Made by a program: the position numbers and the translations under genes. Shown one piece after another: positions 1 through 64,000 of a stretch of 64,000 nucleotides of DNA (within the stretch, counting starts at the first letter, position 1; every line of letters starts with the position of its first letter). The stretch lies in sequence record PZ019086.1. One strand, given 5' to 3'. The notes under the pieces were generated by a model. That model searched no databases, had not been told where the DNA came from, and saw only the letters and a list, made by a program, of their open reading frames with translations. This DNA is from a phage.

Positions 1-1008
1 CTTAATAACTTGGTTGATCGTGGTAAAGTTAAGCGTTATGAAGCTGATTCTGAAATAGCTATCAATAGTCAAACTGGTATTCGTATTAGAAGCAATGGCG
101 ATAAAACTGGTTCTGTTGCTACAATGCTACGAAATGATGGCGGTAGTTTTTATATTCTATTTACAGATAAAAATGCCACCGATGGCGCAGCAACCGTTAA
201 TGGTGATTGGAATAGTAAACGTCCTTTTGCAATTAACTTAACAACTGGCGAAGTGCTAATGAATAACGGCATAGCTGTTCGCAGCGCAGCTTTATTCTAT
301 AATAGTATAAATGTCAAAGATAATGGTTCTATTAACTTTGATAAGTCTGGTGCTAACCCAAGAAATATGAGAATATTTCATGCTGGCGATGCTTCTCGTG
401 GTAACCGTATTGAAATTGCAGATGAAACTAACTATATTGCTTACTTTGAAAAAGCTCCAGGTGGAGCTAACCGCTTTGTAGTAAATAATGCTACTGTAGC
501 TGGTGTTAACCAAATGAATTCATTTGGTATTAATATCAATAACGCACTTGGTGGAAATAGTATAGCATTTGGTGATAATGACACTGGAATTAAACAATCC
601 GGCGACGGACTTCTTGATATTATTACTAACGCCGCACGCCGAATGAGATTCCAGACGGGTGACACTTATTCTGACATGAATATAAATGCTCCAAACGTTT
701 ATATTCGTTCTGATATTCGTTTGAAATCTAATTTCAGACCTATTGAAAATGCTCTTGAAAAGGTTGAACAGCTTGATGGTTTAATCTATGATAAAGCTGA
801 CTATATAGGTGGTGAAATTGTTCAGACTGAAGCGGGTATTGTGGCTCAAACACTACAAGACGTTTTACCAGAAGCAGTTCGTGAAGTTGAAGATATTAAG
901 GGTAATAAAATACTCACTGTTTCTTCTCAATCCCAGATTGCTCTTCTAGTTGAAGCTGTGAAAACACTTTCTTCTCGTGTAAAAGAACTTGAATCTAAAC
1001 TTATGTAA
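1..1008 (+). CDS. 37: Long tail fibre distal subunit gp37, C-terminal part (gene starts upstream of window); last ~100 aa look like an intramolecular-chaperone/autoproteolytic domain
   Basis: Open frame runs from window edge to stop at 1008; repetitive beta-rich fibre-like sequence; C-terminal SDIRLKSNFRPIENALEKVEQLDGLIYDK plus coiled-coil tail resembles fibre C-terminal chaperone domains; sits immediately upstream of gene 38 and t as in T-even phages. Confidence 0.7.
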   Translation, partial: LNNLVDRGKVKRYEADSEIAINSQTGIRIRSNGDKTGSVATMLRNDGGSFYILFTDKNATDGAATVNGDWNSKRPFAINLTTGEVLMNNGIAVRSAALFYNSINVKDNGSINFDKSGANPRNMRIFHAGDASRGNRIEIADETNYIAYFEKAPGGANRFVVNNATVAGVNQMNSFGININNALGGNSIAFGDNDTGIKQSGDGLLDIITNAARRMRFQTGDTYSDMNINAPNVYIRSDIRLKSNFRPIENALEKVEQLDGLIYDKADYIGGEIVQTEAGIVAQTLQDVLPEAVREVEDIKGNKILTVSSQSQIALLVEAVKTLSSRVKELESKLM

Positions 1009-1010
1009 AA

Positions 1011-1026
1011 GAGGGCTTCGGCCCTC
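1011..1026 (+). terminator. Stem-loop (GAGGGC-TTCG-GCCCTC) between genes 37 and 38
   Basis: Perfect 6-bp GC-rich stem with TTCG loop followed by T-rich stretch. Confidence 0.45.
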
Positions 1027-1038
1027 TAAGGATTTTTA

Positions 1039-1824
1039 ATGGCAATTGTAGGTGTTCCTGGCTGGATTGGTGAATCTGCCGTGAATGAAACTGGACAACG
1101 TTGGATGGATGCTGCAATGAAAGCAGTTCGTGTTTCAGTTCCTGGTTGGATGAGCTCAATGGCCGGACAATCTAAAGAAGTATATTACAGCATTGGTGCT
1201 AGCAATTCTTATAATAAAGACACACTAATAAATTGGATAAAAGCCCAAGGAAGTACTCCTGTTGTTATTACAATTACAGGCAATATCGTTTCTTCATCGA
1301 CAGGTCAACCATGCTTAGATTTTCCTAGCTCATTAACTAATGCATACGTGACACTTAATATCAATTCAGGTGTGCATGTTTGGGGTCGCGGCGGGAATGG
1401 TGGAAATAACTCTGCCGGTGGAGCAGGAGGAACTGCAATAAATAACGGAATTGGAACTAGATTACGTATTAACAACAACGGTGTTATCGCAGGCGGTGGC
1501 GGCGGCGGAGGAGGCGGATACTACTCTCCTTTTTCACAAATGAGATTGACTTTTGGCGGAGGAGGCGGGCGTCCATTTGGCGCTGCTGGCGGCTCTGCTA
1601 ATATGGAACGAGGTGCTACCGCTGGTACTATTTCTGCACCCGGTAAAGGGTCTGTAAACGGTGTCTACAATGGCGGAAACGGTGGTGATGCTGGTGCCGC
1701 AGGAGGTAGATGTAATATTCGTGGTCAAGGATCAGAATATAACGGCGGTGCGGCTGGTAAAGCTGTTACTGGTAATGCTCCAACTTGGACTAAAGTTGGT
1801 ACAATATATGGTGCAAGAGTATAA
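1039..1824 (+). CDS. 38: Tail fibre adhesin gp38 (T2-type, glycine-rich motifs separated by variable segments)
   Basis: 261 aa; several Gly-rich blocks (GRGGNGGNNSAGGAGG, a 9-10 residue poly-Gly run followed by YY, FGGGGGRPFGAAGGSA, NGGNGGDAGAAGG); position between 37 and t. Confidence 0.8.
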   Translation: MAIVGVPGWIGESAVNETGQRWMDAAMKAVRVSVPGWMSSMAGQSKEVYYSIGASNSYNKDTLINWIKAQGSTPVVITITGNIVSSSTGQPCLDFPSSLTNAYVTLNINSGVHVWGRGGNGGNNSAGGAGGTAINNGIGTRLRINNNGVIAGGGGGGGGGYYSPFSQMRLTFGGGGGRPFGAAGGSANMERGATAGTISAPGKGSVNGVYNGGNGGDAGAAGGRCNIRGQGSEYNGGAAGKAVTGNAPTWTKVGTIYGARV

Positions 1825-1855
1825 TTTTGAATAAATATCCTTAAAAGGAGGGTCT

Positions 1856-2512
1856 ATGGCAGCACCTAGAATATCATTTTCGCCCTCTGATATTCTGTTG
1901 GGTGTTCTAGATCGCTTGTTCAAAGATAACGCTACCGGGAAGGTTCTTGCTTCCCGGGTAGCTGTCGTAATTCTTTTGTTTATAATGGCGATTGTTTGGT
2001 ATAGGGGAGATAGTTTCTTTGAGTACTATAAGCAATCAAAGTATGAAACATACAGTGAAATTATTGAAAAGGAAAGAAATGCACGCTTTGAATCTGTCGC
2101 CCTGGAACAACTCCAGATAGTTCACATATCATCTGAGGCAGACTTTAGTGCGGTGTATTCTTTCCGCCCTAAAAACTTAAACTATTTTGTTGATATTATA
2201 GCATATGAAGGAAAATTACCTTCAACAATAAGTGAAAAATCACTTGGAGGATATCCTGTTGATAAAACTATGGATGAATATACAGTTCATTTAAATGGAC
2301 GTCATTATTATTCCAACTCAAAATTTGCTTTTTTACCGACTAAAAAGCCTACTCCCGAAATAAATTACATGTACAGTTGTCCATATTTCAATTTGGATAA
2401 TATCTATGCTGGAACAATAACCATGTACTGGTATAGAAATGATCATATAAGTAATGACCGCCTTGAATCAATATGTTCTCAGGCGGCCAGAATATTAGGA
2501 AGGGCTAAATAA
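1856..2512 (+). CDS. t: Holin t
   Basis: 218 aa, single N-terminal TM segment then large periplasmic domain; SD AAGGAGG 5 nt upstream of ATG; T4 holin is 218 aa and follows gene 38. Confidence 0.9.
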   Translation: MAAPRISFSPSDILLGVLDRLFKDNATGKVLASRVAVVILLFIMAIVWYRGDSFFEYYKQSKYETYSEIIEKERNARFESVALEQLQIVHISSEADFSAVYSFRPKNLNYFVDIIAYEGKLPSTISEKSLGGYPVDKTMDEYTVHLNGRHYYSNSKFAFLPTKKPTPEINYMYSCPYFNLDNIYAGTITMYWYRNDHISNDRLESICSQAARILGRAK

Positions 2513-2785
2513 TTATTTGTTTGTATACATTTCTAGATATCGATATACACCCTCAAAACCCTCGTTGAATTCGTCGATGAGGGTTTTCTTATCTTCTTGA
2601 GTTAATTCAGAAACAATTTTACGGAATGAATTCTGATTTAACTTTCTACCTTCATGCGTTACTCCAATCTCATTCAGAAATGCAATAAAATTAGCACGAT
2701 TCTCAACAATATCTTCTCTGGAAAATTTAATCAAAATAGACGCAACAGTAATAATTTCACGAACTGTATCAATGTTTTTATTCAT
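2513..2785 (-). CDS. asiA: Anti-sigma-70 factor AsiA
   Basis: 90 aa, sequence MNKNIDTVREIITVASILIKFSRED... matches remembered T4 AsiA; convergent with t. Confidence 0.9.
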   Translation of the reverse strand: MNKNIDTVREIITVASILIKFSREDIVENRANFIAFLNEIGVTHEGRKLNQNSFRKIVSELTQEDKKTLIDEFNEGFEGVYRYLEMYTNK

Positions 2786-2797
2786 TAACTATACCAC

Positions 2798-2950
2798 TCA
2801 ATTAGTTGACTTTATTATAATATCATCAGACACTTGATTTGTAAACTGGTCTGTGTTATTTTCTTCAAAAATTTTTTCTACGAATTCTTTGAACGACTCA
2901 CGTTCCTGAGCTACATTATGCTCGATTACCTTTTCAAGATTATGACTCAT
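2798..2950 (-). CDS. Small acidic ORF (50 aa), not in ORF track; ATGA overlap with arn stop
   Basis: Manual translation MSHNLEKVIEHNVAQERESFKEF...; start overlaps upstream stop (translational coupling pattern). Confidence 0.3.
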   Translation of the reverse strand: MSHNLEKVIEHNVAQERESFKEFVEKIFEENNTDQFTNQVSDDIIIKSTN

Positions 2951-3225
2951 TCGAAATAATCTTCAATTTCGTAATCATGGACATAAAACATTATAGTTTT
3001 TAATACATCATCAATACTTTTTCCTGGAGCTGGAATTACGTAAAAATATCCTGCTTTTGAGAGGTCTTTATAAGTTCCAACCAAGAAATCATTATTCTCG
3101 AGATGCAATTCTTCAACTAATTCATTAACAATTGAATGGTATAAATTTGGTAGAAACTTATATAGCTTTTCTAGAATATCAATTTTGATTGTGTATTGAA
3201 CCACAGACTGAGAATCAATAATCAT
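2947..3225 (-). CDS. arn: Anti-restriction nuclease protein Arn (acidic DNA-mimic type)
   Basis: 92 aa acidic protein at the T4 arn position and length. Confidence 0.6.
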   Translation of the reverse strand: MIIDSQSVVQYTIKIDILEKLYKFLPNLYHSIVNELVEELHLENNDFLVGTYKDLSKAGYFYVIPAPGKSIDDVLKTIMFYVHDYEIEDYFE

Positions 3226-3308
3226 AGACCTTCCCCTTATGTTTCTGTTTGCGATTAGATTCTTTAAACGCTTTCTTTTTATCTTTATGGACAGAAGCTT
3301 TATTAAAA

Positions 3309-3527
3309 TTATGTTTTGCGACTAAATTGTTCATAGTGCTGAATTACCTCTCTTAAACATTTGCATGTGAATGAAAACTTTTTAGCTACACCACATTCAA
3401 ATATATGTTCTCTTAAATCACGTGTATCAGTATATCCCATCTCAACGATAAAATGCCGTATTAGATTTTTATCTTTATCATTGAGAGAATTAAAATAATC
3501 GGATTTTGAATTAATTTCCCTGGCCAA
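3309..3527 (-). CDS. Hypothetical early protein (72 aa)
   Basis: ORF in co-directional early cluster between arn and motA. Confidence 0.4.
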   Translation of the reverse strand: MAREINSKSDYFNSLNDKDKNLIRHFIVEMGYTDTRDLREHIFECGVAKKFSFTCKCLREVIQHYEQFSRKT

Positions 3528-3807
3528 ATTGAATCACCTTCAGTTGACGTTTTAGTTCTTTTATCATTTCTTCGTTCATCGCAATATAAAGATCGCGTAA
3601 AGCAGGCTTTAGCATTCCATTTATTGGGGAACTAAATGGACATACATAATCTTTTCCTACGAGCTTTTTAGTGAATTCCATATCGCAGAACTTAAATCCC
3701 GGTTCATTGGCATAAATTCCCCAATTAGTTGACATCATTTTATTGGCATATTCCAGTGCCTGGATTTGATTCATAATTCCATCAATTTGAAACTTTTTAA
3801 TATTCAT
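3511..3807 (-). CDS. Hypothetical early protein (98 aa)
   Basis: ORF with ATGA-type overlap to neighbour. Confidence 0.4.
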   Translation of the reverse strand: MNIKKFQIDGIMNQIQALEYANKMMSTNWGIYANEPGFKFCDMEFTKKLVGKDYVCPFSSPINGMLKPALRDLYIAMNEEMIKELKRQLKVIQFGQGN

Positions 3808-4268
3808 TAGTAAAGGTCCTCAGAGTAAAGTTCTTTTTCACTACCACCGCGTTCAATACGTACTTGTCCAGCATAAGTTGCAATAATCATTGCTTCTTCA
3901 CGTGTCCAATAATTACTATATTGGTCAATAAACCCTTGATCATCATCACAAACTTGCTGAGTAACTAATTGAGGTTTAACTACATCTAAAACTTCTGCCA
4001 TATCTTTAGAATAATGACGAGCACCTGGAATAACAAGAGTTCGTCCATCTTTTAATTTAAAACGGTTGGCTGCGCAAACAATTCGTCGTTGATACTTTTG
4101 GTTTTCGTCCCAATACGCAGTTTGCCAACAGATTTCAGGAACTTCTTTCAGAATATCTTCTTCTGTGCATTTATAACCATGCGCTTTAAATTTTTCAACA
4201 AGACTTTCTGGAGTTTCACGAGATAAAGGAACATTCAGCATTTTTAAACGATTAATAAATGGGTTCAT
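3807..4268 (-). CDS. Hypothetical early protein (153 aa)
   Basis: ORF in co-directional array, overlapping stop/start with neighbours. Confidence 0.45.
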
Positions 4269-4594
4269 TTAAACCATCCTTTAATACGCTGCCACAAAGT
4301 TTTCTGTTGAGCTTTGTTAACACCAATTGAGCGAATAACTGGTTGAGATTCCTGGAATTCTTTATAATCAGCAAGGTAAATTTCGTAAGCTGAATCCGTA
4401 AAGGAACTTATCGCTGCCATGAAATTATTACGAATACCTACTGGAGCATCTTTACTTTCACGAATAATCATGTATTTGCCAGTCTTAATCTTTACGATGG
4501 TTCCAAGATAAGCTCCATGGTACCAGATATCCCACCCCTCTTGAGTGGGTTCTGCACAACGACGAAGTTCATTGATAATTTCTAACTTGTTCAT
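4265..4594 (-). CDS. Hypothetical early protein (109 aa)
   Basis: ORF in co-directional array. Confidence 0.45.
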
Positions 4595-4604
4595 TATTTA
4601 TTCC

Positions 4605-5240
4605 TCACAGTTCAGATGCTACGGTGATTACTGCTTCAATGTTTTCTGCCGAGCGTTTAATGTCAAGATACACATTACCGTTTTTAGCGATTTTACATGA
4701 CATTCCGATATCAGTAAATTTCTGAATATGGTGTTCCATCATTTTGTATCCAAAAATTCGCATATTTCCGTTGTTGTTAATTTCAAAATTGCGAATTCCG
4801 TGAGTGCGTTTTTCTAAAATAGCAAGATAGTTACTGCGGTAAGTTTCAACCTTTTTAAGAACAAATCCATTTTCATCTAAAAGTTTTAACATGAAGTCTT
4901 TATCTTCTTCCATATCGGAAGTAATCTCACGAGCTTTACGAGTTGCTCGTTTTTTCAGCAGTTCCGGAGCATTTTCCTGTGCGTATAAAGTTGCTGCATT
5001 TGAAATAATATCCTGAGCTTCACCTGTAATGATTAATCCATCACCGGATTTCTCCACTAGGCCTTTTTTAATCAATACCCCAATATTACTATTAACTACT
5101 GCATTACCTAAATCTGGATGCACCTCACGAACTTCTGCAGCTGTAATGAAATCTTTCTTAGCAATGGTAATTAAAATCGCAGCAGTTTTTTCATTCAGAA
5201 CATCGTTAGAAGCTTTGATGATATAAGTTACTTTAGACAT
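4605..5240 (-). CDS. motA: Middle-transcription activator MotA
   Basis: 211 aa, same length as T4 MotA; sequence MSKVTYIIKASNDVLNEKTAAILITIAKKDF... recognised; early promoter and terminator immediately upstream. Confidence 0.85.
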   Translation of the reverse strand: MSKVTYIIKASNDVLNEKTAAILITIAKKDFITAAEVREVHPDLGNAVVNSNIGVLIKKGLVEKSGDGLIITGEAQDIISNAATLYAQENAPELLKKRATRKAREITSDMEEDKDFMLKLLDENGFVLKKVETYRSNYLAILEKRTHGIRNFEINNNGNMRIFGYKMMEHHIQKFTDIGMSCKIAKNGNVYLDIKRSAENIEAVITVASEL

Positions 5241-5281
5241 TTTCTAATCTCCGTAATTCTGTATCAGTAGTTGATAGTTGT

Positions 5282-5311
5282 ATAGTACCACAGTATGCTT
5301 TGGTTGTAAAC
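5282..5311 (-). promoter_or_regulatory. T4-type early promoter for motA
   Basis: Minus strand GTTTAC -35, 18-nt spacer, TGG-TACTAT extended -10; A/T-rich UP-like tract upstream. Confidence 0.55.
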
Positions 5312-5342
5312 CGTTTTGTGAAAAAAATTTTGAAATAAAAAA

Positions 5343-5362
5343 GGGAGAGCCGAGGCTCTCCC
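5343..5362 (-). terminator. Rho-independent terminator hairpin after gene 52 operon
   Basis: GGGAGAGCCGAGGCTCTCCC palindrome followed on the minus strand by a U-rich tract. Confidence 0.6.
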
Positions 5363-5368
5363 TAAAAT

Positions 5369-5518
5369 TTACTGCATGACTGTGATAACTGTCATGATAA
5401 CACGTTGAATGCCGAACGCAAGAAGACCTCCTGCTACGGCTGGAACAACACCTAAACCCGCCAGTAAAATGCTACCAGATACTAATGCTGCGCTTGTAAT
5501 ACCAATGAATGGACTCAT
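5369..5518 (-). CDS. Small glycine-zipper membrane peptide (49 aa), not in ORF track
   Basis: Manual translation MSPFIGITSAALVSGSILLAGLGVVPAVAGG...; ATG overlaps gene 52 stop (TGATG). Confidence 0.4.
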   Translation of the reverse strand: MSPFIGITSAALVSGSILLAGLGVVPAVAGGLLAFGIQRVIMTVITVMQ

Positions 5519-6843
5519 TTGATTTCCTCTAAATCTTTAGTGTATTCTGTAACTACATCAGTAGTTTTCCAATATTCGTTTTCTTCTTTCTTAGCTTTAG
5601 CTTCTTCAGCAAGTTTCTTTGCTTCGTCGGAAGTCATATGAAAAATATTCATTCCGACTAGTTTATCAACATAAGAAGAATACATCTCAATTTTAGAAAG
5701 TTCTTCGGTCAGTTCTTTACGAGTTTTACCCTGCACAACAATTTCACCTGAAATTACTTTCTTAATGAAATGTGCCTTGGCAAAGGCTAAACGAAATGCT
5801 GATTCAGTTTCTTTGATTTTATTATCAATTCGTTTTTGGACATAAGTTTTACGAACTTCAACAAAGTCTTTGATTAAATCAACTACGTTATCGTAAACTT
5901 GTAGCTTTCCTTTCTCATTAATAACGGTGATATTCTGGGAACGACGCTCAATCAATCCAAAGTCTTTCATAATTTTTGCATGGCGTTCTTCTTCGTTATC
6001 GCTCAAAGAATATTCTTTACGGAATTTAACTTTGAAGCCAAAACCATGCTCACCGCAAGCATCATCCCATGTAATGAAGCCTTTATCTTCAAGCGGGTCT
6101 AAGATTTTACTCACGTAAGTTTCACGATCATACTTATATGGAATCTCAGTGATATTCATTTGAGTTCGTGAAGTAAACTTGTACGTTCCACGAATTTCAT
6201 ATTGACTGTCAATTTCAACGACTTCACCACGAAATTCTGGGAATTCTACCTTCGGTTTAGTTACTTTCTTTCCTTGAAGAGCTTGTAGTACAGCTTTCTT
6301 GACAGAAGAAACACTATGAGGAAGAATGTAAGTTGCATAACCAGTTGCAATACCGGAAACACCATTAAGAAGAACAGTAGGAATAATAGGCAAATAAAAA
6401 GCAGGCGGAATGTGTTCTTTATCTTGATGTACCGGAGCATATTCAGTATCTTTATATACACTATAGAAATTTTTACTTACACGGGCAAAAATATAACGAC
6501 TTGCCGCTGCTTTTTGAACGGTACGAGAACCAAAGTTTCCTTGACCATCTAACAAAGGAAAGTTATTATTCCAAGTGTTAGCCATCAAAGCACCTGCGTC
6601 TTGTGCAGAGATTTCACCATGATGATATCCAAGGTCTGCTACACCACCTGCGATAGAAGCGAGTTTGTGAAACTTATCTTTATTTCCTCGTGCCAAATCA
6701 AGAGCTCGAGCAATAACAAATCGTTGAACTGGCTTAAATCCATCAATCATATTTGGGATAGCACGATTTTCAACCGTGTACATAGCATAAGCCAATGCTT
6801 CATTATCAATGATACTTTTTAAATCGCGATTATTCAGTTGCAT
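5515..6843 (-). CDS. 52: DNA topoisomerase II medium subunit gp52 (GyrA-like)
   Basis: 442 aa; GyrA/ParC-like N-terminus (FKPVQRFVIARAL); T4 gp52 is 442 aa. Confidence 0.9.
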   Translation of the reverse strand: MQLNNRDLKSIIDNEALAYAMYTVENRAIPNMIDGFKPVQRFVIARALDLARGNKDKFHKLASIAGGVADLGYHHGEISAQDAGALMANTWNNNFPLLDGQGNFGSRTVQKAAASRYIFARVSKNFYSVYKDTEYAPVHQDKEHIPPAFYLPIIPTVLLNGVSGIATGYATYILPHSVSSVKKAVLQALQGKKVTKPKVEFPEFRGEVVEIDSQYEIRGTYKFTSRTQMNITEIPYKYDRETYVSKILDPLEDKGFITWDDACGEHGFGFKVKFRKEYSLSDNEEERHAKIMKDFGLIERRSQNITVINEKGKLQVYDNVVDLIKDFVEVRKTYVQKRIDNKIKETESAFRLAFAKAHFIKKVISGEIVVQGKTRKELTEELSKIEMYSSYVDKLVGMNIFHMTSDEAKKLAEEAKAKKEENEYWKTTDVVTEYTKDLEEIK

Positions 6844-6847
6844 AAAT

Positions 6848-6988
6848 TTACCATACTAGTGAATGTAGTGCCATAATAACATCAGAAATGAAAAGCACGA
6901 CTTGAATTAATCCGAACATTACTCCATAATATAGTGCTACCAATAAAGTAGCAAGGGCTAATGAATAGCCCAAGATTTTCTTAATCAT
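6848..6988 (-). CDS. Small hydrophobic peptide (46 aa), not in ORF track
   Basis: Manual translation MIKKILGYSLALATLLVALYYGVMFGL... Confidence 0.35.
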   Translation of the reverse strand: MIKKILGYSLALATLLVALYYGVMFGLIQVVLFISDVIMALHSLVW

Positions 6989-7139
6989 TAGTAGATAACA
7001 ACACAAATGTTAAATATGCACACATACCCTGGGCTAAAGCTTGCGAAAACACACTGCTAGCATCGATACAGATAGTTAAAACACATGCTACTATCCAACA
7101 AATAAATGAAATAACTCCTAATAATTTTGCGATATTCAT
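6981..7139 (-). CDS. ac: Small membrane protein, likely Ac (acridine sensitivity)
   Basis: 52 aa hydrophobic ORF MNIAKLLGVISFICWIVACVL... directly upstream of stp, as in T4 (ac is ~51 aa). Confidence 0.5.
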   Translation of the reverse strand: MNIAKLLGVISFICWIVACVLTICIDASSVFSQALAQGMCAYLTFVLLSTND

Positions 7140-7146
7140 ATTTTCC

Positions 7147-7227
7147 TCACTGGCGTCCGAAGACGCCTTTAGTTTTAAGATTGTTACGATAGAACTGCAT
7201 CACATGTTCGTTATGGAAATTACTCAT
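7147..7227 (-). CDS. stp: Stp peptide (host PrrC/EcoprrI modulator)
   Basis: Manual translation [26 protein letters not shown] (26 aa) matches remembered T4 Stp; ATG overlaps ndd stop by 1 nt. Confidence 0.8.
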
Positions 7228-7682
7228 TAATATGCCTGCAAAACAAATTTAAAGTTATCAGCCAACATACGGTTCATTTCTTCAAGTGTTTGATACTCAG
7301 AATGATGATTACGAGTAAACGCCAAAGCTAACTGACCTTTTCCAAATCCTGTCGTCAAAGGTTTCATCTTAGAAGCAGGAAGATAAAATACTGCGTATGG
7401 AACATTGTTATTTGCAATAGTACGCGCAAGCTGAGACCGACGCTGACGAATATGACTTAGAACTGCACTGAATCCTTGCTTAGAACGCTGATTACCTACA
7501 TAAAATCGTGCAGATACACACGGACTATCAAATGGACCACCAAATTTGCTCACTAAAAAGTAAAATCCAGGATTAGACAAAATGTCTTTATGCGGAGTTC
7601 CAAAAACCCATTCACCGCCCTTGATTGTACCAATAACAGTTGCGCCTGCATTATTCAAATCAGTAACAGTCATATATTTCAT
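7227..7682 (-). CDS. ndd: Nucleoid disruption protein Ndd
   Basis: 151 aa, same length and position as T4 Ndd. Confidence 0.85.
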
Positions 7683-7741
7683 GTTAATTTCCTCTAATTA
7701 TTTTCTACTCCAAGGCCGCATGAATACACACGGCCGATAAA

Positions 7742-7957
7742 TTAATCGTCGCAGTCGACGCTCAATTCCCAGAACTCTTCTACAGTATAAGTTTCAGTAT
7801 CATTTTCAATACAGAAACGTTCATTACTGTTGTTTGCTAAAGTAGCATTAACTGTCATTTTCTCACTAGTGCTCTTAAGAGGTGAAATACGAATTAACTG
7901 ATCACCATTATCCAAGCAAAAAATTTCGCCAACTTTTACATCTTTAAAAATTTTCAT
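7742..7957 (-). CDS. Hypothetical early protein (71 aa)
   Basis: ORF in ndd-denB accessory block. Confidence 0.4.
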   Translation of the reverse strand: MKIFKDVKVGEIFCLDNGDQLIRISPLKSTSEKMTVNATLANNSNERFCIENDTETYTVEEFWELSVDCDD

Positions 7958-8072
7958 AATTCACCTCAGGGAGTATAAAATCCAAATGCAGTTGTCGACC
8001 ATCCCATCCAATATGGAAAATTTGCACCAACGTAAAACATGAGAATATAAAACCAACCACTCAGCAAATTTA

Positions 8073-8291
8073 TCATTTTACACCATTCCAAATTGTTTCA
8101 ACCACAGATTTTAAGCCATTTTGGTGAATATCCATTCCGACAACTGCCATCAAATAGATTCCAACTACAACTGAACCTAAGGCGAAAATCAGCATGAAAA
8201 TGAATAAAGCTGGAAAAATATTATCGAAAAACCATTCCATAAATGTAAAAGCACTGCGTTTACGCTTCATATTTTCCTCACATAAATCCAA
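8073..8291 (-). CDS. Small membrane protein (72 aa)
   Basis: Two predicted TM helices. Confidence 0.4.
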   Translation of the reverse strand: MDLCEENMKRKRSAFTFMEWFFDNIFPALFIFMLIFALGSVVVGIYLMAVVGMDIHQNGLKSVVETIWNGVK

Positions 8292-8391
8292 AGTAAGCGT
8301 TTAATACATCAATCATTAAAACGATTGGGAATATACTCAAAACTACTAGTATTATAACTACATTCCATATAGCTTTAACAATCTTTTTCAT
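8278..8391 (-). CDS. Small membrane peptide (37 aa); track ORF 8278..8526 is over-extended across a promoter
   Basis: Internal Met preceded by SD GGAGG; early promoter lies at 8420..8449, inside the longer track ORF. Confidence 0.3.
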   Translation of the reverse strand: MKKIVKAIWNVVIILVVLSIFPIVLMIDVLNAYFGFM

Positions 8392-8419
8392 TTTCTGTTC
8401 CTCCGTAGTTGATAGGGTA

Positions 8420-8449
8420 ATAATACCACAGAGGAACAGTCTTGTAAAC
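8420..8449 (-). promoter_or_regulatory. T4-type early promoter
   Basis: GTTTAC / 17 nt / TGG-TATTAT on minus strand. Confidence 0.5.
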
Positions 8450-8634
8450 AACTTTTTTAAAAATATTCGTAATAAATGTGAATACCAACTACTACTGCTG
8501 AAACTTGCACAACCCACCATGCACAAGCAATAAGTATAGAATTCAAAATTTTCATAATAACCTCATCACAAAAGTAAATGTTAAACAAATTAATGGAATA
8601 CTAATTAACCAAATAAAACACCACCACAATGAAC

Positions 8635-8898
8635 TCATAGTTCAATCTCAATGATTTCAAGATTATTTTCTTTAATAGCTTTCTTTAAATCATCGTAAAT
8701 AAGAACTTCCCAAGAATTGTTTAAATCGCCATTCAACAAACGCTCTTGTTGCAATTTATCAGTAAGATATGGTTGGTCTGATTCATATTTAGACAATCCC
8801 AATGAAATAAATGATGTTGCATCGTCAATTTCAGAATATTGTACATGAACAAATTCACCTGTGATTTTATGTTTAACATAAAAGAATTTAAATTTCAT
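8635..8898 (-). CDS. Hypothetical early protein (87 aa)
   Basis: ORF with SD, downstream of early promoter at 8926..8955. Confidence 0.45.
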   Translation of the reverse strand: MKFKFFYVKHKITGEFVHVQYSEIDDATSFISLGLSKYESDQPYLTDKLQQERLLNGDLNNSWEVLIYDDLKKAIKENNLEIIEIEL

Positions 8899-8925
8899 TT
8901 TTGTTCCTCTGTAGTTGATAGTTGT

Positions 8926-8955
8926 ATAGTACCACAGTCCTTGTGGTATGTAAAC
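8926..8955 (-). promoter_or_regulatory. T4-type early promoter with palindromic spacer
   Basis: GTTTAC ... CCACAAGGACTGTGG ... TACTAT on minus strand. Confidence 0.5.
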
Positions 8956-8971
8956 CGTTTTATGAAAATTT

Positions 8972-9529
8972 TTAAATGGAAAGATACCATCCGTTGTAGT
9001 TGCTTTTTCTTACAACTTTACGAAGGTCTTCTCTATCACCGATGAACTTCGGAGTGTACTGGATGACACCTGGATGAATTTCTTTAGTGTTGAATATAAT
9101 TATACAGTCAGCGACCTGATGATTCAGAATGGGCCCTAGATTTATTCCAGAACCGTATGGATACTCTCCGCTGCATCCGGTTGTTACCGAAATCCAGCGT
9201 GAGTCAGTTTGGTGTGTTTTGACTTCTACACGAAGCCCGCAATATCTTGGATGCGCCAATACATCCCATGCGTATGTATACGGGTCATTAACATCCTCTT
9301 GGCCTTTGTTAACATACCCGCTCAGCCAATCTGCTACAAAAAACTCTGCATACACAGCGATACGGCATCTTTCGATGACTTCTGCTTTATCCTGATTAGG
9401 ATTTTGTTTTAAAGAGTATCTTGCTGTATCAGCAATTTTGACCTTCATTTCACTAGTCAAATCATTGTTCGATAGGGTAAATGTTGGAATCTGAAATAGT
9501 CTCTGTAAACCCGGATTCGTTTTCTGCAT
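8972..9529 (-). CDS. denB: Endonuclease IV DenB
   Basis: 185 aa, same length and position (before rIIB) as T4 DenB. Confidence 0.8.
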   Translation of the reverse strand: MQKTNPGLQRLFQIPTFTLSNNDLTSEMKVKIADTARYSLKQNPNQDKAEVIERCRIAVYAEFFVADWLSGYVNKGQEDVNDPYTYAWDVLAHPRYCGLRVEVKTHQTDSRWISVTTGCSGEYPYGSGINLGPILNHQVADCIIIFNTKEIHPGVIQYTPKFIGDREDLRKVVRKSNYNGWYLSI

Positions 9530-9597
9530 TAAACTTTCCTTTTACGACGGAATCACTGATATTCATACAATAAATCATAGTTTCCCTTAAAACAAAA

Positions 9598-9609
9598 GGG
9601 CCGAAGCCC
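9598..9609 (-). terminator. Tetraloop hairpin terminator (GGGCUUCGGCCC)
   Basis: GGGCCGAAGCCC palindrome plus U tract on minus strand. Confidence 0.55.
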
Positions 9610-9615
9610 TTTATT

Positions 9616-9810
9616 TTATTTGAATTGTGCAATTCTTTTCTCTAAACAATCTGCGTAAGATTTCATTGAAATAAACTGCGAAAGTAACAGTTCTTGCTCA
9701 ACTGCATTAACCGTTGAAAACTTTTCACTTTCTAAAAATTTGCTCAGTGCATTAATTTTGAGCATTAATTGATCGTATTCTTCTTTTACTCGTGCTTGAT
9801 AACCTAACAT
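9616..9810 (-). CDS. Hypothetical protein (64 aa, denB.1 position)
   Basis: Small ORF between denB and rIIB, flanked by tetraloop hairpins. Confidence 0.45.
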   Translation of the reverse strand: MLGYQARVKEEYDQLMLKINALSKFLESEKFSTVNAVEQELLLSQFISMKSYADCLEKRIAQFK

Positions 9811-9826
9811 AATTTTCCTCAGTTAA

Positions 9827-9838
9827 GGGCCGAAGCCC
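9827..9838 (-). terminator. Tetraloop hairpin immediately after rIIB stop
   Basis: GGGCCGAAGCCC; weak U tract, may be a partial terminator or RNA stability element. Confidence 0.4.
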
Positions 9839-10777
9839 TTATTTAAATTGTTCAGTAACGTCTTCAACTACTTCGTATTGGCAGGTACGCATTTTAGCAT
9901 CGTTGTAATCAATCGGAATTGATACTACATCACGCGGATGCACTTTAACTTTTACAACTCGGCTGGTTGAACTGCCAAAGTGACGAATATAAGATTTAGA
10001 ACACACATGCAGACCACGAGAACAAGTTTGTGTATCATCGTCATTCACACGAGTACGTGGCATTTTAACTACTTTACCAGGACTGTTATCAAAGGTATTT
10101 GAATGACAGTCAAAGTAATTACTGCGAACTACTTTCCAAGCATAGAAGTAACCGTCTTCAGTAATTTCAATATCGTTTGCTACCAAGAAATCAAAGAGTC
10201 GAGATACCGCTTTTTGGCTCGGGTTTTCCAACAGATTTTCCAAGAACGGAAAATAAAATTCAAAGTTTTCACCTTTTTCCATCGAATCGAGAATACGATC
10301 AACTAAACCAGACCGCAATTCAATATTTTGATAGAACAAGCTTCCACCTTCAATTCGAACATCACCGGAAATATATTTTTCAACAGCGCGACGAACGTTA
10401 ATTTTTTGTGCCGCTTCTTCCAATTTATCTGCAACAAGCAGGTTAAGAATTTCCTGGAAGTTTGAATGAGTATTAGGAGTTGCGTTATAAGTTACGCCGT
10501 CAACAGTAATTGAAATGAATTTTTTAGATGCATTCCAAATAATGTCAGATTTAGCAACTGGAGCGATAGCTGTATCGCTATTAACTTTAACTGTAATGTC
10601 ACCGCTAATGGTAACTTTGGAGCGCTCAGCTTCTTCAGCATTTTTCAAAACACGACGGATTGTGTCCACCGATACACCTTGCCAATCAGCCAATTCCTGT
10701 TGGGTGTAATTACCACTTGAATACAGTTTGACAATTTCAGCTTGTTCGTTTTTGGTCAGGCATTTAATATTGTACAT
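9839..10777 (-). CDS. rIIB: rIIB protein
   Basis: 312 aa, same length and position as T4 rIIB. Confidence 0.85.
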   Translation of the reverse strand: MYNIKCLTKNEQAEIVKLYSSGNYTQQELADWQGVSVDTIRRVLKNAEEAERSKVTISGDITVKVNSDTAIAPVAKSDIIWNASKKFISITVDGVTYNATPNTHSNFQEILNLLVADKLEEAAQKINVRRAVEKYISGDVRIEGGSLFYQNIELRSGLVDRILDSMEKGENFEFYFPFLENLLENPSQKAVSRLFDFLVANDIEITEDGYFYAWKVVRSNYFDCHSNTFDNSPGKVVKMPRTRVNDDDTQTCSRGLHVCSKSYIRHFGSSTSRVVKVKVHPRDVVSIPIDYNDAKMRTCQYEVVEDVTEQFK

Positions 10778-10788
10778 AATTTTCCTTA

Positions 10789-12966
10789 TTAGGCCGCAAG
10801 GGCCTTCATAGTTTTAGCGATTTGGGAAACTTCATCATCACTTAAAGAATTGCGATAACCGATGAAGTCGGAAACAATACGGAATTTCTTGGTAAACTCA
10901 GCAACCATTTTATCACTGTTTTTTAAAGCATTACGTGATAATTCATCAAAAAGATTAGTTACGGTCCAGATGTCATGACCGATGGTATCTTTTCCACCAT
11001 TGAAATATACACCCCGCAATGAACTAACCATATTACCAAGGCGAGTATATTCTTCGGAAACTTCATCTGTACTGAAATATTTCATCATAAAATTAAGTTC
11101 AGGATACTTAATAATTTTATCAATATATCGCTGAGCTGAACTTGAATAACCTACATACTTATCATAATCTACATCGTCAAAAGCATCTACATATAAATCA
11201 CGCAGAGTTTCAAAAATACATTGGCACTGACCAAGTTCTTTTACCTTTTTCTGTAAAAGTGGACGAATAACATAAAATTCATTAATGCCAATAAGATTAG
11301 CCATACGGGTCAAAATACTCGTAGATGGATTACAAAGCGATGTAGTACCATCCATAGAGAAAATATCAGAACGATGCATGTATGCTACATAACCAGTAAT
11401 TTCATCCGCTTCTGATGTGAGTGTAAGCAGTTCCTCTTTTTCCCAGCGTCCGTCTTTAATTTCAAACTTAAATGCAGTAGCAGCTTTAGGACGAGGAGCT
11501 GCGCTTTTTACCACCTTTGGAATATAACTTTTAACTAAAGCTTCGATTTCTGACAAATAATGAATGTTAACTTCATCACTTTCAAACATTGCCATAATAT
11601 CAGGGAGTAAATCAATCTGCGATTCTACTTCCGGATTAATAAACAGAAGACGCTCATTGTGATGAATATTTAAGGTGTTATTGAATTCACTATCATCTAA
11701 TGCACGTGCTAATCCACGGACAATATTAACACGATTTTTAATATTATCAATAACAATATTAATTTTTGTCGTATTAATACCAAACAGACGATAGCTTGAT
11801 GCAACGGCTGAAGTTTCATGGCTTTGCTTAATGCGTTTCAGTCGAGGGTCAAGATTTACTTCATACACAACCCCTGCATTGCATAGCTTACTATCTGGTT
11901 CAAACATGCTTTGCATCTTCTTATATGACAGATTTTTAGTCGTGAATTTGACTGAATTACTAATCATATAATCTCGAGCAGAATATCCCATCTTCATCAA
12001 TTCACGGTATGTATGACGAGGAGATGTAGATTCTTTAAATCGTTTTACATCTTCATTGAATGCCTTCTCACTAAGCTCTTTAACACGCTCAATAATATTT
12101 TTACGAGTACGATCATCTAGTGAAAGAGCCTCACGCGATGGAGCAATATCAAGTGAACCCATTGGAAACTTAATATAATTCACTTCATTGCGGATGCTTA
12201 ACCAGTTACGATCTCTAATAACACCTTCGATAGGATAAACAATACCGCCATAGATAGCATACAATCCACCACGATCTGGCCAGTATCTTTCTGGATTTAC
12301 GCCGTAATAGTCATCAAAATCCGGAAAATAATCAATTTCGCGGTCAAGACCATTAATGATAGCCAAATCTTTGAATGGTCGCATGATATAAGAAACTTCA
12401 TAAGCAAAGTTTCTAAAGTCTTTTTCTTCAACTGGAACTACAATTTCAATACCAGTTTTATCATCTGGACCCATTTCTTTTACGAATGTAGGTTTAATCT
12501 GCGGACCATCACCATCCATGTAAGCTACATAACCACGAATTTCGCCTTTATGATATGAAGTAATACTAAATGTATCAGTATAACTAAACGGAGATTTAGA
12601 ACCTAAACCAAATCCACCAATGAAATCGTTAGATTCAGCCTTAGATGAACTAAAGTATGAATTATACAACCCAGGAGAATTATCATCACCTTGAATATCA
12701 AAATCGCTCATACCCGGACCAAAATCTCGGCAAACAAATCGCGGATCTAATCGTCCTGGAACTTGAATAATAAATTTTTCAGGATTTCCATTGAGAGCAT
12801 GGGCATCAATCATGTTGGTAATCAATTCACGGACTACTGCGCGAATCTTGTTTGTATACAAATCAGATGACAGAATTTTGAATACTTTAGGAGATGCTGT
12901 GATGCTAAATGCTTTTGATTTAGAACCATTACCAAGAATTGTTTCTTTTTCAGTGGTGATAATCAT
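10789..12966 (-). CDS. rIIA: rIIA protein (GHKL-type ATPase fold N-terminus)
   Basis: 725 aa, same as T4 rIIA; ELITNMIDA...DFGPGMSD motifs. Confidence 0.9.
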
Positions 12967-12976
12967 AATTTCCTCA

Positions 12977-13180
12977 TTAATTCATATTGCGTTTAATAAC
13001 TTCAGCAACTTCTAGTAGTTCATCTTTAGTTGCAGTGTCGGATTGAATTTTATCTCTAATATCCTTAAAGCGGTTTTTAAACTCTTCGGCTTCTCCCATA
13101 TCGAAAAAGCGTTGAATGATTCTATATTCTCGATGAACTGCTTTATCAAAAAGTTCTAAATTTACTTTATATGATTTCAT
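12977..13180 (-). CDS. Hypothetical protein (67 aa, rIIA.1 position)
   Basis: Small ORF downstream of consensus early promoter at 13206..13235. Confidence 0.5.
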
Positions 13181-13205
13181 TTCAATATCCTCATTTGCCC
13201 AATTA

Positions 13206-13235
13206 ATTATACCACATCCTTGTGGTAAAGTAAAC
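13206..13235 (-). promoter_or_regulatory. T4-type early promoter (consensus -10) with palindromic spacer, upstream of rIIA.1
   Basis: GTTTAC / spacer containing CCACAAGGATGTGG / TATAAT on minus strand. Confidence 0.6.
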
Positions 13236-15055
13236 TATTGGCTCATCCATTCTTTACGAAGGTCAGCATTATCTCCCATGAGCATTTCAAAAAGCTCTTT
13301 CCAGTTCTCAGGAAGTTTAACAACATCATATACTGGGTTTTGAATCATCTCACGATATTCAGATTTTTCCAAAGAGCCAAGTCCCTTAATATAACGGATG
13401 CTATGTTTAGGTAGAGCATCTTTGGCACTCTCATATTCAGCGACTGTATAAAACCATTCTTGTTTTTTACCGACCTGAGCGATGATTACAGGAGTTTTGA
13501 CAAAGCGAATTCTTCCTTGTTCAAACAGTTCTGGCCAATTACTAAAAAATCCGAGCAGAGAAGGATAAATGCTTCCTAGACCATCATGGTCAGCATCGGT
13601 CATAATAGCAATATTATGATAATTCAAGTTTTCAGCCTTTTCACCAAGAACTAATCCAGTGATTGCGCAAATATCAAACAGTTCTTTGTTTTTAAGCATA
13701 TCAGCATATGACATACCCCAACTGTTGAGAACTTTACCACGTAATGGATAACCGCCATGAAGTTCTTTATCACGAACATCAATAAGATATCCGATAGCAG
13801 AATCACCCTCAGTCAAGAAAAGAGTAGTGTCAGCGTCTTTACCGCAAAGATTCGCTTTAATATGTTTATGAACCTTAGCTTTAGAAGCCTTTTTAGCTGC
13901 TTTAGTTTCTGCTGCCTTTTCTGCCGCCAATTTACGAGCCAAAGCAGCTTCAATAATTGGCATTAAAATTGCTTCATTATTTAAAATAGCACGTGAAATC
14001 TTTTTAGCATCAAGCTGAATATGACTACGAATTTCACCAAATGGAGAAGTCAAACGCTCTTTAGTCTGAGAATCAAATCGCATGTTTTTCATATCACGAA
14101 CAAACATAACGATAGTCAAACATTCTTTAACCCGTGCTTTAGTTACATCAATTTTGAACTTACGTTTGATTTGTGGAATAAGGTCTTCACAAATATCATC
14201 CATAACGCAGTCAATGTGATGGCCGCCATTCTTAGTATGAATGTTATTAACGTATGTTAATTGACGAAAACCATCCGGTGAACGACCAATCGCAATAGAA
14301 CAATTTTCTTGTTCTTGAACGATAGCATGCTCATCATATTGGCGTGCGTATTTCTTAAAATTGCCCTGAACCTTTTTACCATTAAAGGTAAATTGAATAT
14401 CAGGATAAACTACTGCAAGTGTCTGGAGACGATCTAGCGTAATGTCAAGATAAACTTGAGATAGCTCATTAGTTTCAAATGACATAAAATCAGGAATGAA
14501 AGTAACACGTGTTCCTTTCCATTTTCCAGGAATAGTTTCCCATGATTTATTTTCCATGCCATTTGAACAACGAACTACAATATTATTTTGACCGTCGCCA
14601 GTTTCACCGACAAACGTCACAGAAAAAATGTTAGTTAAACTAGAACCAACACCGTTCATACCACCAGTGACGCGTTCTTTGTCATCACCGAAGTTACCAC
14701 CTGCCTTTGGAATAGTCCAGGCAGCAACAGGACCAGGAATTTCTTCACCAGTAGGTGTTTTAACCATCGCTTGCGGAATACCACGACCGTTATCTTCAAC
14801 TGTTACTTGATTGTTTTTAATGGTAACATTAATTTTATTTGCGAATTTAAACTTAGTACGAATACCTTCATCTACTGAGTTATCGATAATTTCATCAATA
14901 AGCTTAACAAGACCAGGTACATACTGAACACTTTCCCATTTACCAAACAGAAAGCGCTCATGCATTTCATTAGCAGAAGAGCCAATATACATGCCGCTAC
15001 GCTTTTTGATATGTTCAATATCGCTCAGAATTTTAATTTCATTCTTAATCATCAC
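13235..15055 (-). CDS. 39: DNA topoisomerase II large subunit gp39, uninterrupted (GyrB-like ATPase plus Toprim in one ORF)
   Basis: 606 aa; GHKL motif (IDNSVDEG...DNGRGIP) and Toprim (LFLTEGDSA); T4 splits this into 39 plus 60. Confidence 0.9.
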   Translation of the reverse strand: MMIKNEIKILSDIEHIKKRSGMYIGSSANEMHERFLFGKWESVQYVPGLVKLIDEIIDNSVDEGIRTKFKFANKINVTIKNNQVTVEDNGRGIPQAMVKTPTGEEIPGPVAAWTIPKAGGNFGDDKERVTGGMNGVGSSLTNIFSVTFVGETGDGQNNIVVRCSNGMENKSWETIPGKWKGTRVTFIPDFMSFETNELSQVYLDITLDRLQTLAVVYPDIQFTFNGKKVQGNFKKYARQYDEHAIVQEQENCSIAIGRSPDGFRQLTYVNNIHTKNGGHHIDCVMDDICEDLIPQIKRKFKIDVTKARVKECLTIVMFVRDMKNMRFDSQTKERLTSPFGEIRSHIQLDAKKISRAILNNEAILMPIIEAALARKLAAEKAAETKAAKKASKAKVHKHIKANLCGKDADTTLFLTEGDSAIGYLIDVRDKELHGGYPLRGKVLNSWGMSYADMLKNKELFDICAITGLVLGEKAENLNYHNIAIMTDADHDGLGSIYPSLLGFFSNWPELFEQGRIRFVKTPVIIAQVGKKQEWFYTVAEYESAKDALPKHSIRYIKGLGSLEKSEYREMIQNPVYDVVKLPENWKELFEMLMGDNADLRKEWMSQ

Positions 15056-15106
15056 TTATCCTCGTTTGGTTTCGGGAATATTATACTCCGGTAATCATAA
15101 AGCTAA

Positions 15107-15120
15107 AGGCCCGAAGGCCT
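15107..15120 (-). terminator. Tetraloop hairpin terminator
   Basis: AGGCCCGAAGGCCT with flanking T/A-rich runs. Confidence 0.5.
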
Positions 15121-15121
15121 T

Positions 15122-15391
15122 TTATTTAAAACGGATAGTCGAATCCTTGAAGAATAGACCAGAACATACAGTTCCTTCTACTTTCTGCCCAGTAGGTCCA
15201 ATAGCACGAAATCCAGTATGTTGGAAATCATTTTCAGAGCAACCGAACCAATTGTATCCAGTGATTTCAATATTAGTAAACCCACTTGAAGACAAAACTT
15301 TGGTTGCATTATCAGCATCAGTACATCCTGCTAAAGACACTGCTAATACTAATGCCGCGATAGAACGATTAATATATTTCATAATTTTCAC
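15122..15391 (-). CDS. Putative lipoprotein (89 aa)
   Basis: Signal peptide with lipobox (LAGC). Confidence 0.5.
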   Translation of the reverse strand: MKIMKYINRSIAALVLAVSLAGCTDADNATKVLSSSGFTNIEITGYNWFGCSENDFQHTGFRAIGPTGQKVEGTVCSGLFFKDSTIRFK

Positions 15392-15759
15392 TCAAATTTA
15401 ATGGCTTGAAGAAGACTAATAATTCTCAAGCGACTTCTTTCATCTTTAACCGTAAATGAAAGAGGGTCACCAGATTTCATAGTAATAGTACATTCAAAAT
15501 CAAAATCTTCGGAAACTTCTTTGAAGAAGTCAAATTCTTCATCATAAATTAAAACATTACTCTGACAACTATGAAGAATTTTTCCATCATTTCCAGATGC
15601 TGTACTAATCATCGTAACATTATTACCTTTCATATCTTCAACGATAAATTCGCTTGTAGATATTACGGCATTAATAGAACCATTCCTATAAATAGAAGAA
15701 AGTAGATATTTCTTTTCTTCACCTTCGCGAATGCGATATTTCTTACCAATTTTAAACAT
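15388..15759 (-). CDS. Hypothetical protein (123 aa)
   Basis: ORF with ATGA overlap to neighbour. Confidence 0.45.
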   Translation of the reverse strand: MFKIGKKYRIREGEEKKYLLSSIYRNGSINAVISTSEFIVEDMKGNNVTMISTASGNDGKILHSCQSNVLIYDEEFDFFKEVSEDFDFECTITMKSGDPLSFTVKDERSRLRIISLLQAIKFE

Positions 15760-15761
15760 AA

Positions 15762-15938
15762 TTACCCTTTAAGTAAGTCGTAAAAACCACCATTCACATG
15801 CTTAGGAGCGGAAACTAACCGAATAGCAATCCGATGACAATCAGGACATACATCAGTATCCCTTTCAGAAATTTTCTTGATTTTTTCGTATTCTTTTGCA
15901 CAGTCTTTAGATTGACATTTATAATCATAAAGCGGCAT
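15762..15938 (-). CDS. FmdB-like zinc-ribbon protein (58 aa), not in ORF track
   Basis: Manual translation MPLYDYKCQSKDCAKEYEKIKKISERDTDVCPDCHRIAIRL...; two CxxC pairs and the MP-YDY-C N-terminus typical of FmdB-type zinc ribbons. Confidence 0.45.
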   Translation of the reverse strand: MPLYDYKCQSKDCAKEYEKIKKISERDTDVCPDCHRIAIRLVSAPKHVNGGFYDLLKG

Positions 15939-15940
15939 AA

Positions 15941-16360
15941 TTATTCCTTAAAGTGAGCTTTCAACATCTGATACAAAGACCACGCCTGTTCATTATTTTC
16001 AATAGTAACTTTCATGACAGGAAATTCTGTGAAATCTTCTATTTGTTCTTGCTCTTCCTGCTCTTGCTCTTCAGATGCCTGATATGGATTTTCAACTTCA
16101 TCAAAGAACTCAGCTTCGTTAGTAGAAAGCCAGATAAAGTTTTCATCAAGGATATCACCATGTTTTGCATATCCAATTGTGCCAGTAAATGACATAATTT
16201 TAGTAGGACGACCAAGATGGTCAGCATCTAAAATTTTAAAAGGATGCATACCTAAACGGCGTGCATAGATTCCGTTATCAGTATGGTCTTTAATAAAATT
16301 TTCTTGAGCTTGTTTATTTTTAAATTGATACCATTTATTAACTTCAAATTTAATAGCCAT
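15941..16360 (-). CDS. Hypothetical protein (139 aa), possibly goF-equivalent by position
   Basis: Lies immediately upstream-adjacent to cef; acidic EQEQEEQEQ stretch. Confidence 0.4.
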
Positions 16361-16575
16361 TAATAAATTTCCTTCCAGTAAGTTGTACCGTCTTCAGTGA
16401 TTTCACGGAATACACCGTAAATTGGTTGTTTATCACCAACCTTTTCATACACATAAACCGAAGTCAAGTGAGTAAACTTAACGGTATGTTCCTTTTGAAC
16501 TACTACCAAATCTGGATCGAATAACACATCTTCAAATTCGTCATTAGTGCAGTTCTGAACAATTTTACGTTTCAT
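16360..16575 (-). CDS. cef: Cef (tRNA processing modifier)
   Basis: 71 aa, same length as T4 Cef and expected position. Confidence 0.55.
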
Positions 16576-16749
16576 TACAATTTCCTCATTAATTGAACAT
16601 TGGAGCGATGCGTTTCAGAAGAGTGGCAGCACCTTTGGCAAATTTTCCATTTTATTCTCCAAGTTATTTTCTGTATCAGTAGTTGATATTGATATAGTAC
16701 CATAATCAACTACTGATGTATATAGTTTTATGAAAAAAAAAATTAAACT

Positions 16750-17247
16750 TTATGCACAGCGAGCTTTGCTATAGTGTTTAATCCAACTTTCAGGAATGAC
16801 TTTGTATGTTCCTAAAAATACTGCGTTGTACAACTTAACGCCATCTTCTACCCACTGATCGGTAATGTATGCACACATAGCGCGAGTACGATGTTTTTGA
16901 ACAACCCCTTCTTCGTCTTCGGTAAATTCAAATTCATAAGGAGCGACGAACTTAATAGCTTGACCGAGTTTCCACTTAAAGTCTACACCTACATGCGAAG
17001 TATCAATCGTTTCAATTCCTTTAGCAGGAACAGCTTTCAAAAACGCAGACTCAAGAAATTTCGCACGAACATAGCCAAACTGGGGTTTAGACTTTCCATC
17101 TTTAGGAATGATACGCACTTTTACTTCAGAATCTTCATCTTTAACACCGTGTTTAAGCTGAATGCTTACAATTTCAACCAATTTTCCTGCTGCTTTAGAA
17201 CGGGATTTATCAGATACACGAGCAATTTCACCAATATTAATAATCAT
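16750..17247 (-). CDS. Hypothetical protein (165 aa), paralog of next ORF
   Basis: Shares C-terminal motif ITDQWVEDGVKLYNAVF with 17324..17866. Confidence 0.5.
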   Translation of the reverse strand: MIINIGEIARVSDKSRSKAAGKLVEIVSIQLKHGVKDEDSEVKVRIIPKDGKSKPQFGYVRAKFLESAFLKAVPAKGIETIDTSHVGVDFKWKLGQAIKFVAPYEFEFTEDEEGVVQKHRTRAMCAYITDQWVEDGVKLYNAVFLGTYKVIPESWIKHYSKARCA

Positions 17248-17323
17248 AGTTATCTCTCACTTGTTAAAAAGATTTTATACTCCGCGGGACCATTATACTC
17301 TGGTCCCAAGAGTTTGTAAACTA

Positions 17324-17866
17324 TTAATTCAAAATAGCTACCACCGCACTACGAGGTACTACACTAAAATCACCTGCATGAACAACGTTCAGAAGTTCAA
17401 CACCATCTTCAATCCACTGGTCTGTTACCCAACCACAGACCGAAATAAATGGGGTCTTAATAGCTACTGCACGAGTTAGAAGGTCGGTAGGGTCTTGTTC
17501 TTCAACTTCTTGGAACAGGATGAACTCTGCTTCATAAACCAGGATTTTCTCTATTTTGTTATTGTCTAAACGACGACCGTGGACAATATAAGATTTAGTA
17601 AACCATTTACTTTTTTCAAAGTCTTCAACAGTAAATTCGCCTTCGCCAAAAACATCAGTCAAAATTTTATGGCCGGAAATCAAGGCATTAGTTTTAATTT
17701 CAGGTTCAACCAGTTTGTAGGTTTTGCCGATTTCAATAGCAGTAGTCATAGTAGGTTCCTTAATTTCCAGTGGTTTAACAGGGCATACATAAGTGCTTAC
17801 AACATCAAAATCAATCAGTTTAGCTACCGGATTTGGTGTGTATTCAGGATTATAATTAAATTTCAT
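17324..17866 (-). CDS. Hypothetical protein (180 aa), paralog of previous ORF
   Basis: C-terminal VTDQWIEDGVELLNVVH motif shared with 16750..17247. Confidence 0.5.
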   Translation of the reverse strand: MKFNYNPEYTPNPVAKLIDFDVVSTYVCPVKPLEIKEPTMTTAIEIGKTYKLVEPEIKTNALISGHKILTDVFGEGEFTVEDFEKSKWFTKSYIVHGRRLDNNKIEKILVYEAEFILFQEVEEQDPTDLLTRAVAIKTPFISVCGWVTDQWIEDGVELLNVVHAGDFSVVPRSAVVAILN

Positions 17867-17868
17867 AA

Positions 17869-18369
17869 TTATCTCATTTCAATAAAATCTACAAGTTCAG
17901 CATGGGATTTACGGAACATTACTTGGTGCCCGCCAATGATAACTTCATCTTCAGGAACTTCGTATACAGCGAGATAAAATCCTTTAGAAGATAATTCTTC
18001 CCGCTCTTCTCGTGTGAACCATCTCATCATATCATATTCACTAGCGAAAGCAAAATGATAAAGAGCTATAAACCATCCTGGAATATGATATTCTACTCCA
18101 ACATAATCTTTCTTGAACTTAGTATTAATTACTATATTAGCGTTTTTAACTAATAGTTTATCTTCATGTGGTACAGGAATTCTTTTATTATCATCGCTAT
18201 GATGCATAAAATTAGGTCTACTATAACCTACACGTAATAGCCACTCTTCGCTCCATGAATCTATTATACTCCTGTACGGCGTTATTTGAACACAAAGATT
18301 TCGACGTATTGTTATAGCATCTTCATAATTAAGAATACTAAAAGATGATTCAACACGATAAATTTTCAT
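17869..18369 (-). CDS. Hypothetical protein (~166 aa), possibly MotB-equivalent by position; track ORF start at 18408 is over-extended
   Basis: Early promoter -10 at 18397..18402 lies downstream of the track ATG; internal Met at 18369 has SD GAGGA. Confidence 0.35.
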   Translation of the reverse strand: MKIYRVESSFSILNYEDAITIRRNLCVQITPYRSIIDSWSEEWLLRVGYSRPNFMHHSDDNKRIPVPHEDKLLVKNANIVINTKFKKDYVGVEYHIPGWFIALYHFAFASEYDMMRWFTREEREELSSKGFYLAVYEVPEDEVIIGGHQVMFRKSHAELVDFIEMR

Positions 18370-18396
18370 TTTATTATCCTCAGTAGCTATGGTGTT

Positions 18397-18426
18397 ATAA
18401 TACCACAACTAACCGAGGAAGTAAAC
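18397..18426 (-). promoter_or_regulatory. T4-type early promoter
   Basis: GTTTAC / 18 nt / TGG-TATTAT on minus strand. Confidence 0.5.
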
Positions 18427-18432
18427 AACTTT

Positions 18433-19116
18433 TTATCGTTTTGTTGGAAGAGACAGAGGATCGCACTCTTCCTCTGACGGAGCATCTTCAAGACCCATAG
18501 CATATCGCAAAGCATACTTCATCATCAGAATGTCTTTCGCACAGTCATGAATAGAATCATGTGCAACGAATCCATCTAAAGTTCCCTTTGGAAGAGGACA
18601 CGTGGTCATATCACGAACAAGAAGAAGTGCTTCAATTCTGGTACGAATATCACGCTGATTCCAGAATTTACATGGTTCTAACTTAAATGTATCAAGCTCA
18701 TTCTCAGAAACGCCGTTAAGACGTTGAATATCACGAATGAGATCGACTAAAATTGGAAAATCAAACGACATTCCACGGCACCAGCCTTGAGATTTCCAAG
18801 GATCGATGTTATGTGCATTGATGTAATCATTAAATTTTACAATACCATCGATAGTGCTTACATCTTCATCTGATGGTGCAATATTTTTTCGAGCTTCAGG
18901 AGACTGATTTTTCCACCATTCGATAGTGCTTTTAGTAAAAAGACGATGTCCTTTTTGGCTTTTTAAATCAAACTTGATTTTAATGCCGCGCGAAACTAAT
19001 TCATCAAATGTTTCAACTACTTCTGGATTAGGGTCAAAGGCAATAACAGCCAAATCAATAACAGCTGCCTTTTCACCGCTTCCCATTGTTTCAAAATCTA
19101 TAATAAAATCAAACAT
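18433..19116 (-). CDS. dexA: Exonuclease A DexA
   Basis: 227 aa, same as T4 DexA; DEDD-type N-terminus (IIDFETMG). Confidence 0.8.
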   Translation of the reverse strand: MFDFIIDFETMGSGEKAAVIDLAVIAFDPNPEVVETFDELVSRGIKIKFDLKSQKGHRLFTKSTIEWWKNQSPEARKNIAPSDEDVSTIDGIVKFNDYINAHNIDPWKSQGWCRGMSFDFPILVDLIRDIQRLNGVSENELDTFKLEPCKFWNQRDIRTRIEALLLVRDMTTCPLPKGTLDGFVAHDSIHDCAKDILMMKYALRYAMGLEDAPSEEECDPLSLPTKR

Positions 19117-19391
19117 TAAATTTTCCTCGCTAAATCGCGAATTTGACCTACAGTATAATCTTGGATATAAACTTTATTAATGGGCTCATCAATAAATTTT
19201 GCCATAGATTCAATATCTTTTTGTATCTCTTCAAGACTGTATACTATCTTTGAAGCTTTTTCGCGAATAGTAACATTATCAGGTCCTGGATTTTCCTCAA
19301 TGACAGCTTTAACATTTGCCATAAGAGATTTAAACTGGTGCAAACTTAATTCAATCATTAATAACCGCCTTATAAAGATGGCTAATTTCAC
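19116..19391 (-). CDS. Hypothetical protein (91 aa)
   Basis: ORF, ATGA overlap with dexA. Confidence 0.4.
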   Translation of the reverse strand: MKLAIFIRRLLMIELSLHQFKSLMANVKAVIEENPGPDNVTIREKASKIVYSLEEIQKDIESMAKFIDEPINKVYIQDYTVGQIRDLARKI

Positions 19392-19605
19392 CTAAAACAT
19401 AATCACCGATTGTAACAGTTTTCACTTCACCGCAAAAGAATTCTAACGCAATCAAATCTCGTTCAATTTCTTCCAATTGAAGCATTAACTTTCCTGATTC
19501 AATTTTCACGTTTTTGCGATTTTTACGATTTTTACTATAAGCTATTTCATAAATTTCGCTCACTTTATCTTGAAGTAGATAAAACTGGTCTTTAGTTATT
19601 TCCAC
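19351..19605 (-). CDS. Hypothetical protein (84 aa)
   Basis: ORF upstream of previous; similar repeated charged/hydrophobic pattern. Confidence 0.4.
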   Translation of the reverse strand: MEITKDQFYLLQDKVSEIYEIAYSKNRKNRKNVKIESGKLMLQLEEIERDLIALEFFCGEVKTVTIGDYVLGEISHLYKAVIND

Positions 19606-19626
19606 GAATAGCTTCCTCGAATTTAA

Positions 19627-20946
19627 TCATACGTAAAACACATCATAACGACCACGAGTGACACCAACATAAAGAAGCTGTTGAGCTAGTTCAGCGTCTG
19701 CATAATGAATACAAGGCGTATAGATAAAAGCACGATCTACAGACATGCCCTGAGCTTTATGGAATGTTGACGCAGGAAGTGCTTTTACTTTACTAAATTG
19801 TGATTTAGCATCCCAAAAATCACTCCATGGAGCCTTTCCGCCTTTATTCCAATTTTTGTAAGTTTCTGCAGTTTTACCTAAAAATAAGTTAAACTTATAC
19901 AGCTCTTCATCAGATGAAATTATTTTAATCTTTTCACGATAATATTCATCATCGCCGTAAGTTTCTACTGTTAAATCCCAATGACGAATTAGATATTCTC
20001 CAGGAACGCCACGAGCTTTAACAAATGTTGATGTATATTCTGCTTCTATAATACGAACTAATTGTCCGTTATTAAAAATAATTTCTGACACAGGCTTTCC
20101 ATCAATTTTATATGTTTTAATTAACGGTTCCTGCATTACAATAATTTCACCGACAATAAAATCTTTATCAGTTTCAAAAATCTTTTTACGAATAATGCTA
20201 TTTAACTTATCAACAGATTTATTCGTAAATGCCATTACGCGATTTTCAAACAAATCATCTAGTGATTTTACGATTGAAAAATAATTTACCATAAAATCGC
20301 GTAAAGCGGTATCACCAGTAAATCCACGTACTCCATGCCCGTCAACAACTTTATCATAAATCCACTTACCGTTGCGAACATCAGTAGCTACATCAATAAT
20401 AGGAGCATTACTGCGTTTAACTTCGGTGAGTTCACACTGATAAAAATCTTTGTGTGTAAAGAATGGACTGATATAAGCAGTGTTTTCTCCTGGGTCAACA
20501 GGTCTAATTTGCTTATTATCGCCGATTCCAATTATAGTACACCACGGCGGGATAGTTGAAAGCAGAATTTTAAATAGCTTTCTATCATACATTGACACTT
20601 CGTCACAGATTAATACCCTGCATTTAGCTAAATCTGGTACTTCTTTTTGTTCAAAAAGAACGTTTTCTTCATACGTTACTGGGTTAATTTTAAGAATACT
20701 GTGAATAGTACTCGCTTCTTTCCCTGACAGTTTTGAAAGAATCTTTTTAGCTGCATGAGTAGGAGCTGCTAAAATAATTCCAGTTTCGCCCGTAGATATT
20801 AAAGCTTCAATGATGAACTTAGTAAGAGTAGTCTTACCAGTACCAGCAGGTCCATTAATAGTTACATGATGTTTCTTTTCTTTGATAGCCCTCATAACGA
20901 TGTTAAAGGCATTTTTCTGGCCTTCTGTCAAATCATCAAATGTCAT
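19627..20946 (-). CDS. dda: Dda DNA helicase (SF1)
   Basis: 439 aa, same as T4 Dda; Walker A GPAGTGKTT. Confidence 0.9.
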   Translation of the reverse strand: MTFDDLTEGQKNAFNIVMRAIKEKKHHVTINGPAGTGKTTLTKFIIEALISTGETGIILAAPTHAAKKILSKLSGKEASTIHSILKINPVTYEENVLFEQKEVPDLAKCRVLICDEVSMYDRKLFKILLSTIPPWCTIIGIGDNKQIRPVDPGENTAYISPFFTHKDFYQCELTEVKRSNAPIIDVATDVRNGKWIYDKVVDGHGVRGFTGDTALRDFMVNYFSIVKSLDDLFENRVMAFTNKSVDKLNSIIRKKIFETDKDFIVGEIIVMQEPLIKTYKIDGKPVSEIIFNNGQLVRIIEAEYTSTFVKARGVPGEYLIRHWDLTVETYGDDEYYREKIKIISSDEELYKFNLFLGKTAETYKNWNKGGKAPWSDFWDAKSQFSKVKALPASTFHKAQGMSVDRAFIYTPCIHYADAELAQQLLYVGVTRGRYDVFYV

Positions 20947-21254
20947 CGTAAATTCCCTGCAATTGGTATACTAACAATACGCCCAGTATCTAAAATTCGC
21001 CGATATAATCTTTGTGTGTCTACATCAGGCTTAACGTGTTTAACTTCTATTTTATTAAACCAAAACTTGCGTGGAGTCTCAACTAATCTAGGAATTCCCA
21101 TACCTAAAGCTAGTCGATACTGATCTTTAAGAGTTGTAAATACTTTATCAGCAATCTCCCTTTCAAAAAATACAGCAGGGCGATGTTCATCGAGCGGAAC
21201 AGGCACTGCAAATCCATCTTTGTCTCTATACACTATCGCATATACATAAAACAT
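20943..21254 (-). CDS. Hypothetical protein (103 aa, dda.1 position)
   Basis: ORF with ATGA overlap to dda. Confidence 0.45.
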   Translation of the reverse strand: MFYVYAIVYRDKDGFAVPVPLDEHRPAVFFEREIADKVFTTLKDQYRLALGMGIPRLVETPRKFWFNKIEVKHVKPDVDTQRLYRRILDTGRIVSIPIAGNLR

Positions 21255-21255
21255 A

Positions 21256-22002
21256 TTATCCTCGGATAAGTTTAAAAATTGAACAATTTAGCGGGTATCC
21301 TCTTTTCAGTTTAAGTTTATCAATAAAAGACAAGTTTTGATACCGCTCTACACCTTGAATAATTTTATCACACATATCATATTGCATTTCTGCTTCTGAC
21401 AACTTTTTCACGGTTTTCCAATCCGAGCCTTTAAGAAGAACGTTCAATTTAACAACTTCAGCGCCTTCTGCTATACGAGAACCATCAATACGAGCTTTGA
21501 GTGCTATAATCGTTAGCTTAACGTCAGAGGTCTGTTTTGATTTAGAAAGCTGAGAAATGTGTTCAATTCGGTTTTCACGTTTTTTCTGTATAGCTTTAAT
21601 TTGATTATAAGTCTTTTTGATTTTAGCCCATTTCTTTTCATCTAAATTTAGTTTATGAACTTTTTTCGCAGATGAACGACCAATTCGTAAAGCAAATAAA
21701 TCACGCTTTTCAATCAACTCTTCTAAAGTATAATCAGAACGAAATGTATTATACTTTTTCTTTACTGCAATAACATTCCCTTTAATGTATCCAACGTTAT
21801 TATCAAAACGTTCTAATGATAATTTCTCTCCTTCAATACGATTATCAAAAGGTTCTCCCGAGTAAGCGCAAACTTTCTGATCTAAAATGTTCTTAATGTA
21901 ATTGAAGTCTAAGTTAAAATCTTTAGAACGTCTTTTAGCAGATGCCCGAGTGTTCTCTAGACGACGTGTAATTTTACGAATTTGATTTTTAGACAGTTTC
22001 AT
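21256..22002 (-). CDS. Basic 248 aa protein, possibly Srd-equivalent by position
   Basis: Between dda.1 and modA; Lys/Arg-rich; identity not verified. Confidence 0.35.
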   Translation of the reverse strand: MKLSKNQIRKITRRLENTRASAKRRSKDFNLDFNYIKNILDQKVCAYSGEPFDNRIEGEKLSLERFDNNVGYIKGNVIAVKKKYNTFRSDYTLEELIEKRDLFALRIGRSSAKKVHKLNLDEKKWAKIKKTYNQIKAIQKKRENRIEHISQLSKSKQTSDVKLTIIALKARIDGSRIAEGAEVVKLNVLLKGSDWKTVKKLSEAEMQYDMCDKIIQGVERYQNLSFIDKLKLKRGYPLNCSIFKLIRG

Positions 22003-22032
22003 ATTTTTCTCACGGACGGGTTAACTACTTAT

Positions 22033-22062
22033 ACTATAACATTTTTACTTCAGCTTGTAAAC
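22033..22062 (-). promoter_or_regulatory. T4-type early promoter
   Basis: GTTTAC / 18 nt / TATAGT on minus strand. Confidence 0.45.
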
Positions 22063-22118
22063 AACTTTATGAAAAATGCTTTAAAACTTTCATGGTATAA
22101 TGAATCTAAGTCCTTCCA

Positions 22119-22721
22119 TTATAGATTAAATCCTTCAAAATCAAGAGTATAGATAGTGTATGTTGAATACTTTTTATACTCGTATCTATCCGCAATTCTA
22201 AATACACTTCCAGCTGGTATCATTACTTCTTGTTCATCTGAAACTAATTCCATATTACGATAACGATGGCTATCTGGAAACTTAAAACTTGGACTATATT
22301 CTTTACAACGTAGAGCTTTTATAGCATACTCCTGGAAATTAAATACCATAGGAGCTTTGAATTCAAAAATAACTTGTGTGTTGTATTCTAATCCAGAAGC
22401 AAAATGTATAGCTATATTTTTATCATATGAAGCTGATACTACTTTATCAAATGTAATAATATCAATTCCTTGATTTAACACCTGCTTAGTCTCAACTGGA
22501 ACACCTCTCCAAAGAGGTTTATCGTTTGGTTCCAAACGAGATTTGATTATTTCATTTAACCAAGAATGATCGTCTGGCTTATTAGTAATACAATGAATTA
22601 AAAGTTCAATTTCGGATAAATTAAATCCTTCAGAAAGTAATTCTTCACGAATAGAAGCACGCACAGATGCATCCATTGATTTGATTTTAAAATCTTTTAA
22701 TTGCATTGCTGAATATTTCAT
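22119..22721 (-). CDS. modA: ADP-ribosyltransferase ModA
   Basis: 200 aa; R...S-x-S...E-x-E pattern (LWRG, SASY, EQEVMIP); T4 ModA is 200 aa. Confidence 0.75.
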   Translation of the reverse strand: MKYSAMQLKDFKIKSMDASVRASIREELLSEGFNLSEIELLIHCITNKPDDHSWLNEIIKSRLEPNDKPLWRGVPVETKQVLNQGIDIITFDKVVSASYDKNIAIHFASGLEYNTQVIFEFKAPMVFNFQEYAIKALRCKEYSPSFKFPDSHRYRNMELVSDEQEVMIPAGSVFRIADRYEYKKYSTYTIYTLDFEGFNL

Positions 22722-23341
22722 TCAACTACCTCAATATCATACACTTTAAATGTTCCAAATGAATCGTGTAATTTTTCTTTTGAAATAGAAGTTATTTTAT
22801 ACTTTCCAATTGGAATCATCCATTCTTGTTCACGTACAATCATCATTAAGTTATCAGTACGTTCTGAATCTAATCCATCAGTATCTTCATATGTATACTT
22901 AAACTCAGTATTAGGAGAAGAAAGTATAATATCGCTGATATGGTCAGAATAATTAAAAGCTTTATCAGTTTTTAAGCGAAATATTATTTCAGTGGAATAT
23001 TCAACATAAGAAAAACCACATGCTGTGTGCAAACTAGTAGTAAATGAATCTACTCTGTTCGTTGAAAACACTTCTCCAACTTGTAAATCTTTAATGAGTT
23101 CTTTTGTCGATTTTGATATACCACGATATAGCTGATAAGGCGATTTAGTTAAATGCTTTTTAACGATTTTATTCAACTGCTGATGAAGAGCTTCATTCTT
23201 TTTGGCTTCCATACATTGCCAAAGAATTGACTGTTCAAAGTCCGTAAATTTTTCACAGACCTTTTTATACATATCATATTGAAAATCAACACTTTCAGCT
23301 TTTATAGATAGCTGTTCAACATCTGCAAGATTAATAATCAT
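22718..23341 (-). CDS. modB: ADP-ribosyltransferase ModB
   Basis: 207 aa paralog of ModA (LYRG, FSTN, EQEWMIP); T4 ModB is 207 aa. Confidence 0.75.
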   Translation of the reverse strand: MIINLADVEQLSIKAESVDFQYDMYKKVCEKFTDFEQSILWQCMEAKKNEALHQQLNKIVKKHLTKSPYQLYRGISKSTKELIKDLQVGEVFSTNRVDSFTTSLHTACGFSYVEYSTEIIFRLKTDKAFNYSDHISDIILSSPNTEFKYTYEDTDGLDSERTDNLMMIVREQEWMIPIGKYKITSISKEKLHDSFGTFKVYDIEVVE

Positions 23342-23408
23342 GATAGCCTCCGTATACTTCAGAAGCTATCATATCATTGTTAGGAAGGAAAGTAAACAAC
23401 TTTTTGAA

Positions 23409-23591
23409 TTATTTTGCCCAGGGAGCCCAGGGCGGAGGGTCAAGATGGTATGAAGCTAGTTCTTCTAGAAGAGCATCTGGGGCTTCAATTCCATAATTCT
23501 GTAATACTATACGGTACTCTTTCTTATAATCACTAGAATCATTCTGGATATTCGTAAAATGATTATCTTCTAACATCTCAAATAAATCCAT
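23409..23591 (-). CDS. Hypothetical protein (60 aa)
   Basis: ORF in modB-soc accessory block. Confidence 0.35.
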   Translation of the reverse strand: MDLFEMLEDNHFTNIQNDSSDYKKEYRIVLQNYGIEAPDALLEELASYHLDPPPWAPWAK

Positions 23592-23599
23592 ATTAATTC

Positions 23600-24070
23600 C
23601 TAGCGATAAAAACCAAAATAACGATTAGCTTCAATAATCTTTCTTTCTTCTTCAGACATTCTCCAGCGTAGTCCAACATCAAAATGAGCCCAGACCATCT
23701 TAACAAATGCATTTATATCTTTAATATCTTCAATAATGAATGTTTTACTTTTAGAAGGTTGACTAGCTAATTTAACTTTATCATCTTCAAACAGGTCAAA
23801 AAGACCGTATTCATGAGCTCTTTTATAGCCTTTAATAGTTAAAGCTTCAGAAGAAGAAAACGGCGAATCAGTATTCTGCAAAATATCTTCAGTATGCTTT
23901 ATAATTAGAATAACATTTTCTGGATATTTTCTTTCTTTTATATCTTTAATTAAAATATCCGGATTTTCTGCTAAAGGAATAATTAATGAGCACTTTTTAT
24001 CAAGTGCATTTACTGATTTACCTTCTTTGGACATAAATTCTATTGAATAATGTTTTGCTACTTCAATCAT
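23600..24070 (-). CDS. Hypothetical protein (156 aa)
   Basis: ORF. Confidence 0.45.
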
Positions 24071-24223
24071 GTGATTTCCTCTTGCCTACTAATGGGCCGT
24101 CAGGAATTTTGTTTTCCTGGATATATTTCTCATTTTCTTCCATCATTTTACTACCGACTTTAAGAAGCAAATCCAGTGCTTCATTTGCTTTAGCTTTAGC
24201 CTCTTCTAACGTCATATCTCTGT

Positions 24224-24427
24224 TCATGATTTATCCCCATAGATGTCTCTCATCAATTTAAGCGCTGAGCGTTCTAATTTCTTTTCTTTCTCAGCACTAA
24301 TCATTGATTTCATCCATTCTTCCGATTCGTTCTGCATTTCTTTATTTGCTTGTTCAACCCAACCATCGTCAATATACATTGAGTTTGGTCTATTGAACCA
24401 TTCAAGCATCTTCTTCAGAACTTTCAT
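24224..24427 (-). CDS. Hypothetical protein (67 aa)
   Basis: ORF. Confidence 0.35.
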
Positions 24428-24899
24428 TTGTTTTACCTAAAACAATAGTAGGAGCATCGTCAAATTCATGAATTTTTAGCAATTTTGGATTTAAATTATT
24501 CCATACATAATAAATGAAGTATGATAAAGCATCTTCACTCGCAATTATAAATTTATTTCCTTTATCTATTTTCCAGTCATATACTGAATCGTACGAATAA
24601 AAAGATAAAGGGTTATCATTATATTGTTCTGCGCTAACATTGATGTATTCGGATTTAGTAAATGCTTCAATTGCTCTAAACGGACTATTTGGCACAGTTT
24701 CAATAATTCCGATCTTTTTAAGTTTTATTTCAGCATCTTCTGGAACTGGCATTGAAACGAAATTTTCTACGAGATACATAGGATTACGATAACCCTTATC
24801 AATAATTACAGCTACAGTAATTGGAACATCTTTAGCAAATGACATGCTATTACTGCTAATATACATTTCAAACAAAATCGCTTCCATAATTTTCCTCAA
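24402..24899 (-). CDS. Hypothetical protein (165 aa), possibly Mrh-equivalent by position and size
   Basis: ORF; position-based guess only. Confidence 0.4.
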
Positions 24900-25234
24900 T
24901 CACAAGATGTAGATGAACAACTAGAATCACAAGAACTTCCACACGAATCGCCTGCCCATACATGAACAGGAACATTAGTGTCATATGAATCAGAACTAGA
25001 CTGTGTATTCTGCGTATTAGATGATGTAGGTGTTGACCAGCGCCAAGGATTTTTATAATATTCCTGGGCTTCTTCATAAGTCATAGTAACTGCTTCTACT
25101 GTTCCATCTCCCATATAAACATATTCAACTACAGTTAAAGGAAGGTAGTCATTTGAAATAGGAACTACACCTTCTCCGGGAGTTGTAGAGAAAAAATCTG
25201 TAAAGAAACTTTTAAACCAATTAAAGATAAACAT
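24896..25234 (-). CDS. Hypothetical protein (112 aa) with Cys/Ser-rich C-terminal tail
   Basis: C-terminus [19 protein letters not shown]. Confidence 0.4.
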
Positions 25235-25446
25235 TACAAAAAGCCTCTTTGAAATTCGACTCTTTGAAATCCACCCCAGTCAGTGTATCGCATTTCAGCA
25301 TTGAACTCGACTGAACCATCTGCATGCATCATGAATGAATGCGTGACGACATCACAATCCCAGCTTTTCATACCCCATTTATCAGCGATAGCTTTATCAA
25401 GAACCTTCTGGAGGTCTTCATTTGGTTTAATCCAACGATTTAACAT
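25234..25446 (-). CDS. Hypothetical protein (70 aa)
   Basis: ORF downstream of consensus early promoter 25473..25502. Confidence 0.4.
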   Translation of the reverse strand: MLNRWIKPNEDLQKVLDKAIADKWGMKSWDCDVVTHSFMMHADGSVEFNAEMRYTDWGGFQRVEFQRGFL

Positions 25447-25472
25447 AGTGTTCTCCTCTATAAGATATTTTT

Positions 25473-25502
25473 ATTATACCACACTCATTTTGACATGTAA
25501 AC
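25473..25502 (-). promoter_or_regulatory. T4-type early promoter
   Basis: GTTTAC / 18 nt / TGG-TATAAT on minus strand. Confidence 0.55.
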
Positions 25503-25517
25503 CATAAAATGAAAAAA

Positions 25518-25535
25518 GGAATCCCGGAGGATTCC
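25518..25535 (-). terminator. Terminator hairpin after soc
   Basis: GGAATCCCGGAGGATTCC palindrome followed by UUUUUUCAUUUU on the minus strand. Confidence 0.6.
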
Positions 25536-25543
25536 TTAAATTA

Positions 25544-25789
25544 TTAACCACCAGTTACTTTCCACAAATCTTCATTTGCAGTAATCCATTCAGTACGTTG
25601 ATTTTCTTCATATACAGTAGTATATGCTGCTTTTTCTGAAGGGAATATCTGATAATGAGCGCCAGAAATTTTGTGAACGTCAGAATAAAGAGGGAAAGCT
25701 ACAGAAATTTCTTTTCCTTCAATTTTCTTATTTCCATCTAATTTCTGCTCAAATGTTTTAATATTAACATAACCGCGAGTACTAGCCAT
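25544..25789 (-). CDS. soc: Small outer capsid protein Soc
   Basis: 81 aa, MASTRGYVNIKTFEQKLDGNKKIEGKEISVAFPLYSDVHK... matches remembered T4 Soc; late promoter TATAAATA upstream. Confidence 0.9.
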   Translation of the reverse strand: MASTRGYVNIKTFEQKLDGNKKIEGKEISVAFPLYSDVHKISGAHYQIFPSEKAAYTTVYEENQRTEWITANEDLWKVTGG

Positions 25790-25819
25790 GTAATTCTCCT
25801 TTTATTTAAATTACATGAC

Positions 25820-25827
25820 TATTTATA
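25820..25827 (-). promoter_or_regulatory. Late promoter box TATAAATA for soc
   Basis: Exact TATAAATA on minus strand ~30 nt upstream of soc ATG, followed by SD AAGGAG. Confidence 0.6.
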
Positions 25828-25861
25828 ATAAATTCTCACAGCTTTTAAGCTGTCGTTTATA

Positions 25862-26380
25862 TTAATAACCTCGGTCTTGACGTTCAAAATTATGCTTGTT
25901 CTTCAGATAATAAAGTTTAAAGATTTCTTCAGCAGTAAGACCGAGACCTTGGAACATGTTCAGAACGAAATGAAGAATATCAATCATTTCGAATTTAATT
26001 TCCAATTGGTCTTGTGGTGACAAATCAGTAATTAGAGTTTCACGACGTTCACCATGCTGTGACTTCCAAGGTTTCCATACAGCAGATGCATCTTTTTCAC
26101 CATTGCTCATACCGCCAAGAGAAGTCAGAAGTTCACGGAATTCATCATCAATGTAATCTTTCTGATTACGCAGCCAATCAACAACTTCACCTGCAGTAGC
26201 CAAATCATCAGGATGACGGTTATATTCAGGTTTATCTTTAGCTAAACGAACCTGCAGAGATTTCTGCATATCAAGCATAACCTGCAGCGGGTCTTTTTCA
26301 TCACCGAGAATATCCCAGTATTCATTTTGAGCTTTATCAGCGCCTTCGATCAGTTGTGAACATTCATTAAAGTAAGCCAT
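25862..26380 (-). CDS. 56: dCTPase / dCTP pyrophosphatase gp56 (MazG-like); true start at internal Met, track ORF over-extended to 26488
   Basis: 172 aa from MAYFNECSQ... with SD AAGGAAA; T4 gp56 is 171 aa; upstream 36 codons are low-complexity read-through of an AT-rich region. Confidence 0.75.
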   Translation of the reverse strand: MAYFNECSQLIEGADKAQNEYWDILGDEKDPLQVMLDMQKSLQVRLAKDKPEYNRHPDDLATAGEVVDWLRNQKDYIDDEFRELLTSLGGMSNGEKDASAVWKPWKSQHGERRETLITDLSPQDQLEIKFEMIDILHFVLNMFQGLGLTAEEIFKLYYLKNKHNFERQDRGY

Positions 26381-26453
26381 TATTTTTCCTTTCAATTCAT
26401 GGGTTAGTAGATTAATTATACAATAAATATATAAAGCAATAAGGAGGATATAT

Positions 26454-26654
26454 ATGGTACAAAAATTAATGGCACTTGTAGATGCCATAAAAGGTAATAA
26501 AAGACGTATAGCTTTTACTATTTCTGCTATGGTAGGAATTTTACTTTGGAATTTTGTTTTATCGCCAGTTGCTATTGCTCATGGTGTTAGTATTCCAGTA
26601 ATTACTCTCGATACATTCGTAGATTTAGCATTTGCTTTAGTTGGGTTAATTTAA
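26454..26654 (+). CDS. Plus-strand small membrane ORF (66 aa) in the 56-61 gap
   Basis: Canonical SD AAGGAGG 6 nt upstream of ATG; predicted TM segment(s); 3' end overlaps gene 61 stop by 4 nt on the opposite strand. Confidence 0.35.
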   Translation: MVQKLMALVDAIKGNKRRIAFTISAMVGILLWNFVLSPVAIAHGVSIPVITLDTFVDLAFALVGLI

Positions 26655-27679
26655 ATCTTAGCATATTTAGATAGCCGCATTTTGGCCATCAACCCTTGGG
26701 CAATATTATTTTTCATATATTCCATAATTTGTTCAGGGGTTGCACCTTCCTTTCTAATCATATCATTAACATCTTTTGATTTCCAGGGAGATTTGTCCCA
26801 AAACATAACCCTTTCTCCTGCATCAACCAATTTAGTCATTCGTTTAATAGTATCAGGGTGACGAGGTTCATTATCTAAAACCCATACACGTCTATCTTTA
26901 AATGGAACAATTTCTAGGTCTAATTGACCACCCGTAATAGCTATACCATTTTCAATAAAAAGTGAATCTATAGGTCCTTCTAGAACATATACATCACCAT
27001 CTTTGACTCGTTCAACTCCATAAATTTTTGTTGCCTCAGGATAAGCTTTGATTGTGATATATTTTTGAGGAGCATCTTTCTTTAATGCACGCCCTTGAAA
27101 AGACTCAGCTTTTCCATTAGCATTATAAATTGGAATAACAAGACGAGGCTCAGGTATTTCCTTTTTATATGTTCCTGGTGCTATACTATTAACTAATTTA
27201 GGCCATTCAGTTGTAAACCAAAGATATTTCCATTTATCCTTTGGAATACAACGGGCTTTTACATATTTTATAATTGGATGGTCTTCCGCCAGTTTATCTA
27301 ATCTAATGCATGACGGAAGAGATTTAATTATTTTCTTCTCAGGTTGTTTAGGAAGTTCTTTAGGTTTTTCTACTGGACGACTTTTACCTTTTTCTTTTCT
27401 TATTTCAAAGATATACTCACGATATAAATCAGGTTCAAACTCCTTTAAATATATTCCGATTGGTGCATGATAGTTGCAGTTATAACAATGAATATTTCCT
27501 TCATTATTATCACCATAATACCATCCACGGGCTTTATTTTGGTCGGTTTTTGAATCTCCACAAACAGGGCATCTAAACCGTAATTTAAAAGTTGAACTAT
27601 TATTTACTTGTGTGAATTTAGGTAAATGAGCCAATGCACGGTATGCAAACTCATTATCAATCCAAGGTATTGATGACAT
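26651..27679 (-). CDS. 61: DNA primase gp61
   Basis: 342 aa as T4 gp61; N-terminal zinc ribbon (CPVCGD...CYNC) and Toprim (EGPIDSLF). Confidence 0.9.
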   Translation of the reverse strand: MSSIPWIDNEFAYRALAHLPKFTQVNNSSTFKLRFRCPVCGDSKTDQNKARGWYYGDNNEGNIHCYNCNYHAPIGIYLKEFEPDLYREYIFEIRKEKGKSRPVEKPKELPKQPEKKIIKSLPSCIRLDKLAEDHPIIKYVKARCIPKDKWKYLWFTTEWPKLVNSIAPGTYKKEIPEPRLVIPIYNANGKAESFQGRALKKDAPQKYITIKAYPEATKIYGVERVKDGDVYVLEGPIDSLFIENGIAITGGQLDLEIVPFKDRRVWVLDNEPRHPDTIKRMTKLVDAGERVMFWDKSPWKSKDVNDMIRKEGATPEQIMEYMKNNIAQGLMAKMRLSKYAKI

Positions 27680-27681
27680 TT

Positions 27682-27846
27682 TTACTCTTCTTTTTCTTTA
27701 GATTCCTCTTTTTTCTTTTTAGGAATCTGTTCAGGACCTTTATTTACTACAGCACCTGACGTTGTTCCAGTAGAGATATTTTCAGGATTACCGCCTGAAT
27801 CTCCAGCTACCATATCTTCTTTAATAAATTCTTTATATGTTTTCAT
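27682..27846 (-). CDS. Small Lys/Glu-rich ORF (54 aa), not in ORF track
   Basis: Manual translation MKTYKEFIKEDMVAGDSGGNPENISTG...KKKKEESKEKEE. Confidence 0.3.
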   Translation of the reverse strand: MKTYKEFIKEDMVAGDSGGNPENISTGTTSGAVVNKGPEQIPKKKKEESKEKEE

Positions 27847-27847
27847 A

Positions 27848-28474
27848 TTAACCTCTATTCATAAAAGCATTAAAAATTTGGTCATCAATAGAAACATCTA
27901 CTTTAGACTGTTTTTCTGATGGTAATTCATATCCACATATTACAATTTTGTGATCAATATCAAAATACACAGAAGCAATATGATTAATGGTGTTTTCAGT
28001 AAAGTCTAAATCAACATCAATATCTTTTTGACCACAGCCCAAAGGATAAATAATGCGAGTAATTCGATTATCTTTAACAAAGATTCCACCGACATACTCT
28101 GTGCTGCGTTTAAAGTCTACGCGCCGACGAAATGAAAAATATTCAGGCTCTTTATGAGCTCTGCTCATAGGACATAACGAGTAACTAGAATAAGAGATGT
28201 CAAATCCTACGCCTTCAATATGAGCCAAATTATCATGATTAAACCAATTATAATCGTACGCCAAGTCCATTAGATTATAATATGTAAAAGGCACCGGATT
28301 AACGTCATTAGTCACAAGCATGTAATTAGCAACTGCTATAATTTCATTGTTTTTAACGAATACAAACCGTGATTGATGCGAATGACCTGGACCCGCGTTT
28401 TCACGATTAATGATATAACACTGGGCACCTTTATATTTGTATGTATCTTTGCACTTGTGCATTTGATAGAGCAT
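27848..28474 (-). CDS. Hypothetical protein (208 aa, 61.x position)
   Basis: ORF between primase and helicase genes. Confidence 0.45.
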   Translation of the reverse strand: MLYQMHKCKDTYKYKGAQCYIINRENAGPGHSHQSRFVFVKNNEIIAVANYMLVTNDVNPVPFTYYNLMDLAYDYNWFNHDNLAHIEGVGFDISYSSYSLCPMSRAHKEPEYFSFRRRVDFKRSTEYVGGIFVKDNRITRIIYPLGCGQKDIDVDLDFTENTINHIASVYFDIDHKIVICGYELPSEKQSKVDVSIDDQIFNAFMNRG

Positions 28475-28767
28475 TATTCACCTACCACTTCAGCGATGAT
28501 ATTTTTATTATTAAAGTTTTTATCGCAATACAGAACATAATTATACTGCATTACACCACCAGACTTAAGCTGTTTTTGCACTTCAGCTTTCATTTCAGGA
28601 CGATCACGCTCAACGATATTCATAATATCTGCTTCAATTTGAGTTTCAACTTCAGTCTGATCTGCAGTCATAGACCACTCACACAAATCTTTGTCATAAC
28701 CCGCCATAGCAGGCTGAGCAGCGCAAGAAGATAAAGCAAAAATTGCAGCAAAGATAAATTTTTTCAT
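28474..28767 (-). CDS. Secreted/periplasmic small protein (97 aa)
   Basis: N-terminal signal peptide MKKFIFAAIFALSSCAAQPAMA. Confidence 0.5.
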   Translation of the reverse strand: MKKFIFAAIFALSSCAAQPAMAGYDKDLCEWSMTADQTEVETQIEADIMNIVERDRPEMKAEVQKQLKSGGVMQYNYVLYCDKNFNNKNIIAEVVGE

Positions 28768-28795
28768 GATAATCTCCTCAGTAGTTTATGTTTAT

Positions 28796-28825
28796 ATAGT
28801 ATCTCAATTTCCAACAAAAGTAAAC
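28796..28825 (-). promoter_or_regulatory. T4-type early promoter
   Basis: GTTTAC / 18 nt / TACTAT on minus strand. Confidence 0.45.
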
Positions 28826-29079
28826 TATTTTATTTCCTCAAGTTCGTTAATCAATAAAAGTTCTCTGACGCTAAAAACAAAGAAAAATGTGTTCCCATCA
28901 ACCAGAGCATGACCGCTAATAGAACACCCTCTGCGGAATTTAGAAACTTCACAATCTAGAACTGTAAAGGGTTTTAATCCTATGACTTTAGCTGTGCGTC
29001 TATTCAGTTCACAACCACTTGCGAATTTTTCCAAATCTTCTTCTGATTTAAACTGATATTCTCTATTAACTAGCATCAT
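28825..29079 (-). CDS. Hypothetical protein (84 aa)
   Basis: ORF downstream of early promoter 29111..29140. Confidence 0.4.
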   Translation of the reverse strand: MMLVNREYQFKSEEDLEKFASGCELNRRTAKVIGLKPFTVLDCEVSKFRRGCSISGHALVDGNTFFFVFSVRELLLINELEEIK

Positions 29080-29110
29080 TTTCTTTTCTCCGCGATTAGC
29101 TGATAGAATT

Positions 29111-29140
29111 ACTATAACACAACTCTATCAGCTTGTAAAC
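29111..29140 (-). promoter_or_regulatory. T4-type early promoter
   Basis: GTTTAC / 18 nt / TATAGT on minus strand. Confidence 0.45.
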
Positions 29141-29142
29141 TA

Positions 29143-29427
29143 CTATTTTACTAGCATCAATAACTGTTTCTCTAACTTAATAATTTTACGAAAGTATCTT
29201 TTGCATTGACGAATCTGCCGCTTCGTAGGGCGCACAGCAAACTTAATAAATTCCACTCGACCAAATGGAGGACTTTCTTCTGGTGGAATATCTAACACCA
29301 ATTCCCACGTATCTGCAACAAGTGCTTTGAATTGAGTATTTTTCCTGACATTATACGGAGTAGGTTTAAATAAAGCAATATGCATATTATCCTCGGCAAT
29401 CCACTTCACATACTTTCTTGTCATCAA
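29143..29427 (-). CDS. Hypothetical protein (94 aa)
   Basis: ORF. Confidence 0.4.
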   Translation of the reverse strand: MMTRKYVKWIAEDNMHIALFKPTPYNVRKNTQFKALVADTWELVLDIPPEESPPFGRVEFIKFAVRPTKRQIRQCKRYFRKIIKLEKQLLMLVK

Positions 29428-29569
29428 TGAAAGCTTTAACTAGCGCTTTATTAACTTCAGCATATTGAGTAGTAGCCCATTGAACGTCATCTTTCATCAT
29501 TGTGATTTCTTTAGTAAACATGCTTTCGTTCTTAAACCACCCCATAAAAACTACCTTTACCAATTCCAT
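29387..29569 (-). CDS. dmd: Dmd antitoxin (inhibitor of host RnlA/LsoA RNase toxins), by size and position
   Basis: 60 aa ORF immediately downstream-adjacent to gene 41 (61.5 position in T4); T4 Dmd is 60 aa. Confidence 0.55.
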   Translation of the reverse strand: MELVKVVFMGWFKNESMFTKEITMMKDDVQWATTQYAEVNKALVKAFIDDKKVCEVDCRG

Positions 29570-29598
29570 AACAATCTCCTAATTTAACCAACAAGACT

Positions 29599-29628
29599 AC
29601 TATACCATAGTCTTGTCAGCTTGTAAAC
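29599..29628 (-). promoter_or_regulatory. T4-type early promoter upstream of dmd
   Basis: GTTTAC / 18 nt / TATAGT on minus strand. Confidence 0.45.
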
Positions 29629-31055
29629 TAAAATTTTAATTCGTTTGCTAAAGCATCTAACTGGGCTCGAGTAGATTCATTTCTTTGATAGCGATTCTGT
29701 TCAGCTTGTATCTGTTGTGAACCTGCTACTTCGTTCACTTCGGTTGGAGTAGAATCTTGCTCAATTTCTACCCATTTTTGATTTCCTTTTTGAACACCCA
29801 TCAAAAACTTATTCCATTTATTCTTATCACCATATCGTGATTTGATTTGCTTAATGAGTTGTTGTTCAGCAGCTGCTAACTCCTCGGTTTCAATGACCGC
29901 AAGCATAAAATCGGCTGTTGCTGGAAGCCCGGCAGATTCCGCAATATCGCTCATGTTAACATCAGAAGAATCCCAAGCTTGTTTACCAACCTGTGCTGCA
30001 GTCCAAAGAACAGTTTCAGTTTCAACAGCCAGAGCACGCAATTCTTCTGCGATGGCTTTAACAGTTGTGTAACTATTTTCTGAATAAACTCTGATGCGGC
30101 AAGATTTACAAATACCCAGATAGTCAACAATAATGATTGTTGGAACAAAATTCTTCTTGAGCTTTAATTCATTTAAAAGCGACCGAAATGTATTAGCGTC
30201 TGCTCCACCAGTGGGATACTGTTTAACGATTAAACGGCCGAGAGTAGATTTCTCACGCCATTTTTCCATTTTTCCTTTATACTCAGCGTAAGAAATATGC
30301 CCATCATCAATGTCATCAAGAGAAACATCGAGCATATTAGCGTCAATACGCTTAGCACAGACTTCTTCTGCCATTTCCATTGAAATGTAAAGAACATTAT
30401 GACCGAGCTGCAAATAATCTGCTGCCAATGAACACAGACCTAATGACTTGCCAACGTTAACACCAGCCATTAAAACGTTCAGTGTTCCAGTTTCAGCTCC
30501 GCCTTTAGTAATTTTATTTAGAATTTTGAGTTTAAATGGAACCTTACGAGCTTTATTCATATAAGATAGCCAACGTGCTTCGTAGTCATCCATCCAATCA
30601 TGACCAACGTAACTATCAAATGAAATTGATAATGCTTGGCGCATGATGTCAGGAATAGCACCTACATCTGGCATTTTCTTATTGCGTTTTTCCGGAGGAA
30701 GCTCAGCATTGGTTTGAATTTCAATTATTTTAGATGTGGCGTTAAACATCGCCCTTTGCTGAACATATTTTTCTGTTTCTTTTACTAACCAGCTGTGGTC
30801 TTCTGGAGAATCGGTTAGTTTCGAAATAAGTGTTTTTACACCAGAATATTCTGTTTCAGTAAATGAACTATTTTCTAACGCAACATTTAACGCATTAATA
30901 GATGGAACGCTATGGTACTCATTAACATGAGATTTAATTAATTTGAATGTATTTTTAGCTGGACCACTTTCAAAATATTCTGAATCCATATATGGCCAAA
31001 CTTTTGAAAAATAAGCTTGATCAAATATGAGATGAGAAAGAATAATTTCTACCAC
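29628..31055 (-). CDS. 41: Replicative DNA helicase gp41 (DnaB-like)
   Basis: 475 aa as T4 gp41; Walker A GVNVGKS. Confidence 0.9.
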   Translation of the reverse strand: MVEIILSHLIFDQAYFSKVWPYMDSEYFESGPAKNTFKLIKSHVNEYHSVPSINALNVALENSSFTETEYSGVKTLISKLTDSPEDHSWLVKETEKYVQQRAMFNATSKIIEIQTNAELPPEKRNKKMPDVGAIPDIMRQALSISFDSYVGHDWMDDYEARWLSYMNKARKVPFKLKILNKITKGGAETGTLNVLMAGVNVGKSLGLCSLAADYLQLGHNVLYISMEMAEEVCAKRIDANMLDVSLDDIDDGHISYAEYKGKMEKWREKSTLGRLIVKQYPTGGADANTFRSLLNELKLKKNFVPTIIIVDYLGICKSCRIRVYSENSYTTVKAIAEELRALAVETETVLWTAAQVGKQAWDSSDVNMSDIAESAGLPATADFMLAVIETEELAAAEQQLIKQIKSRYGDKNKWNKFLMGVQKGNQKWVEIEQDSTPTEVNEVAGSQQIQAEQNRYQRNESTRAQLDALANELKF

Positions 31056-31064
31056 ACTTACTCC

Positions 31065-31427
31065 TTAAAAGAATTTAAATTTTTTCTTTGACCTTTTATT
31101 AAATGCATCTTGTAGTTGCATTGTAATACATTTTTCTACATGAGGAGCTAACTCAGCTTTTCTTTCTTGGTCAAGAACAGCAAAGTCCATTACGACTTTT
31201 CCATCAACCCAATCTAATTTTGTCACATACACAATGTGTGTAGAACCATCTTCTAGTTTAATGACAATCTCCTGGATAACATTTTCCATGGCAGATTTAA
31301 TTATCTTAAGAGATTCATTAAAAAGATGCTCTTTTCTTTCTTCTTCCCCCTCCGAAGAGGGGGATTCATCGATAATTTCTAGATCTAAATCCAAATCATC
31401 TTTATTCATTAAATTCTTCCATATCAC
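31065..31427 (-). CDS. 40: gp40 head assembly accessory protein (by position)
   Basis: 120 aa ORF between 41 and uvsX. Confidence 0.5.
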   Translation of the reverse strand: MIWKNLMNKDDLDLDLEIIDESPSSEGEEERKEHLFNESLKIIKSAMENVIQEIVIKLEDGSTHIVYVTKLDWVDGKVVMDFAVLDQERKAELAPHVEKCITMQLQDAFNKRSKKKFKFF

Positions 31428-32583
31428 TTAACTGATCTAGGTCAGTTTCTAAATCAGCTGCTGATTTACTTTTACTTTCTGGGGATTTAAATTTTTCAAC
31501 CTTTGAGTTAATCAATTCATCAACTTCAGCTTCAACAATTTCATTACTATCAATAGCACCTAACTGATAAGCGCGTTTAATAGCATCTCGGAATGGTTGA
31601 TGCTTAAATAAAGGACCCCAGAATGTAGTGCAATTGGTATCTTTTGCACGCCAAGATTTTTCTTCGCGAATCATCTCGCCGGTTTCTTCGTCAAGAAATT
31701 CACGAGCATACCAGCCATTTTTAGGTTTTACCACAAATCCTAATTCAAGAGCCATATCTAACAATCCAGAATAAGGATCGATGCCACCGTCAAATTTAAC
31801 ATCAATAAAGAATTTACTTTTTTCTTTAACTGTACGAGATTTTTCTACATTTAGAACAAATTGATACCCCTGAAGATCAGAACCATCTTTAATCTGGCGC
31901 TTACCGATAATGAATACGGTATCAGCCGAATACATTACGCCTGTACCACCTGTCATCACGGTTTTACTAAACATTTCAATTGTTTCAATTGTGTGGTTAA
32001 CCGCAACACATGGAATGTTTTTAATACTAAAATAAGGAGTAACAATACGGAATAATGACTTCAGTGATTTAGCACGAGTCATATCTGCCACAGATTTTTC
32101 ATTCAAGGCATCTTCCGTTTCTTTCTTAGAAGCCATATTACCGATTGAGTCGATGAATACAATAACTTTTTCACCGCGCTCAATAGCTTCAAGCTGATTC
32201 ACCATATCAATTTTCAGCTGTTCAACTGACTGGATTGGTGTATGAATTACTCGTTCCGGATCAACTCCCATGGATCGCAAATAAGCTGGAGTAATACCAA
32301 ATTCGCTATCATAAAATAGACATACCGCGTCAGGATATTTGTTCAAATACGCCGCAACCATAGTCAAAGACATATTTGATTTAAAGTGTTTAGAAGGACC
32401 TGCAAAAATGGTTAAACCAGACTGCATACCACCATCAATCGCACCAGAAATAGCGATATTAAGCATTGGAATTTTTGTACGGATTACATCCTTTTCATTA
32501 AAGAATTTAGATGTAGTCAGTTCAGCAGTCATTTTAGAAGTGGAAGCTTTAATCAAACGGGATTTTAAATCTGCAATAGACAT
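31402..32583 (-). CDS. uvsX: UvsX recombinase (RecA-like)
   Basis: 393 aa (T4 391); RecA-like core. Confidence 0.9.
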   Translation of the reverse strand: MSIADLKSRLIKASTSKMTAELTTSKFFNEKDVIRTKIPMLNIAISGAIDGGMQSGLTIFAGPSKHFKSNMSLTMVAAYLNKYPDAVCLFYDSEFGITPAYLRSMGVDPERVIHTPIQSVEQLKIDMVNQLEAIERGEKVIVFIDSIGNMASKKETEDALNEKSVADMTRAKSLKSLFRIVTPYFSIKNIPCVAVNHTIETIEMFSKTVMTGGTGVMYSADTVFIIGKRQIKDGSDLQGYQFVLNVEKSRTVKEKSKFFIDVKFDGGIDPYSGLLDMALELGFVVKPKNGWYAREFLDEETGEMIREEKSWRAKDTNCTTFWGPLFKHQPFRDAIKRAYQLGAIDSNEIVEAEVDELINSKVEKFKSPESKSKSAADLETDLDQLSDMEEFNE

Positions 32584-32660
32584 TCATTTTTTCCATAGGC
32601 ATCATTATATTTTCCTCACTGGTTAAAGATAGAGTAATTATAACACAATAAATTTAGGCA

Positions 32661-33509
32661 TTAATCGACTGCTATTGGATGAATAGCATTAAACTTATGA
32701 AACGCTTCTGATTTTTCTTTGCGTGAAACACACATGCGAAGAACCTTTAATGGCTCGTCTTCTTCACCCAACGATTTTCTCTTTTCGATATTCGATGTTT
32801 TCCAACGAGCTTGCTCTGGAAACTCTCTATTGATTTGCTCAAGAGCTCTATTATGTTTTGAATTACTACGAATTGAACTACATCCGCCAGGAGCTTGTGC
32901 TTTTCCAGATACAACCAGATATTTGAACAAGGCCAAATGCGGATAACCTTGATTAATTAAATTGAGAAATGCATACATATCTTCGCATAAATCAATTTTT
33001 CCATACCCAATTTGTTCTGTCGTGAGTTTTCCAAGGTCATACCATGTATTCGTGAATCCATATGAATTTTCACGATAATTACCCCAAGATGAAGTAATTT
33101 TAAAAATTGGTAGACGAGCATGGCCATGATAATACCCACAATCCATGGCATCTTCAACGTATTGAATCAATTCATAGAACTGTTCACGAGTTAATTGATT
33201 AATTTTATCTACGCAGCGACGATCATCTTTCTTTCGCATTGAACTCATACGAATAGTAGTATCATCATCAATCATCCAAATTCGTTGACCTGCATACATA
33301 TCAGTAATTGCTTTACGAGTACCAGCAATTCCATTAACATCATCAGGAATAGTTATAATTTTAGCTCTAGATCCGTAAGCGTCATAATAAGCTTTTTCTT
33401 CATGTTCACGTACTACAATATGAGGTTCATAATCAGTCGGAAACATATCAAGGGCAGAAACTGCCGCTACGCGTTGATAGCTTGGAATTACGAATTGAAT
33501 CATTTCCAT
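32661..33509 (-). CDS. Glycosyltransferase with DxD motif at the beta-gt locus; candidate HMC-DNA beta-glucosyl-alpha-glucose (gentiobiosyl) transferase
   Basis: 282 aa; QRIWMIDDDTTI (DxD); sits between uvsX and gene 42 where T4 has 351 aa beta-gt. Confidence 0.5.
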   Translation of the reverse strand: MEMIQFVIPSYQRVAAVSALDMFPTDYEPHIVVREHEEKAYYDAYGSRAKIITIPDDVNGIAGTRKAITDMYAGQRIWMIDDDTTIRMSSMRKKDDRRCVDKINQLTREQFYELIQYVEDAMDCGYYHGHARLPIFKITSSWGNYRENSYGFTNTWYDLGKLTTEQIGYGKIDLCEDMYAFLNLINQGYPHLALFKYLVVSGKAQAPGGCSSIRSNSKHNRALEQINREFPEQARWKTSNIEKRKSLGEEDEPLKVLRMCVSRKEKSEAFHKFNAIHPIAVD

Positions 33510-34240
33510 TCACCATTATAATCTTTTTTCACAATATGAGTTTCGCCAGTATTCCACCAATGATCAACCAAGTAAAAATGACGAGAATATACATGAAGAC
33601 TTCCAACATTCCATATAATAGAACCTGCTTTATACTGACGAGTTGAATCACCTGCATTCAAATCAGATACTAATTTATCTAGTACGTATTTTTGCCATGC
33701 ATAATCATTACGGAATCCGAAGACTACGTCATTTGAACGCATGCTTACTACTGCATTGACTTTCTTATCACGAATCAGGTACTGTACTGTATTCGTACAC
33801 ATGAAATCTGACATACCATCTTTATTGTAGTCAAACTGCATGGATGGACGAGTATAAATCATGATACCGCGTCGAGAATCAGGATTTTGACCAAGTTCAG
33901 CTAAACACATATCATATTGGGCATAGTTATCTTCTGACCAGATGGCCCAACCATAATTCGAATTAATTTCGCCTTTAGAAGATGCTACCTGTTGCCAAAT
34001 CTTCGGTGTTTCACCTGGAATATCTTTAACAAACAAACTTTTAGATTTATACCATTCAAGTTCACGCTGAATGTATTCATCATTAAGAGCGCCAAAAATA
34101 AAAGGTTCATCTGCTACAAATGATGCACCAATAATTTCAATAGTTTTAACACCAGTTTTATCAATTACGAAATCTTTTTCCTTTAATGCAAGACCCAAAT
34201 CAAGACGGATTTCTTCAACTGTCATATAATCGTTAATCAT
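33500..34240 (-). CDS. 42: dCMP hydroxymethylase gp42
   Basis: 246 aa as T4 gp42; thymidylate-synthase-like fold. Confidence 0.9.
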   Translation of the reverse strand: MINDYMTVEEIRLDLGLALKEKDFVIDKTGVKTIEIIGASFVADEPFIFGALNDEYIQRELEWYKSKSLFVKDIPGETPKIWQQVASSKGEINSNYGWAIWSEDNYAQYDMCLAELGQNPDSRRGIMIYTRPSMQFDYNKDGMSDFMCTNTVQYLIRDKKVNAVVSMRSNDVVFGFRNDYAWQKYVLDKLVSDLNAGDSTRQYKAGSIIWNVGSLHVYSRHFYLVDHWWNTGETHIVKKDYNGEWK

Positions 34241-34247
34241 TTAAACC

Positions 34248-34397
34248 TCAATTGATACATTCATATTTAACTTGTAACAGTAATAAACCCCAACCTATAA
34301 TAAGTGTCGGAATCATAAGAGGAACCGTTACGCTATAGTATATACTTATTATAATCATCAAGATTAAAAGCAATACTGCTAAAATTTTGCTTTTCAT
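34248..34397 (-). CDS. Small membrane peptide (49 aa), not in ORF track
   Basis: Manual translation MKSKILAVLLLILMIIISIYYSV...; ATGA overlap with imm stop. Confidence 0.35.
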   Translation of the reverse strand: MKSKILAVLLLILMIIISIYYSVTVPLMIPTLIIGWGLLLLQVKYECIN

Positions 34398-34645
34398 TCC
34401 TTCTCTCTGATGATAATTACTTGATTCGGTTGTGCAGATTTTTTAGTTTCACCTGCAATTGACCAAATAAATGTAATAAACCAACCAATAATTGACCAGT
34501 TAAACAGTAAAGATGTGAAAAAGATTCCTACTGTCGATTTTGACCCACGCATCAAGGCGATGAACCATGGAAGCATGTATATAATAATAGCCAACACGCC
34601 TGAAACTAAAACCATAAAAATTGAACCTGCTACTAAAGTTTCCAT
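34394..34645 (-). CDS. imm: Immunity protein Imm (superinfection exclusion, membrane)
   Basis: 83 aa two-TM protein between 42 and 43, as T4 Imm. Confidence 0.8.
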   Translation of the reverse strand: METLVAGSIFMVLVSGVLAIIIYMLPWFIALMRGSKSTVGIFFTSLLFNWSIIGWFITFIWSIAGETKKSAQPNQVIIIREKE

Positions 34646-34652
34646 GTTTTCC

Positions 34653-35033
34653 TCACTTAGTCAAATTTTTTACACATGAATTATAAGAATTCACTACATA
34701 CTCCATCGGAGCATTTTTACCAGTACGCCATTGATAATTATTAGCCCAATTAGCCCAAAGTCCAGCGCAATAGTTTTCAATTTTTTCTTCGCGTGTAATT
34801 ACATCCGAATTACGATATGCTTGAGCAGATTCGTCTGGACGAATAGCTTCGTCAAAATTCGCCTGCATTTGTTCTACTGTCTGCTTTGGAGCTTCTTTAT
34901 AACATTTAACATTAGGATTATAAAATTTACTTGAACAGTTTACAATTTTTCCTACATCAGACTGATTTACTACTGATCCTTGAGCTACACAACCAGTAAG
35001 ACCTAATGCAATAACCAAAATAGCAATTTTCAT
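34653..35033 (-). CDS. Lipoprotein (126 aa); track ORF over-extended to 35222
   Basis: Internal Met with SD GGAG and lipobox signal MKIAILVIALGLTGC; early promoter at 35058..35087 lies inside the longer track ORF. Confidence 0.5.
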   Translation of the reverse strand: MKIAILVIALGLTGCVAQGSVVNQSDVGKIVNCSSKFYNPNVKCYKEAPKQTVEQMQANFDEAIRPDESAQAYRNSDVITREEKIENYCAGLWANWANNYQWRTGKNAPMEYVVNSYNSCVKNLTK

Positions 35034-35057
35034 TTCATTCTCCAAATTTGTATTGGT

Positions 35058-35087
35058 TGATAGTTGTATAGTACCATGGAAGAACGG
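35058..35087 (-). promoter_or_regulatory. T4-type early promoter
   Basis: GTTTAC / 18 nt / TGG-TACTAT on minus strand. Confidence 0.5.
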
Positions 35088-35185
35088 GGATGTAAACAGT
35101 TTTGTGAAAAAATTTTTAATGAATTTACAGGACCTAGAATCATCTATTTTTCCTAAGTATAGATTTATATTACTTGTATGAAAAA

Positions 35186-35201
35186 GGGACCCGGAGGTCC
35201 C
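35186..35201 (-). terminator. Terminator hairpin after gene 43
   Basis: GGGACCCGGAGGTCCC palindrome followed by U tract on the minus strand. Confidence 0.6.
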
Positions 35202-35214
35202 TAGATTTATTCTA

Positions 35215-37911
35215 TCAGCCAAACAGGAAGTCTAACGAAGCTTTTTCCTCATAGTCCATACCTGCCGATTCACACATGCCCGCAAGCGGTTTAACAAACG
35301 ATTTTTGGAACAAAGTTGAGTAGTCAATCCAAGACAGTACGTCAGAACGAATTTCTTTTGGAAGTTCTGTGCCCGACGGCCAAGCAATACACTTGTCACC
35401 AAATGGATTTCCCTCACGTAATGGAAGAACCATTACCTTATTTCCATCCAAAATTGGAGCTACACCTAAACCGCTAACAGCTCGACGATAAGTTAGCACC
35501 CCACGAATGTGGAACGGGCATTTAAATCCTGGCCAACCTTTATCATCATATTTCGCTATATCGTTCGCAGTTTTTACTTCAGCAATAACTTTATAGTCAA
35601 GCTGACGATATTCTTTCTCAAAGTTCTTGTAGTATTCTTGGACAGACTCTTCGCCTTCCTGAAGAATACGACGAATACTTTCTTCGAGAGCTTCTTGTAC
35701 TGCTTTTGGTGTTGAGCTCTGCTGAGTTTCCATACCCATGATTTTTAGATGCGGTTCAGCAAATCGTTTATCTTCCATATCATAAACGTTCAGAGCATAA
35801 CGCTTTTTCGCTTTCCAAAATCCACCAACACCCTTTGAACCAAGTGGAGGGCAAGAAATAGCTTCACGGTCCATATGCATCAGATGCTCGCGGTTATTCA
35901 TATAATCGCATAACTCGCGATATGCAACATCAATCATAGGTTCCATCTTTTTCTTACCAAACTGATTCATGAATTCAACTAAATCATTTTGTTCTTTAAA
36001 GCGGTCAAGACCTACTTTTTCAATTACTTTATCTACGCAAACATATACCGAATCAGTATCACCTGCTGCGATGAAATCTTCACCATTAGTTCCACATACT
36101 TTATTCAGATATTCATTAATTTTGCGAGCAATCCACTGAATACCGACTTGACCGAAAATTGTAATAGCAGTAGCATTTCGCAAATCATAGTAGCGGAAAT
36201 GAATATTACCAAGAGCACCATAAAGACTGTTAATAAGAATTTTACGGTTCAGCTGATTTGTGTTAGCAAGTGTAGCAGCTTTTTCACATTCTTCAATCAG
36301 ACTATTAAGAACAGATTCGGTGTAATTCGATAATTCGTTTAAGAAATCATCACTGAACTTAACATATCGTTCAACTTCTGGTTTAGTTGAGCAAGACCCT
36401 GCACCTTTCATAATAATCTTTTTAATAGCTTCGGCATTCATTTCTTCCGCGAACATTTTCTTTTTCCAATCTTTACGCTGGAAAAATACTTTAGCGATTT
36501 CCTTTGGAATGATACCTTCTTGGTGCTTATCATACATCCATCCATTCGGAGAACAAGAATATTCATCACTTGGCTTAGGAGCTGTTCCTGCGATATATTC
36601 ATGAATTGGATGAACTTTAAACTGTCCACGAATAGTCTCAGGACTAATGTTAACCTGACGAATAATGCTAGGATACAGAGACGTCAAGTCAAAACTCATA
36701 ATGTATCGACGAGCAATCGGTTTAGGTTCAAACACAAATGCACCTGGAAAACTCTGTTTAACGTGCGAACCTTGTTGAGGAATAACCTTATGTTCACCTT
36801 TTAGTGAGTTAAAAATAATAGCATCCCAAGTTTTAATAGGACTCATTACACCAGAAAAAGGCATTTTAGCGTAATAAGACATACTTAAAACTAGATCGAT
36901 AAACCCGCGAATTTTATCAATTGCTTGAACTGATTCTACGTCAATGATGTTATAACTAATGTATCGTTGATGATTAGTCTCACGAAGTTTATTAATAGGA
37001 CCATCGTACGGCAATTTACCTTTTTTGGTTTCATGTTGAGCAACTGATTCCAAAGAGAACGATGGCAAATTAGTAAATGCGAATTTCTTGTACAAATCTA
37101 AATAATCAAGAATAGATACGCCATCAATAGAATAAATTTCTTTGCTACCGTACATATTTTGAATTAGTTTAGATTTTACTCGACCGATTGGAGAGAAGCG
37201 TTTCATACTACGTTCACCGAGAACCATTTTAACACGATTCATGATATACGGAACGTCAAATCCCTCAATATTCCAACCGGTAAAAATAGCAGGTCGTTTC
37301 TGTTCCCAGAGATTAATATATTCCATGAGCATATCACGCTCATTATCAAATGGCATATAAATTACTCGGTCAAGAATTTCTTGAGGAACTTCATCACCAC
37401 CTTCACAGTCAAGCTTAGCAGCTAACTTTGCGTCCCATTTTGATACTGAACCGTACATTGAATTCAACAAATCAAAGACGTAAAAACGATCATCAATTGA
37501 ATCATAATGAGTGATAGCATCAATTTCATATTCTGCTTTCATTGGGTCAGGAAATTTATCACCAGTAACCTCAATGTCACAGTTAGCTACACGAACAAAT
37601 TTTCGGTCATAAACAATTTCTGAACCATATGTATCACTGATATAAGCGAGTTTAAAATCGTTCATACCGAGAGCTTCGAGACCGATGTCTTCCATTCGCT
37701 TCATCCAGTCTCGTGCATCTTTCATTGATGGAAATTTTTGAGGAGCACAGTTTTTACCATAAATGTCTTTGTATTTTGACTCTTCCTTACAATGTCTAAA
37801 CATAGTCGGAAGATATTCTACTTCACGAGTACGTTCCTTTCCATTTTCATCAATATAACGCTCAACAATGTTATTTCCGACTGTTTCGATAGAGATATAA
37901 AATTCTTTCAT
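35215..37911 (-). CDS. 43: DNA polymerase gp43 (family B)
   Basis: 898 aa as T4 gp43; exonuclease and polymerase motifs including DTDS. Confidence 0.95.
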   Translation of the reverse strand: MKEFYISIETVGNNIVERYIDENGKERTREVEYLPTMFRHCKEESKYKDIYGKNCAPQKFPSMKDARDWMKRMEDIGLEALGMNDFKLAYISDTYGSEIVYDRKFVRVANCDIEVTGDKFPDPMKAEYEIDAITHYDSIDDRFYVFDLLNSMYGSVSKWDAKLAAKLDCEGGDEVPQEILDRVIYMPFDNERDMLMEYINLWEQKRPAIFTGWNIEGFDVPYIMNRVKMVLGERSMKRFSPIGRVKSKLIQNMYGSKEIYSIDGVSILDYLDLYKKFAFTNLPSFSLESVAQHETKKGKLPYDGPINKLRETNHQRYISYNIIDVESVQAIDKIRGFIDLVLSMSYYAKMPFSGVMSPIKTWDAIIFNSLKGEHKVIPQQGSHVKQSFPGAFVFEPKPIARRYIMSFDLTSLYPSIIRQVNISPETIRGQFKVHPIHEYIAGTAPKPSDEYSCSPNGWMYDKHQEGIIPKEIAKVFFQRKDWKKKMFAEEMNAEAIKKIIMKGAGSCSTKPEVERYVKFSDDFLNELSNYTESVLNSLIEECEKAATLANTNQLNRKILINSLYGALGNIHFRYYDLRNATAITIFGQVGIQWIARKINEYLNKVCGTNGEDFIAAGDTDSVYVCVDKVIEKVGLDRFKEQNDLVEFMNQFGKKKMEPMIDVAYRELCDYMNNREHLMHMDREAISCPPLGSKGVGGFWKAKKRYALNVYDMEDKRFAEPHLKIMGMETQQSSTPKAVQEALEESIRRILQEGEESVQEYYKNFEKEYRQLDYKVIAEVKTANDIAKYDDKGWPGFKCPFHIRGVLTYRRAVSGLGVAPILDGNKVMVLPLREGNPFGDKCIAWPSGTELPKEIRSDVLSWIDYSTLFQKSFVKPLAGMCESAGMDYEEKASLDFLFG

Positions 37912-37930
37912 AGATATTCCTTAGTTTATA

Positions 37931-37950
37931 GCCCGAGTTATTAGGCTCTT
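37931..37950 (-). promoter_or_regulatory. Hairpin in gene 43 leader, candidate translational operator
   Basis: Short stem-loop (AGCC...GGCU) just upstream of the gene 43 SD AGGA; T4 gp43 is known to autoregulate translation via a leader hairpin. Confidence 0.3.
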
Positions 37951-37970
37951 GATATATTATACTCCAAATA

Positions 37971-37987
37971 AGGGGCCGAAGCCCCTT
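37971..37987 (-). terminator. Tetraloop hairpin between regA and gene 43
   Basis: GGGGCCGAAGCCCC palindrome. Confidence 0.5.
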
Positions 37988-37989
37988 GC

Positions 37990-38358
37990 TTAATTACCAA
38001 TCGTATATTTAGGAACGAGTTTCCATTCGTGTTTTTGTTTAAAAGAAATAACTCGAAAGTTATTGGTTAAATCTTTCATAAAAGTTCTTTGACCAGGAAC
38101 GATTTCAATCAGTCCCCAATCTTCTAACAGCCATGCAATTGAATCACGACGAACTTCATCTTCTTCTGTCATTTCAACCTGACGGCCATCCATACGAAGC
38201 ATTTCTTTAAAATGAACGATATAGTATAGTCCTTTTTTCTGAAGAATGTGGCAGGACTGATACAGAACTTTATCTTTATTATTAGCAATTCCCATACGAG
38301 TCAAAGTTTCTTTTACTTTCAGAAAATCTTCAGGTTTTTTAAGAGTAATTTCAATCAT
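37990..38358 (-). CDS. regA: Translational repressor RegA
   Basis: 122 aa, same as T4 RegA and expected position. Confidence 0.85.
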   Translation of the reverse strand: MIEITLKKPEDFLKVKETLTRMGIANNKDKVLYQSCHILQKKGLYYIVHFKEMLRMDGRQVEMTEEDEVRRDSIAWLLEDWGLIEIVPGQRTFMKDLTNNFRVISFKQKHEWKLVPKYTIGN

Positions 38359-38359
38359 T

Positions 38360-38923
38360 TTACCATTCCAATGCTAGTTTTTTGAGTTGTTTCTGTTCTT
38401 TTACGTTCTTAGTCACTTCTTTTAAAAAATCATCCGTGACTAAACCTTTTAGTTCTTTTAATACTAAAGGAAGTTTTCCATTTTTAGTAAGAATTGATTT
38501 ATAGTTAATTGCATCATTTGTATTAACTTGATACCGCTTAGCAAGTAACTTAATAATCAATACTTCGGTAGAATCTTCAACCAGTTTTGCCCATTTACCA
38601 TATCTTTTACCCCGAGGAACAGCAGCCATCAGATAATTAAAATGGGCTTCATCGCTTAAACCTGATCCAATTAAATTCATAGCATATACAGCTGGCATGC
38701 ATTCAGGAAATTGTGATAATGCATTCTCAACCATGTATTTTGAATAATCTTTTTGAGCAATAGAGCATTTAGTTTTATTATTAATAGCTCCAATTATTTC
38801 AAAAAACTCATTTTCAGCTTTTTCTTTAAAAGAATCGGCAGCAGATTGGACAGCTGTCCAATCTTTTGAATACCAAGCAACTTGATGCTCGTTTAATTGA
38901 ATATCATCTTCAAATAAGCTCAT
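38360..38923 (-). CDS. 62: Clamp loader small subunit gp62
   Basis: 187 aa as T4 gp62. Confidence 0.85.
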
Positions 38924-38924
38924 A

Positions 38925-39899
38925 TCACTTCCACTGCATTTCGCATGCCAATTGAATGAAAAGATATGCTAAATGTAATTCCGTATTAGCTGCAATTCCA
39001 TGATACTGGTTATTTTCACCAACAATTTCATACATACGAATAATACTCTGCGGAGTTACGCGTGTATAGATTTCTTCGGCAAGTTTACCTACGAACCACG
39101 AATAATCAGCCGCATATTTTGGTGCTAAAGCTCTGAGCTGTTTAACATCTTTATTTTTGAGAGATTCAAGAACATCATCAATAGCACCACGATCGTTAGT
39201 AACCAGTGATAAAATACCAGCATCCAAAACACCTTTAGATGAATAACTATCGAGCTCACCAATAGTTTTACGAAAATCAGGAAAATTCTTTTTAACCAAA
39301 GCTGCTACAACTTTCATATCAGCTATAGCAATTCCTTCATGCTTGCAGATTTCAGTCAATCGACGAATCATCTGCTTCATCATTTCAATTTTATCTTCAT
39401 CGGTCGGTTGACCGAATGTAATAACTCGGCAGCGTGACTGAAGCGGTTTAATAATACCATCAATATTGTTAGCAGTAATAATAATACTACAGTTTGAACT
39501 ATAAGCTTCCATGAAGGAACGAAGATGTCGCTGAGACTCTGCTAACCCTGAACGGTCAAATTCATCAATAACGATTACTTTTTGACGACCATCAAATGAA
39601 GCTGCACTAGCAAAATTAGTCAAAGGACCGCGAACGAAATCAATTTTACAATCTGACCCATTCACAAACATCATATCAGCATTTACATCATGACACAATG
39701 CTTTTGCTACGGTTGTTTTACCTGTTCCTGGAGAAGGAGAATGAAGAATAATATGTGGAATCTTACCTTTACTTGTAATAGATTTAAAGGTTTCTTTATC
39801 AAAGGCGGGAAGAATACATTCATCGATAGTAGATGGACGATATTTCTGTTCAAGAATGTGTTCTTTTTCATTTACAGTAATCATAATTTCCTCATTCAA
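38925..39899 (-). CDS. 44: Clamp loader large subunit gp44 (AAA+)
   Basis: 324 aa; Walker [11 protein letters not shown], Walker B VIDEFD. Confidence 0.9.
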
Positions 39900-39917
39900 G
39901 TTTTAGTGTAAATTTAA

Positions 39918-39929
39918 GGGCCGAAGCCC
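39918..39929 (-). terminator. Tetraloop hairpin between genes 45 and 44
   Basis: GGGCCGAAGCCC palindrome. Confidence 0.45.
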
Positions 39930-39933
39930 TTTA

Positions 39934-40620
39934 TTAAAAATCGTGGGTAGAATCAGCTTCAAGAGCTACTACATAATTCGCATGTTCACCTTCAAATTTA
40001 GCAGCGCCTTGTTTACCTTTTGCCCAGAGAAGAAGTTTATAATTTCCTGGTTGCATTTTCATATTTGCCATATTGATAATGAAATTAAATGTATTTTCAC
40101 CATCATAATCACCAAGAGTCAAAGAATATTTAACACGGGTCAAAGCAGAATCTTCCACTTTATTAAAACCGTTAATTACGATTTTACCTTCTTTTACTGT
40201 GATAGCAATTGTATCAATCTGCAGACCACGAGATACACGCAACAGCTGTTGAAGGTCTTCAGCTTTAATTTCAGTAACAACAGATGCTACTGGGAATGGA
40301 ATTGGTTTATTAGGAGCAACTACTGTACTCGGATCGGCTGCTGGCCAAAAAATTGTTGAACGGGCATCAGCAATTTTAATATTACCATCTTCTGACTGGG
40401 AAATTTCTGCATCATCATTAACTAGGGACAGAATACCGAGAAAACCGTTCAAATCGTAAATTGCTACATCAAAATCAATAGTGTCAGAAATATTTGCTTC
40501 CGCATAAGTTGTACCATTAACTGCGCGAGTCATAATAAATTGACCAGATTTAAGCATAATACCAGAGTTAATAGTAGCGAAATTTTTAAGCAGAGCAGTA
40601 GTATCTTTAGACAGTTTCAT
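39934..40620 (-). CDS. 45: Sliding clamp gp45
   Basis: 228 aa as T4 gp45. Confidence 0.85.
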   Translation of the reverse strand: MKLSKDTTALLKNFATINSGIMLKSGQFIMTRAVNGTTYAEANISDTIDFDVAIYDLNGFLGILSLVNDDAEISQSEDGNIKIADARSTIFWPAADPSTVVAPNKPIPFPVASVVTEIKAEDLQQLLRVSRGLQIDTIAITVKEGKIVINGFNKVEDSALTRVKYSLTLGDYDGENTFNFIINMANMKMQPGNYKLLLWAKGKQGAAKFEGEHANYVVALEADSTHDF

Positions 40621-40675
40621 GTAATTTCCTTCAATTCAAATGAGATTTAATTTTATAACTAATTTAATAAAGCAA

Positions 40676-41065
40676 TTAACGATTAAAATCAGCAGCAATT
40701 GTTTCAGCAACAATTTGAGCAGCAACAATTAGACGTTCATCTGCATTACCGCAATAATCATCTTCAAGGCGCTCACCACATGAAGTCATAATAAATTTGG
40801 CACCAGCATTTAGAGATTCTGCTGTATGTTTGCGCATCAGTTCAATCCATTTATTACTTACTTCACGATCGATAGCTTCATAATACGCATGACGAGCAGG
40901 TGCAGATTTAATTTTGCTCTGAATAACTTCCATCGCATTATCAGAAAGAGACAAAACCCATGCTCGACGAATTTTATTTTGGTTTTGTGGATTTGATTCA
41001 GAACGCACGTGTTTTGGCTGAATATCTTTTACATCAACAGTATAATTCACCGTAATTTTAGTCAT
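40676..41065 (-). CDS. rpbA: RNA polymerase binding protein RpbA
   Basis: 129 aa as T4 RpbA, adjacent to gene 45. Confidence 0.6.
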
Positions 41066-41074
41066 AATACACCT

Positions 41075-41266
41075 TTAGTCATAATAATCAGTAACAGTCC
41101 AAGCTTCATTTCTGTTGGACATTATTTTCGTATATTCTGATTTAAATGCATTCTTAAGCATAGATTCAGTAACTATATGCTCTTCATTAGAAAAATTATT
41201 TCTCAGAATATATCGTTTTATTTCAGGAATAGTTAATAGATGCTGTCCAGTTGAATATTCTGCCAC
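41075..41266 (-). CDS. Hypothetical protein (63 aa, 45.2 position)
   Basis: ORF. Confidence 0.45.
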   Translation of the reverse strand: MAEYSTGQHLLTIPEIKRYILRNNFSNEEHIVTESMLKNAFKSEYTKIMSNRNEAWTVTDYYD

Positions 41267-41276
41267 AGTTCCTCCG

Positions 41277-41284
41277 TATAAATA
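41277..41284 (+). promoter_or_regulatory. Late promoter box TATAAATA (plus strand) upstream of the HNH endonuclease gene
   Basis: Exact TATAAATA 33 nt upstream of ATG at 41318. Confidence 0.55.
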
Positions 41285-41317
41285 TGTTTATCACTCGCTG
41301 TATCAAAAGGATATGTT

Positions 41318-42034
41318 ATGAATTATAAACTAATTTATGAAAAGTTAATCTCTAATGCTAAATCTCGAAAACTTGATTGCTATACTGAATCTCATCACAT
41401 TATACCACGCTGTTTAAATGGTAGCGATGATGCTTCAAACTTAGTAGATTTAACACCAGAAGAGCACTATGTAGCTCATCAACTTTTAGTAAAAATTTAT
41501 CCTTCTGAACCAAAATTAGTCTATGCTGCTAACATGATGACAGTTTCTACGAAATACGCTAAACGTAATAATAAAACTTTCGGCTGGATTCGTCGTAAAC
41601 TCTGGGAAATAGAAAAGAATAAAGAGTTCTCCCAAGAGACACGAAAGAAAATGTCCGATGCAGTAGCTAATAAAGCAAGACTAACTTGTCCACATTGCGG
41701 TAAGTCTGGATTAAGCGGGAATATGAATCGATGGCATTTTGATAACTGCCCAAATCACCCCAATCCTAAAGTTAGACCGCCAATGTCTAAAGAACACAGA
41801 AATAATATCTCAAACGGGCTTAAAGCAATCGTTCTTGAAGAAACAACCTGCGAATTCTGCGGAATGATAGGCAAGAAATGCGTTATCGCAGCGCATAGAA
41901 ATTTCTGCAAGAAAAATCCAAATGGACGCAAGAAAACTGAAAAGACTGGTACTTGCGTCCATTGTGGTAAAGTTACCACTTTCGGAAATTTATCAAGATG
42001 GCATAATGATAATTGTAAATATAAACCTAGCTAA
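41318..42034 (+). mobile_element. Free-standing HNH homing endonuclease gene with three C-terminal Cys/His zinc-finger-like repeats
   Basis: 238 aa; HNH motif ESHHIIPRCLNGSDDASNLVDLTPEEHYVAH; repeats CPHCGK...RWHFDNC, CEFCG...HRNFC, CVHCGK...RWHNDNC; opposite strand to all neighbours; 3' end overlaps gene 46 stop by 8 bp. Confidence 0.75.
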
Positions 42035-43715
42035 TCTTAGCTAAACTAAATCTACCAACTTTTTCCATTTGAATGTGCTGACCATATTCCTGTGGGTCAT
42101 GGTCTTTATGCGAAATTATGAAGAAGTTGGTATCCTTCAAACCATCTAAAATTTTAGCCACATTTTTAATACCTTCAGCATCAAATGCACCGTCATATAC
42201 TTCATCAAGAAATAAACAACTTATTTTAACACCTGAAACTTTTTCAGCAATATCACGCCAAGTAAATAAAAGAGCAATATCAATTCGCGCTTTTTCACCT
42301 TGACTAAATGAAGCATAACTAAAATCTTCACGACCACGGGATTTAATTGTCTCATTAAATTCTTCATCTAATGTAAACACATAATCCGCTTCCATTATTT
42401 TAAGATAATGGTTAATCTGCTTATTAAATAATGGAATGTACTTTTTAATAATAGCACCTTTAATACCAGAATCTTTGAGCATATCAGTCAAAATTCCTCT
42501 ATGGTATTTTTCCATTACTAAATTAGTTTTTGTCTTAACAATTTTATCAAGTTCTTCTTGAAGCAGTGCTATTTCATCAGCATGATCAATAAACTCAGAT
42601 GATGCTTTTTCTATAGCCGCTTTAACCTTTTTAGCTTTATCTACCGTCGTGATTAGAGATTGCTTTTTATTGCGAATATCATTCGCCAACGTCTGCTGGG
42701 TTTTAATATTATCTCGGTATTCATCAACAAGAACTTTTAAATTATCACGATGTGTTGAAAGCTGTTCAAATGAATGCGTGCATTCAGAAACTTTATCTTT
42801 AATTTTAGAAACAACTTTATCACCGGAACTTAATTGTGACAAACAGGTTGGACATAATCCACCTTCGTGATACATATTAATGACTTTATTATACGAGTCA
42901 ATTTTTGATTTAATTAAAAATGCTTCTTGACCGATTTTATCAAATGCATCAGTCGGGTCTTCATCCAAAACAATATTAACTAATCTTTCATTAGCTTCTT
43001 CTATTTCCGATTTTAACGTTCTAGCTTCTTTTGCCAAATCATCATACATATTCTGCAGACGAGTAAGGTTATCACCAGTTAATTTTTTCTGGCGTTCAAC
43101 GTTATCATTATATATTTTAATTTGTTGGATAATACTATCTTTTTTAACATCAAGCACTTGGTTTTGTGAATTTAATTCACGTATTAGTGCTTTATTAAGC
43201 TTATCCATTTCAGCTAATGTTCCTACCTCAAGCAGGTCTTCCACAAGCTTTCTTCGCGCAGGGGTCGACAAACCCATGAAAGGGGTATACCCTGCTGTAC
43301 CAAGGACAACAATCTGCTTGAAACTGGCATATGACATTCCGATAAGCTGTTCAAATTCTGCTTGGAAATCTTTACTGCTGGCAGATTCATTAAGACGTGT
43401 ACCGTTAACGGTGATTTCGAAAACGTTTGGTTTTTGTCCTCTTTTGATATAGTACTTTTTCTCATCATATTCCATCCACAGTTCAACTAAAAGTTCTTTC
43501 TTATTTGTGCTGTTTATTAATTGGCCTTTCTTTACATCACGGAATGGCTTGCCAAAAAGCCCAAATGTGATGGCTTCTAACATAGTAGACTTACCACCAC
43601 CATTTCGCCCAGTAATAAGAGTTTTTTGAACCTTATCTAATTGAATGTCAACTCCATTTTGACCAACTGACATTATATTTTTATATTTTACTCTATTAAG
43701 TTTAAATGATTTCAT
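42027..43715 (-). CDS. 46: Recombination exonuclease subunit gp46 (SbcC/Rad50-like)
   Basis: 562 aa (T4 560); Walker A GRNGGGKST, long coiled coil, C-terminal ABC signature region. Confidence 0.9.
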   Translation of the reverse strand: MKSFKLNRVKYKNIMSVGQNGVDIQLDKVQKTLITGRNGGGKSTMLEAITFGLFGKPFRDVKKGQLINSTNKKELLVELWMEYDEKKYYIKRGQKPNVFEITVNGTRLNESASSKDFQAEFEQLIGMSYASFKQIVVLGTAGYTPFMGLSTPARRKLVEDLLEVGTLAEMDKLNKALIRELNSQNQVLDVKKDSIIQQIKIYNDNVERQKKLTGDNLTRLQNMYDDLAKEARTLKSEIEEANERLVNIVLDEDPTDAFDKIGQEAFLIKSKIDSYNKVINMYHEGGLCPTCLSQLSSGDKVVSKIKDKVSECTHSFEQLSTHRDNLKVLVDEYRDNIKTQQTLANDIRNKKQSLITTVDKAKKVKAAIEKASSEFIDHADEIALLQEELDKIVKTKTNLVMEKYHRGILTDMLKDSGIKGAIIKKYIPLFNKQINHYLKIMEADYVFTLDEEFNETIKSRGREDFSYASFSQGEKARIDIALLFTWRDIAEKVSGVKISCLFLDEVYDGAFDAEGIKNVAKILDGLKDTNFFIISHKDHDPQEYGQHIQMEKVGRFSLAKIS

Positions 43716-43730
43716 TTTGTATCCAATTGT

Positions 43731-44585
43731 TCACAATGAAGAAAATTCTTTAACTAAAGCCTGTAATGAAGCCTCTATTGGATATCCATTCTTAACTAAC
43801 ATTTTCCTAAACATCACATGTTTAGGACGATTATATGATATCCACAATTCATACAATTTATCTTTATTATCCCAATGATAGCCTTTTCGTCGAGATGCTA
43901 TATGAGCTTTTCTAATCTCCGGATTTTTCCAACTAGCGGCTACTGAATTTGATATAGCTATTTTATATTCAGGTTTTGATAAAGCAACACGAACAGCCTT
44001 TTGGTGTTTAATTTTATTTTCTTCGTTATTAAACCATTCCCTTGAAGCCATTGAAATTTTTTGTTTTGTTTTAAAATTATTTAATCTTTCTTTGTTATCT
44101 TTCCTATTTTTTGCTACTGAAAAGTATTTTAATGCTCTTTCTCTAGCAGCATTTCTATTTTGTGGATTTGAATAATATTGTTGAAGCCTTTTTGATATTG
44201 TGTCACTTACATCTTGTTTTATAAAACTATATTCAGCAGCTATTAAATCAACTTCGGCTAAAGATAAATTTTTATATGTTTTTCCTGACATCATTCTATT
44301 TAAAGCATTTAGCATTTTTCCATTTTTACCTTTTGCTAATAAGAAATGTGCTTTAAAATGATTAAAATGACTTAAATTAACTAAATTCCATGTAGATTTT
44401 AAATATTCAGGAAATATTGATTTAGGAAGCACATGGTGTGCTTCCGTTTTACCTGGAGTTTTAACAGTTGAATTCATAGAAATAAAATTAATGTAAGACT
44501 TGGCGTCTTCTTCACTCAACGCTAATTTTTCAACTAATTCCTTTATTAAAAATTCATCATTAATGTCAAGTTTAAAATTCTTCAC
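43731..44585 (-). mobile_element. Second HNH-like nuclease ORF with NUMOD-like C-terminal repeats
   Basis: 284 aa; EAHHVLPKS...NLVNLSHFNHFKAH; repeated basic helix motifs (IRKAHIASRRK, HQKAVRVALSK); inserted between 46 and 47. Confidence 0.5.
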
Positions 44586-44845
44586 AAAAGATTCCTTTTA
44601 ATGTATCTTTTAGACCATTCTATCATATCATCATAATCTAAAAAGTATTCATCAAATTCAGCCATGCAAACAACACCTTGTGCTGCTTTTGATGTGATAT
44701 AAATTATTCCAACATATCTAGAATCTTCTTCGGTGTAATCAATATTTGCTACGAATTCATCGTTAATGTCAAATGTCGAAAACTTCACAGTATGCATCCT
44801 TAATACAAGATACAGCCATATCTTGTAATGATTTAGGTGTGTCAT
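44582..44845 (-). CDS. Hypothetical protein (87 aa; start may be internal)
   Basis: ORF overlapping next ORF in another frame. Confidence 0.35.
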   Translation of the reverse strand: MTHLNHYKIWLYLVLRMHTVKFSTFDINDEFVANIDYTEEDSRYVGIIYITSKAAQGVVCMAEFDEYFLDYDDMIEWSKRYIKRNLL

Positions 44846-45032
44846 TATCTAAAATGTTGAAGTTAAAAGATACAGCCCAGTCAGTGCAGACCGTGACCTT
44901 TTTAATACAATTATCTTCAACCTCTAGCGGTTCAAACCAATATTCAATAATTTCTTTATGCCCAATATCATCTTTTACTTCGCATTCAAAATGCTGACTC
45001 ATCATAACATTTTTAAATTCATCAAAAGTCAT
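44769..45032 (-). CDS. Hypothetical protein (87 aa)
   Basis: ORF with ATGA overlap to gene 47. Confidence 0.4.
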   Translation of the reverse strand: MTFDEFKNVMMSQHFECEVKDDIGHKEIIEYWFEPLEVEDNCIKKVTVCTDWAVSFNFNILDNDTPKSLQDMAVSCIKDAYCEVFDI

Positions 45033-46048
45033 TGTGTTGCCTCTACATATAACTGATTTGCATATTGAATAAGTGCTTCGCGGTCAGAATCAGTGATGTC
45101 TGGAATTGCATTAATGTATTCTTCCATCAACGTCTGAAGAGATTGAACTTCAACTTCTTCACTATCATCTGACTCGACAGAGTTATCAATCTTTGACACA
45201 ACTCGTAATGAATGCACAACTTTTTCTAGTTCAGATTCGAACTTCGTTAGATTTTTGTCTACTTCAGTTACTATAACACGCACTGATAGATTTGTAAAAT
45301 CTTTATAGTCAATTTTTCCCTTAAATGGATATTGAATTCGACGATGCCAGGTAGTGTTGTTTGGAATAAATTCCATTCGTTCTGTTTCTGTATCAAACAT
45401 CCAGAACCCGCGAGGGTCATTCTCGTCACCTGCAGTTAATGTCCATGGTGTCCCAATATATTTGACGTTAGCAGCCTCAGAGATAGTATGGAAGTGACCA
45501 GACCACACCTCTTTATAAGTCTTAAGGAAATCAGGTTCAAGACCGTGAGATTTCATTCCTTTATAAAAATAAAATCCATTCAGTTCCCAGTGACCAACAC
45601 AAAAAGAAGCAGATGAAGTTTTGATGTGTTCAAGAATTTCACCAGTATTTTCTTCACACATCCAAGGAATTAAATCAATCAAACATCCGTCAAAATCTAC
45701 TGTAGTAGGCTTATCATATACTTTAACATTAGGATATTTAGCCAGAAGCTCAGTAGAAGCATTTGGATGCATTACATTTTTGTAGTGGAGATCGTGATTT
45801 CCTACAATAGTATGTAATGTGATTCCAGCACCATCAAGCATTTGAACTATTTCACGGGCAAACTCCATAGTTTTATGCGTGATCGCTTTTCGTACATCAA
45901 AAATATCACCGTATTGAATCCATACCGTAATTCCATTTTTCTTAGAATATTCTATCGCTTGCTTAATTCCATCAATTTGAATACCGCGAATCCACTCATC
46001 ATCAGCTTTAACACCTAAATGCCAATCACCTAAATTTAAAATTTTCAT
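45029..46048 (-). CDS. 47: Recombination nuclease subunit gp47 (Mre11/SbcD-like)
   Basis: 339 aa as T4 gp47; calcineurin-like phosphoesterase motifs (GDWHLG, GNHD). Confidence 0.9.
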   Translation of the reverse strand: MKILNLGDWHLGVKADDEWIRGIQIDGIKQAIEYSKKNGITVWIQYGDIFDVRKAITHKTMEFAREIVQMLDGAGITLHTIVGNHDLHYKNVMHPNASTELLAKYPNVKVYDKPTTVDFDGCLIDLIPWMCEENTGEILEHIKTSSASFCVGHWELNGFYFYKGMKSHGLEPDFLKTYKEVWSGHFHTISEAANVKYIGTPWTLTAGDENDPRGFWMFDTETERMEFIPNNTTWHRRIQYPFKGKIDYKDFTNLSVRVIVTEVDKNLTKFESELEKVVHSLRVVSKIDNSVESDDSEEVEVQSLQTLMEEYINAIPDITDSDREALIQYANQLYVEATQ

Positions 46049-46185
46049 ATATCAAGAACCGTCATTGAAATGCAAAATAAAATTATTGAAATAAATCCAT
46101 CTGGAGTGCTAAAAAACCCAATCCAACATGCTCTAGTGAATAGATAAAATGCGAGAAAAAGTATCACATATCCAAGAAATATCAT
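46045..46185 (-). CDS. Small membrane peptide (46 aa), not in ORF track
   Basis: Manual translation MIFLGYVILFLAFYLFTRACWIGFF...; stop overlaps gene 47 ATG. Confidence 0.3.
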   Translation of the reverse strand: MIFLGYVILFLAFYLFTRACWIGFFSTPDGFISIILFCISMTVLDI

Positions 46186-46211
46186 TATATCAAACTCCGT
46201 ATAAAGCTAAA

Positions 46212-46223
46212 GGGCCGAAGCCC
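46212..46223 (-). terminator. Tetraloop hairpin after alpha-gt
   Basis: GGGCCGAAGCCC palindrome with flanking T-rich runs. Confidence 0.5.
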
Positions 46224-46224
46224 T

Positions 46225-47427
46225 TTATTTTGTAATAATGTCAAACTGTTCTTTAAAGCAGAAGCTTGAATCTTGATGCTGATACAAAAATTCATAAGCT
46301 TTTTCGCGTTCACGGTCATAAAGAGCTCGGTCAGATGACAGTTCTTTAATACGCTCAAATGTTGATTCCATGTCATTTTCATCAAACCAAACGATACCGC
46401 TATCGTGTGAAATTAACGGAGTATTATCAACACGGAATTTTAAATTTTCGCCAGTAGATTTCCAAAATACCGGAATTGTTCCACATGCACCAAGCTCGAG
46501 ATGAGTGTATTCTAAAGAACGCTGTAGATATTTTTTGTCCAACTTACTCAGCTGATAACCAAATCCGGATTTACTCATGCGTTCAAGCATTTCGCTATTT
46601 ACATAACGGTCGAGAATTTGCGTTGGCAAATTAGGAGCAATTTTAATTTGGTCTACTTGATGAAGACGATAATACTCGTATGGAATTCCTTTTTCTTTAA
46701 TAGGAATGAACGCTGGAGAACGTTCCAGACCTTCCATAATAGTACTTAGTCCTGCAGGTTTAAGATGTTTTTCGTGAAAATCAAACATCTGATAAAAACC
46801 TTTCCATGTAGTCGTACGACCAATCCAACGGTTGATATTCATGTTAATTTCAGAAACATCTTTCCAGTAGGTTGATCGAACCTTCGCAATATCCATAGGA
46901 GGCTGAAAGTTATATACGGTCGGTGCTTCTTCAATATCATCAAACAGAGAAACAGTTTCCGGATACCATTCTTTCATCAAAACTTTATTAAAGTCACCAT
47001 TATCAGAATGGCTAAAAATAACATCAGCTCGACGAACAGTTTCTTCTAATCCCAAATTTCGACGCAAAGAAAGAGAAGAATGGTCATGCTGATAAACTAC
47101 AACACGAACCGAAGGTTTAATGTTATCAATAATTTTTTTATAGTTATTAATTGTGTCTTCTTCGACTGAAGTAGCAGGAACTGAATTGATAACTAGAATA
47201 TCACAATCATTTACCAGCTTAAGCGTTTTATCGTATTCTTTTGCCAATAAAACCGGAATTGAAAATGATTTATAATCATGCGCGCAATTACGAGTAAATG
47301 ATTTATCTTTAGCATAAACCAAAGTTACTTCATGACCATTTTTAATAAACCAATCACGCTGCTCAAGAGAAAATTTAGTTACACCGCAACCTTCAAGACC
47401 TCGAGCCATAAAAATACATACTTTCAT
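46225..47427 (-). CDS. agt: DNA alpha-glucosyltransferase
   Basis: 400 aa as T4 alpha-gt, located after gene 47. Confidence 0.8.
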   Translation of the reverse strand: MKVCIFMARGLEGCGVTKFSLEQRDWFIKNGHEVTLVYAKDKSFTRNCAHDYKSFSIPVLLAKEYDKTLKLVNDCDILVINSVPATSVEEDTINNYKKIIDNIKPSVRVVVYQHDHSSLSLRRNLGLEETVRRADVIFSHSDNGDFNKVLMKEWYPETVSLFDDIEEAPTVYNFQPPMDIAKVRSTYWKDVSEINMNINRWIGRTTTWKGFYQMFDFHEKHLKPAGLSTIMEGLERSPAFIPIKEKGIPYEYYRLHQVDQIKIAPNLPTQILDRYVNSEMLERMSKSGFGYQLSKLDKKYLQRSLEYTHLELGACGTIPVFWKSTGENLKFRVDNTPLISHDSGIVWFDENDMESTFERIKELSSDRALYDREREKAYEFLYQHQDSSFCFKEQFDIITK

Positions 47428-47480
47428 TTAATATCCTCATTGTTTTGGTTTATTTTACCAAAAATTTATAAAGCAATATA

Positions 47481-47494
47481 GGAGCCGAAGCTCC
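47481..47494 (-). terminator. Tetraloop hairpin
   Basis: GGAGCCGAAGCTCC palindrome. Confidence 0.45.
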
Positions 47495-47685
47495 TATCCG
47501 CATAATACGCCATACAAAGGCTCGTTAGAGCTTCTAAATTTTATGCGCTTATATGTTATAGTTCCTTCTGCTTTAGCTTTATCGTGAGCCTCTTTAAAGC
47601 GTCTCATCATTTCTACTTTAGAGGAACGAATTTTGTTATAATCTATTTCACAAGTCTGGCGTTCATCTTTCACAGTTGCCACCAT
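47494..47685 (-). CDS. Hypothetical protein (63 aa)
   Basis: ORF. Confidence 0.4.
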   Translation of the reverse strand: MVATVKDERQTCEIDYNKIRSSKVEMMRRFKEAHDKAKAEGTITYKRIKFRSSNEPLYGVLCG

Positions 47686-47876
47686 TTTTTGACTTGATAA
47701 GAATCAACCCACACTTTCATGTTAGGGTCTGCTCTTACAATAGGAGGATTAACTTCTTTAATTGAACTATCATGGTATTCTTTTTCAGAAATTTTCACAC
47801 AAAGATGACCATTCAAAGATTCAGTAAATCCTGCATTAATTTTAAGACGCTTGAATTTTACGTGTGTAAGCATCAA
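47670..47876 (-). CDS. Hypothetical protein (68 aa)
   Basis: ORF. Confidence 0.4.
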   Translation of the reverse strand: MMLTHVKFKRLKINAGFTESLNGHLCVKISEKEYHDSSIKEVNPPIVRADPNMKVWVDSYQVKKWWQL

Positions 47877-48159
47877 TCATATCCTCAATCTGCGATCTAG
47901 TAGTCTTCCAAAGAATACTAATGAGTTCATCGTTATATGGCTGTTTTAGAATATCCCGACTTTTCTTGATAGCATATTCGTATTGAGCAAAATTATTGTT
48001 TTCAGCTGCAATCTGAGCGTGCTTATAAAGACGGTTCAGTTCGCGTTTATTTTTAGACAATAACTTATTTGCTTTTCTTTCTGCTTCAAGACGGTTCTTT
48101 TCTTCAATAGAAGAAATAAGCTTTTCCACTTCATCATTAATTTCGGGTTTATCAGTCAT
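47842..48159 (-). CDS. Hypothetical protein (105 aa)
   Basis: ORF. Confidence 0.45.
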   Translation of the reverse strand: MTDKPEINDEVEKLISSIEEKNRLEAERKANKLLSKNKRELNRLYKHAQIAAENNNFAQYEYAIKKSRDILKQPYNDELISILWKTTRSQIEDMIDAYTRKIQAS

Positions 48160-48160
48160 A

Positions 48161-48379
48161 TTATTTCTCTAATATAAAATAAAAATCATCATCTGTTAAA
48201 TGATACCGATAGTTTAATTCTACACCATTAGATTTAAAAGCGGTATCATACGGATTTTCTGGATCAATATCAATGTCAAGAGCTAAAACTTCCCTGAGAT
48301 ACATTTTAAGTAAATAGGGAATAGCTTCAACTTCAGGTATTTCTTCCAAGAATCCGGAGAGGTTAATCGTTAGCCTCAT
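48161..48379 (-). CDS. Hypothetical protein (72 aa)
   Basis: ORF. Confidence 0.4.
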
Positions 48380-48926
48380 ATAAAAAATCCAAACTAGGAG
48401 AATCGTCTACAACACTTTTCTTTTCAGCCCCTGGTGTTCTATAGGTTGATTCTTCGTAATGCGTCATTTTATCATAGATGTCTTGAATAAAAGTTTCATC
48501 TACTAACGCAACCATATCGTCGTCACGACTGTCATAGACATTGTGAACGAAGTAACTATATTTCTTTGCAACTTCCTTACGTTCTTTTTTAATACGTTGG
48601 ACGAATGCATTAAAACAAGCTTGAGTTATATATGCATGTGGGTTTTTATATTTCGTTTCATCAAAATTATGAAGCCCCTTAATAGAAGCTTCTATACCAT
48701 CTGCAATCATTTCTTGTTTCCAGGATTGGGTGTATCCTGAAAAGTTGAAACGTTTAGATAAGCCTTCTGCAATAAGCATAATGGCCAATCCGATAGTATC
48801 ATTCTGACGAACTACTTTATTTGGGTCTTTATTATTTGCTAATTCTGTTTTCCAATCAATAATAGCTTGTAAAAGCTCTTTATTGTTTACGTAATTATAT
48901 TTAGGCTTAGTTTCTGACATTTTCAC
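48363..48926 (-). CDS. 55: Late sigma factor gp55
   Basis: 187 aa (T4 185); sigma region-2-like segment. Confidence 0.85.
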
Positions 48927-49002
48927 CTCTTAGCTCAATTCATAGATCTATTATATCATAATATTTGAAGATCTATCTTAAAGCATAGAGGATGAATCAA
49001 TT

Positions 49003-49218
49003 TCACGCATTCATTAAGTTAGCCGCTTCAAGAGCTGCATCTAACGAATCAAACTGGTCAACGTATTCAATCAATTCGCCATAATTAGCATATAACCACC
49101 ATTGGCTAAATTCATACTCAAGGATGAATCCATTTCCTTCAATTTGAGTTAAACCAATGCCGTTTGTATTTACTTCATATCCAGCAAGACGTAAATCGTT
49201 AATAAGAGCTTCGTTCAT
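49003..49218 (-). CDS. Hypothetical protein (71 aa)
   Basis: ORF. Confidence 0.4.
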   Translation of the reverse strand: MNEALINDLRLAGYEVNTNGIGLTQIEGNGFILEYEFSQWWLYANYGELIEYVDQFDSLDAALEAANLMNA

Positions 49219-49220
49219 AA

Positions 49221-49547
49221 TTATGCCTTAGTAATTTTCAGGTCAGCAAATTTTTTCTTGCGTTGATTTTTCATACGACGAATAGTTTTATCGGAAATTT
49301 CATGCTTTTGATAAGCTTTAGATTCTACACCAAAAGCTTTAACATCAAATTCTGACAAGATATATTGAACCAACAATTCACGGACAGTATTGCGTCCAAT
49401 CTTCTGATCATTCTGTTTCATCGTCTGATGAAGCTCTTTTTCCCATTTATCCAAAATTTGAGGAGTTACAATATCGCCTTTTTCTAGCAAAGAAACTACT
49501 TTATCATATGCGTAAGAATTGATGGCGTTTTTAATTTGAATAGTCAT
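49221..49547 (-). CDS. Hypothetical protein (108 aa)
   Basis: ORF. Confidence 0.45.
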   Translation of the reverse strand: MTIQIKNAINSYAYDKVVSLLEKGDIVTPQILDKWEKELHQTMKQNDQKIGRNTVRELLVQYILSEFDVKAFGVESKAYQKHEISDKTIRRMKNQRKKKFADLKITKA

Positions 49548-49586
49548 ACATTATCCTCAATTACATTAAAATTTTATTATCCAAAA

Positions 49587-49598
49587 GGGCCGAAGCCC
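49587..49598 (-). terminator. Tetraloop hairpin terminator
   Basis: GGGCCGAAGCCC followed by U-rich tract on minus strand. Confidence 0.5.
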
Positions 49599-49799
49599 TT
49601 AGCTAAATTTTTTGGCACCCTTCCAGCCTTCGTACATCATTGCAGCTGATATTAATATTGCTCCTGCGCATTTTGAATATTTGTGATTCCAAAACCAGTT
49701 TAGAAAAACTTCGTCATCAATACCTTGGGCTATCATATTTTCAAAGAACTGACGACGAGCTTCAGCAATTCGTTGCGATAATTTAGATTCAGGATTCAT
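49599..49799 (-). CDS. Hypothetical protein (66 aa)
   Basis: ORF followed by terminator hairpin. Confidence 0.4.
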   Translation of the reverse strand: MNPESKLSQRIAEARRQFFENMIAQGIDDEVFLNWFWNHKYSKCAGAILISAAMMYEGWKGAKKFS

Positions 49800-50015
49800 T
49801 TAAATTTTCCAGTTACCATTTTCATCAATAAATTTAATCCAGTCATTTACTGACCACTTGGTCGTATCGCCTTTTGGAGCAACATTTAAAGTGTATAATC
49901 CTTGTTTAAAAAGCATGCGTTTGATATTCATATTTTCCTCAGCTGTAACGATAGCACTCGTTTGATTTACGCTTAGCAACTCGTTGAGAAGTATTGTAAT
50001 CAAAATCATCGTCAA
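49800..50015 (-). CDS. Hypothetical protein (71 aa or shorter from internal Met)
   Basis: Overlaps next ORF by 77 nt in another frame; start uncertain. Confidence 0.3.
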   Translation of the reverse strand: MTMILITILLNELLSVNQTSAIVTAEENMNIKRMLFKQGLYTLNVAPKGDTTKWSVNDWIKFIDENGNWKI

Positions 50016-50271
50016 TGTAAACTGATTTTTTCAACTTTCTTACTTCACCACGCAATTGACGATTTAGCTCATCTTTAACTTCTGAATCAATGCCTTTCAT
50101 TCTACGCCATTTATCTGAACGAAAAATGTTTTCAACCATATCTTTATGACTTACACCATCAGGAGCTTTACGCTTTCCGAAATAGTCATAATCACGAACT
50201 TTCAAGTCTTTACGACGATACGTTTTACCCATGGAGTTTAATTTCCTTAGCAACTGAACTAAATACAGCAC
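49939..50271 (-). CDS. Hypothetical basic protein (110 aa or shorter)
   Basis: Arg/Lys-rich; start uncertain. Confidence 0.35.
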   Translation of the reverse strand: MLYLVQLLRKLNSMGKTYRRKDLKVRDYDYFGKRKAPDGVSHKDMVENIFRSDKWRRMKGIDSEVKDELNRQLRGEVRKLKKSVYIDDDFDYNTSQRVAKRKSNECYRYS

Positions 50272-50407
50272 GATCGCAAATCATCTGTTTATGTAACTTG
50301 AGTATAAGATAATAAACTTCAAAACCGTTTACATAAGTAACACGAACAACATTACCATTAATAAAATAATATTGTCCCTTTTTAATTTCTTTATCAACCA
50401 CAACCAT
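50225..50407 (-). CDS. Hypothetical protein (60 aa)
   Basis: SD GAGGA; downstream of early promoter 50438..50467. Confidence 0.35.
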   Translation of the reverse strand: MVVVDKEIKKGQYYFINGNVVRVTYVNGFEVYYLILKLHKQMICDRAVFSSVAKEIKLHG

Positions 50408-50437
50408 ATCAAATCCTCAAAGGCAATTCATGTGTTA

Positions 50438-50467
50438 ATAATACCACAGTTTGAACTTCTTGTAAAC
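50438..50467 (-). promoter_or_regulatory. T4-type early promoter
   Basis: GTTTAC / 18 nt / TGG-TATTAT on minus strand. Confidence 0.5.
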
Positions 50468-50548
50468 AACTTTGTGAAAATTATTTTAGGGAACGATAAG
50501 AAGGGAACGATAGCTTAGAATGGTAATATACAGAATGCGAGAAAGAAA

Positions 50549-50561
50549 GGCCCAGAGGGCC
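50549..50561 (-). terminator. Terminator hairpin after nrdH
   Basis: GGCCC-AGA-GGGCC followed by UUUCUUUCUC on minus strand. Confidence 0.5.
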
Positions 50562-50565
50562 CGTC

Positions 50566-50889
50566 TTAGTCTTCTATGATATCTCTATCATATCCAAGTG
50601 AAATGAGAGTTTCTTTGAAGTGTTTAATGTTCTTTTGTCTAGAATCATTAATGAAAATGACTGGATAACGAATGTTAAGAGATGTGAATCCAGCGCGTTT
50701 AGCAAGAGATACAATCAGTGGGCGATCATACTCAATCTTACCATTATTTGTAAGAACTTTATAGAAAGTAAAAGGAGCATTGAGCTCCTTTAGAAGTTTT
50801 GTAACTGATTGACATCCAGGACAACGACCTACTTCATCTGGAATTCCATAGACTTCAATCTTATTCTTTAAGTTCGAGTTTTGTTCCAC
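50566..50889 (-). CDS. nrdH: Glutaredoxin-like NrdH; start uncertain (GTG at 50889 or upstream ATG)
   Basis: CPGC redox motif after KIEVYG beta-strand; track ORF 50566..51018 overlaps upstream ORF. Confidence 0.55.
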   Translation of the reverse strand: MEQNSNLKNKIEVYGIPDEVGRCPGCQSVTKLLKELNAPFTFYKVLTNNGKIEYDRPLIVSLAKRAGFTSLNIRYPVIFINDSRQKNIKHFKETLISLGYDRDIIED

Positions 50890-51172
50890 GAGAAATAATT
50901 CCTTGATAAGCCCAGTATGGCGGGTTAACAGAATCATCGCCAGAATTTTCTTCAGGAAAATAAACCTGGATAACAAATCCAGATGCATCAAAGGTAAAAT
51001 AAACCGTAGGTAATTCACCTAACAATTCAGCGCGGTTATTAATTTCTTCAAGTTCTCGTTCTCGTCCAGCCCAAAAACTAGGATTTAGACTACATTCATA
51101 GAAATAATAGTCATTACCGAACATATCAAAACCCTTCCAACTCTCTACCACATACCGCTCAAAACTAATCAT
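50861..51172 (-). CDS. Hypothetical protein (103 aa)
   Basis: ORF. Confidence 0.45.
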   Translation of the reverse strand: MISFERYVVESWKGFDMFGNDYYFYECSLNPSFWAGRERELEEINNRAELLGELPTVYFTFDASGFVIQVYFPEENSGDDSVNPPYWAYQGIISRGTKLELKE

Positions 51173-51174
51173 AA

Positions 51175-51390
51175 TTAAGCCTTTTTATCAAGAACAGCAT
51201 TCAGTTTGTTAGTAATTTTATCCAGACGCTCATTGAACTCGCTAGAAGATAGTCCTTTTTCTGGAGAAATTAAGCTAATCACGAAAAATATAGCAATAAA
51301 AGGAATAAGAAAAATAGCTCCAACTGCCATAAACAGAAAGAATGTTACAGTTGTAAGAAAATCAGCTAAACCTTTACGAAATTTATACAT
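51175..51390 (-). CDS. Small membrane protein (71 aa)
   Basis: Predicted TM helices. Confidence 0.4.
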   Translation of the reverse strand: MYKFRKGLADFLTTVTFFLFMAVGAIFLIPFIAIFFVISLISPEKGLSSSEFNERLDKITNKLNAVLDKKA

Positions 51391-51505
51391 ATTTTACCCT
51401 TAATTGATTAACCAAGCATTGATAAGCACTAAACTATATTGCGAATAAAATTCTGGACCAAAATGAAAAATCATATCATTTATAGTGTCCATAATATAAT
51501 TCAAT

Positions 51506-51976
51506 TTAATCATGTTTCCACACCCCATCGGTATTTGACCAAAGTCGCTGATTATCTGATCCTCGCCACAGCTTTTTGGTCGGAAGATTTTTCTCATACT
51601 TCCCATCAATAATAACATCAACATATTTAAGCATTTCTAGTTGTTTAATATCTTCAAACTTATATCCTGTCCACAACCAAATGCTTTTATTTGGATAAAG
51701 ATTTTTTACTGTTTGAACAATGCAATGAATAACATCTCGGTTATCAGGATAAAGAGGGTCACCTCCAGTTATAGTTAATCCTTCTATATAATCATTATTC
51801 AAACATTCAATTAATTGTTCTAGTGTTTCACCAGTAAATGGAACGCCATTTCTAGCATTCCATGTTGATTTATTATAACACCCTTCACATTTATGCAAAC
51901 AACCTGTAACGAAAAGAACGACCCTGCAACCAGGGCCATTCACAAAATCGCAAGGATAAAATCTATCATAATTCAT
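51506..51976 (-). CDS. nrdG: Anaerobic ribonucleotide reductase activating protein NrdG (radical SAM)
   Basis: 156 aa as T4 NrdG; CxxxCxxC cluster (CLHKCEGC). Confidence 0.85.
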   Translation of the reverse strand: MNYDRFYPCDFVNGPGCRVVLFVTGCLHKCEGCYNKSTWNARNGVPFTGETLEQLIECLNNDYIEGLTITGGDPLYPDNRDVIHCIVQTVKNLYPNKSIWLWTGYKFEDIKQLEMLKYVDVIIDGKYEKNLPTKKLWRGSDNQRLWSNTDGVWKHD

Positions 51977-53790
51977 TGGTGTTTAACCCTATGCATGATT
52001 TCTTTATTTTTGCCGAGATTAAATCCACGTTCGTTCGGATTTCCCAAATAACCGCAAGTTCTTCTTATTGTGTTCATCTTTTTAGGATCAGTTTCTCCAC
52101 AAATAGAACAAACAAATCCGTTTTCAGTAGGAGTCATTTCATGGGTACTTCCACACGTAAAACATTTATCTACTGGCATATTAACACCAAAATAATCTAA
52201 ATGTTGTGCAGCATAATCCCATACAGCCTCAAGACCTTTTAGGTTATTTTTCATATCAGGAAGTTCAACATAAGAAATGTGACCACCTGTCGCAATGAAA
52301 TGATATGGTGCTTCACGAGAAATCTTTTCAAACGGAGTAATATTTTCTTCTACTGAAACATGGAAACTATTAGTGTACCAGCCTTTATCAGTAACATCTT
52401 TTACACTTCCATATTTTTCGGTATCAAGTTTACAGAAGCGATAACAAAGGTTTTCAGCAGGTGTAGAATACAAGCTAAAAGCAAAACCAGTTCTTTCAGT
52501 CCACTGCTTAAGACGAGCATTCATTTTAGTTAAAATTTCTTGCCCAATATCACGTCCGACAAGAATATTCAATTCGTGAATACCAATGTATCCTAAGGAC
52601 ACTGAACTTCTACCGTTTTTAAATAACTCAATTATGTCGTCATCAGGTTTAAGACGAACCCCGAATGCACCTTCTTGGTAAAGAATAGGAGCAACAGTCG
52701 CTTTAACTCCTTTTAAGGAACTAATTCTACACATCAAAGCTTCAAAACACAAATCCATTCGTTCATTGAACAATTCGGCAAATTTCTGTTCATTGAATTG
52801 TGTTCCAATATAAGAATCTAACGCAATGCGAGGAAGATTCAGCGTTACAACGCCAAGATTATTACGTCCATCAAGAATTTCATTACCAGTCGAATCTTTC
52901 CATACGCTTAAGAAACTACGGCAACCCATTGGAGAAACAGGAATAGATGAACCGGTGATAGCTTTATTGTTCTTAGCTGAAATAATATCAGGATACATTC
53001 TTTTGCTTGCACACTCTAGAGCAAGCTGCTTAATATCATAGTTCGGATCGTCTTTATAAAGATTAACACCTTCTTCAACAAACATAACAAGTTTAGGGAA
53101 AATAGGAGTTATCCCATCACGACCAAGACCTTTAATACGATTTTTCAGAATTGCTTTCTGAATCATTCGTTCAGTCCAGTCAGTTCCCGTACCAAATGTA
53201 ATTGTTACAAAAGGCGTTTGTCCGTTTGAACTAAAGAGAGTATTTACTTCATATTCATAAGCTTGGAATGCATCGTATACATCTTTTTCTGTTTTAGATT
53301 GGGCATAATTCAACGCATCAGCGATTTGCCATTTTTCTGCATCCTCAATATGTTTTGCGTATGTGCGTTTAACATAAGGAGAAAGTACTTTATCTACATT
53401 AGCAAAAGTCGTTCCGCCGTACTGATGTGAAGCAACCTGTGCGGTAATTTGTGCCATAATTGCAGTAGCAACGCCGATTGATTTAGGAGTTTCAATCTGT
53501 GCATTACCGAGCTTAAATCCGTTTTCAAGCATTCCTTTTAAATCTACTAAACAGCAATTAGTAAATGGAAGAGCAGGGGAATAATCAATATCGTGGAAAT
53601 GGATAATTCCGCTTTCATGCGCTTTCATAATAAAAGACGGGACCATATTTTTGGCAATGTGTTTAGACACAATACCAGCCATAAGGTCCCGTTGAGTTGG
53701 AAAAACACGAGAATCTTTATTAGCATTCTCGTTCAAAAGGTCTTTATTAGTTTTATGAATCAATCCTTCAATTTCTTTTTCAATTGTCAT
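51973..53790 (-). CDS. nrdD: Anaerobic ribonucleotide reductase NrdD, uninterrupted
   Basis: 605 aa single ORF; C-terminal glycyl-radical motif RRTCGYLG and Zn site CxxC. Confidence 0.9.
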   Translation of the reverse strand: MTIEKEIEGLIHKTNKDLLNENANKDSRVFPTQRDLMAGIVSKHIAKNMVPSFIMKAHESGIIHFHDIDYSPALPFTNCCLVDLKGMLENGFKLGNAQIETPKSIGVATAIMAQITAQVASHQYGGTTFANVDKVLSPYVKRTYAKHIEDAEKWQIADALNYAQSKTEKDVYDAFQAYEYEVNTLFSSNGQTPFVTITFGTGTDWTERMIQKAILKNRIKGLGRDGITPIFPKLVMFVEEGVNLYKDDPNYDIKQLALECASKRMYPDIISAKNNKAITGSSIPVSPMGCRSFLSVWKDSTGNEILDGRNNLGVVTLNLPRIALDSYIGTQFNEQKFAELFNERMDLCFEALMCRISSLKGVKATVAPILYQEGAFGVRLKPDDDIIELFKNGRSSVSLGYIGIHELNILVGRDIGQEILTKMNARLKQWTERTGFAFSLYSTPAENLCYRFCKLDTEKYGSVKDVTDKGWYTNSFHVSVEENITPFEKISREAPYHFIATGGHISYVELPDMKNNLKGLEAVWDYAAQHLDYFGVNMPVDKCFTCGSTHEMTPTENGFVCSICGETDPKKMNTIRRTCGYLGNPNERGFNLGKNKEIMHRVKHQ

Positions 53791-54260
53791 TTTAAACTCT
53801 TTCTAAGCTGCTTCTTAAATGAAGCTATTAATTGTGTTTTAGTGTCAGATTCATTATATTCAAATCCTCTTTGAAGCATCTCAGCCATCATTTCCTCTTT
53901 TCCTAAACGAGAAAATTCCTTTGATTTATCTCCAACGAAGTTAGGGTGAATATTATTTTGGGTGTAATCGGATTTTAAATAAGTAAGTAAATTTTCTAAC
54001 CATTCAAGATAATCAACACCTTGTCCCTTTAAGCCAGAACGATTAAATTTATGCTTCATTTGACCTTCTGCAGCATTACAGAGATTACATAGCAACCCAC
54101 GTACCTTTCCTGCTTTTGGTCCATTTAATTCATGGTCATGGTCAAGGTGATTAGCTTGAACATCAGGATTTAGTTCTCGTTGGCAAATTAAGCATTTACC
54201 GTTTTGTGCATCATAAAATTTCTGTTTTTCTTCTTTGTATAATTTGCCAGTCAATAACAT
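53787..54260 (-). CDS. 49: Endonuclease VII gp49 (Holliday junction resolvase)
   Basis: 157 aa as T4 gp49; zinc-binding CLIC...C...C pattern. Confidence 0.85.
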   Translation of the reverse strand: MLLTGKLYKEEKQKFYDAQNGKCLICQRELNPDVQANHLDHDHELNGPKAGKVRGLLCNLCNAAEGQMKHKFNRSGLKGQGVDYLEWLENLLTYLKSDYTQNNIHPNFVGDKSKEFSRLGKEEMMAEMLQRGFEYNESDTKTQLIASFKKQLRKSLK

Positions 54261-54309
54261 AATAAAACCCTTACCTTGAATAGATAAGGGTATTTATTAT
54301 TTTCAAGTA

Positions 54310-54774
54310 TTAAAACGCTCGGTCAGAAAAAGAAATTTGAGTTTCAAGCCATTCAATATATTCTGCCGCAGCTTGCATCAAATTTCCTTCATAACCATCG
54401 TTATTTTCTTGTGCAGCTAATTTAGCTAATGCATATGAAATACGTTCACCTTGAAAAGCGGCTTTAGGTTTATGAATAGCTTGATCAATTCGTTCTACGA
54501 CTTCTTCAATTTCGCCATTTTCTGCGGATTCAGTATTCCACAAGCACCAATACGTAATTGGCTTATCATAGATGTTAATAATCTTTCCATCAGAAAGTTC
54601 AATTTCAATAATTCCAGTATCAGGTTCTATATCATCTTCGCATTCTTTTGCAAGTTCACGAACTTTAAAGACAGTACCTGCACTAAGTTCCGGCCAGTAA
54701 TTACACAGCCCTTTATCAGCACGATTAATTCTAAACCACTTATCTACTGCAATCATATCCCATCTCCATATCAA
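54310..54774 (-). CDS. Hypothetical protein (154 aa), possibly Pin-equivalent by position
   Basis: Position next to gene 49 only. Confidence 0.3.
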   Translation of the reverse strand: MIWRWDMIAVDKWFRINRADKGLCNYWPELSAGTVFKVRELAKECEDDIEPDTGIIEIELSDGKIINIYDKPITYWCLWNTESAENGEIEEVVERIDQAIHKPKAAFQGERISYALAKLAAQENNDGYEGNLMQAAAEYIEWLETQISFSDRAF

Positions 54775-54879
54775 TTAAGTCATTTATCGTTGGTTCATTA
54801 TATACTGTTTCTTCATCAGTGTAAACCGGTTCTTCCGGCTCTGGCTCTACTGTTTCCCATCTAGCCGCCCACCAAGGTT

Positions 54880-55200
54880 TTATAGCGTAATCCATTCTCG
54901 TACTGTCTGAGTTACTACACGTTCACGGGGCTCGACTAGTTCAACAGTCGGAACTGCATAATACCAGTCAGAATGGTAAGAACCTGAGCGAGATTCATTT
55001 ACAGACACATGAACGTTATGTTTTGGACTAAAATAAACGCACTGCCGATATTGGCATTTGCCATCTTGTACCCAATCTTCTATTTCGACAGGTTTAAGAT
55101 AGTCTGAAAAATCAAAATCATAATTTTCTGAAAATGCATCATGGTCTTCGATGATTTCGCTCAGAACTGCATCAACATCTAATTTATTTTCAATAGTCAT
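54880..55200 (-). CDS. Hypothetical protein (106 aa)
   Basis: ORF. Confidence 0.4.
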   Translation of the reverse strand: MTIENKLDVDAVLSEIIEDHDAFSENYDFDFSDYLKPVEIEDWVQDGKCQYRQCVYFSPKHNVHVSVNESRSGSYHSDWYYAVPTVELVEPRERVVTQTVREWITL

Positions 55201-55211
55201 TTTTCACCACT

Positions 55212-55421
55212 TTAATTTCGCAATTTATTAAGTTCTTCATAATCAATCCAGGATTCTAATCCTGATGGCAAATCAGATTCAATTTCCCAAAAAAGTTCTT
55301 CAATTTTCTGAAGACGATCTAATTCTTCAGCAGGAATAGTAACCATTGACGGAGTTCTTGATACACTAATATCGTAAATCATATTTACCCCAGTTTGACC
55401 ATACAATCGCCATATTTCCAT
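55212..55421 (-). CDS. Hypothetical protein (69 aa)
   Basis: ORF. Confidence 0.35.
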   Translation of the reverse strand: MEIWRLYGQTGVNMIYDISVSRTPSMVTIPAEELDRLQKIEELFWEIESDLPSGLESWIDYEELNKLRN

Positions 55422-55600
55422 TTAGAAATAGACTTTTCGCCATTAGAATAATAAACTTCGAGTTTAGCACGATTATTTTTAATTTGAATAACCTTAGCTG
55501 TCATCAAAGTTCCATACCCATAGTAAACTGCAACTTCATCACCTACATATACCGCGCTTCCGCGGTAGTCATGGATATAATCAGTTCCTTTGAGCATCAT
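55385..55600 (-). CDS. Hypothetical protein (71 aa)
   Basis: ORF. Confidence 0.35.
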   Translation of the reverse strand: MMLKGTDYIHDYRGSAVYVGDEVAVYYGYGTLMTAKVIQIKNNRAKLEVYYSNGEKSISKWKYGDCMVKLG

Positions 55601-55860
55601 TTAAAGTATTCCCGCAATTGGTCAAATCCGCCAATATGACTTCCATCAGGAGCAAATACTTGTGGCATTGTCAAACCAATTTGAGTATCACGACCCAGTT
55701 TAGTTAGAAGCTCAGCGATTTTCTCATCATCAAAAACACCTTTTTCCGGCATAATGTTGATAAATTCAAACGGCTGTTTCTTCACAGTCAAAAGACGTTT
55801 TGCATTATCGCAATACACACATTTATGGATGCTGCTATCATAACCATATACTTTAAACAT
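55597..55860 (-). CDS. nrdC: Thioredoxin/glutaredoxin NrdC
   Basis: 87 aa, CVYC active site; MFKVYGYDS... matches remembered T4 NrdC. Confidence 0.85.
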   Translation of the reverse strand: MFKVYGYDSSIHKCVYCDNAKRLLTVKKQPFEFINIMPEKGVFDDEKIAELLTKLGRDTQIGLTMPQVFAPDGSHIGGFDQLREYFK

Positions 55861-55861
55861 A

Positions 55862-56119
55862 TTATTCCTTAATTCCTAGTACTTGTTTAAAAGTCTCGTC
55901 GTAATCAAGACTTTGACCTGTTTGTTCTTTATGTTTGTATATAATATCACTTACTTCTGATAGCATATTTTTATATGAACGAGTTAAAGCAGATTTAAGC
56001 ACGCTATATCTATCAGGAAATTTACCATGTTCATTATAATACGCTATTGCTAATTCACGGACTGCTTTTTCAGCAGTCTCCATATATTCTTTACGCTTTG
56101 TCATTTTCTTCTCGGTCAA
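55862..56119 (-). CDS. Hypothetical protein (85 aa)
   Basis: ORF. Confidence 0.4.
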
Positions 56120-56408
56120 ATCGGTGTTTGCAATGACGACATTTATAGCGAAGATTACTAGTCTGCCAATGGACTAATTGAACCTGTTCAGTACCGCATT
56201 CAGGACAATTAGGAACGTTTTTAGAAGCCCTTTCGCGACGTTCAACCATAGCCATAATGGCATCCCAAGCTGGAGGTATAAAGTCTAAATCATCGCAACC
56301 ATGAATCTTTCCACGCATTTCCAGATCGTCTTCTTCACCAGCCATAATAATTTTAATTAGACTGGAATTACTTGAAGCTGCAATATCTTCTAATAAACGC
56401 TTTTTCAT
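56091..56408 (-). CDS. Zinc-ribbon protein (105 aa)
   Basis: CPECG...CRHC motif. Confidence 0.45.
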
Positions 56409-57334
56409 TTCAATACCTCAATAGCATTACGTAAACCATTTGCTTTTGCATTAAGAGCTTTTAACAATTTGGTGTGTTCGGCAATCTGGGCTTCAACTTC
56501 AACTAGTCGAGATTTGAGGTATTCACGTTCTTCACTCATGTTATCAATCTTTTCTACTTTAGGCTCTTTTACAACTGTCTTATATGTATTAGGATTCTTC
56601 AGTTTAATTAGAATACGTGAACTGTATAACATTGAACCATTATCTTCGATTTCGTCATACATTTCTACTACGTCCATGATTTTTAACATCATGCGGAGTT
56701 TATAAGACAACGAACGAATAGTTTTGTTGTGCTTATTAATTTCTCTAGATGTCATGGTGCCGAGATTACGTGAGTAATAATAAGGAACTTGGATATTAAT
56801 TAACACTGATGAACCACCTGGCTTGTGTGTTACTTCATCAGCAATAACCCAATCCTTAACATGAACTGTATTTGTACGGTCATCGCCTGCGGTAAATAGT
56901 TTACGAGCATGCTTAAAAAGCATATTCACTTGGTCATTAAATTGACAGGCAAATTTATCAGCAAATTTAGTTTCAGGAATGGTAGATAGCCAATCAGCCA
57001 AATGGGTCTTTTTAACATCGTTAACAATAGTAAATTCAACCAAATCGGTTATAGATGTTGCAGATTTAATGAAGCTTGGCTTCATAAAGTTTTTAATGTT
57101 ATCACGAGCTACAGTAGAAGATAACATACGAGAACGTTTAAACCATTCAAGCAAATTGCCTAATGAATGAGAATAGGCGTTCTGAGTATCTTTACAGATA
57201 TGATTTTCCTGGCCAATATATTGAAGGAAATCACGAAGAATATTATTGATTACTGCTCTGTGTCCGATCTGATAATTACGGTGTTTAGCAATAAGACTGT
57301 CAAAATAATCAATATAATGTTTACGAGTTTTCAT
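56405..57334 (-). CDS. Hypothetical protein (309 aa) with C-terminal coiled-coil tail
   Basis: C-terminus [42 protein letters not shown]. Confidence 0.5.
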   Translation of the reverse strand: MKTRKHYIDYFDSLIAKHRNYQIGHRAVINNILRDFLQYIGQENHICKDTQNAYSHSLGNLLEWFKRSRMLSSTVARDNIKNFMKPSFIKSATSITDLVEFTIVNDVKKTHLADWLSTIPETKFADKFACQFNDQVNMLFKHARKLFTAGDDRTNTVHVKDWVIADEVTHKPGGSSVLINIQVPYYYSRNLGTMTSREINKHNKTIRSLSYKLRMMLKIMDVVEMYDEIEDNGSMLYSSRILIKLKNPNTYKTVVKEPKVEKIDNMSEEREYLKSRLVEVEAQIAEHTKLLKALNAKANGLRNAIEVLK

Positions 57335-57386
57335 GTTCTTCTCACTTGGTTAATGATTTATACTCCGAGCCATCCTTGGCTTTAAA

Positions 57387-58409
57387 TTACTTAATTAACT
57401 GTAAAGCTTGTTCAAGACGATCCAGGCGATTAACAGATTCTTCCCAAATCCTTTTAGCTTGCTCATATTCTTTCTGCGCTTTATTAGAAATTTCTAGAGC
57501 TTCTTTATAAGCTTTTTCTAATGCAATAACTTCTGGACGAATTTCTACCGGTTCAGGTGAATCGTCAAGACATTCCATTAGTTCCTCAAGGGTAGTTTCT
57601 TCTTTAGGAGTATTCACAATTTCTTCACATTTTTGTTGGTAAATTTCTTTATCAGTCGGTGAGTACGCACACTTTACTTCACGAAGACTAACTACAATTT
57701 TATATCCTTCCCAACCGCATATATTCTTAAAAGGATACGTATGAATATTTTCTACTGTTTCCATACAAAGTAGTGCAGTCTCTAATTGACGAGTTATAGT
57801 GCTAGCAATTGAGAAAAATTTATTAATATTCCTTTGGTTAGTTTCTGGTGTAAAAAATCCATAATTCACAAAAATAGATACTTTATTTTTATCAAGTTCA
57901 TATTCTTTTATGATAATCATATCAGAAGCCAAAGGATGAATTTGACGATAATCGCCATAACATAATTTAGAAGCTGATTTTAGAATCTGTCCTTTGAAAA
58001 GCCTGAAATTACTAATCCAACGACGAGTAAAAATATTCTCAGGGTCTTCTTTATTATTAAGATGATAAGAATTAACATCACCGAACCAATTATATCCTAC
58101 TACATCTTTGGTTCGTTTAATTTCTTTCCCAAAATTACCAAGAATATCTCGATTAACCAAATATGAAAGAAGACGAGACTCTTTAAAGGTTTTCTTGATA
58201 ACATCTTTATCTACACGGCTAGAAATTTTACGAATTTCATGAATAAATTTAACAGAAGAAACAATACTTGCATCAACACTATTGAGCCATTGATTGATAA
58301 TAGAAATAACGCTATTTTGGCCAAACATCGGTATAGCTTTATCATCAATAACGCTATTGAATGATTTGATATATTCGTTACGAGTCATATTAATCTCCTC
58401 AGATACCAC
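57387..58409 (-). CDS. Hypothetical protein (340 aa) with C-terminal coiled-coil tail
   Basis: C-terminus ...EKAYKEALEISNKAQKEYEQAKRIWEESVNRLDRLEQALQLIK. Confidence 0.5.
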   Translation of the reverse strand: MVSEEINMTRNEYIKSFNSVIDDKAIPMFGQNSVISIINQWLNSVDASIVSSVKFIHEIRKISSRVDKDVIKKTFKESRLLSYLVNRDILGNFGKEIKRTKDVVGYNWFGDVNSYHLNNKEDPENIFTRRWISNFRLFKGQILKSASKLCYGDYRQIHPLASDMIIIKEYELDKNKVSIFVNYGFFTPETNQRNINKFFSIASTITRQLETALLCMETVENIHTYPFKNICGWEGYKIVVSLREVKCAYSPTDKEIYQQKCEEIVNTPKEETTLEELMECLDDSPEPVEIRPEVIALEKAYKEALEISNKAQKEYEQAKRIWEESVNRLDRLEQALQLIK

Positions 58410-58428
58410 ATCCTTGTGGCAAAGTAAA

Positions 58429-59451
58429 CTAGTTCAGTGCATTTAGTGCATTGTTCAGTTTAGAACGTTGCTTTGTCAGATTTTGAACCCTTGACTGAGC
58501 TTGTTCTAACACCTTTTCAGCTTCTAGCACTTCATTGGTCGCTTTAACTAATTCAGCATCTACTGCTTTAAGAGACTTCTCAATCGCGTCAGCGTGCCAT
58601 TTTTCTACAGGTTTAAAATTTGAATTTTCAGTAGGAAGAAAACTCACTTTATTAAGTTTACATGCATCTATATTGCTTGAGCTATACATCCAAAATTTAG
58701 GATCGTTTGATAAGTAATTGGATAAATTTAAGTTATCTTGCACTTCCTGCTTTTTCTCTTGCGGGACTTCGTCCTTTCTCAAAAAATCGTATTTAAATGA
58801 AACGATCATATCAAGTTCATACGTTGTTGTGTCTAATTTAAATCGTTCAAAACGAGGTAAAATCTTAGATTGAACAGCAGCAACAACATCCATATACTTA
58901 AATGCTTCTGTCAACTGTGATTTAAGGCATTCACAAATTGAAAGAGAATTTTTTGTATTAGGTTTAAAGCTAATTCGTGCAGTTCTGTTATTTTCTTTTA
59001 ATGGTCTTACTTCCATCTGAAGAGTATAACCATCAAATTTCAGGTTCTTTAAGTTAATATCAGAACCTTTCAATCGACTCGCAGTTGATAAAATTTGCTT
59101 TAATTGTCTACGGAACAGAGCAATAAATCTCCATTCAATACGATAATGATTTGGATTGAAAAATCCAGATGATAAATCGACCTTACTTTGACCAACGCCT
59201 TGAACAAATAGAGGATTTTTATAATCAATAGTTTTACAGAAATCTGTGAGCTGCTCACGAGCCGTCATTTGTGTAATATACCCCGCTTTACTAAAATTAC
59301 TCACCCATTCACTGCTATTTAGATATTTAAAGTGATGAATAGCACGATTAACTTTATCAGGGTCTAAATTATTTTCACACAAAAATGTCATAACATCACG
59401 AGTATCGCTGGCATTACGAACCATATCTTCAATTTGAGAACGAGTTTTCAT
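58429..59451 (-). CDS. Hypothetical protein (340 aa) with C-terminal coiled-coil tail
   Basis: C-terminus ...AELVKATNEVLEAEKVLEQAQSRVQNLTKQRSKLNNALNALN. Confidence 0.5.
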   Translation of the reverse strand: MKTRSQIEDMVRNASDTRDVMTFLCENNLDPDKVNRAIHHFKYLNSSEWVSNFSKAGYITQMTAREQLTDFCKTIDYKNPLFVQGVGQSKVDLSSGFFNPNHYRIEWRFIALFRRQLKQILSTASRLKGSDINLKNLKFDGYTLQMEVRPLKENNRTARISFKPNTKNSLSICECLKSQLTEAFKYMDVVAAVQSKILPRFERFKLDTTTYELDMIVSFKYDFLRKDEVPQEKKQEVQDNLNLSNYLSNDPKFWMYSSSNIDACKLNKVSFLPTENSNFKPVEKWHADAIEKSLKAVDAELVKATNEVLEAEKVLEQAQSRVQNLTKQRSKLNNALNALN

Positions 59452-59459
59452 GGTGTTCC

Positions 59460-60365
59460 TTAAGATTTAAGTAAATCAACAATTTTAATTAACTTTTCAC
59501 GCTCAGATTTAGCTTTACTACTCAATCCAGATAGTCTGAAAATTTCATCGTCATACTGTTGAATAGAAATATTCAGCTCTTCAATCTGCTTATTAAAATA
59601 ATCAATTTGTTCAGAATGTTTTTCGTTACTGCGAACTGGTACAGGTTTTGTAGGCAATGTAGTTGAACTGGATTCATTCGGGCGATAAATCAAAATGCAA
59701 TTTGAACCAATCGGGCATTTAGCACCAGACGTATATTCTAATGTTCCAGCTTCTTTTAAAACTTCAAAAGCTAAACAGAGATGATGCCCCATATTAACAT
59801 AATCTGTAGAGTGAGCTCTGATGTAATAATCATCTCCACGAATACTAAATTTAAAGCATTTAAGGTCTTCTGTATTATTGGTCTTAAAAATCATTTGTTT
59901 ATCTAGACCTTTAGCTAATCGAGCGCCTAATGCTAATAATCGTCGTTGATTTTTCCACAAATCCGCAATCATTTGATCGAATGATAATTTTGGCATTAGT
60001 CGACCATAAAGGTCATATCCTTTATTATAATTACGAAGGATTTCACTCGCGTTAATACGAGACAATGCTCCAATTTTATTAAGGGCTTTCATAATGCGAT
60101 TAGATAAACTCATTCCAGATCCGTTTGTTCGCTGTAAATGTTTTTCTAATCCAAATCCAATATCAACTTTAAACTTATCTAAAATTTCAGCATGAACATC
60201 TCTGTCGATAACATTCAAATCCAAAGTTGGGTTAAATCTATGAAAAAATTTATCTGGCTCTCCACGACGAAATACAGTCCATTCATTCATCATTTTTTTA
60301 TTAACTAATGATTTAATTACTGCATTGACATTATTAATTACTACTGACATATTTTCCTCACTCAA
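59460..60365 (-). CDS. Hypothetical protein (301 aa) with C-terminal coiled-coil tail
   Basis: C-terminus ...EQIDYFNKQIEELNISIQQYDDEIFRLSGLSSKAKSEREKLIKIVDLLKS. Confidence 0.5.
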   Translation of the reverse strand: MSEENMSVVINNVNAVIKSLVNKKMMNEWTVFRRGEPDKFFHRFNPTLDLNVIDRDVHAEILDKFKVDIGFGLEKHLQRTNGSGMSLSNRIMKALNKIGALSRINASEILRNYNKGYDLYGRLMPKLSFDQMIADLWKNQRRLLALGARLAKGLDKQMIFKTNNTEDLKCFKFSIRGDDYYIRAHSTDYVNMGHHLCLAFEVLKEAGTLEYTSGAKCPIGSNCILIYRPNESSSTTLPTKPVPVRSNEKHSEQIDYFNKQIEELNISIQQYDDEIFRLSGLSSKAKSEREKLIKIVDLLKS

Positions 60366-60759
60366 TTTTACTAATTACACGAAATAAGATTGAACAGACT
60401 ATATAAGTACCACATATAGACTGAACTAATGCCATTCCAAAGAACCAAACAATATTATCAAACCATGTCTGTTTTACGTCGAAAGGACGTAAACTTACAG
60501 TAATATTATCACCTTTTTCTATTGAAGAATACATCTCTGGGGAAATATATTCACTAAATCTATAACCATCTTTGAGTTCATATACGGCAATAAACGATAA
60601 ACTAGACCCTTTTCCTTGTGTTCCTGTAATGGTATTAACTACAGTAACATCATAATCTTTATAGTGCATATAATCATTAATTGCGTAATAACCATATGCA
60701 ACTACTACACATAAACAACATATCAATAAATTCAATCTTTTAATTATCGACTGTTTCAT
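60358..60759 (-). CDS. Membrane protein (133 aa; N- and C-terminal TM segments)
   Basis: Hydrophobic termini flanking a soluble domain. Confidence 0.45.
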   Translation of the reverse strand: MKQSIIKRLNLLICCLCVVVAYGYYAINDYMHYKDYDVTVVNTITGTQGKGSSLSFIAVYELKDGYRFSEYISPEMYSSIEKGDNITVSLRPFDVKQTWFDNIVWFFGMALVQSICGTYIVCSILFRVISKIE

Positions 60760-60814
60760 AATAATCTCAATTAAAAGGGCTTAGAACCATTATACCATCC
60801 TTGGTATAAAGCGG

Positions 60815-61342
60815 TTATGCGAGTACCGTCTTTAACCGTTCTTCAAACTTCCGAAGAGTATTTTGGCGTTCAGCTCTTTGCTTTTTGTAAGTTTCAATAC
60901 GCTCTGAAATGAGAGTGTATCGTTCATTTACTGATTCTTTCATAAAATCAGGAATTTCACGAGAAGCTTTAATCTCGTCAAATTTATCAATAACAGCTTG
61001 CTCTTCAGCAATTAAGTTATCATACATTAAAATATCTTTCTTGATGAACTCAATATCTTCTTGAGTTACACTAGATAATTTAGATGCTTTATCCTTTTTG
61101 TACTGTTCGTTAGTATCACGAGACCAATGTAATGTACGATTTTTATTCGTATTTTTGTAAATTTCTACAATACCGATCTCATCAATAATAACGATCCAAT
61201 TCCAACGGGATTTGTAAATTTGTCCTCCATCAACAGTGATTTCACCTCCGATTGAGATGTCGTTAAAGAACTTGCTTTGCGCTTCAGATTTAAATTTACC
61301 ATCGTTGTAATTTACCAAGTTGAAAATATCTTTAGCGTTCAT
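60815..61342 (-). CDS. Hypothetical protein (175 aa) with C-terminal coiled coil
   Basis: SD GGAGG; downstream of early promoter 61371..61400. Confidence 0.5.
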   Translation of the reverse strand: MNAKDIFNLVNYNDGKFKSEAQSKFFNDISIGGEITVDGGQIYKSRWNWIVIIDEIGIVEIYKNTNKNRTLHWSRDTNEQYKKDKASKLSSVTQEDIEFIKKDILMYDNLIAEEQAVIDKFDEIKASREIPDFMKESVNERYTLISERIETYKKQRAERQNTLRKFEERLKTVLA

Positions 61343-61370
61343 TTTCTGTTCCTCCGTAGTTGATAGTTGT

Positions 61371-61400
61371 ATAGTACCACAGAGGAACAGTCTTGTAAAC
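61371..61400 (-). promoter_or_regulatory. T4-type early promoter
   Basis: GTTTAC / 18 nt / TGG-TACTAT on minus strand; near-copy of the 8420..8449 module. Confidence 0.5.
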
Positions 61401-61402
61401 CA

Positions 61403-61717
61403 CTAAAAGAAACTTCTTTCACAATTTTTTCCACTGAACCAGGCGCTCACTGCTTTCTTAGTCTCAGGAGCAGTGTTATCCATAAACCATTCAAAGGCAG
61501 CCTTTTTATGATTCTGGAGGGCTTCTCGGGCTTTAATCTGCTCACGGTCTATTAACACTAACATATGAGCCTTTCTTGTCACCATGGGCTTCTTATGATT
61601 TTTTGAATACTCCCAGTCATTTGTCCATCGCATTGTCGTTGCGAACTGAAATACTGCTTCTTTAATTTTAGTTTCGTAAATTTCACGAGCCTTTGAGTAT
61701 AACATCATTACCTCCAT
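61403..61717 (-). CDS. Hypothetical protein (104 aa)
   Basis: ORF. Confidence 0.45.
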   Translation of the reverse strand: MEVMMLYSKAREIYETKIKEAVFQFATTMRWTNDWEYSKNHKKPMVTRKAHMLVLIDREQIKAREALQNHKKAAFEWFMDNTAPETKKAVSAWFSGKNCERSFF

Positions 61718-61806
61718 TCACCAGTTTAATTCTAGTCATCTTTTTAATGGCAGTCCATATAATCTATTTCTGAACTGCCTTTTTGTTATAGAAGTCCTCT
61801 TATGAA

Positions 61807-62793
61807 TTATTTCAGAAGAGTAACCTCAGCAATTTCTTCCCAACCGTTTTTGTCGGTCATAATAAAGTCAGCAAGATAAAGAGCAGTACGCAGTGAAACA
61901 TTGCGTAAACGGTTAACATTAACTTTCATCCATGATAATGCTTTATAAGTTTCTTCATCAGAAAGACCGCGCTTTTGCATCATATCAGTTGAAAGAATAA
62001 CATCTTCAACCCTGACCATAATTTCTTCATTAGTGTGAACACCCAAATCTAAATAAACTGAGCGGGACACTAATGCTTGTAAATGTGGAGCAAGTTTAGT
62101 ACCACGGTCTAATTCGCGGTCAATGTCAACGTTTGTGATAAAAACAATCGTTCCTTTAAATTCAAACTCACGGTCAATGCCTTTTTCTTCTAAGTAAGAA
62201 GATGCAGTGCTCCAGCAGACTTTACGGGTCTCTCCAGTGTCCAGAGCAGCTTTTAGAAGATTAAGAATGTCCATATCAGAGAAAACATCCACATCATCAA
62301 TCAAAAGGACAGAATTCTCTTCACGATTATTCCAAAGCTGTTCATAAAGACCAATACCAGAGATTTTACCGTTAATGCTTTTATATTCAATGTATCCATT
62401 ATCATTTGCTTTATTTAAAGCTTTATCTAAAGAATACGTTTTACCAATACCTGCTGCGCCAGAGATAATCAATGAACGAATATTTCCATTAATAATACCA
62501 TTCGTCATCATTCCCATAACATTAAATCTTTTATTAATGCGGGTTTTCATATCTTCATATGATTCTTTAACTTCTTCAACTTTTACACCATCATATGAAA
62601 TATCTGATTTGTAAACCCAAACACCGCGACGTTTACCGTCAATTTCAACAAAAACTTTACCATCTCCTTGTGCATCTACCGGAGCATTATCTGGGAACCA
62701 TTCGCCTAAGAGCTCAAAAGTTCCAGAGATTTCTTTACCGAAGTAGATACCCTTATTGATAGTTACAGTTTTCATTTTATTCTCCAATTTCAC
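61807..62793 (-). CDS. P-loop NTPase of unknown function (328 aa)
   Basis: Walker A GAAGIGKT and Walker B LLIDDVD. Confidence 0.55.
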   Translation of the reverse strand: MKLENKMKTVTINKGIYFGKEISGTFELLGEWFPDNAPVDAQGDGKVFVEIDGKRRGVWVYKSDISYDGVKVEEVKESYEDMKTRINKRFNVMGMMTNGIINGNIRSLIISGAAGIGKTYSLDKALNKANDNGYIEYKSINGKISGIGLYEQLWNNREENSVLLIDDVDVFSDMDILNLLKAALDTGETRKVCWSTASSYLEEKGIDREFEFKGTIVFITNVDIDRELDRGTKLAPHLQALVSRSVYLDLGVHTNEEIMVRVEDVILSTDMMQKRGLSDEETYKALSWMKVNVNRLRNVSLRTALYLADFIMTDKNGWEEIAEVTLLK

Positions 62794-62844
62794 ATTTGTT
62801 TTGATAGGGTAATAGTATCACACTACTACCCTACTGTAAACAAT

Positions 62845-63108
62845 TTATTTTAATGTTCGCCAAATTTTTACTGCTTCGCGACGAGATACTTCTACAGCTC
62901 CAAGTTCTACGGCTTTTTGGCGGCGGCGCGCGTGTAAGTCATAATGTTTAATGCGTTTATCTTGAAACCAAGAGCGTTTCATTCCTATTGCTTCTGCCAT
63001 TTCATGAAGCTCTTCAATATCTCCATCAGTGAACATATGACAATTTTTAGTTGGATGACCGCGAAGTTTCCATCCATGATTCATTAAAACATCTACGTAA
63101 ACTGTCAT
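62845..63108 (-). CDS. Hypothetical basic protein (87 aa)
   Basis: ORF. Confidence 0.45.
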   Translation of the reverse strand: MTVYVDVLMNHGWKLRGHPTKNCHMFTDGDIEELHEMAEAIGMKRSWFQDKRIKHYDLHARRRQKAVELGAVEVSRREAVKIWRTLK

Positions 63109-63254
63109 TGATTCTGCTCCAAATATGTTTCTATAATTTTCTGAGCGAGATAAACTGCGTTATCTTCAGTTGCATCTTCTAAGAAATTTTCAAAACAAGC
63201 TGAAATCTCTTCTGTGTCAATCAACTTTTTTACTTCAATTAACGTAGTTTTCAT
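63105..63254 (-). CDS. Small acidic ORF (49 aa), not in ORF track
   Basis: Manual translation MKTTLIEVKKLIDTEEISACFENFLEDATEDNAVYLAQKII...; downstream of early promoter 63289..63318; ATGA overlap with next gene. Confidence 0.3.
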   Translation of the reverse strand: MKTTLIEVKKLIDTEEISACFENFLEDATEDNAVYLAQKIIETYLEQNQ

Positions 63255-63288
63255 TTTATTCCCCAAATCCACATCAGTTGATAGTTGT

Positions 63289-63318
63289 ATAGTACCATAA
63301 AGCTTTATGCTTGTAAAC
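63289..63318 (-). promoter_or_regulatory. T4-type early promoter
   Basis: GTTTAC / 18 nt / TGG-TACTAT; near-copy of the 5282..5311 module. Confidence 0.5.
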
Positions 63319-63348
63319 CGTTTTGTGAAAAAATTTTGAAATAAAAAA

Positions 63349-63366
63349 GGGAGCCCGAAGGCTCCC
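63349..63366 (-). terminator. Terminator hairpin
   Basis: GGGAGCCCGAAGGCTCCC followed by U-rich tract; near-copy of the 5343..5362 module. Confidence 0.6.
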
Positions 63367-63368
63367 TA

Positions 63369-63968
63369 TCATTTATAATAACTTCGATGGTTTTCAAGAT
63401 AGACCTTCTCAAGGAAGTCATCCCAGAAACTCATGTCTACTTTTTGCTGCATACCGTTCTTAGAAGCTTCAGTAGATGCTGCTTCTACTTGATCGACCAC
63501 ATCTTCCAAAAACTCTTGAACAATTTTAAATGGATGTTTACCCAACTTCACGTCGAGAATAAATGGAGCGTCTTGAAGTGGATAGACTAAGTCACCAGTT
63601 TTGTAAATTTCCAATAGTTGAAGTCCACCACGACAAGCATGGCTCAGAGCTTTCCAGTCAATACCTTCGTTGGCTTCGGCCTTACGGGCACGTTCACCAT
63701 ATTCAGCATCTAATTTGTTCAGTGACTGCTTAAGCTCAATAAGAGAAAGCGTTGTCTGATATTTACGACCCAACACAGTGTAAAACGTTTGTGGACCTGT
63801 TTTCTCATGATTATGGAACACCCATTCACAGAATTCGTTTTCTGGAAGACGATGCTTAATATCTTCAACTTTAGTACGACGCTGCTTAATGGAACCGTCT
63901 TCTTGGTAATCAACCCATTGCTCAGGGATTTGATTAACTACTTTCAATACATCGCGTAATGCAGCCAA
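63369..63968 (-). CDS. Hypothetical protein (199 aa)
   Basis: ORF followed by terminator hairpin. Confidence 0.45.
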   Translation of the reverse strand: MAALRDVLKVVNQIPEQWVDYQEDGSIKQRRTKVEDIKHRLPENEFCEWVFHNHEKTGPQTFYTVLGRKYQTTLSLIELKQSLNKLDAEYGERARKAEANEGIDWKALSHACRGGLQLLEIYKTGDLVYPLQDAPFILDVKLGKHPFKIVQEFLEDVVDQVEAASTEASKNGMQQKVDMSFWDDFLEKVYLENHRSYYK

Positions 63969-64000
63969 ACGAGAACCCTTGACACCGTATTTAGAAGCTT

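Follow-up and report, generated by a model that had tools for sequence, protein, structure and literature searches.

The stretch of phage DNA analysed here (64,000 nucleotides of sequence record PZ019086.1, hereafter the window) opens with a locus that is very probably a distal module for receptor recognition from the long tail fibre of a Tequatrovirus, of the kind known from T2, T6, and S16. The reading includes a gp37 that would process its own C-terminus, a gp38 that would dock on the tip thus exposed, a mosaic of T2- and T6-type parts, and the nucleoside channel Tsx as receptor. The window is a Tequatrovirus genome, with approximately 95% nucleotide identity to many Escherichia coli and Shigella phages. 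The gene order g37-g38-t-asiA is fixed by the holin gene t and is the same in T2, T4, T6, Bas39, and JK38. The module is ordinary and well studied, and nothing at the locus is new. By comparative analysis we infer the cleavage of gp37, the presence of gp38 in the virion, its stoichiometry, and the receptor. The coordinates of the features are collected in the table below; those given in the first-pass annotation proved exact, and the E-values of the family matches lie far beyond chance.

Features of the receptor-recognition module and its surroundings, in window coordinates
Feature	Position (nt)	Strand	Residues	Basis or remark
gp37, C-terminal part of the mature fibre	1..708	+		PHROG 1699; alignment to 6F45_A
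gp37, intramolecular chaperone of the Peptidase S74 type	709..1008	+		PF13884; 99 residues plus stop codon
Predicted nucleophile	709-711	+	Ser237 (gp37 fragment)	S74 dyad
Predicted base	724-726	+	Lys242 (gp37 fragment)	S74 dyad
C(UUCG)G-type hairpin AGAGGGCTTCGGCCCTCT	1010..1027	+		Lies after the g37 stop and before the g38 ribosome-binding site; terminator-like scan
g38 ribosome-binding site AAGGA	1028-1032	+		3' of the hairpin
gp38, N-terminal attachment domain	1039..1173	+	1-45	PF21721
gp38, linker and N-terminal part of the central beta-helix	1174..1383	+	46-115	Alignment to 6F45_D
gp38, glycine-rich specificity domain	1384..1773	+	116-245	Glycine motifs alternating with hypervariable segments
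HVS1		+	123-151	Assigned after Trojet 2011
HVS2 (YYSPFSQMRLTF)	1519-1554	+	161-172	Assigned after Trojet 2011
HVS3	1594-1671	+	186-211	Assigned after Trojet 2011
HVS4	1687-1743	+	217-235	Assigned after Trojet 2011
gp38, conserved C-terminal strand (NAPTWTKVGTIYGARV) closing the beta-helix, and stop	1774..1824	+		Aligns with the ends of 6F45_D and 9V85
Holin gene t	1856..2512	+		PF11031 (E 8e-118); adjoins g38 downstream

An open frame (frame 1) extends from base 1 to the TAA at 1006-1008 and encodes the last 335 residues of gp37, the 5' part of the gene being cut off by the window start. This fragment matches the long-tail-fibre distal subunit (PHROG 1699, E 1e-65), and its residues 179-333 align with S16 gp37 in the structure 6F45_A (E 9e-10), the alignment spanning the cleavage motif. 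Residues 237-294 match Peptidase_S74 ('chaperone of endosialidase', PF13884) with E 3e-14 and 53.5 bits at a cut-off of 22 bits, over profile positions 1-58 of 58. A Ser-Lys dyad with i/i+5 spacing (S237 and K242, within SDIRLK) stands at the start of the domain, and GIVAQ at residues 279-283 corresponds to the G(V/I)(I/V)AQ trimerisation motif; the roles of the dyad and of the GVIAQ motif have been described for S74 chaperones (PMC3742440). The motif YIRSDxRLK is unchanged across the window, Bas39, T6, and T2, as are the dyad and GIVAQ positions. Moreover, NVYIR/SDIRLK of the window aligns with the S16 gp37 site DLNVS^SDRRIKK, for which cleavage and release of the chaperone are stated in PMC7917993. 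The same paper aligns DVYIR^SDGRLKI, with the same Arg-Ser site, as a prediction for the authors' own T4-like phages, and autoproteolytic release of the gp37 chaperone in T2 and T6 is given in PMC3157838.

The first-pass annotation had likened the gp37 C-terminus to fibre chaperone domains that are cleaved after folding, a likeness upheld by the S74 match, the dyad, GIVAQ, and the alignment to the S16 site. These features support assignment of the C-terminus to the family of self-cleaving intramolecular chaperones, with a predicted autocleavage between Arg236 and Ser237, i.e., between bases 708 and 709, that would free 99 residues. It might be argued that the domain is a degenerate relic, left uncleaved and kept in the mature fibre, as its 99 residues are fewer than the 113 of the S16 chaperone. 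Two observations make this very improbable. Firstly, the dyad, GIVAQ, and YIRSDxRLK are conserved in T2, T6, Bas39, and the window despite a domain identity of 42% between T6 and the window (identity to T2 is 87%). Secondly, according to the S16 model (PMC7917993), a retained domain would block the docking of gp38 on the tip. With a functional chaperone, gp37 would fold and trimerise aided by its own 99 C-terminal residues; after trimer formation, Ser237/Lys242 would cut the Arg236-Ser237 bond, and the chaperone would depart and leave a flat trimeric tip exposed. The new end of the mature protein, ...NINAPNVYIR, is the predicted docking surface for gp38, and the ten residues before the predicted cut match T2 and Bas39 with 100% identity.

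The gp38 reading frame runs from the ATG at 1039 to the TAA at 1822-1824 and encodes 261 residues. Its product belongs to the GP38 adhesin family (PF05268, E 4e-71, 239.7 bits) and carries the Gp38_N domain (PF21721, E 7e-18, 64.8 bits), the cut-off being 25 bits in both cases; it also matches PHROG 2056, 'tail fiber protein; host specificity', with E 7e-104. Two adhesin structures were retrieved, i.e., the crystal structure of S16 gp38 (6F45_D), matched full length over residues 8-259 with E 9e-49, and the receptor-binding domain of PP01 gp38 (9V85), matched over residues 39-261 with E 8e-32. A T4-type arrangement, in which gp38 would be only an assembly chaperone missing from the virion and receptor binding would fall to the gp37 C-terminus, can appeal to the slot of the gene (g37-g38-t), which is that of T4 gene 38, and to several database records that name homologues 'distal long tail fiber assembly catalyst'. 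These labels, however, are inherited T4 names, and even the T4 RefSeq note describes the gp38 of the T2 subfamily as unrelated. The protein of the window matches adhesin families and two solved adhesins, those of S16 and PP01. A T4-type distal tip is further contradicted by BLASTP, with E 19 for T4 gp38 and a best E of 0.11 for T4 gp37. A PDB search with the gp37 fragment did not find the T4 gp37 tip and returned only S16 gp37. We consider the T4-type arrangement hardly conceivable. The earlier assignment of gp38 to the T2-type adhesins rather than the T4-type chaperones thus holds, by PF05268/PF21721, 6F45_D, and the T4 comparison.

Within the adhesin, W9, W22, and W37 of the attachment domain are invariant in eight adhesins and aligned with the S16 tryptophans, whose docking role, plugging into gp37, is described in PMC6851490. 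At the other end of the protein, P248, W250, G254, I256, Y257, and G258 are invariant in the same alignment. A single-sequence AlphaFold2 model of gp38 has a mean pLDDT of 29.7 and a pTM of 0.26, too low to be of use, and the polyglycine type II sandwich fold is proposed here solely through sequence homology to 6F45. By the same homology, a single gp38 monomer is expected to cap the gp37 trimer. This monomer would dock on the gp37 tip via W9, W22, and W37 of its N-terminal helical domain, the remainder would form a beta-helix, two loops of which continue as a polyglycine type II sandwich made up of the glycine-rich motifs, and the hypervariable segments would be the distal loops contacting the outer-membrane protein.

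Glycines account for 60 of the 261 residues of gp38 and for 47 of the 130 residues of the specificity domain. They form two runs (G152-G160 and G173-G177) and GG pairs at 118, 121, 127, 130, 184, 212, 215, 222, and 236. The longer run aligns with helix 3 of S16 (GGGGGGGG; helix according to PMC6851490). The alignment of eight adhesins shows no change in the glycine motifs, whereas the segments separating them vary; the boundaries of the hypervariable segments (HVS) are our own assignment, made after Trojet 2011. That such segments carry specificity is established (PMC3157838, PMC12032242, bioRxiv 10.64898/2026.04.02.716166). Both the architecture of multiple glycine-rich motifs split by variable segments and the role of these segments in host specificity had been anticipated in the first-pass annotation: the former is confirmed by the alignment and the glycine map, and the latter agrees with the literature and with the panel of adhesins of reported receptor. 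Alignment to gp37/gp38 of T2 and T6, which it had also proposed, gave a T2-like attachment half and a T6-like specificity half pointing to Tsx.

Judged by sequence, the module combines parts of two subtypes in a natural mosaic. Its T2-subtype parts are the tip of gp37, the chaperone, and the attachment domain of gp38; HVS 2-4 belong to the T6 subtype. Identity of gp38 residues 1-45 is 95.6% to T2 and 66.7% to T6, and that of residues 46-115 is 62.9% and 32.9%, respectively. In residues 161-245, which hold HVS2-4, the window has 82% identity to T6 at equal length and with no indels, versus about 41% identity to T2, with indels. Pairing of gp37 and gp38 subtypes in a lock-and-key manner has been described (PMC3157838), and the T2 subtype of both the chaperone and gp38 residues 1-45 is consistent with it. 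The combination of a T2-type attachment half with a T6-type specificity half is a further natural example of a known modular exchange.

The predicted primary receptor is Tsx. Overall, gp38 is 96.9% identical (253/261) to the gp38 of Escherichia phage FriedrichMiescher (Bas39, MZ501066) and of Shigella phage JK38 (MK962755), which are identical to each other. Bas39 is listed as Tsx-dependent (BASEL supplementary table 5), and a phage named JK38, equated with GenBank MK962755 only on the basis of its name, is given as Tsx/Kdo by RB-TnSeq in a preprint; Tsx is therefore predicted for the window. The eight substitutions relative to Bas39/JK38 are K28, S86, Q90, R169, R191, V209, R224, and A259, four of which (R169, R191, V209, R224) fall within the specificity domain, R169 and R224 being the T6 state. 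In residues 161-245, identity is 95% to Bas39/JK38, 82-85% to T6 and Bas35 (Tsx), 65% to Bas45 (OmpA), and 40-42% to T2 and Bas38 (OmpF). For HVS2, identity is 100% to Tsx-dependent Bas35 and 92% to T6, and OmpA-dependent Bas45 has a 5-residue deletion in this segment. Nearly all Tsx-recognising adhesins have one common HVS set (Trojet et al.). On the other hand, Bas43 depends on Tsx although its segments differ appreciably (identities of 38-54% for the individual HVS), and hence the mapping of HVS to receptor is not one-to-one. In RB68, a single Q206L change turns OmpF into OmpW specificity, and PST gains recognition of OmpA with few HVS2/3 residue differences from T6; very few residues can thus suffice to make a sequence-based receptor call wrong.

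These cases bear on the possibility that the architecture is the same but that residues of the HVS specific to the window direct the phage to a receptor other than, or besides, Tsx, e.g., OmpA or an outer-membrane protein of Yersinia or Shigella. RB68 and PST demonstrate that few or single HVS substitutions can switch or broaden specificity, the gp38 of OmpA-dependent Bas45 has identities of 86% overall and 65% in residues 161-245, and R191 and V209 are absent from Bas39, JK38, NR1, and T6. Yet the differences within the specificity domain are all conservative or in the T6 state (R/K 169, R/Q 191, V/I 209, R/K 224), V209 is present in Tsx-dependent Bas43 too, HVS2 is the same as in Tsx-dependent Bas35, and the window lacks a deletion of the Bas45 type. 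We consider such a receptor unlikely. A related proposal is that two window-specific residues, R191 and V209, could act with R169 and R224 (both in the T6 state) on a scaffold of the JK38/Bas39 type to redirect or widen receptor use to targets other than Tsx, e.g., OmpA or a Shigella/Yersinia porin variant. We hold this to be distinctly improbable; if true, the allele would represent a natural host-range change by very few substitutions. The annotation allows Tsx to be predicted from sequence as the primary receptor; its practical value is limited, and the prediction would help in the design of phage cocktails and in anticipating resistance through loss of tsx.

The hairpin between g37 and g38 folds at -13.4 kcal/mol (z -1.85), i.e., it is marginally above shuffled sequences in stability. 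The same hairpin position is annotated 'terminator' in phage NR1; here, it is listed as a feature and not as a proven terminator. No TATAAATA late-promoter box was found near g38 or t within positions 1-3000, and the three boxes in the whole window are below the shuffle mean; the promoter of g38 is presumably located 5' of the window start. In positions 1-3000, the number of sigma-70-like sites (15) shows no enrichment over shuffles (10.5 ± 3.3) and is uninformative for late genes. Neither Rfam at gathering thresholds nor a tRNA scan identified RNA genes in the whole window. The glycine codons of gp38 account for the GC peak of 0.449 in positions 1001-2000, and a foreign origin was rejected as its cause.

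Several known systems resemble the module, and the locus makes no open question testable beyond what T2, T6, S16, PP01, JK38, and the BASEL phages already offer. One likeness is to the C-terminal intramolecular chaperones of the K1F endosialidase and the GA-1 neck appendage (MEROPS S74), which share the Pfam family, the i/i+5 Ser-Lys dyad, and the G(V/I)(I/V)AQ motif, the chaperone being likewise C-terminal on a trimeric fibre. The passenger here is a T-even fibre tip and not a tailspike enzyme, and the kinship is at the domain level only. The S16 gp37(3)-gp38 complex (PDB 6F45), an OmpC adhesin, resembles the module in its three tryptophans, its long polyglycine helix, and the presence of both a cleavage motif and a chaperone, but differs in its more distant sequence, its genus, its loops, and its receptor. 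T2, whose gp37/gp38 form a FadL/OmpF adhesin and the classical case of gp37 C-terminal processing, has the gp37 tip, the chaperone, and the attachment domain in common with the window, and differs in the hypervariable segments and the receptor. Conversely, the Tsx adhesin of T6 shares the HVS 2-4 set, whereas T6 gp37 has another tip and another chaperone. JK38 and Bas39 have the gene order of the window; in the last 335 residues of gp37, JK38 differs at only 10 positions, and Bas39 gp37 differs in the 20 residues lying approximately 10-30 residues upstream of the predicted cleavage site.

Several Tequatrovirus genomes are 94–96% identical to bases 1–25000, and hence the window represents an ordinary T-even genome. 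Bases 1–2600 matched 530 phage records, nearly all of them Tequatrovirus of E. coli, Shigella, or Yersinia, and showed 95% DNA identity to Shigella phage JK38 in the nucleotide search. The first two ORFs were assigned to gp37 (PHROG 1699, E 1e-65) and the gp38 adhesin (PF05268, E 4e-71; PF21721, E 7e-18; PHROG 2056, E 7e-104). The first-pass annotation had placed a gp37/gp38 module at 1–1824, and the ORF ends fit these limits exactly.

Features of the gp37/gp38 locus and of other loci in the window
Feature	Position	Strand	Remarks
gp37 C-terminal part, long tail fibre distal subunit	1–1008 (TAA 1006–1008)	+	frame 1, open from base 1; 335 residues
C(UUCG)G tetraloop hairpin AGAGGGCTTCGGCCCTCT	1010–1027	+	fold -13.4 kcal/mol; between g37 stop and g38 ribosome-binding site
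g38 ribosome-binding site AAGGA	1028–1032		directly adjoins the hairpin
gp38 adhesin	ATG 1039 to TAA 1822–1824	+	ORF, 261 residues
T holin	1856–2512	+	next gene downstream of gp38
asiA	2513–2785	-	ORF after T holin, opposite strand
Terminator-like hairpin, strong	2555–2587	+	14 pairs; inside convergent asiA, just downstream of holin gene
Three small ORFs	3309–4268	-	72, 98, 153 aa; arn-motA interval
rpbA	40676–41065		
Late-promoter box TATAAATA	41277–41284	+	34 nt upstream of homing endonuclease ORF
Homing endonuclease ORF, free-standing	41318–42034	+	238 aa; between rpbA and gene 46
Gene 46	42027–43715		

Gp38 had been described as a T2-type adhesin with glycine-rich motifs separated by variable segments, rather than a T4-type chaperone, and both parts of this description hold. 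Similarity to T4 was lacking in BLASTP for gp38 (E 19 to the T4 gp38 chaperone) and for the gp37 fragment (best E 0.11 to T4 gp37), so that a T4-type tip fails as an alternative. The T2-type assignment is further upheld by structure matches: the adhesin of Salmonella phage S16 (6F45_D) aligns with the entire gp38 (E 9e-49), and the PP01 gp38 receptor-binding domain (9V85) also matches it (E 8e-32). Three tryptophans dock S16 gp38 into gp37 (PMC6851490); their counterparts, W9, W22, and W37, are invariant in all eight adhesins aligned. These eight sequences share unchanged glycine motifs, and the intervening segments vary, indels included. Glycine constitutes 23% of gp38 and 36% of residues 116–245, with a nine-glycine run (152–160) aligned to the S16 polyglycine helix 3. 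All features of the gp38 adhesin family that can be tested by sequence were found. We infer a polyglycine-sandwich fold from two crystal structures to which gp38 is strongly homologous; the single-sequence AlphaFold2 model, with a pLDDT of 29.7, gave no independent confirmation. The GC content peaks at 0.449 in bases 1001–2000 (about 0.35 elsewhere) with a positive GC skew, since the gp38 glycine codons are GGN.

The gp37 end, earlier noted to resemble an intramolecular chaperone, indeed carries every sequence-testable feature of an S74 chaperone. Peptidase_S74 (Pfam, "chaperone of endosialidase") covers fragment residues 237–294 over the full profile (E 3e-14). The domain opens with S237-D-I-R-L-K242, a Ser-Lys dyad at i/i+5, and contains GIVAQ (279–283), the counterpart of the GVIAQ trimerisation motif; in this domain family, the dyad is needed for autocleavage (PMC3742440). 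S16 gp37 (6F45_A) aligns with the fragment across the cleavage motif (E 9e-10). Autocleavage of S16 gp37 at DLNVS^SDRRIKK frees 113 residues and bares the gp38 docking surface, and DVYIR^SDGRLKI of other T4-like phages has been aligned to this site (PMC7917993). In the window, the aligned site reads NVYIR^SDIRLK, and the predicted cut, between bases 708 and 709, would free 99 residues (~10.9 kDa), compared with 113 in S16. The motif YIRSDxRLK is unchanged in the window, Bas39 (phage FriedrichMiescher, MZ501066), T2, and T6, although T6 retains only 42% identity over the domain. Only 10 of 335 fragment residues differ from JK38 gp37. The latter is annotated in MK962755 (1–4169) as two overlapping CDS, 1–2398 and 2385–4169, a split suggestive of a frameshift or a sequencing error in this entry.

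No late-promoter box TATAAATA was found within 1–3000; transcription of g38 probably begins upstream of the window start. Phage NR1 carries a terminator annotation at the site equivalent to the 1010–1027 hairpin; since the hairpin has the g38 ribosome-binding site in its U-rich tail, we read it as transcript-stabilising or attenuating, not as a full stop. NR1 also has an annotated terminator at the place equivalent to 2555–2587.

One of the three late-promoter boxes in the window precedes the homing endonuclease ORF (PHROG 655, E 1e-68; weak Pfam HNH, E 0.007), the sole non-overlapping plus-strand ORF in a long run of minus-strand early genes. Coverage of this stretch is 80% or more in only about 60 of the 505 Tequatrovirus records that match, which indicates a variably present mobile gene. 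The small ORFs of the arn-motA interval, without Pfam match, correspond to poorly characterised arn.x genes, hypothetical in T2, T6, and BASEL phages. The 64-kb window contained no tRNA genes in the tRNA scan and no Rfam families at the gathering threshold.

Comparison with T2 and T6, proposed in the first-pass annotation, revealed a mosaic of T2-like attachment and T6-like hypervariable segments (HVS) 2–4. Identity to T2 versus T6 is 100% versus 50% for the last 10 gp37 residues before the cut, 87% versus 42% for the gp37 chaperone, and 95.6% versus 66.7% for the gp38 attachment domain (1–45), compared with 41% versus 82% for gp38 residues 161–245 (HVS2–4). Gp37 and gp38 subtypes pair lock-and-key (Trojet et al., PMC3157838), and PP01 gp38 functions on T2 gp37 only if it carries the T2 N-terminal 113 residues. 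The pairing of a T2-type gp37 tip with a T2-type gp38 N-terminus fits both observations; such exchange of modules is already known from this family.

Given this architecture, the receptor is best predicted, with high confidence, to be Tsx, because of the near-identity of gp38 to that of Bas39 and JK38 and the HVS2 match to Tsx-dependent phages. Bas39 and JK38 gp38 are identical to each other and differ from the window protein at 8 of 261 positions. The BASEL supplementary table lists Tsx as the primary receptor of Bas39, and in RB-TnSeq screens a phage named JK38, equated with the GenBank JK38 by name only, has a Tsx/Kdo phenotype. Within a small panel of adhesins from phages whose receptors are published, the window's HVS2 shares 100% identity with Tsx-dependent Bas35 and 92% with T6, as opposed to 17% with Bas45, an OmpA-dependent phage in which 5 residues of this segment are deleted, and 0–8% with T2 and OmpF-dependent Bas38. 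The specificity domain holds four of the differences from Bas39/JK38: R169 and R224 represent the T6 state, V209 is shared with Tsx-dependent Bas43, and only R191 has no counterpart within the panel. Three caveats apply. One substitution can switch the receptor in this family, e.g., Q206L in RB68 (OmpF to OmpW); PST, with few changes relative to T6, gains OmpA recognition (PMC3157838); and Tsx is also used by Bas43, whose loops are rather different.

Phages already sequenced, some with experimental characterisation, carry alleles 97–98% identical to this module. The gp37/gp38 finding is correct and already known, and what is added to these known systems is only Tsx as the predicted receptor and the mosaic of T2 and T6 parts.

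Follow-up and report, generated by a model that had tools for sequence, protein, structure and literature searches.

A sub-family of promoter-embedded stem-loops with a constant GGA loop in T4-like phages: proposed CsrA-type hairpins on read-through transcripts

The early and middle promoters of phage T4 are textbook objects, and their spacers have been treated as free sequence. Composite promoter-plus-stem-loop elements (PeSL and PmSL cassettes) have nevertheless been described in T4-type phages (Arbiol et al. 2010, PMC2839356; Comeau et al. 2014, PMC4122927): an AT-rich upstream region precedes a sigma-70-type -35/-10 pair or a MotA box plus -10, a stem-loop lies between -35 and -10 or overlaps the -10, and a Shine-Dalgarno sequence (SD, the ribosome-binding site) and ATG follow. 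The described stems are poly-G/poly-C (RB49/phi1), A3-4G3..C3T3-4 (nt-1) or AGNA..TCNT upstream of the promoter (PST/T4), with no conserved loop reported. Terminator activity has been shown for one RB49 example, and PeSL recombination has been mapped inside a stem-loop. For the RNA-binding protein CsrA, SELEX gave the consensus RUACARGGAUGU, with GGA in a hairpin loop and ACA 100% conserved (PMC4347634); the RsmE consensus is A/UCANGGANGU/A (PMC6849547). RegB/S1 sites consist of GGAG, rarely GGAU, followed by an A-rich heptamer (Durand et al. 2006, PMC1702504), and when the T4 intergenic GGAU motifs were tested by primer extension (30/30), only those of 55.2 and motB.2 were cut (PMC1702504).

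The stretch of DNA analyzed here (the window, 64,000 nt of sequence record PZ019086.1) belongs to a T4-like phage, a Tequatrovirus with its early genes on the minus strand. It carries five intergenic minus-strand sites, A to E (Table 1), at which a stem of 5-8 bp closes an A-AGGA-(U/C) loop. Each hairpin abuts or overlaps a -10 element (TATAAT at A and C, TACTAT at E, TATAAAT at D, TATCTG at B), as a preliminary description of this DNA had claimed. Three sites occupy the spacers of early promoters (A, B and E, a classification based on sequence only); of the other two, C falls within the T4 middle promoter PnrdC.7 and D in what remains of a cassette. The promoter placement given in that description therefore stands, except that the promoters are not all early: PnrdC.7 is a mapped MotA-dependent middle promoter, and one site has no -35.

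Table 1. Hairpins and associated promoter elements in the window.
Feature	Sequence	Position	Strand	Context
Hairpin A	UACCACA-AGGA-UGUGGUA, 7 bp, tetraloop	13210..13227	minus	early-type promoter spacer, between topoisomerase large-subunit gene and rIIA.1
Early-promoter-like cassette around A	(G)TTTAC, 18 nt, TATAAT	13206..13234	minus	assigned by sequence pattern only
Hairpin B	(UG)CCACA-AGGA-UGUGG(UA)	58404..58421, core 58406-58419	minus	upstream of nrdC.4
Hairpin C	UUAUACCA-AGGA-UGGUAUAA, 8 bp; in the window sequence, TTATACCA-AGGA-TGGTATAA	60790..60809	minus	between, and overlapping, MotA box and -10
MotA box of C	CGCTTTA	60807-60813		
-10 of C	TATAAT	60789-60794		
Hairpin D	AGCCA-AGGA-UGGCU	57368..57381	minus	8 nt past nrdC.4 stop codon
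-10-like element of D	TATAAAT, preceded by C-GGAG	57356-57362		5 nt downstream of hairpin D; no -35
Hairpin E	UACCACA-AGGAC-UGUGGUA, 7 bp, pentaloop	8930..8948	minus	spacer of early promoter GTTTAC...TACTAT (8926-8954), downstream of denB

These GGA-loop hairpins are a sub-family of the known PeSL composite elements. They lie in intergenic DNA within promoters of T4 type (TTTACW-N17-TAYWAT, or a MotA box plus -10), except that D lacks a -35 and B, in the window, retains the -35 only; the spacer stems of 5-8 bp reach with their 3' arm into TGn and the -10; and copies recur near different genes or indels, with 5 in T4, at 2.44, 49.90, 50.95, 53.34 and 167.08 kb, 5 in the window and at least 8 in RB69. 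The hairpin is always on the transcribed strand, 25-49 nt upstream of a start codon and 0-18 nt after the upstream stop codon. Its loop is usually A-AGGA-U and sometimes AAGGAC, AAGGAA or AUGGAA. The preliminary description had taken the feature to be undescribed for T4 early promoters. This cannot be maintained for promoter-embedded stem-loops as such, which Arbiol et al. reported as PeSLs; the new part is the sub-family with an invariant GGA loop.

The 14-mer on which that description was built, CCACATCCTTGTGG, is present exactly at 13212-13225 and 58406-58419, where 0.2 matches would be expected even with 2 mismatches allowed, and the otherwise identical context of ~26 nt claimed for its two copies proves to be 28/29 nt in common (minus strand TAGTTTACTTT[A/G]CCACAAGGATGTGGTAT). 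All three variants that it listed (C, D and E) are present as well, the one at 57.4 kb displaced by one base. The promoters of A and E have the form GTTTAC-N18-TATAAT or GTTTAC-N18-TACTAT. In cassette A the extended -10, TGTGG, is itself the 3' arm of the hairpin, and more generally most of the 3' arm is accounted for by the extended -10 of the promoter (TGTGG-TA or TGG-TA), which leaves just the 5' arm and the loop to be explained separately. Hairpin A has a T4 orthologue at 2433-2450 (RNA UACCACAAGGAUGUGGUA) and is kept in the minimum-free-energy (MFE) fold of the intergenic RNA; in JS10, VR25 and RB69 other genes lie between topoisomerase and rIIA.1, with no AGGA hairpin there, and by this comparison site A is specific to Tequatrovirus. 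Site B is a full promoter in T4, with TATAAT; in the window a 17-nt deletion relative to T4 has destroyed the -10, leaving GTTTAC and an intact hairpin. Site C corresponds to PnrdC.7 (T4 coordinates 53333-53352, published start site 53325), and its 31-mer is at least 99% identical in 580/590 phage records from three genera, although neighboring proteins are just 43-51% identical. Site D looks like a degraded copy of the cassette found in RB69, JS10 and VR25 (compare RB69 ...GGATG-GAG-TATAAATC). Hairpin E has a T4 orthologue at 167086, TACCAC-AAGGACC-GTGGTA, and a paralogue in RB69, TACCACA-AGGAT-TGTGGTA.

AGGA tetraloops closed by at least five Watson-Crick pairs number four on the minus strand of the window and zero on the plus strand. 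Dinucleotide shuffles (n = 300) contain a mean of 0.36, and 1/300 reaches four; the observed count is thus ~11-fold over the shuffled expectation, in keeping with the earlier claim that the palindromes are not due to chance, although, with A and B being near-duplicates, this within-window statistic is modest, and the strong support comes from related phages. Among all 256 tetraloops in the window, UUCG alone is commoner than AGGA. The complete T4 genome, searched on both strands, has AGGA-tetraloop hairpins with at least five pairs at the same four sites only, and the ten T4 copies of CAAGGATG have flanking stems in 4/10 cases, the intergenic minus-strand copies only.

In the related phages the arms are rewritten around the loop. 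The nrdC.4 promoter, compared across orthologues, has CCACA/UGUGG as its stem in T4, CAUCCA/UGGAUG in JS10 and CUUCCA/UGGAGG in VR25 (P8 was also compared), and in the PnrdC.7 region UACC..GGUA in T4 is replaced by ACCC..GGGU in RB69 with AAGGA retained. The stems in RB69 include CAACCA/UGGUUG, CACCA/UGGUG, AACACC/GGUGUU and ACCC/GGGU. Orthologues and paralogues in Mosigvirus (RB69), Dhakavirus and Gaprivervirus likewise keep AAGGA with complementary arm changes, and a Gelderlandvirus copy retains GGA alone, in an AUGGAA loop. In a permutation test, the hairpins' own stems averaged 6.0 bp, compared with 3.1 bp for cross-paired arms, and 0/20,000 permutations reached the observed total. Pair counts gave 89.8% of cells paired, compared with 59.8% in shuffles, with a covariation score of 0.70 compared with 0.16 (reached by 0/500; slid controls all ≤0.16). 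MFE folding returned the hairpin in 14/15 intergenic contexts. The compensatory arm changes around a fixed asymmetric center, first claimed from the window, are thus borne out both at orthologous sites and by the permutation and pair-count tests. These results show that the hairpin is under selection: the arms change complementarily in at least ten variants from five Tevenvirinae genera, and GGA (usually as CCAAGGA) is constant in the loop across members.

Most members came from scans for AGGA hairpins, a route that accounts for part of the loop invariance; the orthologous covariation (the nrdC.4 promoter in T4, JS10, VR25 and P8; PnrdC.7 in T4 and RB69) was not found via the hairpin search. 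A search for related loci based on NrdC.4 returned 5 close loci, 13 with alignment, and gave the orthologues of B and C rather than a large sample. The JS10 cassette, followed as a 30-mer, occurs at 836 places in 273 phage records, 4-5 times per Mosigvirus genome, and its downstream genes vary by genus (motB.1, motB, nrdC.3 and nrdC.5 in RB69; nrdC.4 in JS10 and VR25). Three RB69 hairpin copies are identical, which indicates gene conversion or duplication. Pattern scans of IMG/VR (CCACAAGGATGTGG; GTTTAC-N0-8-CAAGGATG) gave, among the matches listed, mostly random, unrelated contigs and a few T4-like copies; also among them was an unrelated group of phage contigs with (AU)GCACA-[A/U]GGA-UGUGC(AU) and GCCACA-AGGA-UGUGGC, 31-35 nt upstream of start codons. 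Rfam covariance models gave no match at gathering score in the window, and only chance-level hits elsewhere in 57.3-60.9 kb.

What, then, could a constant GGA loop do in a promoter spacer? Transcripts begun at the embedded promoter start beyond the hairpin, so that the whole stem-loop is present only on read-through from upstream promoters, and we infer that the functional form is RNA. We propose tentatively, as a plausible reading, that these stem-loops, which occupy the interval from the -35 or MotA box to the -10, are CsrA-type protein-binding hairpins on read-through transcripts. The hairpin would mark the read-through copies of the downstream gene; host CsrA (RsmA/E family) would bind the core CA-NGGA-NG closed by the stem and, in most copies, would bridge to a second GGA in the SD 29-39 nt downstream; the read-through mRNA would consequently be repressed in translation or treated in some other distinct way, the promoter-initiated mRNA would escape, and abundant early transcripts might collectively titrate CsrA. 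The number of sites per genome, 5-8, is small for a CsrA sponge.

CsrA binding is proposed from resemblance: CA-NGGA-NG within a stem is the optimal CsrA site and has the architecture of the CsrB repeats. Every member is a short hairpin with GGA in its loop. At A, B and E the sequence includes ACAAGGAUGU, 10/12 contiguous positions of the SELEX consensus; A-D contain CAAGGAUG, equal to CANGGANG, which is matched by all tetraloop members. For CsrA sites a second GGA is looked for 10-63 nt away, typically overlapping the SD; here it lies 29-39 nt downstream in 13/17 contexts (15 nt at window site B), a spacing set by promoter geometry anyway, and the downstream SD contains no GGA at T4 C, T4 D or RB69 8362. 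In the literature searched we found no paper linking T4 to CsrA-binding hairpins and no described phage example of such a hairpin. A broader proposal, possible but more doubtful, is that T-even phages and at least one unrelated gamma-proteobacterial phage lineage embed CsrB-like high-affinity CsrA hairpins in promoter cassettes, with CsrA either recruited to read-through RNA or titrated by early RNA.

The known behavior of PeSLs suggests an alternative, which we consider rather unlikely: a generic stem-loop with no specific partner, serving as a read-through attenuator or insulator or as a protector of the upstream cistron's 3' end after cleavage in the AU-rich -10, and also as a homology patch for cassette shuffling, its loop kept by descent and gene conversion. 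The precedent of stem-loops between -35 and -10, the terminator activity of the RB49 example, and the position of the hairpins just past upstream stop codons all suit such roles, as do the appearance of one cassette before different genes in different genera, the three identical RB69 copies, and other promoter families of the window and RB69 that carry unrelated hairpins enclosing the -10. An intrinsic terminator was nevertheless rejected, since a pattern scan found no U-tract and no terminator-like site at any hairpin, and the stems are short and AU-rich. At orthologous sites AAGGA is retained while both arms are rewritten in genera whose neighboring proteins are ~45-50% identical, and GGA survives even a change of loop context to AUGGAA; stems that turn over around a frozen loop are not expected from descent alone.

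An element acting at the DNA level appears improbable. Single-stranded or supercoiled DNA might form a hairpin or cruciform here, or a DNA-binding regulator of phage or host origin might use the site to turn off some early and middle promoters; a mechanism for early-promoter shut-off is reported as unknown (PMC2988021), every copy abuts or overlaps a -10 (including the late-type TATAAAT), and PeSL recombination maps inside the stem-loop. Wobble pairs do not assign the strand: G.U counts are ambiguous, with 2 sense-only extensions (each lengthening a stem) compared with up to 8 antisense-only ones, and the recurrent change of the 3' closing U to C is a mismatch in the sense strand and a G.U pair in the antisense. 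We therefore dropped G.U wobbles as proof of a sense-strand RNA. The preliminary description had left a choice between a hairpin and a dimeric regulator site; the selected single-strand hairpin is upheld and the regulator site is not, because the arms have no conserved sequence, their spacing varies (CCA-N4-TGG compared with CCA-N8-TGG; 4-8 bp) and the offset to the -10 ranges over 3-10 nt, a variability that argues against a duplex-DNA operator or promoter element. Extrusion as a DNA hairpin is poor for stems of 5-8 bp with 4-nt loops, and stems with G.U pairs (VR25, T4 B) as well as A.C closing positions would weaken such a structure; at window site B the hairpin is intact despite the lost -10.

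Another reading, in our judgment quite improbable, is a Shine-Dalgarno mimic: AAGGA, exposed in the loop next to a GGAUG or GGAGG 3' arm, would touch the 3' end of 16S rRNA and serve as a ribosome standby or decoy site, or else the structure would hide GGA from the RegB nuclease. AAGGA and the purine-rich 3' arms (AAGGAUGGAGGGAG in VR25) are indeed SD-like and the 5' arms (CUUCC, CAUCC) anti-SD-like, and sister promoter families have spacer anti-SD sequences that pair with the downstream SD; but a 4-nt loop cannot pair with the anti-SD unless the stem melts, and the true SD is 29-39 nt further on. RegB does recognize GGA and is blocked by structure, but these sites are RegB-resistant (PMC1702504), which leaves RegB at most a passive role. 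A by-product of the promoter consensus, with a few spacers happening to complement the extended -10, is hardly credible and already largely refuted: TGTGG, TATGG or CATGG does precede the -10 in most early promoters of the window, and A/B near-duplication and 256 possible tetraloops do keep the within-window statistic modest, but orthologous sites covary, as do cassettes with a 3' arm distinct from the extended -10 (UGGAUG-GAG-TATAAT), both the permutation test and the pair counts agree, and stems are found only at intergenic, transcribed-strand copies of CAAGGATG.

Thus, in a subset of T4 promoter spacers, another code is superimposed on the promoter: a hairpin whose GGA loop is invariant. 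Its presence accounts for the freezing of some spacers across genera, for example 31 nt of PnrdC.7 in ~580 genomes. Promoter-spacer conservation can be used to annotate such cassettes, and T4 promoter "parts" in synthetic biology may carry hidden RNA elements. If the proposed CsrA binding is real, the host Csr system would be connected to early gene expression in the phage, the first instance of a lytic phage building that system into its own transcription units, and this would offer a testable, protein-mediated way for a phage to tell promoter-initiated from read-through mRNA.

It is instructive to compare these hairpins with the described systems. In the T4 structures that sequester ribosome-binding sites (e, soc, 49, I-TevI; Uzan & Miller 2010, PMC3014915), as here, a promoter lies inside structure-forming sequence, so that long transcripts from upstream can fold and promoter-initiated ones lack the 5' strand. 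There, however, the helix holds the SD or AUG and the embedded promoter is late, whereas the present hairpin is a self-contained local structure that stops 25-40 nt short of the SD, so that discrimination of read-through transcripts would need a trans factor. We rejected this leader type, the downstream SD being unpaired with the hairpin in MFE folds. The resemblance to RegB sites consists of an intergenic GGA(U) on T4 early transcripts and of GGAG-UAUAA(U/A) after the hairpin in the cassettes of RB69/JS10/VR25 type and at site D; but RegB needs single-stranded RNA, and a RegB cleavage site was rejected in that GGAU here lies in a tight hairpin followed by G/U-rich sequence, and the published tests leave these sites uncut. 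With the PeSL/PmSL cassettes the hairpins share the promoter architecture and the many repeats per genome before different genes in different phages; unlike them, they combine variable stems with a loop that always contains GGA, lack a U-tract or terminator-like signature, and include the PnrdC.7 copy frozen over 31 nt across three genera. Compared with CsrA sites, the phage hairpins differ in lying in a promoter spacer, on read-through RNA only and with binding that is putative, and in their weaker fits to the consensus: many members have CCA where SELEX requires ACA, and some have an unpaired closing position (AAGGAC). They share with the CsrA/RsmA hairpins of the CsrB/CsrC repeats a short stem that ends in C-G and A-U pairs around a loop with GGA. 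In the phage copies the downstream SD often contains another GGA, at a spacing fixed by promoter geometry. Among the hairpins of E. coli K-12 CsrB are, for example, UCA-AGGA-UGA, ACACCA-GGA-UGGUGU and CUCCA-GGA-UGGAG, and the last two are near-twins of the phage hairpins CACCA-AGGA-UGGUG and CUUCCA-AGGA-UGGAGG.

The window is 96-98% identical to many Tequatrovirus isolates (megablast) and spans the genes from the tail-fibre/t/asiA region through rIIB, rIIA, topoisomerase, dda, 43, 45, 55 and nrdD to nrdC.x. Because the minus strand is the strand of its early genes, we read all five GGA-loop sites (A to E) on it. The identical 14-mer on which the preliminary description was based occurs exactly twice (0.2 matches expected), and the contexts of its two copies have 28 of 29 nt in common. 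AGGA tetraloops with at least 5 Watson-Crick pairs number four on the minus strand and none on the plus strand, above the shuffled expectation (mean 0.36; four reached in 1 of 300 dinucleotide shuffles), and among the 256 tetraloops AGGA is outnumbered in the window solely by UUCG. Hairpins of the latter kind, the classical T4 C(UUCG)G class, occur with stems of at least 5 bp 12 times on the minus and twice on the plus strand; GAAG tetraloops number 4 versus 0. In our reference, the complete T4 genome (AF158101, both strands), AGGA hairpins of this kind are confined to the same four orthologous sites. CAAGGATG has 10 copies in T4, with flanking stems only at the 4 intergenic minus-strand copies. 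A fifth T4 member, at 167086, is the orthologue of E. The window also encodes the topoisomerase II large subunit as one 606-aa ORF (13235-15055, minus), as in RB69, whereas in T4 the mobA/60.1 insertion and the gene-60 bypass divide it between genes 39 and 60.

GGA-loop hairpins of the window and members in related phages
Feature	Source	Position	Strand	Sequence
Hairpin A	window	13210-13227	minus	UACCACA-AGGA-UGUGGUA
Hairpin B	window	58404-58421	minus	(UG)CCACA-AGGA-UGUGG(UA)
Hairpin C	window	60790-60809	minus	UUAUACCA-AGGA-UGGUAUAA
Hairpin D	window	57368-57381	minus	AGCCA-AGGA-UGGCU
Hairpin E	window	8930-8948	minus	UACCACA-AGGAC-UGUGGUA
nrdC.4 promoter	T4			GTTTACTTTG-CCACA-AGGA-TGTGG-TATAAT
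nrdC.4 promoter	Dhakavirus JS10			GTTTA-CATCCA-AGGA-TGGATG-GAGTATAAT
nrdC.4 promoter	Gaprivervirus VR25/VR20 and Yersinia phage P8			GTTTA-CTTCCA-AGGA-TGGAGG-GAGTATAAT
nrdC.4 promoter	some Dhakavirus contigs			CATCC-AAGGAC-GGATG
Before rnlA	RB69			UACCACA-AGGAU-UGUGGUA
Before alc	RB69			AACACC-AAGGAA-GGUGUU
Member	RB69			CACCA-AGGA-UGGUG
Before nrdC.5, nrdC.3 and motB.1 (3 copies)	RB69			CAACCA-AGGA-UGGUUG
Before motB	RB69			CAUCC-AAGGAC-GGAUG

The main evidence for the hairpin comes from related phages. With the NrdC.4 protein as anchor (43-51% identity across these genera), we retrieved the orthologous nrdC.4 regions from other genera and found that at this promoter (site B) AGGA is kept and the stems differ. 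In the PnrdC.7 region (site C), 31 nt are identical in these genera and the flanks diverge; of 590 phage records, 580 carry this 31-mer at 99% identity or more. The RB69 (Mosigvirus) genome, retrieved whole, has ACCC-AAGGAC-GGGU as its site C orthologue, both sides rewritten and AAGGA unchanged, and carries at least seven further members in promoter spacers ahead of other genes. A Gelderlandvirus cassette obtained by BLAST, independently of any AGGA search, again holds GGA in its loop (GTTTA-CATCC-ATGGAA-GGATG-TGTTATAAT). Across 273 records, the 30-mer of the JS10 cassette recurs at 836 sites, and Mosigvirus genomes contain 4-5 copies each.

A caveat to the statistics is that most members were identified by their hairpins; the Gelderlandvirus copy and the B and C orthologues were identified otherwise. 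Across 15 distinct sites, stems formed by a site's own flanks average 6.0 bp, compared with 3.1 bp when 5' and 3' flanks are crossed between sites, and the observed stem total was reached in 0 of 20,000 permutations. In an ungapped alignment of 14 distinct tetraloop members, standard pairs fill 89.8% of cells (59.8% in shuffles), 28 cells are changed on both sides (10.8 in shuffles), and the covariation score is 0.70 (0.16 in shuffles, and at most 0.16 in every slid control); none of 500 shuffles reached any of these values. The inner five pairs are formed in all 14 members, by up to six pair types, and the MFE structure includes the hairpin in 14 of 15 intergenic contexts. The covarying arms around a fixed centre first noticed in the window are borne out by the related phages, the permutation and the pair counts, and the reading of a real, selected hairpin is very probably right, since the stems covary and AGGA is kept across genera.

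Sites A and E sit in early-type promoter spacers (GTTTAC, 18 nt, TATAAT or TACTAT), and B shares this -35 and spacer. Compared with T4, B lacks 17 nt (AATGTTCTTACTTTCTA; window 58393-58405, T4 50915-50950), a deletion that removes from the nrdC.4 promoter the end of the -10 (TATCTG, not TATAAT) and the greater part of the 5' UTR; the hairpin stays untouched, with its GGA now 15 nt from that of the Shine-Dalgarno (SD) sequence. Site C lies between the MotA box CGCTTTA and TATAAT; its T4 counterpart (53333-53352) predicts a start at 53325, the very position published for middle promoter PnrdC.7 (Hinton 2010, PMC2988021, Table 1). Site D follows the nrdC.4 stop codon, ahead of C-GGAG-TATAAAT, and is without a -35. 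GGAG-TATAAAT(C) follows the hairpin in several cassettes (window 57356-57367; RB69 8330-8345) and is similar to the RegB/S1 consensus (GGAGAAUAAAA) and also to a T4 late-promoter core (TATAAATA). Since most of the window's early promoters have TGTGG, TATGG or CATGG before the -10, the 3' arm is largely the promoter's own extended -10; the part needing explanation is the complementary 5' arm together with the constant AAGGA.

A positional promoter element is unlikely, given the variability of arms, half-site spacing and -10 offset. The same variability makes a duplex-DNA operator unlikely, including the dimeric regulator site offered as an alternative in the preliminary description: the arms have no sequence in common, the gap between the CCA and TGG half-sites is 4 bp or 8 bp depending on the member, and AAGGA lies 3, 5, 6, 9 or 10 nt from the -10. 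We conclude that the element is a single-strand hairpin. Wobble pairs are ambiguous as to its strand: sense-only G.U pairs lengthen two stems, and where the 3' closing position changes from U to C, as it does recurrently, the result is a mismatch in the sense strand and a G.U pair in the antisense. Of the two, it is the sense strand that is known to be transcribed. Because the start site of each embedded promoter falls downstream of the hairpin, the hairpin would be present only on read-through transcripts from upstream promoters, and it probably acts there as sense RNA.

Other promoters contain other structures. In some early-promoter spacers (window 61371-61399 and 8420-8448, minus; 8013-8080 and 14486-14560 in the compared locus L263) an anti-SD sequence matches the downstream gene's SD region with perfect complementarity (in the window CTGTTCCTC with GAGGAACAG, in a Gelderlandvirus ATCTCCGTTT with AAACGGAGAT). 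Such a spacer would mask the ribosome site on read-through RNA and leave it free on promoter-initiated RNA. In a second family of promoter hairpins, the -10 hexamer falls within the loop or 3' arm (window minus strand 29599-29627, 29111-29139, 17292-17320 and 62812-62840; RB69 76798, 69240, 165781 and others), for example GGGACC-agagtataat-GGTCCC and AGCTGATAGA...TCTATCAGCT; the stems of this family covary between T4 and RB69 (GGGACC/GGTCCC, GGGAGC/GCTCC, GAGAGC/GCTCTC). Within T4 early promoter Pe133295, 14 nt (AF158101 133300-133313) annotated as 'inverted complement of previously reported sequence' are the exact loop of the hairpin GGTAGAG-[14 nt with the -10]-CTCTACC, and a genuine inversion between the inverted repeats, not a sequencing error, could explain the discrepancy. 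The perfect 14-nt palindrome CATAAAGCTTTATG, another repeated spacer cassette, fills an early-promoter spacer at window 63289-63317 (minus) and recurs at two T4 promoters (146875, 55384).

The GGA-loop hairpins share the invariant core C-A-[N-G-G-A]-N-G, with additional pairs closing it. Two motifs from the literature fit this core: A/UCANGGANGU/A, the structural consensus bound by RsmE/CsrA (PMC6849547), and the CsrA SELEX consensus RUACARGGAUGU, with its GGA in a hairpin loop (PMC4347634). ACAAGGAUGU is present in A, B and E. Most copies have another GGA 29-39 nt downstream, in the SD, which is within bridging range of a CsrA dimer; three copies lack it, and the spacing is fixed by promoter geometry. 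The hairpins closely resemble those that CsrA binds, a likeness open to direct test. We propose tentatively that host CsrA may bind the GGA-loop hairpin on read-through RNA, a possibility to which we give somewhat less than even weight. Literature searches found no paper linking T4 with CsrA-binding hairpins; CsrB, an E. coli RNA carrying GGA hairpins, is reportedly unusually stable during T4 infection (PMC9697503), and csrA knock-down has broad phage-related fitness effects (PMC7553319).

Similar hairpins occur in unrelated metagenomic phage contigs (IMG/VR loci L027, L069, L081, L119, L031 and L076; 35-38% G+C), which show distant similarity to Vibrio, Pseudoalteromonas and Serratia phages of ~45 kb, with Eta-like phages of these hosts as nearest DNA matches. 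These carry two intergenic hairpins per ~10 kb, (AU)GCACA-[A/U]GGA-UGUGC(AU) and GCCACA-AGGA-UGUGGC, 31-35 nt ahead of start codons and each followed by an ACTATAA(A/G)-type sequence; outer stems covary and the N position varies. Repeated ACA-NGGA-UGU hairpins in an unrelated lineage fit a conserved host factor. In a further 137-kb, 44% G+C IMG/VR phage contig (L071, 3500-3560), GCCACA-AGGA-TGTGGC fills the spacer of a promoter-like TTGACA-N18-CATATT site, an identical layout that appears to lie outside the T-even phages.

Among known elements, Rfam gave no match, and RegB cleavage is excluded because, of all 30 intergenic GGAU motifs tested in T4, only those of 55.2 and motB.2 were cut (Durand et al. 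2006, PMC1702504). The e/soc/49/I-TevI structures follow the same logic of a promoter embedded in structure, but the present hairpins are not of that type because they exclude the SD. The GGA hairpins that we extracted from E. coli K-12 CsrB (among them ACACCA-GGA-UGGUGU, CUCCA-GGA-UGGAG, CAUCA-GGA-UGAUG, ACUUCA-GGA-UGAAGU and UCA-AGGA-UGA) share their architecture with the phage hairpins CACCA-AGGA-UGGUG and CUUCCA-AGGA-UGGAGG. The sites were initially taken for an undescribed feature, but they satisfy the structural definition of an already known class, the promoter-early stem-loops (PeSLs), for which the published stems are G/C tracts or AGNA..TCNT and no conserved loop is reported (Arbiol et al. 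2010, PMC2839356; PMC4122927), and which were later extended to PST/T4 and, as middle-promoter versions (PmSLs), to nt-1 (Comeau et al. 2014, PMC4122927). Unlike the PeSLs described so far, the GGA-loop hairpins showed no U-tract or terminator-like signature in a terminator pattern scan; they combine an invariant loop with free stems, and one copy is frozen across genera. They are a distinct sub-family of the known PeSL kind.

Follow-up and report, generated by a model that had tools for sequence, protein, structure and literature searches.

A probable T4-type early-promoter cassette with a stem-loop around its -10, followed by a deletion scar, in the motB-cef gap of a Tequatrovirus

The noncoding gap between motB and cef in phage record PZ019086.1 probably holds an early-promoter cassette of T4 type that belongs to the PeSL elements (a promoter with a stem-loop); the scar of a deletion follows it. 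The stretch of this record that we analysed, a 64-kb window, belongs to a Tequatrovirus, and the same gap is found in T4 (T4 6483-6652); motB and cef are the annotated names of the flanking genes in T4 and its relatives, and a Cef homologue occurs in 1048 phage records. On this reading the oddities of the gap are ordinary: one copy of a repeated early-promoter cassette would account for its palindrome, its poly-A run and its -10, and the stump of a gene for its mini-ORF. On the minus strand the order is an A/T tract, TATACA, a 17-nt spacer, TGGTACTAT, ATCAACTACTGAT, an unstructured leader, a Shine-Dalgarno/RegB motif and the start codon of phrog_3720. The features of the gap and its neighbours are as follows.

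17292..17320, minus strand: early promoter upstream of motB, TTTACA-17-TATAAT (promoter scan, 11/12 matches)
16750..17247, minus strand: motB, 165 aa, stop codon TAA at 16752-16750 (ORF list; phrog_1671 MotB-like, E = 2e-76)
16725..16742, minus strand: upstream A/T-rich module of the cassette, TTTTTTTTTTCATAAAAC, which aligns with TTTTTTCAYAAAAC of the motA promoter and other early promoters
16717..16722, minus strand: -35 element TATACA, at 17-nt spacing to the -10
16705..16717, minus strand: left (5') arm of the hairpin, ATCAGTAGTTGAT, in the promoter spacer (script check and fold)
16694..16702, minus strand: extended -10, TGG-TACTAT (TG at 16702-16701, hexamer at 16699-16694), in the apical part of the hairpin
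16675..16687, minus strand: right (3') arm of the hairpin, ATCAACTACTGAT, which is the conserved initial transcribed module (paralogue alignment)
16650..16660, minus strand: GGAGAATAAAA, Shine-Dalgarno of the former gene and match to the RegB/S1 consensus (sequence)
16615..16650, minus strand: mini-ORF MENLPKVLPLF, 11 codons (alignment with phage P8)
16589..16639, minus strand: 3' remnant of the deleted gene in its original frame (..AKGAATLLKRIAPMFN), stop codon TAA at 16591-16589 (tblastn)
16360..16575, minus strand: cef, 71 aa, with Shine-Dalgarno GAGG at 16587-16584 (phrog_1354 cef, E = 5e-38)

An earlier sequence-only reading of the gap had pointed to a TGG-TACTAT -10-like core on the minus strand. 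The element is present at 16702-16694, and its sequence, TGGTACTAT, is identical in six other early promoters of the window and in the annotated T4 motA promoter. It is the consensus T4 early extended -10 (TGn followed by TA(C/T)(A/T)AT) and agrees with the published T4 early motif TGTG(A/G)TA(C/T)(A/T)AT; it also matches the -10, TAYWAT, of the PST/T4 PeSL promoter consensus TTTACW-N17-TAYWAT given in passages of PMC2839356 and PMC4122927. The resemblance extends well beyond the -10. The T4 motA early promoter, for which Z48569.1 annotates both the -35 and the -10, aligns gaplessly with the minus strand of the gap over ~85 nt, as do 8 to ~14 paralogous early-promoter cassettes of the window; both the upstream TTTTTTCATAAAAC and the downstream ATCAACTACTGATACAG lie in gapless alignment with this family. 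We scored the window with a weight matrix trained on 14 other early promoters, the gap copy being outside the training set. The gap promoter reached 33.3 bits, 6.7 SD above the mean; it was the best non-training site, ranked 13 of 128,000 positions, and exceeded 7 of the 14 leave-one-out scores. The motA alignment and the weight matrix thus both place the gap among the putative early-promoter cassettes, in keeping with the earlier suggestion that a promoter -10 sits in the loop of an inverted repeat.

The -35 of the predicted promoter is weak, TATACA contributing 4.4 bits to the weight-matrix score against a family mean of 9.5. Compared with GTTTAC(A/T), it has a spacing of exactly 17 nt, one mismatch to TTTACA and no preceding G. 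TATACA or TGTACA also occupies the -35 in the Dhakavirus and phiE142-type orthologues. A simple sigma-70 scan left the gap site uncalled, at 8/12 matches with a threshold of 9. Upstream of the -35, the A10 run at 16733-16742 (plus strand) is there as the sequence-only reading described it and is the sole homopolymer of at least 9 nt in the window; it is the upstream T-tract of the cassette, and the T-run varies from 5 to 10 among relatives. Downstream of the -10, the 13-mer ATCAACTACTGAT recurs at the same position in the motA promoter of the window (5263-5275), with near-copies at 8401, 8907 and 61352. The spacers of the paralogous promoters, in contrast, are unrelated to that of the gap copy, and the left arm is specific to the gap. 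The T4 motA promoter therefore shares with the gap a near-identical upstream tract, TGGTACTAT, the downstream ATCAACTACTGATACAGA and a 17-nt spacer; but motA has TTTACA and an unrelated spacer, hence no hairpin, whereas in the gap copy the -35 is TATACA and the spacer can pair with +1..+13. Cassette sequence occurs 2-5 times per genome, at 1582 places in 535 records.

Placing the start 7 nt from the -10 gives a predicted transcription start at A16687 (T4 coordinate 6594), and the cef/goF unit is probably served by this weak promoter of its own. Neither GenBank M89919, which holds coding features only, nor the T4 genome records carry a promoter feature at the gap, and the MotB paper, the T4 omics paper and the LSm/GoF paper are silent on start or processing sites within it. 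A T4 dRNA-seq preprint reports 150 T4 start sites. Two other kinds of promoter were considered for the gap and rejected. A middle promoter would call for a MotA box (TGCTT), which is not present, and the table of Hinton (2010) has no middle promoter between T4 5349 and 10058. On the plus strand the loop TGATATAGT reads as an extended -10 but has no -35 (TCTGTA), and the best plus-strand weight-matrix score at the gap is below zero.

The inverted repeat around the -10 had been described as 11 bp long. CAGTAGTTGAT (16677-16687) and ATCAACTACTG (16705-16715) are indeed exact reverse complements, and a script check extends the perfect repeat to 13 bp (16675-16687 / 16705-16717); a general repeat search did not list it. 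The added length matters: local shuffles yield 0.95 such repeats per window with 11-bp arms but 0.05 with 13-bp arms, so that the repeat as first described lies near chance and the full one does not. No other perfect 13-bp inverted repeat whose loop measures 3-30 nt exists in the 64 kb. Folded as minus-strand RNA, it gains an inner stem of 5 bp (UGGUA 16702-16698 / UAUCA 16694-16690) and has a dG of -20.2 kcal/mol, with z = -5.9 to -6.6. A 49-nt stretch here keeps at least 99% identity across 475 of 501 phage records, while the surrounding 1 kb is 90-98% identical. Conservation among relatives, which the sequence-only reading had named as a check on both the repeat and the mini-ORF, holds for the repeat; the mini-ORF varies in length and sequence. 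In the one variant examined, A16703 is G in SG1, a change that lies in the internal loop and shifts the -10 region toward the consensus TGTGG.

What might such a hairpin control? It covers neither a Shine-Dalgarno nor a RegB site, its 3' arm ending 14 nt before GGAG, and because it sequesters nothing, the difference between a transcript that contains it and one that does not is not obvious. A search of Rfam 15 gave no covariance-model match at E <=1 in 16200-17400. The RegB motif lies outside the hairpin, although in the minimum-energy fold of 177 nt UUGGAG is paired with CUCCAA 50 nt downstream. We regard the long-range pairings of this fold, of the T-run with the region of the cef Shine-Dalgarno and of UUGGAG with CUCCAA, as chance, since they are weak and would be 208 nt further apart in intact alleles. 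Elsewhere in the window such hairpins do reach a target. Counting all early cassettes, 7 of 16 have a -10-straddling hairpin with z <= -3.8, and in 5 of those 7 the 3' arm hides a downstream Shine-Dalgarno or RegB GGAG. The motB promoter is also among the early-promoter cassettes and has a -10-straddling hairpin of its own.

We compared the promoters upstream of cef across T4-like phages. In at least 9 genera the orthologous promoter has a hairpin around its -10, the arms of which come in at least 8 different sequences; hairpins with different arms straddle the -10 in Karamvirus, Winklervirus, Marfavirus, Dhakavirus, Gelderlandvirus, Mosugukvirus, Tulanevirus and a phiE142-type lineage. Jiaodavirus KLB2 is without a straddling hairpin, and in Gaprivervirus SP18 and TH57 the hairpin is kept and the promoter is gone. 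In the Tequatrovirus hairpin the apical region spans 17 nt, and the dyad axis lies ~2.5 nt off that of the other genera. The anchored alignment has 81% of its cells paired, a share that drops to 33-44% once the partners are slid. Two-sided changes occur at 9 of 13 pairs and G·U is tolerated; 2 of 500 shuffles matched the 9/13 two-sided pairs and none of 500 matched the covariation score, in a test whose structure was derived from the same sequences and which is to that extent biased in favour of structure. Six sequences have interior G·U pairs on the sense strand. Sense folds better than antisense in 11 of 14 sequences, CHI14 being better on the antisense. Overall, G·U and A·C account for 9 cells each, the latter mostly at the stem periphery. 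Given the compensatory arm changes and the G·U pairs across genera, these comparisons favour a structure in RNA that only read-through transcripts would form, with an RNA-versus-DNA argument that is thin. That compensatory changes appear to have held the hairpin upstream of cef across so broad a range of T4-like genera is, we believe, modestly new.

We propose that host sigma-70 RNA polymerase would start at about A16687 and transcribe cef and goF. The left arm (13 nt) lies in the spacer and would pair with the first 13 transcribed bases; being in the spacer, it would be missing from local transcripts, which would thus have no 5' arm and an open leader. Read-through RNA from the motB promoter would instead fold the hairpin, 18 bp in all, ~30 nt past the motB stop codon, and the hairpin may there mark the end of the upstream message. 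It could attenuate read-through, or it could hold back 3'-exonucleases once RegB or RNase E has cleaved downstream; either role is one that we can only infer. More broadly, T4-like phages might use -10-straddling hairpins as a general means of separating local from read-through mRNAs, with a so-far undescribed role for the one at cef, an idea that we hold to be possible but doubtful. If it is true, a 3' arm placed over a Shine-Dalgarno or a RegB GGAG would let the hairpin switch translation and RegB sensitivity, and the role of the cef hairpin could be, for example, 3'-end formation independent of a U-tract or stabilisation of the upstream message.

The mini-ORF, too, has a history. It is present with its GGAG as the sequence-only reading reported (GGAG at 16660-16657, ATG at 16650, stop at 16617-16615), and in it the start of an 89-aa gene (phrog_3720) is joined, out of frame, to the 3' end of the same gene. 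Alignment of this region with phage P8, which carries the intact 270-nt gene, makes this plain; the intact 89-aa protein matches phrog_3720 with E = 8e-46, and tblastn finds its residues 72-89 in deleted-form loci. The deletion removes 208 bp between the 11-nt direct repeats ATGGAAAACTT and ATGTAAAATTT, with its junction inside GAAAATTT (16647-16640). As read from these sequences, the 208 bp was evidently lost by recombination between the two repeats. The central 208 bp is present in 261 phage records of the ~500-535 that hold the locus, and its loss is shared by T4 and about half of Tequatrovirus records. Among relatives the mini-ORF ranges from 4 to 11 codons: MENSLKVLILF in T4, MEIRQRC in SG1 and MEIR in L008.

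The former ribosome-binding site is of interest for RNA processing. GGAGAATAAAA, at 16660-16650, is an exact match to the 11-nt RegB/S1 consensus GGAGAAUAAAA (Durand et al. 2006, PMC1702504; PMC3014915), in which GGAG runs into 7 nt that are A-rich and free of C (GGAGRAYARAA), and a candidate RegB cut is expected between G16659 and A16658, at 6566/6565 in T4 coordinates. Like the RegB/S1 targets described in sections of PMC1702504, it is an intergenic GGAG followed by AAUAAAA that has the exact 11-nt consensus and doubles as an early-gene Shine-Dalgarno, and the cut sites described there include Shine-Dalgarno sequences of 'very small ORFs'. It differs from those targets in that cleavage at the gap motif is undocumented in the available part of the PMC1702504 text.

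The repeat had been interpreted as an operator. A dimeric DNA-binding repressor, of phage or host, could sit on the two half-sites and occlude the -10; the perfect 13-bp dyad around the -10 is strongly conserved within Tequatrovirus, and MotB, encoded immediately upstream, binds DNA (PMC6070864). However, several early promoters share the right half-site as their generic +1..+13 module yet have no inverted partner for it, and across genera the arms change completely while their pairing is kept, through compensatory changes and G·U pairs that in DNA would be mismatches. On these grounds the operator is not supported. Moreover, the SP18 and TH57 hairpin persists where there is no promoter to repress; only the right half-site recurs in the window, and the half-site is not conserved among relatives. 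We know of no classical repressor of T4 early promoters. Early shut-off in T4 was ascribed to other mechanisms by Hinton (2010), and we consider an operator very unlikely. A structure acting in the DNA itself is unlikely: a cruciform or single-stranded fold might modulate promoter opening, or the repeat might be a recombination hot spot that shuffles gene cassettes. Passages of the PeSL papers tie these elements to indels and mini-circle formation and map one crossover inside the loop of a stem-loop (PMC2839356; PMC4122927), and in our case the cassette recurs within each genome and adjoins the 208-bp indel polymorphism. That deletion, however, took place between 11-nt repeats within a gene, neither from cassette to cassette nor at the hairpin, and the G·U pairs and the sense-strand bias in stability indicate RNA. 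A 17-nt central spacer disfavours cruciform extrusion, and nothing favours a cruciform at the gap repeat.

Perhaps the hairpin has no function at all? The left arm could have arisen by a templated (quasi-palindrome) mutation or by chance and persist in a young cassette spread by recombination. Promoter-family conservation alone explains half of the repeat, Tequatrovirus genomes recombine so freely that near-identity could mean a recent sweep, and no downstream Shine-Dalgarno or RegB site is sequestered. Yet the spacer, free of promoter constraint, is invariant in those 475 of 501 records, against a divergence of 2-10% in the flanking genes, and independent lineages keep the orthologous hairpin through compensatory changes; we judge this account quite unlikely. 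That the hairpin is a canonical intrinsic terminator of the motB transcription unit is highly improbable. It is stable and lies 30 nt past the motB stop; one RB49 PeSL stem-loop equalled rrnB T1 in a reporter, according to a passage of Arbiol et al. (2010, PMC2839356), and the RB49-like locus of L021/L044 has a true hairpin-plus-T-tract over its -35. The stem in the gap, however, is A/T-rich and is followed by AUACAGAAAAUAAC, with no U-tract on either strand, which makes classical intrinsic termination unlikely; a terminator scan found nothing in the gap, and the sequence after the orthologous hairpins is A/C-rich. The sequence-only reading had also suggested that the mini-ORF could be a leader peptide, its translation controlling cef. 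Its Shine-Dalgarno and spacing are good (GGAG, 6 nt, ATG), and it ends 39 nt before the cef start codon. The proposal nonetheless loses its footing, since the ORF is a frameshifted remnant of the 208-bp deletion that varies among relatives: the sequence differs in T4, is cut to 7 codons in SG1 and 4 in L008, and gives way to the 89-aa gene in about half of relatives. We found no alternative terminator/antiterminator pairing in the gap, and regard a regulatory leader peptide as scarcely credible.

Returning to the promoter cassette, we find that the gap element fits the published PeSL class, so that its kind is already known. As in the accounts of PeSLs given in parts of PMC2839356 and PMC4122927, an A/T-rich tract, a sigma-70-type early promoter, a stem-loop, and a Shine-Dalgarno with start codon stand together; the downstream gene is small and non-essential, there are many copies per genome, and the element lies in a variable region beside an indel. 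In the gap the stem-loop within the promoter is stable (13 + 5 bp), and the GGAG and ATG are those of phrog_3720, which about as many relatives have lost as have kept. The PST/T4 stem-loops of those accounts, by contrast, lie 'just upstream' of the promoter and have an AGNA..TCNT consensus, whereas the gap stem straddles the -10 and is much longer; the gap -35 is off-consensus, and the neighbouring deletion is no PeSL-PeSL exchange. Stem-loops that overlap the -10 are nevertheless a common PeSL subclass in the relevant passages of Arbiol et al. (2010, PMC2839356), who proposed a terminator or attenuator role. The gap also resembles T4 e, soc, 49 and I-TevI, whose hairpins hide the ribosome-binding site in long transcripts but leave it free in those begun within the hairpin (PMC3014915, section 29): with the promoter inside the hairpin, only read-through RNA can fold, and five other early promoters of the window do the same with a Shine-Dalgarno or GGAG. 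Those T4 genes, however, use late promoters, and the gap hairpin sequesters nothing obvious.

An RNA-level role for PeSL stem-loops has been proposed before and little tested; the comparative result and the 7 of 16 cassettes support it. According to part of PMC1702504, growth does not suffer when the motB region is deleted, and the dispensable T4 locus is thus a clean place to test what a PeSL stem-loop does.

For annotation, the mini-ORF should not be named a gene or a leader peptide, and T4 itself carries the deleted allele of phrog_3720. We likewise take the other small ORFs of the gap, a 44-aa TTG ORF (16575-16709, minus strand) and plus-strand ORFs of 28-29 aa, to be spurious, because they have no Shine-Dalgarno, all cross the deletion junction and would be impossible in full-length alleles.

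Inspection of the sequence alone had singled out four features of the noncoding motB-cef gap (16576-16749): an inverted repeat, a -10-like element in its loop, an 11-codon mini-ORF and a run of ten A residues. All four are indeed present, each where it had been placed. The phage belongs to Tequatrovirus and is closely related to T4, and the genes around the gap all lie on the minus strand:

16750-17247, minus strand: motB (phrog_1671)
16360-16575, minus strand: cef (phrog_1354)
15941-16360, minus strand: goF/comC-alpha

Gap features are given in the direction of transcription, 5'->3' along the minus strand. The 1-kb region around the gap matches 519 phage records at 90-98% identity, and T4 has the same noncoding gap (T4 6483-6652). 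At 13235-15055 (minus), the gp39 topoisomerase subunit is one 606-aa ORF, compared with the 39 + 60 split in T4; hence, the phage is T2/T6-like at this locus. MotB and the product of the 180-aa gene upstream of motB (17324-17866, minus) have a common C-terminal motif, ..TDQW(I/V)EDGV(E/K)L.., and tblastn with MotB matched both genes in every close locus. The two genes thus look like tandem paralogues, as already noted for RB69 (PMC1524935).

The inverted repeat is longer than first noted: 16717-16705 pairs perfectly with 16687-16675 over 13 bp, and an inner stem adds 5 bp. Folded as RNA, it has a dG of -20.2 kcal/mol (z = -5.9). It is the sole perfect 13-bp short-loop inverted repeat in the 64 kb, and shuffles give 0.05 such repeats per window. 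They give 0.95 for 11-bp arms, so the repeat as originally described would be unremarkable. Four other perfect 11-12-bp short-loop repeats were seen, at 41921-41932/41952-41963 (arms TGGACGCAAG..CTTGCGTCCA), 15532/15571, 20185/20219 and 42390/42426, against a chance expectation of roughly one 11-bp repeat per window.

Is the -10-like element part of a promoter? A scan with a T4-type promoter regular expression showed that the gap resembles the window's other early promoters far beyond the hexamers. An ungapped alignment of about 85 nt links it to the T4 motA promoter (-35 and -10 annotated in Z48569.1; window copy at 5310), and cassettes at 8954, 61399, 35096, 63317, 8448, 62840 and 17320 align with it as well. 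Common to the cassettes are an upstream tract, TTTTTTCAYAAAAC, a second element, TGGTACTAT, and a downstream element, ATCAACTACTGATACAGA. The A10 run, the window's only homopolymer of at least nine, is the opposite strand of that upstream tract. We trained a weight matrix on 14 other early promoters of the window and scored 128,000 positions. At 33.3 bits, the gap was the top non-training site, ranking 13th of all positions and exceeding 7 of the 14 leave-one-out scores. Its -10 agrees with the published T4 early motif, TGTG(A/G)TA(C/T)(A/T)AT, and with the PST/T4 consensus, TTTACW-N17-TAYWAT. Its weakness is a -35 of TATACA rather than TTTACA, which is why a generic promoter scan missed the site. 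Membership in the T4 early-promoter family is firmly supported by sequence, and the promoter presumably fires despite its weak -35. The standard 7-nt distance predicts a start at A16687 (T4 6594); in the literature and T4 records searched, we found no experimental start at this position. Outside the training set, sites at 28824, 29139, 22061 and 29627 (minus; 12-25 bits) are probably additional early promoters.

The two arms of the repeat differ in character. The right arm is the usual initial transcribed sequence of the family: motA has the identical 13-mer after its -10, and three other promoters are followed by near-copies, all without an inverted partner. The left arm, which lies in the 17-nt spacer, is the only one specific to this copy, and it is complementary to +1..+13. 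Since the left arm lies upstream of the start, RNA begun at the gap promoter is unable to form the hairpin; RNA from the strong upstream motB promoter (17320-17292) can. Within Tequatrovirus, the repeat is well conserved: 475 of 501 records match a 49-nt stretch at 99% identity or more, far above the conservation of the flanking genes. The sole variant examined changes an internal-loop base and improves the match to TGTGG. At least five early promoters carry a start-of-transcript module, ATCAACTAC(TGAT), at +1 (5263-5275, 8401-8413, 8907-8919, 61352-61364 and 28777-28789, minus); the module has 14 matches at two or fewer mismatches versus 2.7 expected. Promoter recognition alone is insufficient to explain conservation of the first 10-15 transcribed bases.

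We then collected Cef homologues from IMG/VR and phage records and inspected the sequence preceding each. In Karamvirus, Winklervirus (CHI14), Marfavirus, Dhakavirus, Gelderlandvirus, Mosugukvirus, Tulanevirus and a phiE142-type lineage, cef has a textbook early promoter in front of it. All eight groups have an inverted repeat around the TGn/-10 block, with differing arms:

Arm pairs upstream of cef in other genera
GGTGTAGG/CCTACACC
GGTAGGAGC/GCTCCTACC
AGGGCTAT/ATAGCCCT
AGGGTTAT/ATAACCCT
GGTCTAT/ATAGACC
ATAGGGTA/TACCCTAT
GGTAGAAGAC/GTCTTCTACC
GATGTGGC/GCCACATC

One caveat to the comparison is that the hairpin of Tequatrovirus differs from these in its larger apical region and shifted axis. In Gaprivervirus, cef lacks its own promoter and keeps a 7-bp hairpin, GATAGGG..CCCTATC, directly before the Shine-Dalgarno, with loops that differ between the two phages:

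Shigella phage SP18, cef locus L051, 182-229: hairpin
Phage TH57, cef locus L057, about 140-175: hairpin

Jiaodavirus KLB2 is an exception, with only a small hairpin within the spacer. In an alignment anchored at the -10 (a small sample of 16 distinct sequences, from which the tested structure was itself derived), 81% of cells paired, versus 33-44% with partners slid. Two-sided changes occurred in 9 of 13 pairs (reached by 2/500 shuffles), and the covariation score was 0.42 versus 0.18 in shuffles (reached by 0/500). Six sequences have sense-strand G·U pairs within stems, and 11 of 14 fold better on the sense than on the antisense strand.

The sequence-only reading had proposed an operator for a dimeric repressor. 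Arms that differ among genera while pairing is retained, together with the covariation and the G·U pairs, argue against a sequence-specific operator. A DNA-level role for the gap repeat, as a cruciform or recombination site, is improbable, and so is a neutral origin. That the gap hairpin is real and selected is firmly supported, and we argue from these comparisons that the cef-upstream hairpin is a structure maintained by selection, most simply at the RNA level. In read-through RNA, the gap hairpin may delimit the motB message, either by attenuating transcription or by blocking 3' exonucleases after downstream cleavage. A classical intrinsic terminator is unlikely because no U-tract follows the hairpin. 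Of the earlier interpretation, then, the promoter -10 stands; the operator and the leader peptide suggested for the mini-ORF are wrong or unsupported.

Many relatives carry about 208 additional bases in the gap and have an annotated 89-aa gene there, whose product belongs to a genuine family (phrog_3720, E = 8e-46). In the alignment, the window, T4 and phage L14 have the first 11 nt of this gene (ATGGAAAATTT) fused straight to its final 51 nt. Where the allele is intact, the segment missing here lies between ATGGAAAACTT and ATGTAAAATTT, two copies of an 11-nt repeat that agree at 9 of 11 positions. The deletion is 208 bp and hence shifts the frame; tblastn still finds the last 18 codons in deleted loci. 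Of the approximately 500-535 phage records with the locus, 261 contain the central 208 bp, so that intact and deleted alleles are roughly equal in frequency. The mini-ORF (16615-16650) encodes no conserved peptide: it reads MENLPKVLPLF in the window, MENSLKVLILF in T4, MEIRQRC in the relative SG1 and MEIR in cef locus L008. We conclude, with firm support from these alignments, that it is a deletion scar; given this origin and the variable stump, we reject the leader peptide.

The former gene's Shine-Dalgarno (GGAGAATAAAA, 16660-16650) exactly matches GGAGAAUAAAA, the 11-nt consensus given in PMC1702504 and PMC3014915 for efficient cleavage by RegB/S1. The RegB-type motif itself is firmly supported, and the Shine-Dalgarno thus doubles as a putative RegB site. 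In T4, 68 of 71 intergenic GGAG sites were tested by Durand et al. (PMC1702504), whose figure legend refers to Shine-Dalgarno sequences belonging to "very small ORFs."

The gap element fits the PeSL (promoter and stem-loop) cassettes of T4-like phages (PMC2839356, PMC4122927). These comprise an A/T-rich tract, early promoter, stem-loop, and Shine-Dalgarno and start of a dispensable ORF, with copies repeated across variable regions (PMC2839356, PMC4122927). Stem-loops over the -10 are a described subclass, with a proposed terminator or attenuator role (PMC2839356), and phage PST, analysed in PMC4122927, carries the identical 49-mer. No Rfam family matches the gap region. The gap element is a further member of this known class.

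Seven of the window's 16 early cassettes have a -10-straddling hairpin of significant stability. At 8448, 61399, 18425 and 23396 (first -35 base, minus), hairpins of 12-15 bp straddle the -10, and the downstream Shine-Dalgarno (GGAGG/GAGGA) falls within the 3' arm, joined at 23396 by the start codon; hence, the ribosome site would be masked in read-through transcripts only. The spacer agactgttcctctgtgg is identical at 8448 and 61399, suggesting a duplicated cassette. The motB promoter also has a hairpin around its -10 (ACTCTTGGGACC..GGTCCCGCGGAGT, dG -19.7; 17292-17320, downstream to about 17270, minus). Its 3' arm would cover the GGAG of the leader (GGAGTATAAAA), the well-studied target of RegB in motB mRNA, which by this fold would be paired only in transcripts from farther upstream. 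The gap and 62840 hairpins mask no Shine-Dalgarno or GGAG. Masking by a promoter-containing hairpin occurs in T4 genes e, soc and 49. The T4 logic is that a promoter inside the hairpin restricts masking to read-through RNA (PMC3014915). Early promoters at 8954 and 13234, and the cef locus of Klebsiella phage KLB2, have a small spacer-internal hairpin, CCACAAGGAnTGTGG, that uses the conserved TGTGG; these represent another PeSL subclass already described.
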